A stretch of DNA of 62,004 nt, filler included, from Sphacelaria rigidula (taxonomy: Eukaryota), in the NCBI GenBank assembly GCA_964200075.2. It is 9 parts of 9 records of this genome, joined end to end, with 100 filler letters (N's around TTAATTAATTAA, not from the genome) between each part and the next. Parts side by side here need not be neighbours in the genome. Positions count along the whole stretch, not along the records: positions 41,406 to 48,205 come from CAXNAA020018018.1; 8 more parts are not named here. One strand, 5' to 3'. Shown piece after piece: positions 1 to 62,004 of this stretch. The notes under the pieces are model-generated. The model was given only the letters and a program-made list of their open reading frames with translations, was not told the origin of the DNA and did not search any database. Made by a program: the position numbers and the translations under genes. The stretch's first letter is position 1; every line of letters starts with the position of its first letter.

Positions 1-11479: not shown

Positions 11480-12140
11480 CTTGAACGTATTTTGTCGAAA
11501 TCGGCGGCGTCGATTTCAGGTCTACCAACGCACACTATGCCTAGGGCAACGTATGTACTCTCCTTGTCCGAGGGTCTCGTACGCCTTGGGTCGGATTTAG
11601 GTGCTGGTCGAGAACGTGTTTCGTCGAAATCGGCGGCTACGGCATCGATTTCAGGTCTGCCAACGCACACTATACCTAGGGGAAAGTATGTACCCGCCTT
11701 ATCCGAGGGTATCATACTCCTTGGGTCGGGGTCAGGTGCTCGTCCAGAAGCTGCTTTTGTCGAAATCGGCGCCTGCGGCGTCGATTTCAGGTCTGCCAAC
11801 ACACTCTATGCCTAATGGAACGTGTGTACGGTCAGAACCGGATCTTCAGTAGGGCTGACAGTCCCGTGTGCGGCTCACCTTTGGTGAACGCGTTCTTGTT
11901 CAAGACCCACTGTACCGAGGCCGCCCGTTGCCTGGGGAATGTATGTACCGCCCTCATTACCCAAGGGTTCTCGGTATGCATTGGGGGTCTACCAAGGCCG
12001 TACTTTGCTCAGGGAATGCTATGTACCGCCCTCGCCCGAGGGTTCTCGGTATGCGTTAGGTTGGGGTTGGGGTTAGGGTTAGCGATACTTGTAAAATGTG
12101 TCAACGATGAACATTTGGAGCCCAGCCTCGGTGAACCCTT
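11480..12140 (+). repeat. Tandemly amplified ~120-bp module of the TTAGGG-carrying TIR family, ending in gttagg/gggtta tract and right TIR
   Basis: At least three copies of GTCGAAATCGGCG..CGATTTCAGGTCT.CCAAC.CAC.CTAT.CCTA, then partial copies. The end resembles 55510-55608. Confidence 0.75.
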
Positions 12141-13639
12141 GGACCTCGAAGCTTACAGTCCATCGCATACTTTTTTCAAGTGAAATTGATGCCGATTCAG
12201 AAGACGACCTATACCCTAGACCGCAAACATACAAGTAGTTCATCTGGACTACACCCACGTTTTTCAAGTGAAATTGATGGCGATTCAACAGATGACCTAC
12301 TCTCCTGGCTGTCCAAGCATCAACTACAGCGTAGCCTCAAAACGCACACGATGTACCGGGACAGAATCTGCGAAGTTAAATTGGCGGGCGAAGCCCGCAT
12401 CACGAGCCAAACCTCCCACACGAAGATTTGGGTAACCCAAAGTTAATTGACAGAAGCGCGACTATGGCCGAGCATTCAAACTCGGCACTGGCCCAAAATT
12501 GACGATCTCTCCACAATCAGACAGGGGACGAAAACATGGGACATGTCCTATTGCACTCAAAAAACACTCAAGCATCTCTCATGTGTTGGAGCTTCCACTG
12601 TCCGTTCTGTTGTGGGGTGCTACACATTGCGAAGACGGTTTGGATTGCAGAGGCTGCGATATTGTCGTTGTGTTCATCTGTGCAGAGAACAACGTTAGTC
12701 GGCACGCTTCATGGGTGTGTTGACTGTTTCCTCTTCGGTAAGACGAGCAACGCGCTGTCCGTTGCTGCAACACTCCTGCTGGTGCCGTGCGTTGGGCGTC
12801 CTGTACTGTACTGTACAGCTGTGTTGTGTTCAGTGTACTATATTGTATTATTCTATTCATGAAGCTGTGTCGTGTTGGAACACTACGAGATTAGACCGCA
12901 CAAACACAAGGTTGGGCTATTACATGTGTATGTACACAAACAGCAGCGCTTTTCTTAACATACTTCCTTGTCGTGGGAGGCACGACAACTATTTTCACTC
13001 TCGTCCCCCACGTCACCAACGCAGCGGAGCCTTGGGTGTATAGACGGTATGTCACCACATCAGTTGCGATACCCCGAAGCGTACTCGTAGGTTCCAACAA
13101 GTCCGAAAAACTCCTGTTTTTCCAGGAATCTCGCCAAATGGCAGGATTCTTAAATATACCGGGATGCATCTTTTATCAAAGATCCAGCTGAAATTCCCGG
13201 ATCTTGTTGTTGGGATGACTCGCGGAACATCAAAGTTTCGGTTCTTTTCATGGAAAGGTCGCGAACTTATTTCCAACTTTCAACCATGAGGATCGGAAAA
13301 CGTGACGTGCCGATGCGCATTACACCAACAGTTGGTGAAACTGTCAAGTGAAAGCTGTTCTTCACCCTTCTTCACCGTTCTTAGCGCCCGTTCATGTCAT
13401 AAATTGGGAGGCATCTTCCTCAAAGATTCATTCGGAGAATCCTCGATGTTATTTCGGGGTCTCCGTTGAGTTATCTCAAACTCGTAGTCCAGGACTTTGC
13501 TCCTCTCGTGAATGTGGAATATTTGTTATTAATTTGAATACCAAATGTGACGCAACGCAAACCAAATCATACTGCAACATACACCTTGGTGCATGTGATC
13601 CTTGCCGCCAATGTATTCCCTACTGTACGCCTGCCGGTC

Positions 13640-13702
13640 GCCCCGGTGGCTCAGTTGGTAACCTCGTAACCTTCTGATGGTTGAGTTGGGGGGTTCGATT
13701 CC
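13640..13702 (+). mobile_element. tRNA-derived SINE head (or tRNA pseudogene) cut by contig end
   Basis: GCCCCGGTGGCTCAGTTGGT (A box) ... GGTTCGATTCC (B box). The anticodon arm is not canonical. Confidence 0.55.
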
Positions 13703-13899
13703 NNNNNNNNNNNNNNNNNNNNNNNNNNNNNNNNNNNNNNNNNNNNTTAATTAATTAANNNNNNNNNNNNNNNNNNNNNNNNNNNNNNNNNNNNNNNNNN
13801 NNGGGGGAGCACTGGCCAGTGTTTGCAAGAACAGATTTTTATTTGTGGATTTTATATTTATCGAGTCTAGCTGCGAGACCTTGAAATTTTCCCCAACGT

Positions 13900-14334
13900 C
13901 GGACAGCTCATGAGCTACCCGGAACAAGAAATCACAAAAGTCATCTCAAATCTGTTGGTCAGAAGACACCACATACGTGACCGCGGGGTCAGAGAAGTCA
14001 AAGCGCAGCCCTTACGCTACTCCGCGTGCTCGGTGTCCAGCGCTGCAGGGGAAAAAAATATCAGGGCTCTTTACGTTACAAGTCACAAAATTCGTTGCAC
14101 GTGAAGCTCTGTGAAAAGCCAAGTCAAATAACATCAAGCGTCGAGCCTGGCTAGTACTACGGTGGGGGGACCACGTAGGGCCCCCACTGTAGTTCTAGCC
14201 AGGCTTAACTTGTGACGTGTGACGTCAAGAGCCCTGAAAAATATTGGAACAGGGGCTAAAGGAGCTGTTATAGCTCATGGTCCGGATCAGTACACTTAAC
14301 ATGGGCAATAATTGTGTAGCTCATGAGCTGTCCG
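13900..14334. mobile_element. Foldback MITE with TIR CGGACAGCTCATGAGCTAC; related ends at 15960-16031 and 60874-60950
   Basis: 19-bp perfect inverted ends, internal inverted pair near 14060-14087 / 14210-14237, and a central hairpin near 14144-14206. Confidence 0.7.
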
Positions 14335-16075
14335 GCGTGTGCAACTTTTGAAATGTTCCACGGTTCGGATAAATTATCGCCGGTTGGAATCACTAAATCC
14401 ACGATTTTTCAGGCCTGATTGCTCAAAAAAAAATTACCGTTGGTCAAAAAGATCTCCACGCATTTTTTGGGTCATTCCACGTGCCTGGGCTGCGCGTACC
14501 TGGGCTGCAATGCTGAAAACAAGGCTAGGGATTGATTCGTACGGTACGAATCACATTAAAATCAAGTAATTTCCAGGCGACTCGTTCAGTCGTTCGACCC
14601 TTGAAATGTTCATTACTTCCTCGACTCACCGTTGATATCGGTAGTTTGGGGTTCGGTGGGGATGATGAGCTAAAATATCATAGCTGACTAAATAACTGTG
14701 TAAAATAAACTTAATGATGACAAATAAAAGTCACGTTTTCGTAAGGGCACTCGATTGTTACCATGAATTGCTGAAAACTTGCGATATTTCCCTGGGAAAT
14801 CACAAAGAGTCACGACTCATGAATCTTGCACCATAATCTGATTCACCTGTACTTTCTCTGCAGACGCGTCAGTCTCTTTGCGTATGAGATGGATGCAACA
14901 CGCAACATGCGGGCGAATTTGTGGAACACCGTTGTCCGTCATGAAGTTCTCTCCTGTACGTGAAAACTCTCGTTTTTTTCTCTCCATTTTACTTACTCGG
15001 TCTATTTATTATAGGAGGAGAAAACTGAACAAACATAAAAAGTGACAAAAGGCCTCATGCTGATCACGCATCTTGTACTCCTATTGGTTGATTGATCTGA
15101 TGTGATTGATTGTCGCACTTTAACTGACCACCCATGGGTCCAGCCGTGGTCGCATGATAGACGTACCCAACAAAAGTAAAACTGAAACACCCGCTCAAGA
15201 AAATAAGGAACAGAAAAAATTCCAACAAAACGACATAGTAGACTACGACGTAAAAAAAAAAAAACAAGGGCGAAGCATAGAAAGAGATGGCCGACCTGAA
15301 AACAAAAAAATGAAATAAAATAATTTAAAGGAAAAAGCCCACGGAATTCAGGGCAGCAGAGTAGATACAGACACACACACCAGTGGGGCACCGCAAAGCC
15401 ACCGGCCAAGGACATAATCAACAACCGATATGAGTACATTTAGTACATATACACACACCATGTATCCCATCACCTTTTTCATTTATGCGGCGGAATTTAA
15501 TTTTGGAGCAAAACAAAACAGAACAAAAAGCGGTCCGTCATATTCTTCAGCGGCGGAATCACTTCAGCAGGCAAAAACACATCATCTCATTGGCTACCCA
15601 CCCGCATGTTACACCTGTGTATATAACCTACACCATAGGTCCCATCACCTTTTCTCGGTACAGTACAGTATGCGACAACTTCTGTTCCACGAGAAGAAAA
15701 AAAAAAAAAACAGGAAAATGTCATTTTTTCAGCGGCGGAATCACTCACTTCATGAGACAGAAACACTTGATTCCACACGACAGACACCTCATGAACTACC
15801 GAAAACAACAAACCGAAAAAGAAATTTCAGATCCCTTGGTCAAAGGCCGAGAAAAAAAAAACGAGACCGCAGGGTCAGAGGAGCCAAAAGCACAATATTT
15901 GTATTACTTCGAGTGTTCGGTGTCCACCGCTACAGGGAAATAATATGGGAACGGTGGCCAAATGAGCTAGGTCATGATCCGGATCAGTACACGAATAATA
16001 AAAAAATACTCATGTAGCTCATGAGCTGTCCAACATGTGCTTCATTTCATCGCCCACCACGACCGCATGCTTTAC

Positions 16076-19000
16076 CTGTAGATAACCCCGGATGTTTCTC
16101 GTGTCCGACCCTTCGTACACCAGCACCCGACTGTAACCGGACGCCATGATATCTGCCATCGTCGCCCCTCCCAGCTTCTCATCTCGGCTTAGGCAGAACA
16201 CCTGCGGGCAGTGCAGTTTTACGCCAATTCTTTTTCGTGAGAAAAGTCCACGGTTGAAAACGTACTTTGGGGATACCGCAGGTAGTACACGATAGAAAAC
16301 GTATTTCCGGGGTACCGTACGGTAGGACACGTTTGAAAACGAATTTCGGGGGCACGGTGGGACACGGTTGGAAACGTACTTCGGGGGTACGGTAGGAGGA
16401 CCATCAGATTCGTATCTTTGGGAGAGGCCGGACAGTCCCGGGTGCTTCCATCGTGCGCAGGACGCGTTTTTTGCTCGAAGTGAAGTCTCATAATAATCCG
16501 CTCCATAACCGCTTCTATCTCATTGTAAGAAATAGTAAAGGCTTGGAGCCTACGTCGATGACCGCGAGTTTGAGAAATCGGGCCAAAAGTACGGGAAAAA
16601 AAACTAAATGATGAAGGAGTCGCTGATTTGAGCCCCGCCGAGGCACGCTTTGCCTACGAGTCGTGGGGCACGGCATGCGCACCCCTTGCCAGGAGGTTCT
16701 TGGTATCCCTTGTGCTGGGGTCAGGGTTAGGGTTTCAAGGTTAGGATTAGCCTTGAATCCGGTGTGATAAACGTCAACGGTGATGATACAGCTGTATGCG
16801 GTAAGAATACGCGGTTTGTGTTGGAGGATGACGAATCATAAAAAATGTTTTCCGGCGGATGCCCACCCAAAAATAAATCAAGGGTCTATACCATACACCA
16901 ATGGTGGTACTTTGAATGTGTTTTTCTGTAAGAATACGCGGTTTGGTTGTTGGCGGATGACGAAAAATCAAGAATGTATTTTGGCGCATGCCGAACTGAA
17001 AACAAGTTAAGGGTCTTCGTAACGTCAGGCGCCCACGGGCGCAGTGTGTCCAAGGAGCGAGGCTGGTCGGGTAAAAGAGCGCCAAAATGCAGACAGAGAG
17101 AGTATCGCTCGACATCAGACGACCCAGACTTTAACACGCCACCAGCTTTTATCTGGTACAGCACTCCCTGCTACTTGATCGAATCTTTCCACCCACCGAC
17201 CCATCGCTCAAGGGAGGGATTCACCAGCTTGCGGATCATATGGATGAAGTAACGGGGGAGGGGGAAGGGGGAGGGGGGAGGGGGGGTACTGATCATCTCG
17301 TGTGCTGAAGTCAAAACACCATTACTGATCCCGTATCCCTGCAAAGCCGAGACAGAGTACGCGGGTTTCGGCGGAGCACGCTCGCTGTCACCGAGGGAAG
17401 GTGGGCGGCGGTGGGGGGGGGGGGGCAAAGCGGCCAATCGTATGGGCGAATCAATATCAAGCTCGGTAGTCTTTCGTTAGCCCGATAGTTTTGCCACCTG
17501 CGAGATTGCGCTTGTGTCTCGCAGTTGTGTTCATGTTAGTTTCCGGCTTTTTCTCACACGTTCCAAAAAACAAATCGTGATTGTTGAGCTGAACCCTTTT
17601 GGAACCTACTGACGTTTTTTGTTTTCGTGAATCGGCATCATTTTGACTTGAAAATGGATGAAAACGATGCTGATTCACAAAAATTAAAATCGTCAAAGGG
17701 TTCCAAAAGGGTTAAAAGCAAATGACAACAAACTCGAATGAACCCCCTCCCTGTGGGTCAGGGCAGGGGGTTACTGTTTCGCAGGCGAAGTATACGCGTT
17801 TTGACTGTGCTCAACCCTTTTAGAACCCATTGACGTTTTAGTTTTTATCAATCGGCATCATTCTCAGTCATTTTCAAGTCAAAATGATGTCGATTTACGA
17901 AAACAGAAATCGTCAATGGGTTCCAAAAGGGTGAAGAAATACCCTGCTGTCCTCTAGTACAACCGTGTGTCGAGTACAAAACTGCTACTAAAGATAACAT
18001 CGTCTGGACCTGTGATTCTTGCCGGAGAAGGAAAACGGCCGCTGCCGCTACAGTGTATGTAAACCACCAGGTACCACATAATGATGCATCACTGTAACCA
18101 ACATCAGTTTTAACGTTGCTGACAAGCTTCGTTTCCCTTCCTCTAAAAAGCTGTTCGCCGCTTGTTCGACAAATACATTACGAAAATTGATCGTAGACCT
18201 CAGGATAGATAAAACTGCCACGCAATTTTGTATTTCACACGATGCCGTGTACAAATTGAGAGAGGTCAATAATTCAGTGCTTGGTAGCACAACGCACAGC
18301 GATATTTCTACACACACAAACACACACACGCATGTGCGCGCTATTTGCTCGCACATACCAAGCCTACTTCACCATGGCTTTACCACCTCCCACCCCTTCC
18401 CAAAGAGACTGGTTGGCACCCTTGTACGTTTCACGACTACTCTCGCCCTGTATGTGTACCTAAACCCTCACTTGTAGACGACGGCTTGTATAAAACTGAC
18501 CGTCGCCTCATCATCCACTGAGCATACACCCCCACGAGGCACGGCTGGGCAACAGCGCAAGCGAAAACTCCGCTGCAAGACCGTCAGACTGTTGCTGCTG
18601 TAGCTTCAGACGGCACCCGATTAGTATTTAGTTGTCAAATATTCCGTACAGGGTAGCAGGAATATGCCTTACAGGGGAGAGAGAGGCGAACGCTGCGGCT
18701 ACATACAGTGTGCATACACCTACCGCTGCAGAGCCGTTTCAGATTCGGTTCTACAAAGATCTGCTCGTTTGTTTTTTCACCGTCTGCATCATATTATTTT
18801 TGTTTTCTTCATCTTCTGCACTCGTTGCTGTCTGTCGTTACTGCATACAAAATTAAATGTTTTGCTTCTTCTTTTTTTCTTCAATTTTCACCAATCAAAA
18901 GCAACATTCATTCATCATAAATAATCGACCGAAAGGTTCTCGTTCAGGTACATGCCTTACTCAACATCTGGGTGTCGCAGGCTGATCGGATGAGCACCCG

Positions 19001-19793
19001 CTTCAGCATTACGTCGACTCGCGCCAGACGAACGTTTCAGTGCTACGAGTATTTACGCGAAGTCCACAAGTTTCAGTCGACGATAGAAACTAGATACTTC
19101 TCCGTGAAAAAAAAAAGAAAAAGTCACGTCACATCTGCCGGATCAAACCCGGCTTTCCCCCCCAATTTGGTTCCAGTTGTAACCGTTCCACGAAAGCGGA
19201 CGTACATATTACACCACCTACCCCCTTTTGTCGACAGGGGGGCGGAGGGGGGGGGCGTGTACTCATGATCTTGCACGCCGTAGTCATATGACCGTTGAGC
19301 TCGCATCCCTACAAAGCAGGGACGGGGCACGCCGGGTTTTCGCCGGACCAGGCTCGCACTCAAACCACAACCAAGCAGGAAGCGCCGTGACGTGTTCGGC
19401 GAGTCGCATCAAGGGTGAGCTGCATCCTCCCAAGATTGTTCGGCTCGAAGCGTACTCATTATCTCTAAAATACGGACGACAGCCTCGGATGAGTTGCTTC
19501 GTCTTCTGGCGGTATCGCCACTTCCAGAGACAGCCATGGGTTACACCCTGCCTTCAGACGTGACTTTAGATCAACGTGTACTCGTTCTTTATCGAACGAC
19601 TTGATGCTGTTATTAGGAGGACGCCTAACAAGGTGTATCGTACATGCACGACAAATCACGCGACACCACCCGTCTCCACCAGTGCCTGTACGAGTGGGAC
19701 CGCATCCTATTATACTCTACTACAGGAACACAGCCCAAGAAACACACAGTACCTTATCCATGGGGACCATTGCCTCCGAGACGCACTTCTCAG
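16076..19793 (-). CDS. CNNM/DUF21-CBS domain metal (Mg2+) transporter-like protein, partial (exons 19753-19793 and 16076-16201)
   Basis: Spliced translation xEKCVSEAMVPMDK-VFCLSRDEKLGGATMADIMASGYSRVLVYEGSDTRNIRGYLQ matches the CNNM first CBS motif (M.P...VF.L......I..SGYSR.PVY....NI.G). Both exons have AG/GT ends and the junction is phase 0. Confidence 0.85.
16256..16402. repeat. Degenerate minisatellite, about 4 copies of a 35-40-bp unit (GAAAACGTA.TT.GGGG.TAC.GTAGGACACG)
   Basis: Direct observation, within the CNNM intron. Confidence 0.7.
17592..17932. mobile_element. Two ~120-bp palindromic MITEs (17592-17713, 17813-17932) with piggyBac-like AACCCTTTT...AAAAGGGT ends
   Basis: Each copy is self-complementary and the two are related. 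A TTAA-like flank is present at the right end of copy 1. Confidence 0.6.
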
Positions 19794-20703
19794 CTGTCAG
19801 GAGAACGCCGTTCACGATAGCAACTTCGTCCGGATGCTGCACGAACAAAAATGGAGGCCAAGGGAGGGGGGAGGGGGGGGGGAATGGCAGCGAGGGTTAT
19901 AACTTTGCAAGATGGACAACAGTTGAAAGGAGACGGGAGCAAAAACAGCATACCCTTGACAAAAGAATACACAGTCAACAAGTGTACTGCGTACAGTATC
20001 GACTATTGCGTCTATCGCGACAATAGGTTCCATACTGTACGCAGTATATTTTTTTACAATGGAACCTACTGTCTAGGGTGTGAAATACAGTCACTCCTGA
20101 GTGATGCCGCCATGACCCCCTCCAGAAAAGTGGGGGGTTTGAGGGGAGGGACAGAACCTACATGTAGATCAAAATGACCAAAAACGAGAACACCGAGCAG
20201 CTGGGAACAACTCCCAAGCTTGAGGCCGTTTTCGCCGGGGTTGCCCACACGCGGCGCTTGATACAGCATGATACCTAGCTATCATGCGCTGTATGATATA
20301 TTTCTTCGTGACAGTTTTGGGGCTGCTTGGGGGGGGAGGGGGGTGCCGCCGTATCCCTCTCTTCCACGACGCTATCCAGCTATGGATAACAGTGGAGAAA
20401 CAGGGGGGACAATCAGGGCTCTCTTCATTCTACACTGTCCTGAGGGAGGAGAGGGGAGTGGGGTGATCCGCCGTCTGTGGTAGGTGGGGCCCCTCGGATC
20501 GTAGCCCGTAGTACCGGTGCGTCTTGAAGGGATGACGATCTTCAGGGGGGGTGGGGTTCAAGCAGGAACAGTACTAGATCCGTCGGTGGTGGGCGGGGGG
20601 GGGNNNNNNNNNNNNNNNNNNNNNNNNNNNNNNNNNNNNNNNNNNNNTTAATTAATTAANNNNNNNNNNNNNNNNNNNNNNNNNNNNNNNNNNNNNNNNN
20701 NNN

Positions 20704-20777
20704 AAGGGATGCGTGGTCAATGGTCAAACGACTAAGGCAAGCAACAAATGAGTACGCCCCCCCACACACACACACAC
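20704..20777 (+). mobile_element. 3' end of a C-tailed retroposon (contig start)
   Basis: AAGGGATGCGTGGTCAATGGTCAAACGACTAAGGCAAGCAACAAATGAGTAC is identical to 61949-62000. It is followed by g, a C-run and (CA)n. Confidence 0.75.
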
Positions 20778-21799
20778 ATGAGTAGGGTTGTGATACCAGA
20801 CGAAAGGCGTGGGCCGCAGTAAATCTGTTCACTAGAAGAATTTCATATCTGATACGAAATAGGAGCATGGTCTACTTTCAGTCTGCTGCTCCGGTTTTCT
20901 TTTGGCGCTCTGCCTGCAATGTTTGCGTCCGCTGGACAGGCTGAAGGAGAATTCGACATTGAGGGGCAGCAAAGTGACGGGTAACATATGTTCTTGTTTG
21001 TTGGAGGTGAAGAGGCGTTGAGGGGTAGGTTGTCGATTCCGTTGACGTTGTTGAACGTGCTCGCTGTTTCCTGTGATTCTGTGCGGGAAGGGTTGTAAGG
21101 TACATGTTGCTGTGTCTCGCGGCAATGTTTTGCCTGAGCTCTCTGTGTTTTTTACCAAGTGCCGATCGATGTTTTTCTCACGGGATGAGGGGGGAAGGGG
21201 TGGCGTTCTTCGCGAGGCATTCACGGCGGCACGAGTTTTTTAAACTGTATACAGATATTATCTTTTGGCATGTATCATACAGATCTGAGGACACTATGCT
21301 CTCGAAGAAGACCGATCCCTTGGAAGGAATGTGCTCCGCTCTGGTGGTCGAGTCTAAGGTCTTCCATTTGTTGCTCCGCACAAGAACGTTGCTTAGCGTG
21401 AGATTTTCAGCATCCTTCCGTAAATACCACGTTAGCTATCAAGCTGCCTGATCACCAGGGTGGACCCCTTACTGGGCACGAGGGACTGAGCTTGTACAGG
21501 AATGTCGGGAACGTGCAATGCGCATTTTGCTTGTCTTTTTCCCGTCAACTCACAAGGCACAGGTCGTGATGAAAAGCGAATTGCTGTGTTCTTGTGTGTA
21601 TTTCGACTTTCGCATGCATGGAACTTGTTTTGGCATATCTTTTCGTGCGTCCTTTCGAAGGGTTCTTTTCCTGTTTGTGCGATTTCGCTTTTAGTCCATG
21701 GTGTTTCGTGTTTCGTGTCACTATCGTACGTTGCTTTTGCCCATATTTATACTCACGACGCTGCGGGAAAGGAAACCGCACCGCGAGAGTAGTTGTGTC

Positions 21800-23350
21800 G
21801 TAATTTTGTCATGTATTGTCCTGGAGATAAGGGGGGGGGGGCGTGTTGAATCGTGAAAACTTTTAGAGGCCATCGCTCCCGCAGCGACGCCTTTTCTCTC
21901 CTGCCATTCACGTGCGTATAGCATGCTTTTCGAGTCTCGACTAAATTTGAAGTGTGTTTGGAGTCGAAGTTGAAAGGAGCGGTTTGAGACGTTTATGCAG
22001 GTACAGTAGTTTTGGTGGCTCCGATTCTCAAACGGTACCTCAAGGTGTCGCGGTAAAACAAAAAGGGGGCGCAATGTTGGGCCGTATACGACCCTCGATT
22101 GAATCAACTAAGGGTGGTTCTCTGGGGGGTGATACTCCCCGTGTGAGACGCCCCGTACCCCGGTACACTGCGGATCTGAAGTTACTGGTATGATGCCAAA
22201 CGTAGCAGAAACTCATGACCAATGTATGTAATTAAGGGATTAAAATACCGCGTGCGGATGAACTACCGCATGTCCTGCGGTACATTGCTCACTCCGCATC
22301 TGATCATACAAGGGGAGAGGCGGATCTTTCTGGGGGTCGTGTTGGAATCAGGGGGCGAGGAATAGACAACCTTCTGCTCTTGGTGGCAGTATGGTTGAGT
22401 TCTTGATCATGGTTGGATCTTTGTCTGTTCACGAATACGGAGTATTATGATGTATGCAAAGGAATCTAGTCGACGGCAGTATGTGATCGCTACTTTTTAT
22501 TTTGCAGTACTCGTGGAATACAACGGTGGTGAGGTATGTCCTCAATTTCTACAATGAAAAGAAACACACGGCGCTTTTTGTGCTCCCCTTCTTGGTTCCG
22601 GCGATGATAATTTTTCGGTCCTCACATCTATCGTGAGGGAAGAATTGCCCCTTTCTCTCCCGACAAAGAGAATATGCGATATGCACCACGTATTTGTAAA
22701 TATTTCGTAGCCTCGAACGGAAAAATCATCCTAGCTCCGCTAAGTTCTTCAGAAAAGCTACGAAATCAGCCACGCTATCAACATCAGTGCCCCGAGAATT
22801 CATCTTCGATCCGACATGTTCGTAGTGCTCGATTTTTGTTTCATGATATCATTACTCAAGAGCAGCGGATCATTGGACGCCTGTCTGTTAGCCGCGAAAT
22901 GCCTCAGATCGCCCCCAAGATCACCCGTTGTACAGAGGGGGCCAGAATTGTTTTGCCACAACGCCCGCCACAAGAAACGTCGAAGACTGTGCGTTTGCAC
23001 GGAACGAGGTATAAACGAACCCCTCATCCGCCTCTCTTTTCTTGCGACTAGTGGGGTTATTCCGATTGCTGTTCATGACCCATGTTTTGTAAAGACGGCG
23101 CGTCATGTACATGCATGTGCCGTTAGGCAGCGAAACAGCAGCGTTGTAGGCAACGGCGATGGCTCACTCAGTGTGGTGTCGCCACCGCACGGGCAGTCAG
23201 GTGGCTTTTTTGCTCGTCAAAAGTTCCAGTCTTGGTTGAGAAAGATAACGCACTTCTCAATCATCCCCATAAGGGGCACGGGTGGCCGCTAGTATAGCTA
23301 GGCACTCCTTCCTGGCAGTGCGTTCCGTCGTACATGGTGGGCAATGTGGC
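21800..23350 (-). mobile_element. Highly degenerate Ty3/Gypsy pol remnant (RT/RNase H)
   Basis: Scattered fragments in shifting frames resemble Gypsy RT (GSFIPRSV; DVDSVADFVAFLKNL...FFR..LR) and RNase H (VPFENRSHQ; EKHAI). Many stops; boundaries approximate. Confidence 0.45.
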
Positions 23351-25849
23351 AGGCCTGAATCAATCAACTGAGTGACCATACTTCTCGTTTTATTCTGGAA
23401 GCACACAATCCCCCGAAGAGGGCACCACCAAAACGCATGTCTGTGGAGAGCACGTTCCTGACGCTCCTGAGGTTCCGTGTATTACCTGTTCCCCAGGCAA
23501 CATTCACAAGGACCATTTTCCGCACCAACAGCTCGCTAGCTGTGTGGTTTCCACAAGGGGCTCACTCCCACGAGAACTATCAAAACCTGTGTTTGCTCCA
23601 CGCGATATCTCCGAACCCAGACTTGACAACCAAAATACAAGCCGCTTTCCGTCGGGGCACATAGTTCTCATGTAGCGCCGACGGTAAGACACAAACTTAC
23701 GCATGAAATTACAACGACTTTCAAACACGATACGCTTGGGATGTTAGTGGTCCTGCCGGGCGAAGCCTTATATTCCATCTCGTTGCCACTATTTGGCTGT
23801 TATGGTATTTCGAAGGCATCTCTTGGAAAATGGCAACGCCTGAGCACAGGGACAAATGAGGCATTACCGAACCCTTTCCTAGTGCAGATGGGAGATCCTT
23901 GATTGATATGTTCTCAAGATTGCCCAACTCAGTCCATACCTGCCGGAACGACTTCTGTTCTGTGCACGGCACGGGCTTGATCGGAAATTCCATTGTTGAG
24001 ACACTGAGCCGTGTGTAGATCAACGTACATGAAGAAACTACATGGCCGTGGGACATGGATGAGTCCGAGATCATTCCGCAGGCAAGTAGTGTGTTGAGTT
24101 GAGCAGTCATAAAACCCGGGTTACTGGTCAGGATTCCACCGATTCGCTACGTGTACGTTAATTTCCTTTCTTGCTTCCATTGGTACCGGCTGATGGCCAG
24201 GCATTGATCGGCATTTCGGCTTTCTAAGGCAAACGGATGTTTTCCGCCCCCCGTCTCTCACTTGGGTCTGAGTCGCTTTTTCGGATAGCTGCATCCTTGG
24301 TCATGTAGCGATTCACACCTGGTCTTGGTACATCACCATCTCCCTTACTCCTGCGGACTAGCCGAGTCTCCACGGGCGAATATTAATTGTGGGTGAAAGT
24401 TCCCTTGTTTGCATCGTGCCGTGTACCTTATTTCCCCTGCTCCCAGTCATCTTGGCCTATTCCATACAAACCCCATACGGTGAAGGCCAACCCATTGGGA
24501 GTGAAACCCGATCAAGGCCCCCGCTGTTGTGTGAAGCAGGACATTTATTCACGAGTTACTCACGAGTCCCCTAAGAAAAACCGCTATCCATCACATGGTG
24601 TACTGTATCCCCTTTGGATGATTTTTGAAGTGGTACCCCGTTTCCGTCTGTGCCTCTCTGAATCGTCTTCACAAGTACAGGGAAGGGACACGTTCCGATT
24701 CGCCCCTTTCCTGCAGCGGATTGCACCGAACCGTCAGAAGTATTTTCGACAAGGAAATTTCGTACATCGCATCGGCTCAGGATGGGAAAAGCCATGCCAT
24801 GATAACGTCATAATTACGGCATGTACAAACAAGCGACCTTTCTTGGAACAGCGACTGTCCCTATAATTGTGCGGACTACTCGTGTCCGACGGTTCATGGT
24901 CTGCATTTCATCGTGATTAGTTTTACTGTAGGGTTAGGTGTAAGGCTCGGGTTGAGTTGGATCGCGTTCGGTTATATATTTATGGGATGGTTAATTGTGG
25001 GGTGATCAGTAGTGACACGAGAGATAACTTTGGATAAGCACTTTCGCCTCACTGAGATCGAGCCCTCGCTCGGACTCCTTTTTGAATCCTAAGTTGACGG
25101 GAGGGGGTTCGGAATAATTTTCTTCTTAAAGAGACATCACCTGGAATAAGATCTTTGCCACGCACATGCCGGCTGTCGTATCCATTGGTGCATAAGCCAT
25201 GACCAACGGAACATGAGCATCTCAGCCCAGCAAGGCAGTAGCGGTAATCACGCGAGAAGCAAACATGGGTTATGCATGTACGAAGAGGTCAGTACTTGCA
25301 GCAGAAAAATACATGAATGACAAAACGTGTGCCCTTCTCCCTGAGCCACGGCGAAGGGTTATCCTGCACGCGCACGGACTAGAACATTCAGTTTTGCATC
25401 ATTAATGCCCGCCGCCCACATCTATTTTCCACCTGTCTACGCCGATCAAACCGTCCTCCGAGCAATCACGAGACTGTCAGCGTACGAAACTTCGGAACAA
25501 GCACGGGAGGTGGAAGGGTAAACTATGATGCAGTGTGCAATGTTCGATCCGGAAAAGAACAAAATGGAAGGAACATATTTAAGAAATGGCTTTCGATACA
25601 TTTTGCACCGTAAGGAAGGGAAGGAAGATTCGATACGCTTGAGGTATCGAGGAGTAGATAGAGTCTGGCTCATACACCCCGCCCCCCTCCTCTCGCCCGC
25701 TTTGTGGGACAAAAGGGGGGTAGGCGCGACAAACAAAATACAGCAGAGACAGGAAACAGAGAACTAGGATTCATCCATTCGAAGCCCAAAAAACTCAAAA
25801 ATCGGAAAGTCCAACACTTGGAAAATTCAGAAGCCCAGATATTCACAGA

Positions 25850-26083
25850 TTATCGCCTCGCGGGGGAGACAGTTGACGATGATGCCACCGTTTGACTTGT
25901 CCGTTGAGGCCTCTTCCCCTTGCCACGACCACCCCCCTCCCTGGCATTTTTTCGTTGCATCTTGTTCAGAGTACGGCCCTTGAGTTCTTCCCTCGTCAAG
26001 GGTCTTGCGTCGTCGTCGTCGCTCCCGCTCTCTTCCGACGAGGAGTAATCCTCCAGCTTCGGTGGGTTAACATGGAGTAGTTC
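25850..26083 (-). CDS. Terminal coding exon resembling the C-terminus of outer dynein arm docking complex subunit ODA-DC2 (ODA1/CCDC114-like)
   Basis: Acceptor ctttctgtcag. ELLHVNPPKLEDYSSSEESGSDDDDARPLTREELKGRTLNKMQRK... ends in TAA. The acidic tract followed by RPLTREELK recalls algal DC2 C-termini. Confidence 0.62.
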   Translation of the reverse strand, partial: ELLHVNPPKLEDYSSSEESGSDDDDARPLTREELKGRTLNKMQRKNAREGGGRGKGKRPQRTSQTVASSSTVSPARR

Positions 26084-26137
26084 CTGACAGAAAGCACGGA
26101 CGGCGGTTGGGGGGGAGCCCTGATTTATCGTGTAACC

Positions 26138-26644
26138 TCCCTCTGAGATATCATATCCATCTTGGATGCCCATCTGGGATATGAATATTCGTCTGAGATA
26201 TCCATTCATGATATCAGATCCATGTCAAATATCAATATGTACGTAGGATGTTCCTGTGGGGTACAGACATCCATCTATTATAGGGTATCCACTTGGGATG
26301 CCCCCCTGGGATGTTATATCCGCAAGAGATATGCAGCTGGGATGTCGACCTGAGAAATCCATCTGCATTTTTTGCTTTTTTCCTTGATGGCAGGAGGAAA
26401 TTCAACCCAACACTTACCCCGCTGGCGATCGCAAACGATCGCGAGCGAGTTCGTGTGCAGATTACCCGAAGGCTCGGCTAGCCCGCCTTGCGGCGATCAT
26501 GTGGGGAAGGCGCCTCGAGTGCCAACCTAGGATACCTATCTGGGATAGAGAGACCATCTGGGATGTCATACTCATCTGGGATACCCATATGAATCTGAAA
26601 GATTCTAGATGTACACCCGCATCATATATGGATATCCACTTGGG
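26138..26644. mobile_element. Non-autonomous element with CCC termini and arrays of (CATC)TGGGAT/GATATCC subterminal motifs
   Basis: Left end ccctctgagatatc, right end ggatatccacttggg, with many internal copies of the motif. Confidence 0.5.
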
Positions 26645-27604
26645 ACAACTTGTACTTTCGTGATGAAGTTGGCGCGCACAGGTAGTTTCCCGGGGTGAGA
26701 GAAGTTTTGAAGCTACTCTTGCGTACCTACGTTGCGTTTCAAGTACGCACAGCGCTCGACAAATATATCGCAAGATCAGAGTAGATAAACTTCAATGAAA
26801 ATATATTATGTAGTGATCGGCAAACGCTCCCATTTGTCTGCCCCGACAATGCTCCGACCACGGTGCGCCACCCTTGCCTGGATATGTGAGACCCCCCGCG
26901 GCCTTTCCCCGATATATTTCGGGTGTGACCATTTCCACTCTGTGTGTCTCCACTATTAGCGTGAAGCTCGTGCTCAGTGGTGAGAGGAGTGCATATCATG
27001 TGTCCTTCACACCTACTTACCGTCTTTCACGCTATATTTGCATGTACTACTTTCATCCGGGGTGCACATGTTTCTGTGTGGGTGCCGCGTGTGACTTCTC
27101 ACGAATTGCCACCGGCGGATCAGTTAGCCATCGCATCCTCGACGTTGTTGCAGCTGTGTGAACGACGTGGAATACGGCTACATACACATAGTCTGAGAAT
27201 CTTTGCACACCATTCATGTATTTTCGTATAATGTCCCACAAAACAGACTGGATTAGTTATTGAGGTTCAACATTTTCATGAGTTTCAACTCGGAAACAGT
27301 ACTTTCCCTGACCTGAAGTCATGACCTATGAATTTCACATGGACAACCTCATGCCCCCCGACCTCCTTAAGACCATTTTGTGGGGGTTGCCCGTCTTCCG
27401 TGCCCCCAAACCGTGTGTGCGAAAGCACCTTTTCGCCTCGATATCGGGGCGAAAAAGGGGACGTTTTCAGCCCGAATTTAGTGCTTTGGCACTGGCGCGT
27501 TGGGNNNNNNNNNNNNNNNNNNNNNNNNNNNNNNNNNNNNNNNNNNNNTTAATTAATTAANNNNNNNNNNNNNNNNNNNNNNNNNNNNNNNNNNNNNNNN
27601 NNNN

Positions 27605-27678
27605 TTTCTGTTTGTTGGGTTCTTGTGGTTGTTGTACTCATTTGTTGCTTGCCTTAGTTGTGTGACCATTGACCACGT
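27605..27678 (-). mobile_element. Diverged copy of the same retroposon 3' end, with (CAA)-like tail
   Basis: Reverse complement reads CGTGGTCAATGGTCACACAACTAAGGCAAGCAACAAATGAGTAC-AACAACCACAAGAAC..., preceded by a C-run. Confidence 0.7.
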
Positions 27679-29743
27679 AGGGAGGGGGGGAATGTGGAAG
27701 ACACATCTTTGCATTGACATATCAGAGACTGATGCCACACATGTATGAAGAACCAGAGCAAGCAGGTAAAAGGTAGGAACGGTTGGAAAGGACCGGATTA
27801 CCGAGTACCCGTAACGCCAACGATACTAGACCACGTGGGGTGATGCCAGGAAAGAGCTTGATATTAGGACGGATCAACATCCCCGAGGAACTGGTCGCCT
27901 CCCGGCGGTCACTTCTCATCTGTCCCAACTTCTTGCCTACATGTCACAAAAGGAAATCATCGCCAGCCTCGGAGTTCTCTCGGCATCACGACGACAGCCT
28001 CCCCTGTAGTCTGTCTACCGTAGCGATACGCCTTCCTCACACATGTTCTCGACTGAATTTGAGTGCGGTTTCGTAGAAAGTCTCGCAAGTATTATGAGAA
28101 TTTCTCGCAAAATATCGCGAGGTGAGTTTGGCACTGTCGTTCATTCATAAATACGATAAAGTATGTTTTTCGGAGGCTATCAAACGACTGATGTTGTAAC
28201 CGCCCGAAGAAGGATGTTGGTATCTCGGTCAGTTACAATAATATCTTCCCGGATATTTGTAGTATATCATTGTCGGATATTTTTCTTAAGAAGTTTCCAC
28301 GAAGTATCCCATGTTACGTAGCTGATTTACCATATTTGATAAGTGGAACATGCCGCGGAACCATCTTTGAGGTCGCGATGTTCTCTAATGAACAGATATT
28401 GTACGGGCCCAGCTGTGATCGACACCCCCTAGGCCCACTCCCGTTGTTCTCTACCTTCACGCCATCATTCCCGCGCCATGGACCCTAGATAATGAGAAAT
28501 GAGTTGCCGAGATCATCATCGATTACCGAAAAGCGGCTTGTCTCGCAGCGGCTCAATGTGTGGGCCACAGCAATTTTTGCTACTCATATACCCCTCGTTT
28601 CTCTCATCTGATCGGTGAAAGGTCGCCGCATATTAGTATATTTAAAGGCTCTGGTTGGTACAAAAATCTCGCCACTCATATTTCTTGCCCGCTACCTGTG
28701 GACCATGTGCCATCTTTTAGTACAATAAGTGCGACTTTTCAAATACCAGGATATAGGGTATTCCCTAACCGGCCTGCCATGAAATCTTTCATACGCCGGA
28801 CGAGCACGAGTATGACCCGTGGCACTCGCGCTCGCTGGGTCGCTCGTTGTCCGATTTTGGAGGTCCTCGAGCACTCGAGTCATTGCTCGTTGTGGAAAAG
28901 TCAATGGGGCGAGCCGTTCCTTGTGGTGAACGGCTTGAGTCGAGGAGTCAGCGATCCGACGAGAAAATGATCCCAACGGGCTCTTCGAGGATCTCGGACC
29001 TATAATCTTCAGGTTCATATGCATATCCTCAACCGCAATGTCAATACGGCGGCCTATTGACAGCTTGCCGCCCTTACGGCGGGGTGGAGGAGTACTTGGG
29101 CGCATAACCATGGTTTATGTGGCCTGTGGTCTAATTTTGGGGCGGTAAACACAACTTCTCATAAGAATTCTCGTAAAAAGTCTCGGAATAATTCTCATGA
29201 CAATTCTCAAAAATACGGGACAAAATGGGTATATTTGGACACTATTTTAATGTAGATGACGATCTCTTCTTCTTTTTCTTGCATCAGCTTCGTTTGCAAT
29301 TTATCTTTCTAACGAACCCAACTATAGGATGATCGTCAACGTTTGAACACCCAAACCATCAAATGCCCATAAGTTCCCACACTTACGGGACAGAGGAAGT
29401 ATCTGTCAGAAGTCATCAGCACTGCCGACAGTAGGCGGCGTAGGACTAGCGAATGCAGGGAGCCTGCGGTGGTGCGGAGTACTGTCTGTACAAGCAGAAA
29501 AGCCGCAGCCATCAACAGTACAGCGGAAAGGCTTCGGCTTTCTGCTTGTACAGTGCTCCGCACCACCGCAGGCTCCGCTCCGCAGATGTGATGAGAGACA
29601 CACTGACGAGCGTCAGGTAGCTAGCTGGTTATGCCTCATGAGCAAAGAATTGCAGATGACTTCTTCACACGTCGGGCGATCACGACTATGACTCGTGGCA
29701 CTCGCACTCGTTGAGCTGCTCGCTGATCGTTTTTGGAGGTCCT

Positions 29744-29975
29744 CGAGCACTCGAGTCATTGCTCGTTGTGGAAAGATCAATAGGGCGAGCACTCGAGTTA
29801 TTGCTTGTCGTGGAAAAATCAATAGGGCGAGCACTCGAGTCATAGCTCGTTGTGGAAAATCAATAGGAAGAGTACTCGAGTCACTGCTGGTAATGGAAAG
29901 ATCAATAGGACGAGCCCTCAAGTCATCGCTCGTTGTGGAAAAACCAATTGGGCGAGTACTTGTGTCAAGTTCGTT
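29744..29975. repeat. Tandem array of about 5.5 x 42-bp units (CGAGCACTCGAGTCATTGCTCGTTGTGGAAAGATCAATAGGG)
   Basis: Unit starts at 29744, 29786, 29828, ~29869 and ~29911. A single-unit homologue lies at about 28800-28915. Confidence 0.85.
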
Positions 29976-30200
29976 ATGTTCTCGAAAAACATCAACGAGT
30001 GAACTCGTTTCGACGAGTAATGACTCGTCTGACGTGCGGGATCTTCCATGACTGGGTTTTGGATTTTTTTAGCTGTAGCGCACGCCTAGACTTGCTTATA
30101 TGGCATTACACCCTTCTCCGCATTCACGGTACAGGCAAGGCCTCCTACGGGGTGTGCAGGGTGTGCGAACCCAGTACCATGAATCCAGGATCAGTCACAC

Positions 30201-30449
30201 CTTCGCACCTGCTACACTAGTGCCTCGTGGCAAGTCTTCTGGCACCCCCAGGGAAAACGCCCGAAGCAGTGTGCCAGTCCGCAAATCAGGCCCGTCCGTA
30301 TGACCATCCGCCAATATTATCTCTGCAGTTCGACATGCCCGTACAAGATCTGAGCTGTGCCTCTGCCAGAAGTTAACGTTTCGAAGTCTATCAGCCGTTA
30401 CGGCCGCTTGGCGACCGCCAAGGGTGGTCAGATCGTAGCCTTGGTGTCC
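30201..30449 (-). pseudogene. Histidine phosphatase (phosphoglycerate mutase/TIGAR-like) internal exon, possibly pseudogenic
   Basis: CAG acceptor, GT donor, 83 codons: GHQGYDLTTLGGRQAA..ADRL...F....SSDLVRACRTAEII...LLRAFSLGVPE. This matches the family pattern LT..G..QA / SSDL.RA..TA / LRE...G..E, but the conserved E is replaced by A. Confidence 0.7.
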
Positions 30450-31529
30450 CTGGTGTACCAGTCCCTTTGAAGAGCAGATTGATGTAGGACAGCACGAGGG
30501 GTATGAGGAGAGAACAACAGAGGCGCGGGTTTTTGTCGTGGTGTCTGTTAAACTGGAACACCTAAGTGTACTGTACTGTACATAAGCGATGTTGCGGGAC
30601 GGTGCCTGCGATCGAATGCTGCACTGTTGCAATCAGCTAATGTGAGACAATCAATCGCTCAATCTACCGTGTGTGAGAAGTGAGATGTTGTTCATGTGCA
30701 TGAGGCCGGCGAGAACCAGCCGCCGTGAAACAGGTTTGTACGGACTTGCGCAGCGAGAATAAAACACCTGCAGGTTGAACATGAGACAACAGTGCAAGAA
30801 GCACCTGCAGGTTGAGAAGAAGCCAACAGTGCGAGAAGCATCGGCTGCACTACACGGGTACGGCAGACATTGGACGGAGCTATATGCTATTTCGCCAAAC
30901 CAAACCGAGGTACAGGGCGAGTACGTTGCAAGATCAGCAGTCGTACCGTTGTGCTGACTGTTCTCGACGAGCCTACATGCTTTTGGCCTGGGCCTACATC
31001 CACACACAGGGGCTGCATTACACTATAGCTGTTTCCAGGTGTCTTGTCGTGCCTAACAAACTAGAGGGTCACAACACAGGTTGGCATTTTAGCCACAAGA
31101 GGAGCAGTCACTCTAGGCAATAACATACCTCCGGCACGCGGACAGTAAGATGCTCTCGCACCTGCTGGCGGAGGGTTACGTGACGGATCAGTCGCCAGCT
31201 GAAAATACGAGGCCGCGTAAGAACATCCCTTAGTCATTTCCCATGAAATATAGCCAGTGCGGCGATGGAAAACAACGAAGGGACGGCTGCAGTCCGTTTA
31301 ATTATTAAACCTCCCTCTGTAGCTGCGCGTCCCCATTAACGCGGAACTCAATGCCGGAGCCACCGCGTGAAGTACCAGCCTCTCTTTTTCACTGACATCA
31401 GTGTATCGCCAAACTAGACGAGCGGCTATCGACTGTAATCGCCGAAGAGATGGCGTGAAATGTTGCGATATAAGTAGCCTTGGTAACACTCGACACAGTA
31501 GCACAGCACACCCGACCATCGAATCAACC

Positions 31530-33458
31530 ATGCCAAAGTCGCGTGCAGAACCATGTCCAGTTGGCGGTGGCGTCCTGCTCAAGTCGATGAACAAGCTTCT
31601 CAGAGTGGTGAGCGAGAGAGCGACGCCGGAGCAGTGGGCTAAATGGCTTGAACTACCCTTCAGGCTGGCTGCGGCAGGGGGTGATACGGAGCTCGTGCAT
31701 GACCTGCTGATAGCAGGCGCTCAAGCATGCGACCCCTTGCACGTGTTGGTGAACATTGGCAACGCGAGCGTCGTGCGGTACCTTCTCGACCGCGGGCTAG
31801 CACCAAACGCTCAAGATAGTGCCGGTGAAAGTCCTCTCCACGTTGCTGCCTTGCGAGGAAACGCTGAACTCGTGTCTTTACTATTGCTGAAGGGAGCAGA
31901 CCCGAACTTGCTGACGGCCGATAAAACACCTTCGCCTCTCGTGGCTGTAGAGGAAAGACACGCGGACGCCGTAAAAACTCTGCTGGAAGCTGGCGCGGAC
32001 GTTGCCGTGCGAAACCGCGACCAATGCCCGGCCCTCGATCTCGCTGCTACTAGTGGGAATATCCATACGGTGGAGCATATCTTGGAGCACGGGGCGGACG
32101 CGACGTCGCGGTCATGCTATCATCGGAAGACTGCTTTGCACTATGCCGCCACATACGGCCACCAAGAAGTCGTGTCATTGTTGGTGCACCACGGGTCCCG
32201 TGTGGACGAGGTAGATTGCGATGGAAATTCTGCGCTCATGCTGGCTGCTAAGCACGGAAAGCTCATGTCAGCAAGGGCTCTGCTGACAAACGGGGCCGAC
32301 GTTAGCCTGAGGGGTCACGGCGAGACCAGCTGGTCGGCGTTGGATCTCGCTTGCATTGGTGGACACGTTCACGTGGCGAGAGAGTTACGACGGCATGGAG
32401 CTGACGTGGATTCGACGAGCCCTCATGAAGGGAGGACTGCCCTGCACTTTGCTTCCCGCCATGGCCACGAGCAAGCGGCATCCTTTTTGATACAGGAGGG
32501 GGCATACGTGAACTGCTTGGATCGCGAGGGGGATGACCCGTTACTACTAGCAACGAAGCACGGGCATTGCTCCGTCACGAGAGCTTTGTTGGAAGCGGGG
32601 GCGGACGTCGACTCAAGAGATGCCCATCACTGGTCAGCCCTGGACTTCGCGACTAGAAATGGAGATGTCGACACTATGATCGAGCTTCTGCAGCATGGGG
32701 CCGGAGTGGCGTCCCGTCATCTCGACGGCACGACCCCTCTCCACATCGCTTCGGAATTCAACAGAGCGCGCGCCGTGGATGTACTAGTCGAGGCCGGGGT
32801 CAACGTCAACGCGTACAATAACGGTAACTTCGACATCGACACCCCCCCCCTTCATATCGCCGCAAAATATAATAGCTGCGACGCGATGCTTGCTCTGCTT
32901 AGGCACGGGGCGGATGTACATGCCGCGGACGGAATGTACAGACAGCGGACGCTGATGTCCGCTTGCGAACACCTGCACCTTGAAGCGGCAGACCTGCTGC
33001 TGAGGTGGGGAGCCGATAAAAACAACGTCTACCTTGACGGGGATAGCTCAGCCAGCGCCTATTTGAGACAACTGCTGGATAACGATCTCCTGGACGATAG
33101 AGTTGAGGATGAGATGAGGATGCAAATGCTGTTGGCGCGTACTCCGGCGGACTGGGCATGGTGCCGCCGGGGGTTGCTGGTCTTATGTCGGGCCTTGCCA
33201 CACAAATGGACCCCGCGATCGGCTAGTGACCTAGATGGTGTTGACATGCAGCGGGCGGAGAGAGTGAGCAGCCGTACAAGATCAAAGTGCGGCAAGGTAC
33301 GGGAGAGGGTGGCACAAACCTGTAGTGGAGAATCCGATGGCGTACACAAGGCTGGGGCGAGTAGAGAGAGCAACCCTGGCAGTTCGTGTGGCTTGGAAGC
33401 TAGGGTAGTGGGGCTGGTTGAAGAAGACCTATTTCAGTCTATCGTGATGTTTTTGTAG
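31530..33458 (+). CDS. Intronless ankyrin-repeat protein (642 aa) of the type expanded in brown algae
   Basis: Long open frame, ATG in caaccATG context, roughly a dozen ankyrin repeats (GESPLHVAA, KTALHYAA, GRTALHFAS, GTTPLHIAS). N-terminal RATPEQWAKWL and C-terminal LLARTPADWAWCRRGLLVLCR / EEDLFQSIVMFL signatures. Confidence 0.93.
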   Translation: MPKSRAEPCPVGGGVLLKSMNKLLRVVSERATPEQWAKWLELPFRLAAAGGDTELVHDLLIAGAQACDPLHVLVNIGNASVVRYLLDRGLAPNAQDSAGESPLHVAALRGNAELVSLLLLKGADPNLLTADKTPSPLVAVEERHADAVKTLLEAGADVAVRNRDQCPALDLAATSGNIHTVEHILEHGADATSRSCYHRKTALHYAATYGHQEVVSLLVHHGSRVDEVDCDGNSALMLAAKHGKLMSARALLTNGADVSLRGHGETSWSALDLACIGGHVHVARELRRHGADVDSTSPHEGRTALHFASRHGHEQAASFLIQEGAYVNCLDREGDDPLLLATKHGHCSVTRALLEAGADVDSRDAHHWSALDFATRNGDVDTMIELLQHGAGVASRHLDGTTPLHIASEFNRARAVDVLVEAGVNVNAYNNGNFDIDTPPLHIAAKYNSCDAMLALLRHGADVHAADGMYRQRTLMSACEHLHLEAADLLLRWGADKNNVYLDGDSSASAYLRQLLDNDLLDDRVEDEMRMQMLLARTPADWAWCRRGLLVLCRALPHKWTPRSASDLDGVDMQRAERVSSRTRSKCGKVRERVAQTCSGESDGVHKAGASRESNPGSSCGLEARVVGLVEEDLFQSIVMFL

Positions 33459-34715
33459 ACGGTGAGTTGCTTTGGTAGCGCTGGCAGTACCTCGCTCGCA
33501 GTCTGGACTGTCTTCGACTATACCCTAAGTATTGTTCTTGGGTGTTTTCCCCTGGACGTGCACCGTGGAGCTTCTTTCATTCGATACTGTTTCTTATTTC
33601 GAGCGTTTCATTAGTCGACGAAATCGATTGGCGAAGATTTTTGTAGCGATCTTTTTCGAACATGAAAACACATTTCGTAGCTTTGATTACCGTAGTTTCC
33701 TTTCTCGGTGATCGCATCGTGGTTCTACAGTTCACCACCTGTCCCTTGTTGTTCGCGGTATCGTGGGTGCCGAAGCCCTCATAATGGTTCCTGGCTGTTT
33801 CTAGTCATTCTGACTGGAGGCTACCTCGTATGTTCCCGAGGAGTTTGGAAAAAACTTCGGCCGTTTGCTCCCGTGGAGTTTACTGGAGCCGCTTATTAGC
33901 CCTTTTCTTGGATAACTTTCTGAGATCGAGAGTGTTCACTAGATACTTTTTTTCAACCCTACCTTATCGGAAAGACAGACTGCTCTCAGAAAGATGAAAT
34001 TTCGTCGTGAACGGAGATTATCGAAAACACCTCCCATCAAGCACTTACGCTAGCTGTGTACTCAAGGAAGAGTACAGTGGCCACTGGTTGGTACACCAAA
34101 TGAAATGTGGTTTCACCCGGGCGGACGCCCCCCATCTTCGTGTGGAAACCGTCAAACCTTTCCCAGAGTTGTAGGTTACGGTTCCGGCATGGTCTTCGTC
34201 GAGAAGAGTTATCAGGAGAAGGTCACTGCACGAACGTGTCTCAGGGTGTTTTTCGGGCTGTAAGAAATGGCCTGAGGCCGATGTAAAACAAAAACAGCGG
34301 GGAGGAAAGAAAGTGAGTGTGGACCTAAACTCATACTTCCTCTGTCCCATAAGTGAAGTCCGTTATGGGCTTTTAATCGTTTGTGCATTCAAACTCTTCC
34401 GATCANNNNNNNNNNNNNNNNNNNNNNNNNNNNNNNNNNNNNNNNNNNNTTAATTAATTAANNNNNNNNNNNNNNNNNNNNNNNNNNNNNNNNNNNNNNN
34501 NNNNNACCCACCCCCAGCCACGTACATTTACTGGCAATAAATATGCTGCTGATACTGCTGCTGCTGCTGCTTCTCGTGTGGGAGGCGGTCCGCGTTTCGT
34601 CGTGCGACATTACCCATGCACCTGGCACGTTGCTGATACTGCTTCATGCTTAAAAAAACAGTCAGGTGATCGGAATTTTCCCCTGTTTTTTTATCGCTGG
34701 ACCGTTTTCCTCAGG

Positions 34716-35672
34716 TACGCAAAACCCAAATGGTTCATTCGCACCTATCTACCCGACCTTGCGGCACAGATCACGAAGTGAGCGCAGGGATACATACACT
34801 GCAGCAGTGATAGGAAACCGACACCACTACTGTTTTGGCATGATGTGTTCCTTTTTGTTTGCGAAACCTTAGGCATCTAATTTTGTGGCAGGGTCCACCG
34901 ACGGAGTTACATGTTGGGGTGGGCGTTCGAATTGCCAACGCGCTCATGGACAGTAGAGACCGTGCAAAACTGCACATGCTTCAAATCTGCTTCGCATCCT
35001 CCTGTATGCAGAGAGTCAGAAAGCTGCGCTGTCTGTCAAATCTGCTGTATGCCGTGTTGCCCGCATCTTGTTCACATCGCGCCCACATGCTGTGCGACAC
35101 ACACTATCTACACCACACAGTAGTACAGGGCGCCACTACTGTTGTACAGTCTGTACAGTCTGTACTGTACTATATATAGGTAAAGTACCTATGTTGCAGA
35201 CGACCCTGCCAGATACTACCCTTTCACAGAATTACACGAAACCCAAATGGTTCATTCCCAGCTACCTACCCAACCCTGCGGCACAGATCACGAACGCAGC
35301 ACAGGGATACATACATTGCAGCAGTAATAGGAAACCGACACCACTACTGTTTTGGCATGATGTGTTCCTTTTTGTTTGCGAAACCTTAGACATCTAATTT
35401 TGTGGCAGGGTCCACCGACAGAGTTACATGTTGGGGTGGGCGTTCGAATTGCCAACGCGCTCATGGACAGTAGAGGCGGTGAAAAACTGCACATGGTTCA
35501 AATATGCTTCGCATCCTCCTGTATGCAGAGAGTCAGAAAGCTGTGCTGTCTGTCATATCTGCTGTGTGTCGCGTTGCCCGCATCTTGTCCACATCGCGCC
35601 CACATGCTGTCCGAAATACACACCATGTGGACAGTCAGGCCGCACTGTTGTACAGCAGTCTGTACTGTACTG
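34716..35672. repeat. Tandem duplication of a ~450-bp dispersed repeat (period 517 bp); distant homologue at about 53975-54600 (minus)
   Basis: Near-identical segments such as gcagcagt(g/a)ataggaaaccgacacc at 34801 and 35318. Confidence 0.88.
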
Positions 35673-35702
35673 TCTAATTTTTGGCCAAGAACAAAACTGT
35701 TT

Positions 35703-35881
35703 TAATGCGTGAGAGGACCGCGTGCTTGGAGGACCGCGTCGGAAGTTGAACATCCCTATGGCTGGGGTTAGGGTTAGGGTTGGGGTCAGGGGCGTGGTAC
35801 CTGCAGGGACTGACCCGATTGGTTGTGGAAAACGTCGATACTGAGGTGTTCCGAGCTACGGTGCGGTCCTCTCACGCATTA
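35703..35881. mobile_element. Short TIR element (TAATGCGTGAGAGGACCGC) containing GGGTTA repeats
   Basis: 19-bp perfect inverted ends; ggggttagggttagggttgggg at about 35765-35786. Confidence 0.7.
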
Positions 35882-36514
35882 CACTATGACCTACGGAACA
35901 CGCAACGGTGCTCTGGAACGGTCTCAGGTGTCAACACTCGCTGAGCCCTCTTTTCGGGGCAAAAACGACGGAGAAGGGTAGAAAAATCACTTTTCAACAA
36001 GTCGTAGATTTCGATACATGACAAATAGTTTAACGAAGGAAAAGGAAAAAAGAAAACTGGAAGCGCCATTGCGAAGCAGAGCAATCTATGGCCTCAATAC
36101 TCTACTCAAATTTTGAGTAGAAGAGTATGATCTCAAATACTCTCCTCGAATAATTGAGTAGGTTGAGTACGACCTTAAATACTCTACTCAAACTTCGAGT
36201 ACTAAAAGTATGACTTCAAAAATACTGAGTATTGAGTATACTCTACTCGACCTACCTTACCCCCTGAAGTCCGAATGGTCACCTTCGGCACCGGATCTCG
36301 TGAGGTTAACCATATGTACTATCTTTCTTCTTGATCATTTATCCCTGTTTTGCTTGTATCGCGTTTTGTCAGTTTTAAGCTGGGTCTCTTTTGTTTTTTT
36401 GGTTTTTGCTAGCCTATGACCACGGAAGGCGTCCGCATCAGATGCCCAGTACGAATGTACCGCGCAGATATCGGAACGGTTTTTAATGTGAAGACGCCGA
36501 CAACAACAACAACA

Positions 36515-37354
36515 ACCCTTGAATATGTCGTCGTGTCGGGTGGTCAAGATGCATTGGGTGAGCAATATGATGGTACGAGAGAGGATTAATATATATATAT
36601 ATATATATTGATATCGTGTCATCAATATGTCAAGGCTCGCGACATGCAATATATATCGACCGAACAATATTTCACGACACGCGCCACCTCGATATATATT
36701 GACCGAGTAATATGTTGGTGCGGTAAGGCACCAATATACTCGCTGCCACACGAGGTCAAAATATATGAACGATTTAATATACTCAACACCCGAAGCGCCA
36801 ATATATATTGGGCGGACAATACACGAGAGAACGGACGGTCACAATACATACTGGTGTAGCAATATATATATATATATTGATTTTCAACACGTAAAGTGAA
36901 AATTGTATTGGAAAAAGCATGGTGGGCAGTTTCATGTTCACGGGCGCCACTGAAAGATGTATCACCATATGCTGAAAATGCTGGCTGCCCGATAGCTATG
37001 CGATGAGCGTGCGCAATATATATTGAAAAAACAATACTTTTGCATGGTTTGCGTTCAACATATATTGTGGTAACAGCATGCTACGCAACTCTTCGACTCA
37101 AAATATATTGACACTTCAATACATACACGGCCGGCATGCACAAAATGTATGGAGTGTTTAGTCCGCGGAGCAAATGCATGTCCAATATATATTGTCATGA
37201 ATTACTTCACGATCATGACATGAGAAATATATGTTGCTTCAGTCGAGACATTGAACGACATTGAAGCAACAACATATATTGAAAGGGCAATATTTGCGGT
37301 GCCTCCGATGCAAGGTATTGGTATCATATTGGAGTATGTTGTATTGTCCAGGGT
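36515..37354. mobile_element. AT-rich non-autonomous element with many CAATATAT/ATATATTG motifs and CCC(T)...(A)GGG ends
   Basis: The motif recurs in both orientations throughout. Termini are imperfect. Confidence 0.5.
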
Positions 37355-39116
37355 ATAAGTAACACAGCAAGTGATCTGATCATGCTAAAACCAAGTACTA
37401 CCTATGATCATGAATATAAGGTCAAATTGTGCAATTTGCTCGATTGAGATATCTCAAACTCGAGGCTCCCGATATATTTCATTCAATTATTCTTGGATAT
37501 TCTATGTCGGGAACCCTCGAGTTTTGGATACCTCCCATAGGTGATCAATATTTGCGATTTTTTAAATCGGGAGCTTGATTTCCACCAGAAACGTCCTTAC
37601 AAAACAAGAATTCCCCCCCCCCTCCAATTTGTTTTTTCTTCGTGCTGTTTCTTCGCTTCACAGCTTTCACTTCTAGACACCCCGTGGCGTTGCCTCTGCT
37701 CAACATGGAAGATAATATCAAGAGTTTGAAAATGGTCTATAGATGGCTGAAGTAGCCAAACACCACGCGAACAGAAATAAGCACTTTTTTTAATGCGGAC
37801 AGGAGAGAGAACAGCACCCTGGTTTCCTTCGTCACCAAATCTTCGCAAGATCCACGTCGAGGTGTATTTTCCCAGGGGAGGGGATATGAAATAACCATCC
37901 TCCATTCCAGGGGATTTCCGGTTCGATGTTGTCCTCTTGGTCCAGTAAGTGAATTGTTTCACAAGAAAAATCGTGCGGCTGGAATGCCATATATTTTTGG
38001 TAGCTTTTCACATGGCAAGATTATTAACTTATACGGCTATAGATACCTGGAGAACCATATTTTGCAAGATAGATTTTTGTTGACTTTTGACATGGAAATA
38101 TATAAAATGTATATAAGAATAATTAATTATTAATTTATTAATTGGATGGATGGATGGTTGGTCATTTGATTTATTTTTTTGAGCAAGGAAAAGGCAATAT
38201 GACAAGCCTTTTCCCGCCAGTACGAAGCTGTGTTTTGTACCTCAATGCATCTGCGAATCAAAGATCCGACAACAACAGCGTCGGTCTGCTGCAACTCTTG
38301 AGGCGAAGCCGTGGCTCACTGACGCCAACAGGGGATATGAAAAGAGGGAAATCCGTTTGCGCTTTCGTCTATTTTTTTGGCCATGTTGTTGACCGCACCA
38401 TTTTCCGTTTGCTCGCATGTTGTTCTCCCGCTTTGCGGGATCGATTAGCGTACTTTCTCTGTGCCTTCAGTACTATCCTCATTTTTGTTGATTTTTTTTT
38501 TAATGTCGACGCCCAATCCTTCGACGGCGAGCGTAGGTCACCTGCTGAATCGGCATCGATTTCACGTGAAAAGAGTATGTGTGATCCAGATGGACTGCCC
38601 ACATCGCGGTCCGAAGGTCAAACGCCCACGACGTACAGTACAGTAGTGGACGGTCTAACTGTTCAGGGGTGTTTTGGGGTTTTCCTCGGGTACTATTCTT
38701 CAGTAGAACTCGAAATTGCTACCGTCGGTAGATTTTGATGCAATAGAGAGATCATCCTCGAAACACAGTGCCCAAGTCAGTGTTAGTTGGTGTTATCGGG
38801 CGATACGAGTAAATACCCCGTTCATCAGGAGGGTGTTATTGACCGTGAAACAAAGTTTTTCGGCCCTAGTGCAATGAGTAGGTAGAATTTCAAAAAAATA
38901 AAACTGCACATTTCTTCACTAATATGATCGGGACAGGTTGGGTCGGTAAAAAATACCGAAGAGTTAGAATCTGTGCTGAAATGTGTCAGGACCCCCGATG
39001 ACCGATCAGCCCGTAAGTCACCCAACATTGAGTACACTTGTTTTTTCTCGGAATGTGGAGTGGATACACATATCTTCAGATCGCCAATGTGATGAGCGGT
39101 GGCAAGCGAAAAAGCC

Positions 39117-39364
39117 GACACTTTCTACGATAGCCCCCCCCCCAAAGTGCATGATTTTGGGAGGCAAAACCTTCACGTAAATCGAAATGGGAAAAGCAGA
39201 GCACAACGAGAAGCTGGGAATTTCCACGCTTGGGTTCGTTCTAGTCAATGTCGCCAATATGAGGTGCTCCATGCAGCCTAAACCCGAAGATCAGGCGCTG
39301 TATGGCCATTTTGTTCGTGACACTTTGAGCTGGTTTCGGGGGGGGGGCTATCGTAGAAAGTGCC
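39117..39364. mobile_element. 248-bp MITE, TIR G(A/G)CACTTTCTACGATAGCCCCCCCC, 4-bp TSD AGCC; related copies at about 40088-40368 and 20115-20345
   Basis: Inverted ends flanked by AGCC at 39113-39116 and 39365-39368. The homologous host repeat at about 48420-48546 lacks the insert. Confidence 0.8.
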
Positions 39365-42081
39365 AGCCCAAGAAAATAGTCAATTACGAAAAGATCACAA
39401 AATTCCAAAAAACGAGTTGTTAGACCGCCCACTACTAACAACAACGTTTTCGTGAGATCGAGAGTAGAGCGCTGATTGAGAGTGGCCTTGATAATTCGCT
39501 GTAACTTAGCCATTCTTTCATTCCGTGTGTGCTTTTCTTTAACTCCATCACTGGCGTGTGCTTACAGCTACATGTCGATATCTTACTCAGGGATATCAAG
39601 GGCCTCAGTGGCAAGCTAATACGGAAAGCATATTGGGCCTCGTGGAGGGGCTTTTCGGAACTGAAACGATTCATTCATCAATTGAGCACCGTTCACTTTC
39701 AATCGTATCCTCTACTCTCAATATCACGAAAACAGTGTTTACTTTACCACGACAACGATGGGCTCTCTCGAGCACACCCGCCCACGTTGTAAACGGGGGC
39801 ACCGAAGTATCGTTGGGCATCCATTCGTTACGCCATCGCGGTGAAGATAGCGCTGGTCATTCCACCAGGCAACTGACGCGTGCCCAGGAGCGTTATACGT
39901 CCCCTGGCGGAGCGCTAGTTGTTGGTCCCGAAGACCCGACAAAGCTAAGGCAGAACTGCAAAGCTCAGGACGACGAAGAAACCGGGGAGCTTGACCTGGA
40001 AACAAACGTCGGAGTGGGCTGCCGTCGCATCTTACAATACTCCACCAAAGGCCGCGTCGCTGCGGGCGGTCAAGAGCAGAATCGATCGACACTTTTCACG
40101 ATAATAGCCCCCCCCCCCAAAAGTGGCTGGTTTGGGCAGGCAACATACGCACGTGAATCTTGCGTGAATCGAAATGAAAAAAGCCGAGCACAACGGGCAG
40201 CTGAAAATTCCCACGCTTCGGTTCGTTCCCGCCAATGTCGCCCATATGAGGCGATTTATGCAGCCTAAAACCAAAGATCAGGCGCTGTATCATCATTTTC
40301 TTCGTAATAACAGTTTTGGGCTGTTTTTTTTGGGGGGGGGGGGGGCTATTATCATCGAAGAAAGGCTCAATGGGCCATTTTTTTTTCACGTCTTTCATCA
40401 CCCGGAATAGGGGCGGAATAGGGGCGAAGCACCGCCGTTTCGGGCCGACTGTTTCGGCCGTTGGTCCAGCATGCAGGGTAACGCGCGAAAAAACCAAAAA
40501 TGTTTCGACAAAAAAAACGTCCAAGATTTCATTAAAATAATCGAGTCATCCTACGATAGAAGGGGGGGGGGGGGGTATGTCGGACCACTTTTTGCACCAA
40601 ATTCCGAGTCAAATCGTCGTTGAAAGCAGCAACGGTTGTTCGAACGAGCTTGGTACAGATACGCAACGCTCATTCATATTGCTTGACACTCTTTTAAACC
40701 AAATACATGCATGCGCACCGCGAGTAGTGAGTGTGGCAGGTCGTCTGACACACGTATGAACCTCTTTTTTCGTGCAATCAAATGCCCCGCCCTCCCATCA
40801 AAAGGATGACGCAATCGTGTAAGGCATCGGACACGGTTGTGGGTCAGCGTGATCGTAAAATATTCTTCCCTATTATTGTGGCACAGAGGAGAACGTGTAC
40901 CTCGTGAACACGTAAGACTGCATGTGCACATAAAAAGCACGTGGTGTGTGGCAGAAACGGGTTGATGTCACATCTTTTTTGACGCTCATTCTCTTTCACG
41001 CGCCGCCTCGCTGCTCCGTTCATTTTTATTGTGTTCTTGTCTTCACATTGAAAAATCTTTCCGATCTCTGCTCAGTACCTTCTTCGAAGATCCGTATTGC
41101 TACCTTAGCTGGTATTTTTATTTTTTTTTTTGTCCCCAGAGGACAGGAAGGAACCTTTTATCCATACACTTCGCTATTTCTAGTTTCGTGCAAACAGCCA
41201 ATCATCTATGTTGAGGATGGTGCTTTTGATTGAAACAGCCAATCATCTATGTTGAGGATGGTGCTATTGATTGAGGATGAGAACCCGGAGGATTAAAATC
41301 TTCGTNNNNNNNNNNNNNNNNNNNNNNNNNNNNNNNNNNNNNNNNNNNNTTAATTAATTAANNNNNNNNNNNNNNNNNNNNNNNNNNNNNNNNNNNNNNN
41401 NNNNNGTCGACGAACCAGCTGACTTGGTGCCCCACACATTTCAGGCGCATCACCTAGCAGACCCGATTTGTGAGAAGGCCAATAACCTGCTTGCCTGGTT
41501 TGCCAACAACCGCGAGACTGTCACACTTGCGGGAGTGGTAAAATTTGTGCAATCTCAACCCCACCTCGACCACACCACCACGCAGATCCAACAAGAGTAT
41601 GTCGAGCCCCTCATGATCATGTTCCGTGACGTCGAGGAAATTCGCAAAACGATCTTTTCTCAACCACCCCAGAACAACTTGGACCACGCAAGCGGAGCAT
41701 GGGATTAGGACTTTAGGGCTGATGGGCAACGAATTGCACAGCACCCTCTGCGCGTTGACGCAGAATGGCAGACTGCGGGCAAAAAGACAGGTACAGTTAG
41801 CGGCGGTAGCGTTCAAACCAAACATACGCGGACCCGGAAACAATCCGCGCGCTTCAAATCCCACGCGTCGAGTACCGACGATAGTGACACAGACAGCCAC
41901 GGTTCATCCCGTTACAATGACCAGATCCGCTCTAACCGACCTTCTGCACACAGACTCTCCGACTTTCTACCTCCGTCTTCCACCATTGCCGAGCAACGTC
42001 ACTCCCTCTTGAAAGAGAGAGAGGAAGGTAAGCCAGCCAAAATCGAGAAGAAACAGGTTTTGGTGGAAGTAAAGAAGGAGA

Positions 42082-43713
42082 GTGATCTATCCAACACAGA
42101 GACACGTGCATAGACTCAATCTGCACCACCACACAACCCGCAGCGACGCCCCCAGCATCCGACGAGCTTATTTGGAACTCAACATCAAGAGTGTAGGTAA
42201 GGTCAAACCTCGGTTGCCTTTCATTGCAGGATCCAACGCAAGTCTCAACTGTAGTCAGTTGAGGTCATCGCTCAAGAATGTATTGAGCGATATTCTCGCC
42301 ATTTGCGACCCAAATTTCGTCAGTCTCGAAAGCAGCGAGTGGGTCTGTGTGTGGAGCCGCTCGTTGCATCGGGCACTAGAGCAGGCGATTGACCTCAACT
42401 CCTTGCAATCCTCCAAAATTACTGCAATGTGCGACGCTCACTTCAACCAAGTGTCGCGGGCCCTCAACAAGGGCGCCATTGGGAACGAGGCGTTCACACT
42501 TTTGTTACGGTTGCTTAGCTCGTCGCTTGACACCAGCTACGAAGGGGAATCTATTGAAATATTACTCACCTTCAAGGTTCCCGTGCACACTCCCTTCAAT
42601 CAATACTTGAAGGACTTTCGCACTCTAATTTCGGTCACCGTGGATGGCGGGCGTGATCTAGCCCCGACCAACGAGATGGTAATGTCTTTCTTTCGTTCCA
42701 GTATGGGGCGACAGTACCCCAGTCGAATGCCGAGTGTTTTTGTGGGTGATGCAGCTACGGTAGCAGTACCATTCGCAAATCTCGACGAAATGTGGAGTCG
42801 ACTCGATGGGTTGCGTACGAATCGGACACAGGCTGTCGAGTCGACAGGAGTAAGACAGGACGGCATCACTTCGGCAATTAGCCAACACGGTACGCAGGTA
42901 ATAAGTCGGGAACCTCTCGTCACTCCAGTTGCCCCTGCGTCACGAACGCAATCCAGCAGGAAATCGAGTCAGCCGGCGTGGATACCTGACTCAATGACTT
43001 CTGCAGGGGAAGTCATAATGACCGCTCGGGTTCAGGTACCAGATGCATTTGCTAGTCGATTTTCAAGCTGGTCCTTCGCCAACGAAATTTGGCCGGAGGT
43101 AATCAACGTGAGCACCTCCATGAACAACCACGACCCCCCCCTCTGGACCCGCGACGTTGAACCCAACATCCGTAACGAGCTTATCCGTGAGTGTAAGGAC
43201 AAATATCTCAATTGCGGAATATGGTTCGATGGACGAACGGAGTACTCCGCCGCCGGTAGAGTTCCCATCCACTCCATGCGCACCTGCGAGGCACCGTTTG
43301 TGAACGCATTTGGCGTCTTGAATAACATATTCCACGATCCACAATATTCATCGTGCTGGCCAATTTGGCAAGCTCGTATGCGTTCTTACCCCCGCCCTCA
43401 ATCCGGCGACACGCGTGGCAAAAACAACCGCCCTAGACGGGGTAATCGCTTCTACGGTAACGATTCCCGCTACCAAAACCCGCAGTACCAAACAACGCAC
43501 TACCAGACGCGGCCCGCTGACTCGGCGCCACGTCTAACACAGTCTGACCCGGCAAACTCTCAACCGCAGAACCAGGTACACTCACAAGACGGAAGACGAC
43601 CACTGATGATCGCACCTAGTCGTACAGTTCCCCCACGCCAGGAAGACGCCCAACAACCCACCCTTGATGCTCACCGCACAACCGCACGATTAGGAATCAA
43701 CGTTCGCCGGTAA
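42082..43713 (+). CDS. Gypsy gag-like ORF (543 aa)
   Basis: Long ORF directly upstream of protease/RT, with a degenerate CCHC-like motif and a low-complexity basic/Gln-rich tail. Confidence 0.6.
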   Translation: MIYPTQRHVHRLNLHHHTTRSDAPSIRRAYLELNIKSVGKVKPRLPFIAGSNASLNCSQLRSSLKNVLSDILAICDPNFVSLESSEWVCVWSRSLHRALEQAIDLNSLQSSKITAMCDAHFNQVSRALNKGAIGNEAFTLLLRLLSSSLDTSYEGESIEILLTFKVPVHTPFNQYLKDFRTLISVTVDGGRDLAPTNEMVMSFFRSSMGRQYPSRMPSVFVGDAATVAVPFANLDEMWSRLDGLRTNRTQAVESTGVRQDGITSAISQHGTQVISREPLVTPVAPASRTQSSRKSSQPAWIPDSMTSAGEVIMTARVQVPDAFASRFSSWSFANEIWPEVINVSTSMNNHDPPLWTRDVEPNIRNELIRECKDKYLNCGIWFDGRTEYSAAGRVPIHSMRTCEAPFVNAFGVLNNIFHDPQYSSCWPIWQARMRSYPRPQSGDTRGKNNRPRRGNRFYGNDSRYQNPQYQTTHYQTRPADSAPRLTQSDPANSQPQNQVHSQDGRRPLMIAPSRTVPPRQEDAQQPTLDAHRTTARLGINVRR

Positions 43714-46223
43714 CTCACCGCAAAAGTACCCAACAATTTTCTTTCGCTCGGCCAGGTCACCAACATCACACACGTAAATCAACGGCGGCCACCGCGGGTT
43801 CAACCATGTGGTGTGGATTTCCTGGATATGCTAACACTGCCTTGAAGGGTTCCACGACAGTCGAAGCCCGTGCACTGTTGCATGACTATCAACGGAGCAG
43901 TGACAAAACCCAATGTTTTAACCCTAGACTTGATCACCCAGTTTTACATTCATCAGGTACTAATCATATTCAATCGAATCCCCTCCCTTCGAAGGAGAGG
44001 AAGTCATTTAGTGCAGTTTCTCCCGCATCAGGAGCCGAATTATCTTCTGATACGATAGACACTGCTGCTCCGACCGTTCATCGGGGAACACAAAACTCAA
44101 AGCCACACACTCCAGCACCTCCCAACTGCTCAAGTGCCCGGCTAACCACCCTACCGAGTTCCGCAAAAACTACGGCACCCGGTTCCCTTTTATTTGATGA
44201 GCGTAATTATTTCTTGAAGGGTCGCAACCGCAAAGAACCCATGCTTTCCGTCGCTCAGCAGGTTGGAATGGAACCCCAAGTGACTCAGGTGATGCGCCAA
44301 GGGCGTGACCTAGGTTCGACTGTCCGAGAACTCATTTCAATAGCTCCTGGAGACGCCGACCCTTTCGTGCGCTACACGCGTCATCCTTGGAGGGCTTCTC
44401 CAGATGATCATGTACATAACCCTGATGTAGTAAGCGCACGTGAACTCCAAGGAAGAGATTGCGTGTGGGTTTAGACAGATGAAAACCTTAGAGTGGAACA
44501 GGCCGGTACTCCCCCGATTTCAAACAAATCGTTACTGCTCCCTGAACACCCCGCGTGCACTACGTTAGAACCCATTTCCGATGAAGCGTCGCCGTCTGTA
44601 GGGACAGAGACTTCGCCGACTCATGGACGTTCGCATCCTAGTCATGAAGGCACCTCAATCGTGTGTTCGTCACCAGGCAAACAAAGTGTTGCGCAAGACA
44701 ACTCGTCTCCTAATTCGCCCAGGTTAGCCCCTTTAATAGACGCGGGGTTGAACAGCACAGCTTTATTAACCCCGCGTCCTGACGAATTGTCTCAACCTCC
44801 CATGTTGGCCCTAACTAGTGATGGTATTGAGTTGATTGGCGTATCAAACTCAACACCGCGCCTCGAAGAATCGTCCCCTGTTCCGACCAAGCTGGATAAT
44901 GTAATTGATCCCGCTTTGCACAATGACGATTCGCCCCCTCTGTTGGCCAATAAGGGTGAAACACCACGCACAGATCACTTGTCGGGTCCAACTACGACAA
45001 CTGCCCTTTCCCGGCATCGCCCCTCCGTTGCAGTATATGAGATTCAATCCTCGACTGATGAGACAAATATTCCAGGCACAAACACTGACACTCCCTGCAC
45101 GCACCATCCTTCCGACCAAAAGCCTGTTCCACAGGATCATCAGCGGGTGTATTTTAGCACCTTCGTTCAAAACGCAAAGCAGGATGTGTCAGATGTCTTC
45201 CCCGAATTCGGGCCCGATCTCGTCAGTGGTATTGCAACTGTGGATGATGCTTCTTTTACGACCAAGATAGGATTACATAGTGGAGCGCGTGCACACTGTC
45301 ATTTGATAGCTCTTGCACTACCAGACTCTGGTTCACCTCAAACGTTCATCACCGCCAGCTGCTGGCAACAGATGATCGACGCGGGCGCGGCGGACAAGAA
45401 TTGTCTGTCCACCGTGCACCCTCGCGTTGTTGGTGGGTTTGGTTCCTCCACATCTCTTACGGTCAATCAATCGGTGAGACTAAGTGTACAATTCTACCAG
45501 GATACTACTCCCGCTGCTCGGTTGTCCGTATGGGCACTAACAGTGCCCAACGGTTCCATGTCTTTTGATGTTTTGTTAGATCGAGATAGTTGGCTTCGTT
45601 TTTCCACACAAACATATACGACGGACACACCTGTCCCGAACCGTCCAGTCACAAGCAAACTGTCTCTGGGTCACTTCGACACTGATTCGGGAGCTCATAC
45701 TTACGAGGATGACCCCACGAAAACAGGTAATGCTTCCCATCTGTACTATATTGGTGAACCGGTCATTTCTCTTTCTCGTGAACCCCAACTAATACAAGTA
45801 AACCTCGTGAGACGCAATGGATCGCTTGCCCTCACAGGACATTATTTGGTCGAGTTGCTCAAACCTGATCAAGCACAGGTTGGTCCGTTTGAACAGACCG
45901 AAGTCTTTGTCCACGAAGGCAGGCAGGCCATTTACCTCACGTCCCCTGCATGTTTCGATATACTCAACGGTCAGTTGTTGGGTTATGCTCAAGCGCCTCT
46001 CATACAAACCGCCCTGTCAGATGTGTGCCCCCCGGCGAACAACAACTCGCCGACCGACCCCCCATAATCCACGGGCCTCCCTCCGCTACACACGCCTGAC
46101 ACCATGGTGGTGACAAACCCACCAGATGCGCCTGACCCTCAACCCCCAACTGCATTACTGGATAGATTTTCTGCAGAACAACGCGCCAGTTTCCAAACGT
46201 TGTAGGATGGCATTCTCCCTCAC

Positions 46224-47705
46224 TTGCGGCATGTTGTTTTTGATATATCTGGCGATGGTTGGACATCCACTGTAATCGGTAGATTGAGATCCATCTTGAT
46301 CAGATACTCTGAGCGATTTTCTACTGCACCCTTGGATTTAGGTCGATGTACCACGACACCGTTTAAGATCAAGATTCCTGATGGCACTCCGCCTATCGCT
46401 ATGCGTCCGTACCGTACGAACCCCCTCATAGCGGATAAGATCCAGGTAATTCTCGATGGTTACTCTTATCTGCCGGTTTCATTCGGCACTCGACGTCTCC
46501 GTGGGCCTCGCCTTTAGTAGTCGTCCGTAAGAAGAATGGCAAAATCAGACTGACGGTCAATTATCGACGATTGAACGCTGTCACCAAAATCGCCCGGCTG
46601 CCAAATTCACGGATTGATGAAGTTACAAACTCTCTTGACGGGGGTATAGTATTTTCGAACTTTGACATGCAGTCCGACTACCACCAACTCGTGATGGATC
46701 CAAATTTCATTGAGCGGACAGCGTCTTGCACGCCATCAGGTTTGTACGAGTGGTTGGTTACACCACAAGGTGACGCCGGAGCTCCAGGTGCGTAAGAAGC
46801 ATGTGATGTTTCGTGTAACTGATGGATTGCCCAAATGCCATATGTACCTTGATGATGCCGTGTGCCACGACTCCACACCGGCTGAACAATTCGAACAGTT
46901 GACCTCATTCTTCAATCGGTTTGAACAACACAACTTGAAACTCGCACCCTCCAAATCCCGCATTGGCGCCACAAAGATTGAGTTCTTGGGTCATTGCATC
47001 ACCCCCAAAGGTCGTAGGCAAGCAACAAATGAGTACGCCCCCCCCCCCAAAGGTCGTAGCTCAAACCTCGACAAGGTCGCCGCACTCTCCGATATGCCCA
47101 TGCAACGGGACATTTCTCAACTGCGTTCCTTGTTGGGAGGTCTAAGCTACTACAGACCGTACTTGCCAAACCTTGCCCGAAAGCTTAAACCCCTCACCAC
47201 CCTCCTCAAAAAAGGGGTGAAATTTGTGTTCACATTGGAAATGGAAAAAACAGTCCGCTGCCTCCTTGACGCTCTTTCGCGCCCGCCGATTCTCGTCTTC
47301 CCCGACTGGTCGGCCGCGGAGCAGGGTTTCCGCCCTTTCCGGCTCCACACAGATTCTTCCAAAGTTGGGTTTGGCTGCACATTAGAACAGGAGCAAGTCG
47401 ATGCTACTGTTCGTCTCATTGTCTATCTGAGTCGCACCACTTTTCCGAATGAACAGAATTGGCCTGTCATGGAACAAGAGGCCGGCGCAGTTGTTTGGGG
47501 CGTGCGACGTCTGCGTCAGTATTTGTATGACATCCCGTTTTCGATTTATACCGACCACAAGTCTTTGGAAAGCCTTGCCAAAATGGCGGAACACGACGCT
47601 AGGATCCAACGCTGGTTCGAAATCCTGTCGTCTTACAACTTTCAACTGAAGTACCGCACAGGTCCCCAGAACGCAAACGCCGACTTCCTGTCACGCTTGC
47701 CCACA
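46224..47705 (+). pseudogene. Gypsy reverse transcriptase-RNase H, broken by frameshifts/stops
   Basis: Motifs are split among ORFs 46224-46517, 46571-46795 and 46710-48257. Confidence 0.92.
47018..47043 (+). mobile_element. 26-nt 5'-truncated retroposon insertion with 16-bp TSD
   Basis: CCCCCAAAGGTCGTAG (47002-47017) - GCAAGCAACAAATGAGTACGCCCCCC - CCCCCAAAGGTCGTAG (47044-47059). The insert equals the 3' end of the repeat at 20704, 27605 and 61949. Confidence 0.88.
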
Positions 47706-50599
47706 CCAGCTCAACCTATCGACGACTCCGCCATGGGACGTATCACCGATCCCACCGAAGATATTGTATATTTCATAAGCAGGAATGGACGTAGAGGTCT
47801 CTACACACCACTTTCACTGAGAGAAACGCCGGCTTTAGGTATGGGTGGGCTGACGACCACAGCCCACGCATCAGTTCTAGGCAGCTTGCAACCTCAATCG
47901 TTGTACTCAGTTTGGAATGGACTGTCTACGAATACTGTTGGCTACGATGATTTTCGTGCAACTGGCCGACGCATGGTTTTCGCAGCAGGTGTAGAACCGT
48001 CCTTTGCTGACTCCGCCTTACCAGTTCAAGTTCGAGATTTGATTTCGAGTAGAACTCGTGGACGGCGGACCGCCGAAACGGCCACCAAATTAGCCGGATC
48101 CGGTCCTGACCTTCCCCCCCCTGCCCCCACCCCGGTCCCCGATAGTTTCCTTGCGCCCCCGCAGCCTCCGCGACGCAAGGCCCCCAGGAAATCGACCCCG
48201 ACCGTNNNNNNNNNNNNNNNNNNNNNNNNNNNNNNNNNNNNNNNNNNNNTTAATTAATTAANNNNNNNNNNNNNNNNNNNNNNNNNNNNNNNNNNNNNNN
48301 NNNNNAAATCAAATCGGACACAGTTAAGGGCTCGTATAAACATGACGGACTTTACTTATGGGACAGAGGAAGTATATTATTATTCATCCTTGAACAATCT
48401 TTAGTCAATTAATGTATTCTATTGAGTACAGAATTTTTTTTCCTTTGAATGTGGAGCGGTACAAGTACCTTGACATCCCCAATGTGATGAGCGGTGGCAA
48501 GCGAAAGAGCCTAAGAAAATTGCCAATTACGCAGAAATTACAAAATGGAAAGTTCAGGCGGCTACTGATCTGCATCTGTTGGCGACAACGGGTGGTGCTA
48601 TACAGTACAATTGGTGTGTTCCGACAGATAGTCCGAAAATATGAATAGAAGTAACTTGGGCAGGTAAACCTTGTTGAAATTATATCGGACGCTCAATTCT
48701 ACCGTTTTGGAGGGGTAGGTTACCTCAGGTTTCGGCCGGGGAGTCTTTTTTTTTTAAAGGCGACACATGGAAGTGTTGCGCCTGGTTTAGTGCCTCGTTT
48801 TCACCACCCCTTCAAGGAAAAATACACGGTGCGGTCAGCAGACGCAACAAAGCATTCAAGGATGATCATATTGGCCTTCAACCGTAGCCGATGCTTATGA
48901 TTACCTCCTTCAAACACTCGGGATCAAATCTCCACAAGCTGAGGATCGACCCCAACAACTGGCAAACAGATAATTCCGTCGTACAAGTGCGATGGCCATT
49001 TCCCCTTCTGGAAGCCAAACACGATCGCAAGAACTCCTGTTGTATTGAGTAGCATACTTCACCTCGCACAAAAGTAGGGCATACTAGCAGGTACTGTTCA
49101 ATGTTAAGCTGTGCTCGTAGCCTCATAAAATGAAATGAGTGTGCTAACCGATGTGTTATCTTCACCCTGGCTTACTCATTGACGGCAACAGTGTATCACG
49201 CTGAAACCCCATACACTGGTGCGTATGTGTCGTGTACATTGCGAGTTGAGTTGTCTCATCGGGTACTGTGTGAGTAGAGATGTAATGAAATCTGTTCCGG
49301 GTGGGTGTTCAAGCATACAAAATGCGGCTGAAAAGTTCGCTGAAAGCAACATTACGACAGGGATTTCGCCGACATGGCCCTCGCTGGCGATTCCAAGCTC
49401 TCTGGGCCTTGTACCACGCTTCCGATCCACGTTTTTGCTGTATGTTTCACTTGAGGCAGATTTCACGTCGATTGTGTGCTTATTTGAAATTTACGTTGTG
49501 TGACCCGCCTTCTTTCGTGCCTGAAAGTCAACACAACACTGTACAGTCAGCGTTCTATGCGGACTGTTTCTTGAAGCTGAGTCAAGTAGGCTTCGACGTC
49601 TCAGTATCTTGGAAGTTGTCCAACTTTTGCTGCGGTGTTACATTTGTGGCATGGATATATCCCCGTCAAACGTTGTCCATTTCAATTCTTGTGGATTGGA
49701 CATAGCGTGCATATTTTTCTTGTTTCTGGAGGTTGGATAGCGGAGAAGATTTCTGCTTTTGATGTCGTTGCAGCAGTATTCATAACGTGGCTGCCTAGGC
49801 ACAGTTCATGGGCTGTACTGAAGTCGAGTCATGAGGGATTTTGAGCCATTTTTTAAAAACAAAACCGAACTTCAGCCAAGGGTTTAGTTGACGAGGCTCG
49901 TGTATACCCGCCATGTCTCTTGCGATAGAACGATCACGTTTTTGCGAGTATATGCGTTACCTCTATTAGATAGGAAGCGGTGTAGCACAAGAGCAGCAGT
50001 CGCAATCCCTCGCAATACCACGAAGGTGGTCCATGCGAGAGGGTTGATAAAACACCTAAGCAGCGACAAACTCCGCTCTCCCTCGTCCCACCCCACCTCA
50101 TTTTTCTTCAAAGCCTTGATTACACGTTGCCCTGATATATGTCGTACATTTCAATCGCTCTTACAAGCGGTTATACTCGCTGCTGTAGTTGCTGTCAACA
50201 TATGGCCGTCAAGTATGCAGCGTACAGCCCGAAACCCGCGATTTCCGTCATCATCTACGAAATACAGAGGCGTTCGGAAGTACGTCAAAAAAACAATACA
50301 TGGCCGGCGCAACACTGCAGGGTCTGACCCCCGTAAATGATATGATGCAAAAAAATTGAAGACATCGTGTCGTCACGCGCGGGTGCTTCAAAGTTTATGG
50401 ATTCCTCCAAAATCTTGAATCAAGCTGTCGTCGTCAATCTTGTGAACTATTTCTTACCCTTCGCGTCACTTTGGACCAAAAAGAGCAGTCCAAAGGGAGT
50501 TGAGTCGGTTGGTGCGTTGAGGCCGATGGTCGAGCTTCGGCGTTCAAAAATAGTCTTTGGCAGGGCCCGCGGCGGTCGGCTTTCTCCTAGTTTTTGCTG

Positions 50600-52000
50600 C
50601 AGGGTCTGCTGTTGTTGGCTTCGACAATGGTAGCTCTATCCCAGATACCACCGGCATGCAAATGTCGGTTGAAACAGTAGTACCATACGATGCAAAACCA
50701 CATACGTGCTGAGGGCATCATCATGATGGTGTGTTGATATTTCCAGTTACTGGTGTCTGAAAGAGCAGTACACCCTGTGCGCCGCTGTGCACAAGGAGTA
50801 CCTCGTGCATACGTCGTGTTTCTGTTGGCGTGCTCCTCGAAATCCACATGACTTATGATCGTGAATATCAAGGTACACTTATCCATAATGTATTTTTGAA
50901 CGTACCCCATGATCAAAACCAAAGCCGTATTCTTTTTGATTCCGAACAACTTGTTCACTACAGACTCCGTTCGATCGCACATCTGCCAGTCTGTACTGAC
51001 ATGGTGCCCAAAAAATGCATTTCACTGCCGTGTGCAAATATTGTGTGGGTGTCTAGTGTCATGGTTGCTTACACGGTACAGTAAAGTGGGTGTACACAGC
51101 TCTCACATCATGAATCCTGATGGACGGAGTGCTATGGACTTGGTACTTTGACTTTTGTTCACGCGTACGTGTGTAATGGTCTGTGAGGCTACTCATGACA
51201 AGATTGGTTCAGATTTGGGACAAGAAGTTTCTGCCAATTGTTAGGAGCGTCTGTCATATCAGACATGTTGTGCTTTTGTAGTGATGTGTCGCACGGTGTG
51301 TTCTCCACCATCGGACGTGCACGAAAGCCAAGCTGGTGCTATATTCGTTTATTATGCTTCAGTCATGCCCTGTGGTGAAGTCGCACAGAATCAAAGCGCC
51401 ATGCTTCAGTGCGCGATCATCAAAGCTTTGCATTTCCCGTTGATCGAAAGTGTGATGCACGGTGAGGCAAAACGCCAGCTTTGTTCGTCTTGTTTGCTCA
51501 TCTTCACGCAATGACACGCTGATGTGCATTTAAAAAGTATCTCGTAGTTGAGCGGGCGACAAACGTTGATGGTGGAGTAGCAAGAAGGTCAGATGAACTC
51601 ACGACCGAGCCGTTTTCGGAAAATGTGAGTTGGTTACCCAGCACACGCGAGAAAATGTGAAAAGGAAAAGCATGAAACGCCCTCACCGCTAGGCAGCGAA
51701 AACTGTGTCCTCTAGAAAACTCATGCTCTCCACGAAGCTGGAAGAGACTCCTTCAAAAGCGGCCGCTGCGTATACTATTCTATAGGAGGGGTCAATCACA
51801 ATTATCAGTCGAGGGCACATGACTGTTTCAGACTTGACCGTGTTGGGAACACACACTTCACGTCTCTCACAGCAGTTCATCGACTGTAAGTCCGTTTCAC
51901 TGGAAGTACAAAGGGGCGAATGAGCTACGTCCACGTACGCCCTTTTCTGTTGCTAAATTGTAGGAAGTACTGTGCAACCGTCAGAGCATTGTGAAATCTC
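50600..52000 (-). mobile_element. Degenerate Mutator-like (MULE) transposase remnant with SWIM-like zinc finger
   Basis: Fragments appear in the expected order: VCVPNTVKS...CPRLIIVIDPSYRIVYAAAAFEG (DDE first-Asp region), HFLGTMS...RTESVVNKLFGIKKNTAL (catalytic Glu region, R.ES.N), then WKYQHTIMMMP..R.MWF / LLFQPTFACRWYL (SWIM-like). Multiple stops and frameshifts. Confidence 0.55.
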
Positions 52001-54129
52001 GTTTTTTACGCTCGAATTTCGTGTGGTGAGGAAAAATCTGTACCTGTCTGTGCTTCGAGAGATGACAGATTTGCGGCGCAAATTTTGCGAACATAACTGA
52101 TCATGTCATCATATGTGAAAAAGAAGAGGTGAAGCGGGTGTTGCCTTAGCGCAACAATCTTCTTATCCACGAAGCCGTTAGCCAAATGGCCACTGCCCAG
52201 CCAACTTTCGGGGCGTGTGTTGGCGAAGAAAATAAAACGTTTCTATACCGACTTCGATATTTGTGCGGGGTCCAGCACTGGCAGCGAAATTGCTTCACAG
52301 ACGAGATTTGGACCCATAACCACCAACAGCTAACGAACCATAGCCGATCCAAGGGTTGTGGTTCAGATCCTGACCCTTAAGAGTTGCACTGTCCTCCAAA
52401 ACTTCACATAGGACAGCTCTTACTCCACCGCATCATGTGCTTGTTTTGGCTTCAATTCGTCAGCAAGTGAGGTTAGAATGATAGTCCTTCGAAAACCGCA
52501 CGACCCACTGGTGTCAAGAGTGCACACTGTAGGGGTGTAAAGGCCACACAACTGTTTGTACACATCGTTGAGCTCGCTCAATACGAAACAAAATGCGCTC
52601 CATTACAGCACCCCGTGCTCTAGTGGAGTCAGACTGTTCGTGGATGTATGCGCGTTCTGTTGTAGGCGTCTGTACGAGATGCCGCGTGCCCTGAACTGAC
52701 GGGCAAGCGTGTACATCTCTTCTGACTCTGACGTCCGATCAAGTTTGCACTGGCATCCAGACACGCTTCTGACGCCTCCTTTTTGATGAATTCAGTCATT
52801 TGAAAGATTTTGAGGTGTCGTGAATCTCACATGGGCTGTGAATATCGAAAGCAGTTTCGTTGCTCTTCAGATAATCGGGCGGATCACGTTATTCGATGAA
52901 AAACATTTTTCATTATTCTTGTTTGCCAAGACACGCCCTCACCCTGTCGTAACAGACGTCACGCCTTTCGTCCGGTAACCGCCTGCTTTGAACTATGGGT
53001 ATTTTCTCAGGGGATTGCCCTTCTTCTACAATCGGCGCACGGGGAAGGCCATATGTGGCGCAACAACTTGGGATAACTTCAAAAAATGGTGAGCACCCTT
53101 GAGGACACCACAGAAATGCTCATCCCGATTTTTTCCGAACTACGCATGTCTTTGTTTTCAACGGACATGTCAACACGGGTGGGTAGATGGTGAGATCTAT
53201 CAGAGCGGACGGGAATAGCTGGCAGTTTTTTTCCATGTTCACAATTTCTTGATTCGCGCGTGGTACTCGTCGATGCTCTGCCCACCTCCCCTTACTTGAC
53301 GCAGGGCTTTAGACGGAAATTGTGAGACATTCCTTCCTCCATCGTCAGACGAAGAAGAACGCCGCACGATAAGAAAACGGCAGAGAAAACCGAGGAAAGA
53401 GGTGAATATGTTCATGTCCAGAAATCACCTCATGTGCAACAATGCATTGATCAAATTGATCAGATCCTGGTGAAACCGTTTTCTCACAGAGTTTGCTTTG
53501 GTTGGCGTCGTCAAGCGATAGTGATGCATTCTTCCGTTGAGCGGCGCGACCATGTCATCGTGTTGTAGAATTATATACAATTACCGGTGAGGTTTCCTCT
53601 AGTTGCCAGCCTGTTGTCTTGCTATCTTCATCGCGGATGTCCTCACCGTGTGCACGTCACGTCTCACTTTATCCAGGTAACCTCGGGAAGCAAATCCACG
53701 CGGTGAGGCGCAGCGTATGCCGGCGATGATCGATTAAGGGGAATGTCAGTCACGACGGCTTGCTTCAAGCTACATCTCATGCCCATCCACGGAAACGCCA
53801 CCTGCGTGTCTCCTTACGGCGTGTCTTGGCACTTTTTTTTTTCGATCGAAAAATGGGGCGGTGGAATCGATTTTGCGAAAAGTTCTTGTTTTGATGCAGT
53901 TGGGCCCGGATGAAGTTTCAAGCATTCGATCCAAAAAAAAATGAAAGTCGTGAAACGGTACATGGTCTCTCATATACAGTACAGACAGTCTGTATTGTCT
54001 GCACTACTTGCAAGCTACTTGCAAGCAGTTGGTGCGCGTGTGCGTGTGTCGTACAGGAGGGTGTAATAAAGAAGCGGGCAACATGCAGTGCAGACAGCCC
54101 AGGACCATCAGTTCTCTCTGCTTACACTG

Positions 54130-54423
54130 TGTGTTGTCGTCCCATCTATTCTGGACGCCGGTCTACACCTCTCGGTATATGTGGGCGCACCAGCCGGGGT
54201 CACACAAGAGGAAGGTCAACACTGAAGTTTTTTTTTTATTTGTTTTTCATACCCCACCTTCCTTCTGCGGTGCTTGCCTTTATTTTTTTATCGCGAGAGG
54301 GGTTCAGCAGTCCCTTTCGCTCGTCAACCGTTAAGTCGAATTTTGTGTACCGATGACATAGTCGCTCTCCACTGTTGGGCATGATGTGGGGAAAAATCCC
54401 AGATCGCTCCGAGATTCGAACCC
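54130..54423 (-). mobile_element. 5'-truncated tRNA-derived SINE-like insertion
   Basis: Starts at a B-box (GGTTCGAATCTC) and ends in a CAACACAC-like tail. It interrupts a repeat whose contig-6 homologues lack it. Confidence 0.55.
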
Positions 54424-55295
54424 ACATGAAGAGGACTTCAGCATCGTGCAGTTTTGTACTGCCTGCTCTGTCCATAAGCATGCACGCAACTCTCGATTGC
54501 CCACCGTACGACGCAGTTCCGTCACTGATGCCTACCATGAGAGAATATGCGCAAGTTTTCGCCAACAAAAAATGAACAAAACATACCAAATTACTGCAGG
54601 GTATCTATCCCTGTGCTCAACTCGTACTCAATGCTGCAGGGTTGCGGTGGTAGCTGAGAATGAGTTGGATGGAGTTTGCATGGTTGTGTGAACAGGTGTT
54701 ATTTGGCGTGGTGGTCTGTAAGATAGGAGTCAAGCGCCGCTTCTTGCCTTTCGACTGCATGTCTTTGATCGAAGAGGATCCTTTTTTTACTCGAATATTT
54801 TTTCTCTGTGCGCCGCTAATTACAGGCTGGTGAACCGAACAAAATCGAAAAACACTCATCAGCAAAACTTCACGCCGTTTTTAAGAGTTAAACTCTGAAA
54901 TTTTGCACAGATGTTCTATGGGTCATTACGCAACTTTCCAAGGTCGAGTTTTCATTATACTTCAGGAATTTTTCACCGTTTTTCCGGGGTCCCAGTTTCG
55001 GGGAAACTTTGATTCAGTCGGACCCTCGTGAAACGGCTAGAAAAAAAATGGGCAATGGCCTAGAAAAGGTATACCTTCTCGTTTTTTGCCTAAGAAAGGT
55101 TCGAANNNNNNNNNNNNNNNNNNNNNNNNNNNNNNNNNNNNNNNNNNNNTTAATTAATTAANNNNNNNNNNNNNNNNNNNNNNNNNNNNNNNNNNNNNNN
55201 NNNNNCGCCCCCGCCCCCGTCTCCATTCCAGGATAAGGGTTATATGGGGAGTAATGGAACCAAGTAGGGTTCAAATCACGTTTTGTCTCGTGAGC

Positions 55296-55610
55296 AGTAG
55301 AGTTTACCGGCGTTGGGCTACAAAAGTCCATGGTTGATATGACTTGATTTGAGGGTGAACAACTAGTATCGGAATTGTAGTTGGGCTGATAGCCCCGTGT
55401 GCTCCTCGCGTGCGCAGAACGCGTTTTCGTTGAAACCGGCGCCGATTTGGGGTCTACCAAGGCCGCACTTTGCCTGGGGAACGTATGTATCGTCCTTGCC
55501 CGAGGGTTCTCGGTATACGCTGGGTTAGGGTTAGTGTTAGGGTTGGGGGTAGCGGTACTTGTGAAGTTGTGTCAACCATGGGCATTTGTAGCCCAACGGC
55601 GGCAAACTAG
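55296..55610 (+). mobile_element. TIR element carrying telomere-like TTAGGG tract
   Basis: About 38-bp inverted ends (55301-55338 vs 55571-55608, 33/38 identical); internal gggttagggttagtgttagggttgggg. Confidence 0.75.
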
Positions 55611-55887
55611 CCTCCTCGTGAGAGAGGGATTGTTGGACTCCCAGGAAAGAGTTTTCCGAGAAGGTCATGTGCGTGTAGAAAACGTCAAAATGCATTGTGT
55701 ACTGGAATTTCTTCGAACCGTATTCTGATCTCTTGTGAAAGAATAGAAAACTGGGCGGCAACTTGTATCCTGAGATTTGCTACCAATTTAGAAGTGGTCA
55801 GATGAACAACAGCTTCACAGAGGAACAAAACGAGGCTACTGAGCAACACTGAACGCGACGATTGTATGGACGCCCCCCTCCCCTCCA

Positions 55888-55995
55888 CGTTGACTGCGAG
55901 CCTTGTCCGACGAAAACCCAGCGTGATGTGTCCCTGCTTTGTAGGGATACGAGGTCAATGGCCTCATGACCACGGCATGAAATATCCCGAGTACA
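55888..55995 (-). repeat. Dispersed repeat shared with about 19258-19363
   Basis: Shared core ATCCCTACAAAGCAGGGAC....CACGC.GGGTTTTCG.CGGAC.AGGCTCGCA. Confidence 0.75.
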
Positions 55996-56616
55996 TCACC
56001 CGGTGCATACCCGACGCTTTATTGGTGATAGCATACTGGAACAGCTGTACGCACCCCGTCGATTGCCGTCAAACAAAGTCACTTGCTACTCGTGTCCTCC
56101 CCTCTTCAACCGCGGATTTATTTTTCAGAAACTTGTGCGCTGCCCCCCTTTTCGCCCAGCAGCTTCCAAACGTCTTGGCGGCAGAAGGCTTTGATGCACC
56201 TTGATGACATCACAGAACGATCGGTCGTGTGTGTTGGGGGGGGGGGGGTTCATACGTGGAACGAAATGCGGATCTTCCTTTTTTATTCGGTGACTTCTGG
56301 CGATCCGATCGACTTCTCCAGTACGCGTTTTTTGTTTTCTAGTTCATACGAAGTATATTTTTGCGTGAACAGAGGCAGGAAGGTGAGTGACACAGGCTGC
56401 ATGCATTCACACGCAGCTGTTCATTTTCTTTTTTTTTGTAACTTGCCGATCGTGGTGAAGCTTGTTCATCTCGAAGTGTTTGATGTTTTTTACATTTTCT
56501 TCCTTGATTGTCGATCATTTGTTTTTGTTCGACTTCGTTGTTGTCTCCCCATTTATGTAATTTGCCCCGCTCCCCTCCTCCTCCCCATTTTTTCTTTTTC
56601 TCGTTATATTTCCCAG

Positions 56617-56696
56617 GCTCCGTGGACGGGCAAGGTGTCCCCTAAGAAGACCAACATCTATACACTCATTCAAATCGCCTGCCTGGCATCCATGAT
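56617..56696 (+). CDS. SLC4: Internal exon of an SLC4-family (band 3/BOR-type) bicarbonate/anion transporter, near the C-terminal TM segment
   Basis: Strong polypyrimidine tract with CAG acceptor and gtgagt donor. APWTGKVSPKKTNIYTLIQIACLASM resembles the SLC4 motif V...(K/R).H.FT.IQ..CL. Confidence 0.68.
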
Positions 56697-57273
56697 GTGA
56701 GTAACCTTCCTTCCCTCCTCTGATCATGATCACTGGGTGGTGCAAGGGATGCCTACGGTAGGAACTGAATATAGGTACCCTTCGAACGTGCTGCATGCAG
56801 TGCTGCTATCACATCTGGAATCCTCAGGTCGGAAAAAAAATGCGGGTTTGATTCCCGATACATTAGGTTGCGATTGAGTTTTTTTTTCTGGAGGATGTCT
56901 GATGCTCGCCGTCAACATCGCGAGGATGTGACAGTGCAGTAGCGAAATGGGTTCTATGTAATGAGAAGAGTCGAGACGGTGCGGGGTCAGCACGTGCTGG
57001 TCCAATCCGCAAGACAAAAGTGTGAGACGTGAAAAGTACCAGGGTAGAGATGGTTTGATCCCCTGAGAGCGCGGGCTCTTTCCGAGGAAGGTGAGGCATT
57101 TAGCGTTGAAAGTCCGTCAAAAAAAGATTACGTGTGTAGGCTCGTTTAGTAGGGTATTGTCGTATCCAGTCTCGATGCGCACCTCGTAGAAGATAGTATG
57201 AACGAACTCCAAGATATGAGCCAAGTTCATGGCGCATCGAAAAAAGATAATCCGAGGGAATGAAAGGTACTGA

Positions 57274-57734
57274 GGCCGCTCCTTATAACAGACAAGAATA
57301 CAAATCTGGAAAAGTGTCTTTCTGAAGATTTTACGTTGCTTTACGCCGCGAGAGAGCTAGGTGGAGTTTGACACCTTGGAATGACTTGCTGTAGTAGTTG
57401 AGGCGGTTTTAGGACATCTTGCCGTTTTCCGGTGGCCGCAGTTTTTATTTTGGCCAAACACAATTTTGTCCAAGAACGTGAAGAGAGTCAAATCTAGAGG
57501 AATCGCACTTTTCTCTGGACTTCACTGTTTTTTACCGTTCTTGGACAAAAAATCGTGTTTGGCCAAAATGAAAACTGCGGCCACCGAAAAACGGCAACAT
57601 GTCCTGGAGCCGCCTCAACTACTAGAGCAAGTCATTCCAAGCCGCCTAGCTCTCGTTCGGGGCGTAAAACGACTCAATAGCTCAAAAAAGATACTTTTCC
57701 AGATTTTTATTCTCGTCTGTCATACGGAGCGGCC
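57274..57734. mobile_element. Foldback PIF/Harbinger (Tourist-like) MITE, 461 bp, TGA TSD
   Basis: TGA|GGCCGCTCC...GGAGCGGCC|TGA; the arms are complementary over most of the length. Confidence 0.85.
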
Positions 57735-57922
57735 TGAGGAGGGTGGTAATATACAACATGCCCCTGAACAATATGCTGAAGATACTGGCATGATGCCCAA
57801 AGCAGTCCAAACGTCATCACTCCGCGGTTCTGTTCAGGGGGTGGTATACCACGTACCGGTGGTACACACCGCTATTTATATTCCTATTTGTATTGGTCGT
57901 ATTTCATTTTTTGTATACTGTA

Positions 57923-59795
57923 CAGTTATGGGCGTGAATGAGGGCCTTGAAGACAAAAAATGCGCTGCCAGCCAATAAAACGAATAACGCGGAGGAATTG
58001 TGGTGGACACGTCATCAGCTGTCCCGAGCTGTTTAGATGTTTGATGTAGGTAGGACACACGCCTCGTCCGCTATAAATTTGGTGGTATATGGTGACTGCA
58101 GAACTTCCATCGCGGTTTTATCGGCACAGGAAGCAAGCCGGCCTGTGGCACTTTACAGCCCCCGCACAAACACATAAGCTAAAGAAGGATACACAAACTT
58201 TGCTAAGATGGCCACAGCGTACCCCCAAAGCCCCTAAAGCAGGGAAAGAAACGTACCTTATCGTTCATTTCGGAAACTTGCAGCGTTTGTGGGACGTGTG
58301 GAGGATATTCCTCACATACTTGCCTAGTTTGAGTGTGTGGTGAGCGCACGCAACAAACCGCAGTGCAATCCTCTGCTTCGTTGCCGAGAAACCCGCGTTG
58401 AAAGGTTGGCACAACAACATACTGGAACACGAGGTGCACAGCAACAGCACGAGCAGCAGCTTCTACCCTCCTGTTTTGATGACTCTGTGTACAGATGTAC
58501 AGCAACGTCAGTCACAGGCTTGTTACATGAATGTACTACTGTACAGTACATTTCAAATGAGCGTGGTCGTTATTTCGAGGTGACACATGTACGAGCTGGG
58601 CAGGCCATCAGTGATTTTCAAACGAAGAGTGGAGATGCGTTTGGCAAATCGAAGCGCTGAAATTTTGACACAACATTTTCATCATCAATCCGCGCAACAC
58701 TCCGAGTGGTGCAGAAGAAGAAGAAGAAAAAACAAGAAGTTGAAGCGAGTTAAGTTTTACCAAAATCAGGAAAAATGCTATAATTTCCTCGAAAAATGCT
58801 GCAAACGATGACAACGCTTGGGTACATACGAGCACTCGCATCACCCACATCCTTATAAAGTTTCAGCCAAAAATACGTAAAGTTGGGGTTCGCGTCGCAC
58901 TTTTTGTGTGACCCCGGTGGTCAAACTGATTCGACAGCCTCAAAACACAGGTCATGAGTTCGAATCCCGGCATGACCACTTCTGTTTTTTATAACGGGCA
59001 TGACCACATGCATAATGCCATGCCCGTATCATCAGTTGCGGTACCCGCGTCCTACGATACAGCCGTGCACGCGGTGTAGGAGCTGCATGGCGCTTTTGCT
59101 TCGACCAGTTCTCATGTCAAGCACGACCAAGAACCTTTTATCGCAGAGTGTGGCCATGTCTTTCGTAGGGGCATGAAACGGGGCGGAGAGAGGTGTGATT
59201 TCGCTCGGCAAACGTGTCTTCTGTGATTCCGGGAGAACACTGTACAATCGTTTCAACACGACTGCAGCTTTCATCGCTCTGTTGAACCTGCCTTTGGGGA
59301 GTGGTCGCGCAGGTTTTCTGCTGTTAGACAGCGACATCGAGTTGTGTTGTAGAGGTTGCAGAACTCCTCGACTGCTTTCGCCTGCACATATCGGGTGCTC
59401 GCGTTCCTGTGCGGCGGAATTTACTATCGTAATTCCACCGCATTTTGTGAAACGCAAGTCTCCAGACACGCTATCGCACGGAGAATTGAGACGTACTCGG
59501 TACTCAATGCAGTACAATCATATCATCGCCAAAAGTGCACCAATCGAGCAGCGGCGGTGCCTCTGTTACCAGGTTAGTCTGCAGTTCACAGCGATATGCT
59601 CAGGTCGTGCTGATTTGGGAAACTTGAAGAGTGGTGGTGACGACAGAGGATGCTGGGTTTATGGCCGGCCCAGCTCGTACTTATGATTGATACTGACTGG
59701 CTCATTTAGGCTTCATTTCGTCTGTAGACGGGAGTCGATGTCCACTTTCCCGAAATATAGTACCCAAAATCGGGCCTCATTCACGCCCATAACAG
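57923..59795. mobile_element. Putative decayed Tc1/mariner-type element defined by 24-bp TIRs
   Basis: CAGTTATGGGCGTGAATGAGGGCC, preceded by TA, versus the reverse complement of the right end, CTGTTATGGGCGTGAATGAGGCCC. No intact transposase. Confidence 0.5.
58910..58990 (+). mobile_element. tRNA-derived SINE-like head
   Basis: GACCCCGGTGGTCAAACTG (A-box-like) ... GAGTTCGAATCCC (B box), followed by a T-run. Not a canonical cloverleaf. Confidence 0.45.
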
Positions 59796-61921
59796 TGCTT
59801 CTACACTCAAACTCTAGTGATATGAACACCGGCGTGCCCACCCGCGACAAGCATACTCCATCTTCGAGTCCACAAATAGCCTGTATTGCGATATTACTTG
59901 TGTCTCTGCGGGAAAAGTGCATTTTTCGTTTTATCGTGTGGCAATTTTGGCGTCGACAGTTCATGTCTGATCGATGCGGATAAGACGGTAACCCAAAGTA
60001 CAAGAGAGCTTTCACCACGCCCGAACGTGAGAAATCGGAAAAGTAGTTGTTTTTCCCTCTGTGTGGGAAATGCATTCGGTTTTCTTGTGCGTGTACTACT
60101 AGTAGTATATTTGCATGGTCCATCATTAAGGGGTGACTCAACTAGTAAATGTGTCATCTTTGTTGGTGTCAGCGTATTGGAAGTTGTCGCGGAGGTTACG
60201 AAGCGAAACGTGGGTAAAATTCCCCGCAAAATGTTGTCGGCGTAACTTGACTTGCCGTGGCCTCTTCTGATGAGGTGATTGACCTGAACCAACCGCAGTG
60301 TTTGGTCTGTTCTAAGACCATTTCTGTACGCCCTGAGCAGACTGTACAGACACGGTAGATACTGTCTGTACTATCTGGACGTCTCACAATGCGCAGCACA
60401 ATCACTGCGTGTTTATCTCTGCACTATTGAAGTCTCTGGTGAGTGTAGCAGGGGTTCGGTGGTCTGACACCTTGCAGCTCAAGCGGATGTTTCATAACTT
60501 GTACGTTGACCGTTGAGTATTTCTTTTTTGTGCCTAGGCTTTTGCCGCCAACAGACTGGTACCACTTGCCCTGCGTAATTATACATGTCTCTTCGCTTCT
60601 GTTGTAGAAACAAGGTATAATGTCAGACAAGACTTGTTATGCCAGCGCCCGACTGGCATGGGCTACAGAGGAAATGGCGAATGTTTCACACAAGGGACAA
60701 GTCATGAGCCACCTAAAATAACTACACGAAGAGACACCCGAAGACCCCCTTGTCCATGAACAGAAAATGCGTGACAGGAGGGTTCGAGAAGCCGAAGCAG
60801 TCGCTACTTTTGCGCCACTCCGCGTGCTTCGCGGCCATCGCTGTGTGGGAGCAAATTTGGGAAAAGGGGACATATGAGCTAGCTCATGGTCCAGATCATT
60901 GCACCCTCGAATAGCAAGAAGTGATGTTGAGGTAGCTAATGAGCTGTCCGAGGTGTGAAGTATTTCATGTATTGGGACAACGCCCTCGCTCGTGGTAAAG
61001 TCGTACCTCGCGTGTGCTAACTCTCCGGGCGTTCCAGTAATAGCCGTAACGTGCGAAATAAACCCCCCCCTGCCATGCGAAGCTGACATTTGAATATAGC
61101 TTGATTGTGTTTGATTAGGGTAAATAGGAAGGGGCTGTCGGGCTATCGAAAGTGGGACGAACATGTACAAGCTACAAGCGCGACAGCCCCGTCATTGTTC
61201 TTGTTGTCGGCGTTCCAGTCACAAACGTCTGGCCGCTTCCGTGGCGCACAGATCTCTCAACAAATTATATTTTTCGTCACTTTTATTCAGTCCACAAGGT
61301 TCGTCTGACCGACTTCTTTTACGGAAAATAATACGCCGGGTTAAAATATCACATGTCTGTATGAGACAAAAAAATCGACGATTGGAGACAGTTATCGGTC
61401 ATGAATGTTTGTCTGAGTAAGGAACCCAGACAAGGACCGTTTCGATATGAAACGCCGGATATCACGTACCTATAGTTCAGCTCTTTGTCTTGTTTCATCT
61501 ACCTACCACACCTCAATTTAACAGGGTTCAAACTCCATGACTGACCCTCATCCGATAGCGGCCTGCTCACCGCTGAAGGGCTGCCGCGGCCAGCAACATG
61601 GAAATCATGGTGTTCCCAGCCAGCCAATCGCTGCGCGTGCACAATTACAAAGGTGCTCTCTCTAAAGACACCGACGACTGTATATGTAGGAGTTGCGTGC
61701 TATCGAGAGGTACGGCCAAATAATACTACTGTGCCGTTCTAGAAGTTGAAGAGAGTCCAGTACGTGAAATAGTTCTACAGGCTGGGCCGCCCAAGATGCG
61801 AACAGGAATGTTGACACGCGAGTCTTGAGCTCAATTTTGAGTCGTTTTTGATGAAATTTTGACGATATATACAGGACGTACGTGGGAAGACTCTCTATCC
61901 CCCCCCCCCTCCCCCCCCCCT

Positions 61922-62004
61922 CCTTTCGAGACGTTGCTCCGTCTCGAAAGGGATGCGTGGTCAATGGTCAAACGACTAAGGCAAGCAACAAATGAGTACC
62001 CCCC
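61922..62004 (+). mobile_element. 3' end of the C-tailed retroposon, preceded by a 12-bp-stem hairpin and a poly-C tract
   Basis: CCTTTCGAGACG-TTGCTC-CGTCTCGAAAGG then GATGCGTGGTCAATGG...ATGAGTACCCCCC at the contig end. Confidence 0.75.

Follow-up and report, generated by a model that had tools for sequence, protein, structure and literature searches.

How did 42 extra nucleotides, with an exact 16-bp direct repeat around 26 nt that end in a run of C's, come to lie in the pol of a Gypsy element, and are they the trace of a LINE whose RNA ends in oligo(C)? The window in which we addressed this question is a stretch of 62,004 bases made of nine pieces of about 6800 bases each, with N...TTAATTAATTAA...N spacers between them, and the insertion site lies on the seventh piece (41406–48205 of the window). 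Several window contigs end in G/C runs or in the LINE repeat described below. From the sequence of the site, a 5'-truncated non-LTR insertion had been predicted, with an oligo(C) tail and with target-primed reverse transcription (TPRT) at a C/G homopolymer; this prediction is supported here by an empty site, by the terminus of a LINE, and by C-runs in eight of nine copies. Very probably, the 42 nt stem from TPRT of a LINE whose RNA has oligo(C) behind its terminal AAATGAGTAC(G), and represent a dead-on-arrival insertion with extreme 5' truncation.

Anatomy of the insertion and its empty site

The order at the site is CATCA, CCCCCAAAGGTCGTAG, GCAAGCAACAAATGAGTACG, CCCCCC, CCCCCAAAGGTCGTAG, CTCAAA (Table 1). 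The 16-bp target site duplication (TSD) claimed around 26 nt is exact, and the 16-mer CCCCCAAAGGTCGTAG has two matches in the window, even when one mismatch is allowed, where none is expected by chance (100 shuffles). The tail had been described as merging into the C5 of the target, and this is what we observe: six inserted C's and the C5 of the second TSD copy together form an 11-C run at 47038–47048. The AG microhomology reported for the 5' junction is likewise real, and with these two bases, common to LINE and target, included, 47016–47044 is identical to 20735–20763 at 29 of 29 positions (self-BLAST of the pieces). A longer likeness between LINE and target at the 5' junction is not significant (8 of 16 positions, P = 0.11, without the 2-nt microhomology).

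Table 1. Features of the insertion, its Gypsy host, related LINE copies with their tails, and short partner elements. Positions are those of the window; L001–L003, L006 and L007 are LINE copies from beyond it.
Feature	Position	Strand	Remarks
5' TSD copy (CCCCCAAAGGTCGTAG)	47002..47017	+	last two bases, AG, also match the LINE
LINE-derived 20 nt (GCAAGCAACAAATGAGTACG)	47018..47037	+	last LINE codons and TGA stop, out of frame with Gypsy pol
oligo(C) tail, six C	47038..47043	+	runs into C5 of 3' TSD copy; empty-site contigs have C5 only
3' TSD copy (CCCCCAAAGGTCGTAG)	47044..47059	+	47001 joined to 47044 in sister contigs
Decayed Gypsy pol, RVT_1 and RT_RNaseH	45969..47792	+	three frames; Pfam; host of the insertion
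LINE 3' end at contig start	20704..20763	+	53 nt, then G, then C7 (20757), then (AC)7
5'-truncated LINE copy, ~46 nt	27634..27679	-	C7TC3 before; CAA-like AACAACCACAAG after
5'-truncated LINE copy, 65 nt (61935–61999)	61924..62004	+	C11TC10TCC before; at least C5 after (62000), to contig end
Short element, ~115 nt	17287–17400	-	
Short element, ~115 nt	19256–19370	-	
Short element, ~115 nt	55882–55995	+	
Tail after GAGTAC(G)	47038	+	C6 plus target C5
Tail after GAGTAC(G)	L001		C8
Tail after GAGTAC(G)	L002		C10
Tail after GAGTAC(G)	L003		C2TC7TC2TC3
Tail after GAGTAC(G)	L006		C9TC9
Tail after GAGTAC(G)	L007		C13

Logan contigs of four public runs (X1, X2, X4 and X6, whose kinds are guesses: ‘?’, ‘DNA?’ or ‘RNA?’) were aligned to the seventh piece at a likeness of at least 85%, a comparison that covers this piece alone and not the LINE copies at 20704, 27634 and 61924. 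The empty site expected in sister copies of the Gypsy element is found among these contigs: one contig each from X2, X4 and X6, and none from X1, joins 47001 to 47044, skipping 42 letters, with 14–16 letters that fit both sides. Record 29 of X6 (512 nt) runs through 46766–47001 and continues at 47044–47320 with no extra letters and with 28 other differences; it is a diverged sister copy with one 16-mer and exactly C5. A protein comparison gives the same picture, in that alignment to an Ectocarpus gene model with a Gypsy pol (P0006; BLASTP, 49% identity, 330 aa) opens gaps of 9 + 5 = 14 residues exactly at RQATNEYAPPPKGR.

No contig that bridges the filled site is found among the 32 pieces listed, out of about 53,000, contigs being short and ending at this repeat; the evidence for the filled state is thus the window assembly only. 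Both this and the shortness of the window contigs (~6.8 kb), several with ends in G/C runs or LINE repeat, speak for an assembly artefact in which a chimeric path through the repeat graph made the apparent insertion. We regard this as highly improbable, because Gypsy and LINE have only 2 nt in common at the left junction, which is not enough to cause a k-mer mis-join, and because such a join would not duplicate 16 bp of unique Gypsy sequence exactly and in direct orientation.

The Gypsy pol that received the insertion is spread across three frames (46206–46517, 46439–46795 and 46695–48257), and its RVT_1 domain ends at the FLGH motif, directly before the insertion (Pfam); two upstream ORFs, 44475–46067 and 42073–43713, matched no Pfam family. 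Across the site the reading frame is FLGHCITPKGR-RQATNEYAPPPKGR-SSNLDK. The frame is therefore kept by the additional 42 nt, as the original prediction had it (ITPKGR-RQATNEYAPPPKGR-SSN), but this is without significance. Many sister contigs lack 2 nt at 46463 (17, 28, 22 and 1 in X1, X2, X4 and X6, respectively) and some lack 1 nt at 46799 (6, 4, 3 and 1). Since these two indels relative to its sisters break pol into its three frames, the Gypsy copy was already defective and the kept frame is meaningless: it is a coincidence with a one-in-three chance. The insertion has no functional consequence.

The source LINE and its C-tailed copies

The inserted sequence had been matched to the 3' end of a repeat on three other contigs. 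Its core, GCAACAAATGAGTAC, does occur four times in the window (20741+, 27634-, 47022+ and 61985+) against 0.2 expected, and the three other sites are on three different contigs (~6.8 kb), each at most about 60 nt from a contig end. The match to a terminus thus stands, but what terminates there is more than a repeat, namely the coding 3' end of a LINE ORF.

A 19-mer scan of metagenome contigs for LINE copies beyond the window returned five loci (L001–L005). Two of these, L004 and L005, have only the 19-mer pattern in common and were set aside as chance matches, and the other three have more than 600 nt in common upstream of the terminus, in an open frame, the last 204 aa of an ORF, which contains a CCHC motif (CPCGKAIESRIHIVVEC...). 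The LINE ORF ends in VVNGQMTKASNK and a stop codon, the TGA lying inside AAATGAGTAC, 5 nt before the element end. Scanning contigs of species genomes for the terminus added two further copies, both in bacterial MAG bins: L006, cut down to about 340 nt, and L007, which has the full ORF (1359–1360 aa as in P0002) with the same terminus and is 88% identical to P0002. The terminus had no match in viral contigs.

The search for longer forms yielded two full-length LINE proteins, P0002 (1360 aa) and P0005 (1328 aa), with named relatives in Sphacelaria rigidula and Ectocarpus sp. In P0002, Pfam places Exo_endo_phos at 170–392 (E 3e-12) and RVT_1 at 740–989 (E 1e-30); the C-terminal 204 aa alone matched no Pfam family. 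The source is thus a single-ORF LINE of about 1360 aa with an APE endonuclease, reverse transcriptase (RT) and CCHC motif, and practically without a 3' UTR. Searches with the LINE proteins returned only unnamed or generic names and no clade name. The closest named relatives are Ectocarpus sp. proteins, with 49–59% identity over the EN-RT region and 62% over the last 204 aa, and these relatives, together with the features shared with Ectocarpus elements (see below), indicate that the LINE most probably belongs to the RTE-X group annotated there. Another LINE in the window, at 6902–8240, had been proposed as the autonomous partner; it turns out to be a different, only distantly related LINE, and its fragment at 6908–8062(-), with 22–24% protein identity to P0002 and P0005 (tblastn), was rejected as the source.

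The LINE is abundant in the source organism, which its closest named protein relatives mark as brown-alga-like. On the seventh piece, the depth of run contigs in the bin with the insert exceeds that of the neighbouring bins 3- to 20-fold. Its copies differ in 5' truncation (20, ~46, 65, ~340 and ~4100+ nt) and all end in GAGTAC. A C-run follows this terminus in eight of the nine copies examined, with unrelated flanks, the sole copy without a C tail being 27634(-). The run contigs tell the same story from both sides of the insert: loose ends before 47016 carry the LINE consensus AGGGATGCGTGGTCAATGGTCAAACGACTA in 136, 485, 361 and 44 contigs (X1, X2, X4 and X6), and 374, 746, 685 and 60 contigs, respectively, run past 47048, where their consensus starts with 10–20 C before the flanks diverge (agreement 0.39–0.45). 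Slippage on the target, peculiar to this site, had been named as an outcome that would undo the prediction; with C-runs behind the same terminus in eight of nine copies and in many run contigs, oligo(C) is instead general to the LINE family.

C-runs also occur in front of the element. The 5' junction can be read in three window copies, and each of them has a C-run at most 16 nt upstream (C5 in the TSD, C7TC3 and C11TC10TCC). Microsatellite-specific LINEs insert into pre-existing repeat tracts. The C-run could likewise be a property of the target only, the LINE inserting into existing (C)n tracts and the six extra C's arising by replication or RT slippage on C5; the C-runs that lie at or close to all readable 5' junctions of the window agree with this. 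So does the frequency of long G/C runs, of which there are 19 of at least 9 nt in 61 kb of window DNA. In addition, contigs of three runs (2, 19 and 7 from X1, X2 and X4; none from X6) contain joints that go back 33 letters, with a second short copy directly behind the C-run (e.g. C-run GTCTACAATAGTCGCACGACCA AGGCAAGC); such tandem short copies fit insertion into C-runs, the tails of earlier copies included. ‘C-rich’ TSDs and ‘(C)n termini’ are also given for Ectocarpus elements in a supplementary table (PMC12477816 MOESM3). We nonetheless find it unlikely that the C-run belongs to the target only. The 5' TSD copy of the filled site still has the C5 of the empty site, and a run of C11 stands at the 3' junction, so that C's were added only beside the 3' end of the element, as expected of a tail. 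Moreover, tails of 7–13 C and C-dominated continuations (60 to 746 contigs per run) lie behind the same terminus in unrelated flanks, and a target preference is compatible with a tail, L1 having both. The TSD at 47002 is the one readable TSD in all, and it starts with C5; the copies at 27634(-) and 61935 abut C-runs and their 3' flanks leave the contigs, and inspection by eye of the flanks of L006 and L007, as far as printed, revealed no TSD.

The three elements of about 115 nt have their 5' part in common with one another, and their likeness to the LINE is confined to the final ~55 nt (AGGGATRCG...TCAA.GG...GAC...GAGTAC). A C-run closes two of these three elements, and two have C-rich sequence in front of them. 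They look like non-autonomous partners of the LINE. A hairpin in the 3' module has a weak consensus only (-4.0 kcal/mol; RNAalifold, 10 sequences).

Read on the minus strand, several short repeats of the window start with a G-run and (C)GT(GT)ACTCAT at 19247, 20757 and 47038 (G-run and CGTACTCAT starts), with hairpin-like sequence downstream, as if the 20 nt were the 5' end of a small capped RNA, spliced-leader- or snRNA-like and starting GTACTCATTTG, that had been retroposed with cap-derived G's. The probability of this reading is close to nil. The plus strand codes for a 1360-aa EN-RT ORF that ends 5 nt before the terminus, and G-runs of 10 or more far exceed cap-derived additions. The hairpin at 61924–61949 is a copy-specific snap-back, a 10-nt inverted duplication (61924–61933 and 61940–61949) at the truncation point without counterpart in the other copies. 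Rfam found no family at the gathering threshold in the window, 61700–62004 having no more than two lncRNA hits, both at chance level (E 0.75 and 8.3), and with this result and the coding ORF of the plus strand we ruled the small-RNA reading out.

How the insertion may have formed

The steps of a TPRT event can be inferred from the anatomy of the insertion, with the position of the nick taken from the single TSD. An APE-type endonuclease would nick the bottom strand at what was to become the left border of the TSD, freeing a 3'-OH on TTTGGGGG-3'. Because the TSD starts with the nucleotide of the tail, the nick would leave precisely such an end, able to pair with an oligo(C) RNA end. The G's of TTTGGGGG would then pair with the 3'-terminal C-run of the LINE RNA, priming reverse transcription. 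The cDNA would leave its template once six C and just 20 unique nt had been copied, and would join the top strand, cut 16 bp downstream, through the 2-nt AG/CT microhomology; fill-in would produce the 16-bp TSD.

An insert of 26 nt is very short, and a 2-nt microhomology at one junction with a homopolymer overlap at the other is typical of end-joining too. The insert might on these grounds be filler DNA from the repair of a double-strand break, e.g. a polymerase-theta-type templated insertion from abundant LINE cDNA or DNA, rather than a product of TPRT. We judge this very unlikely. For a clean 16-bp duplication the break must be staggered by as much as in LINE insertion, and the inserted sequence corresponds exactly to the 3' terminus and tail, with the tail abutting the start of the C-run in the TSD, which is the geometry of TPRT. 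Endonuclease-independent LINE insertions, furthermore, are usually without TSDs, and here a TSD is present.

Within the TPRT reading, the candidate origins of the C-run are read-through of a donor tail on the RNA, RT slippage on the G primer and non-templated addition. A more specific form of the hypothesis, which we put forward tentatively and hold to be less likely than not, is a C/G-specific TPRT in which the endonuclease nicks after G-runs and the RT starts only on an oligo(C) 3' end, made by RT slippage, non-templated C addition or a non-canonical tailing enzyme and not by simple donor read-through. If true, this would be the first LINE system with a homopolymer tail other than poly(A) to be dissected, and would account for the unusually many long G/C runs of these genomes.

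Comparison with known LINE systems

Contrary to the original prediction, which had not recognized an oligo(C)-tailed system as described, elements of this kind are already catalogued. The supplementary table of a 2025 curated Ectocarpus TE library describes RTEX-1_Ec32 as ‘single EN-RT ORF; (C)n 3'’ and RTEX-2_Ec32 as having ‘(C)n termini/TSD’, gives ‘C-rich’ in the TSD column for RTE-X LINEs, and lists the non-autonomous RTEX-N1/N2_Ec32, which have 60–100 bp of 3' sequence in common and ‘can be present in tandem’ (PMC12477816 MOESM3). With 16,418 copies, RTE-X outnumbers every other LINE group in Ectocarpus (PMC12477816), and an RTEX-1 element is also listed in the Saccharina genome paper. 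In the main text of the Ectocarpus study, to the extent available, ‘C-rich’ has no occurrence, the C-rich ends being noted in the supplementary table only; these parts treat RTE-X without empty-site proof, tail-length data or a mechanism (PMC12477816).

Features in common with the Ectocarpus elements are a single EN-RT ORF, C-run 3' ends (eight of nine copies here), tandem short copies, and short elements with only the 3' end in common (non-autonomous partners in Ectocarpus, the ~115-nt elements here). The LINE described here differs in species and family, with at most 59–62% identity to the Ectocarpus proteins found, and is likened to the RTEX elements by their descriptions. A full-text literature search for poly C tails of non-LTR retrotransposons and for TPRT with poly C found no paper on the mechanism. 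The element is therefore not a new kind of element, but one of a kind already catalogued though not analysed. What the locus adds is a single LINE integration, cleanly captured in nature together with its empty site, in which the six C's come with the element and priming was probably at a G-run. C-tailed LINEs also have practical consequences, in that they seed long G/C homopolymers that break short-read assemblies, and contigs that carry them were mis-binned into bacterial MAGs (L006 and L007).

The I factor and UnaL2 are LINEs with microsatellite tails. Among the Ectocarpus elements, the table records RTE families with (CAA)n and CRE with (CA)n 3' tails (PMC12477816 MOESM3). As in our LINE, a variable short-repeat tail stands in these microsatellite-tailed LINEs beside a conserved 3' module common to the partners, whereas the repeat unit here is a single nucleotide. 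A variable tail beside a shared 3' module suggests that the RT may recognize the 3' end and slip at initiation.

In L1 TPRT, the poly(A) tail pairs with a T-rich primer at the nick. The geometry is close to that seen here, with a TSD of about 15 bp, 5' truncation, microhomology at the 5' junction, and a TSD that starts with the homopolymer of the tail, so that the border between tail and TSD is ambiguous. Two differences stand against these likenesses. In contrast to L1, the ORF here continues to within 5 nt of the element end, leaving virtually no 3' UTR, and the homopolymer is C rather than A, so ordinary polyadenylation is not its source. The insertion offers direct sequence-level support for a C/G analogue of the A/T priming of L1.

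LINE copies and their relatives

A 65-nt truncated copy of the C-tailed LINE carries a snap-back where it was truncated: it starts with 10 nt of its own sequence duplicated in inverted orientation (TTTCGAGACG versus CGTCTCGAAA), immediately preceded by C11TC10TCC. The window also carries a fragment of a different LINE, spanning the end of the endonuclease to the start of the reverse transcriptase and extending past the contig start, whose protein shares only 22–24% identity with the C-tailed LINE.

Two contigs with the C-tailed LINE, a eukaryotic element (L006, 7119 nt; L007, 5259 nt), are included in bacterial metagenome-assembled genomes, one labelled Sulfitobacter sp. and the other 'uncultured bacterium', and are evidently binning contaminants. 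Transposable element parts are also fused in two public Ectocarpus sp. gene models: in P0006 the C-terminus of the C-tailed LINE family is attached to a Gypsy pol (with PF08719), and P0047, named 'ABC', contains an RVT_1 domain.

Homopolymer runs

Across the whole window (61 kb), G/C and A/T runs of nine or more occur at similar frequency (19 and 20 respectively). A G/C run stands at the start or end of several contigs, suggesting that C tails break assembly. Further G11–G13 runs adjoin unrelated sequence (e.g. ...CAACACG-C11, read on the minus strand) and may be the tails of other families with this kind of end. Inverted copies of CACTTTCTACGATAG lie on either side of paired C10...G10 and C11...G14 runs, whose partners are ~200 nt apart; the pairs belong to a ~260-nt unit, and a second copy of it, 83% identical, lies ~1 kb away. 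The unit may be a repeat of the fold-back type, or else two C-tailed ends that converge.

Features in the window and their positions
Feature	Position	Strand
SINE-like element, ~115 nt, copy 1	19256-19370	-
SINE-like element, ~115 nt, copy 2	55882-55995	+
SINE-like element, ~115 nt, copy 3	17287-17400	-
Fragment of different LINE	6908-8062	-
Snap-back of truncated LINE copy	61924-61949	
Further G11-G13 runs	21831-21841, 17413-17425, 56236-56248	
Paired C/G runs	39119-39362, 40095-40360	
Listed with paired runs	40562-40575, 20329-20336	

Short elements with the LINE 3' end

The three SINE-like elements have only their final ~55 nt in common with the C-tailed LINE. Two of the three end in a C-run (C9; C7TC6TC5...), and C-rich sequence precedes two of the three. 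These elements are probably non-autonomous partners of the C-tailed LINE, and in this role resemble RTEX-N2 of Ectocarpus, a short non-autonomous RTE-X element that shares its 3' end with its LINE.
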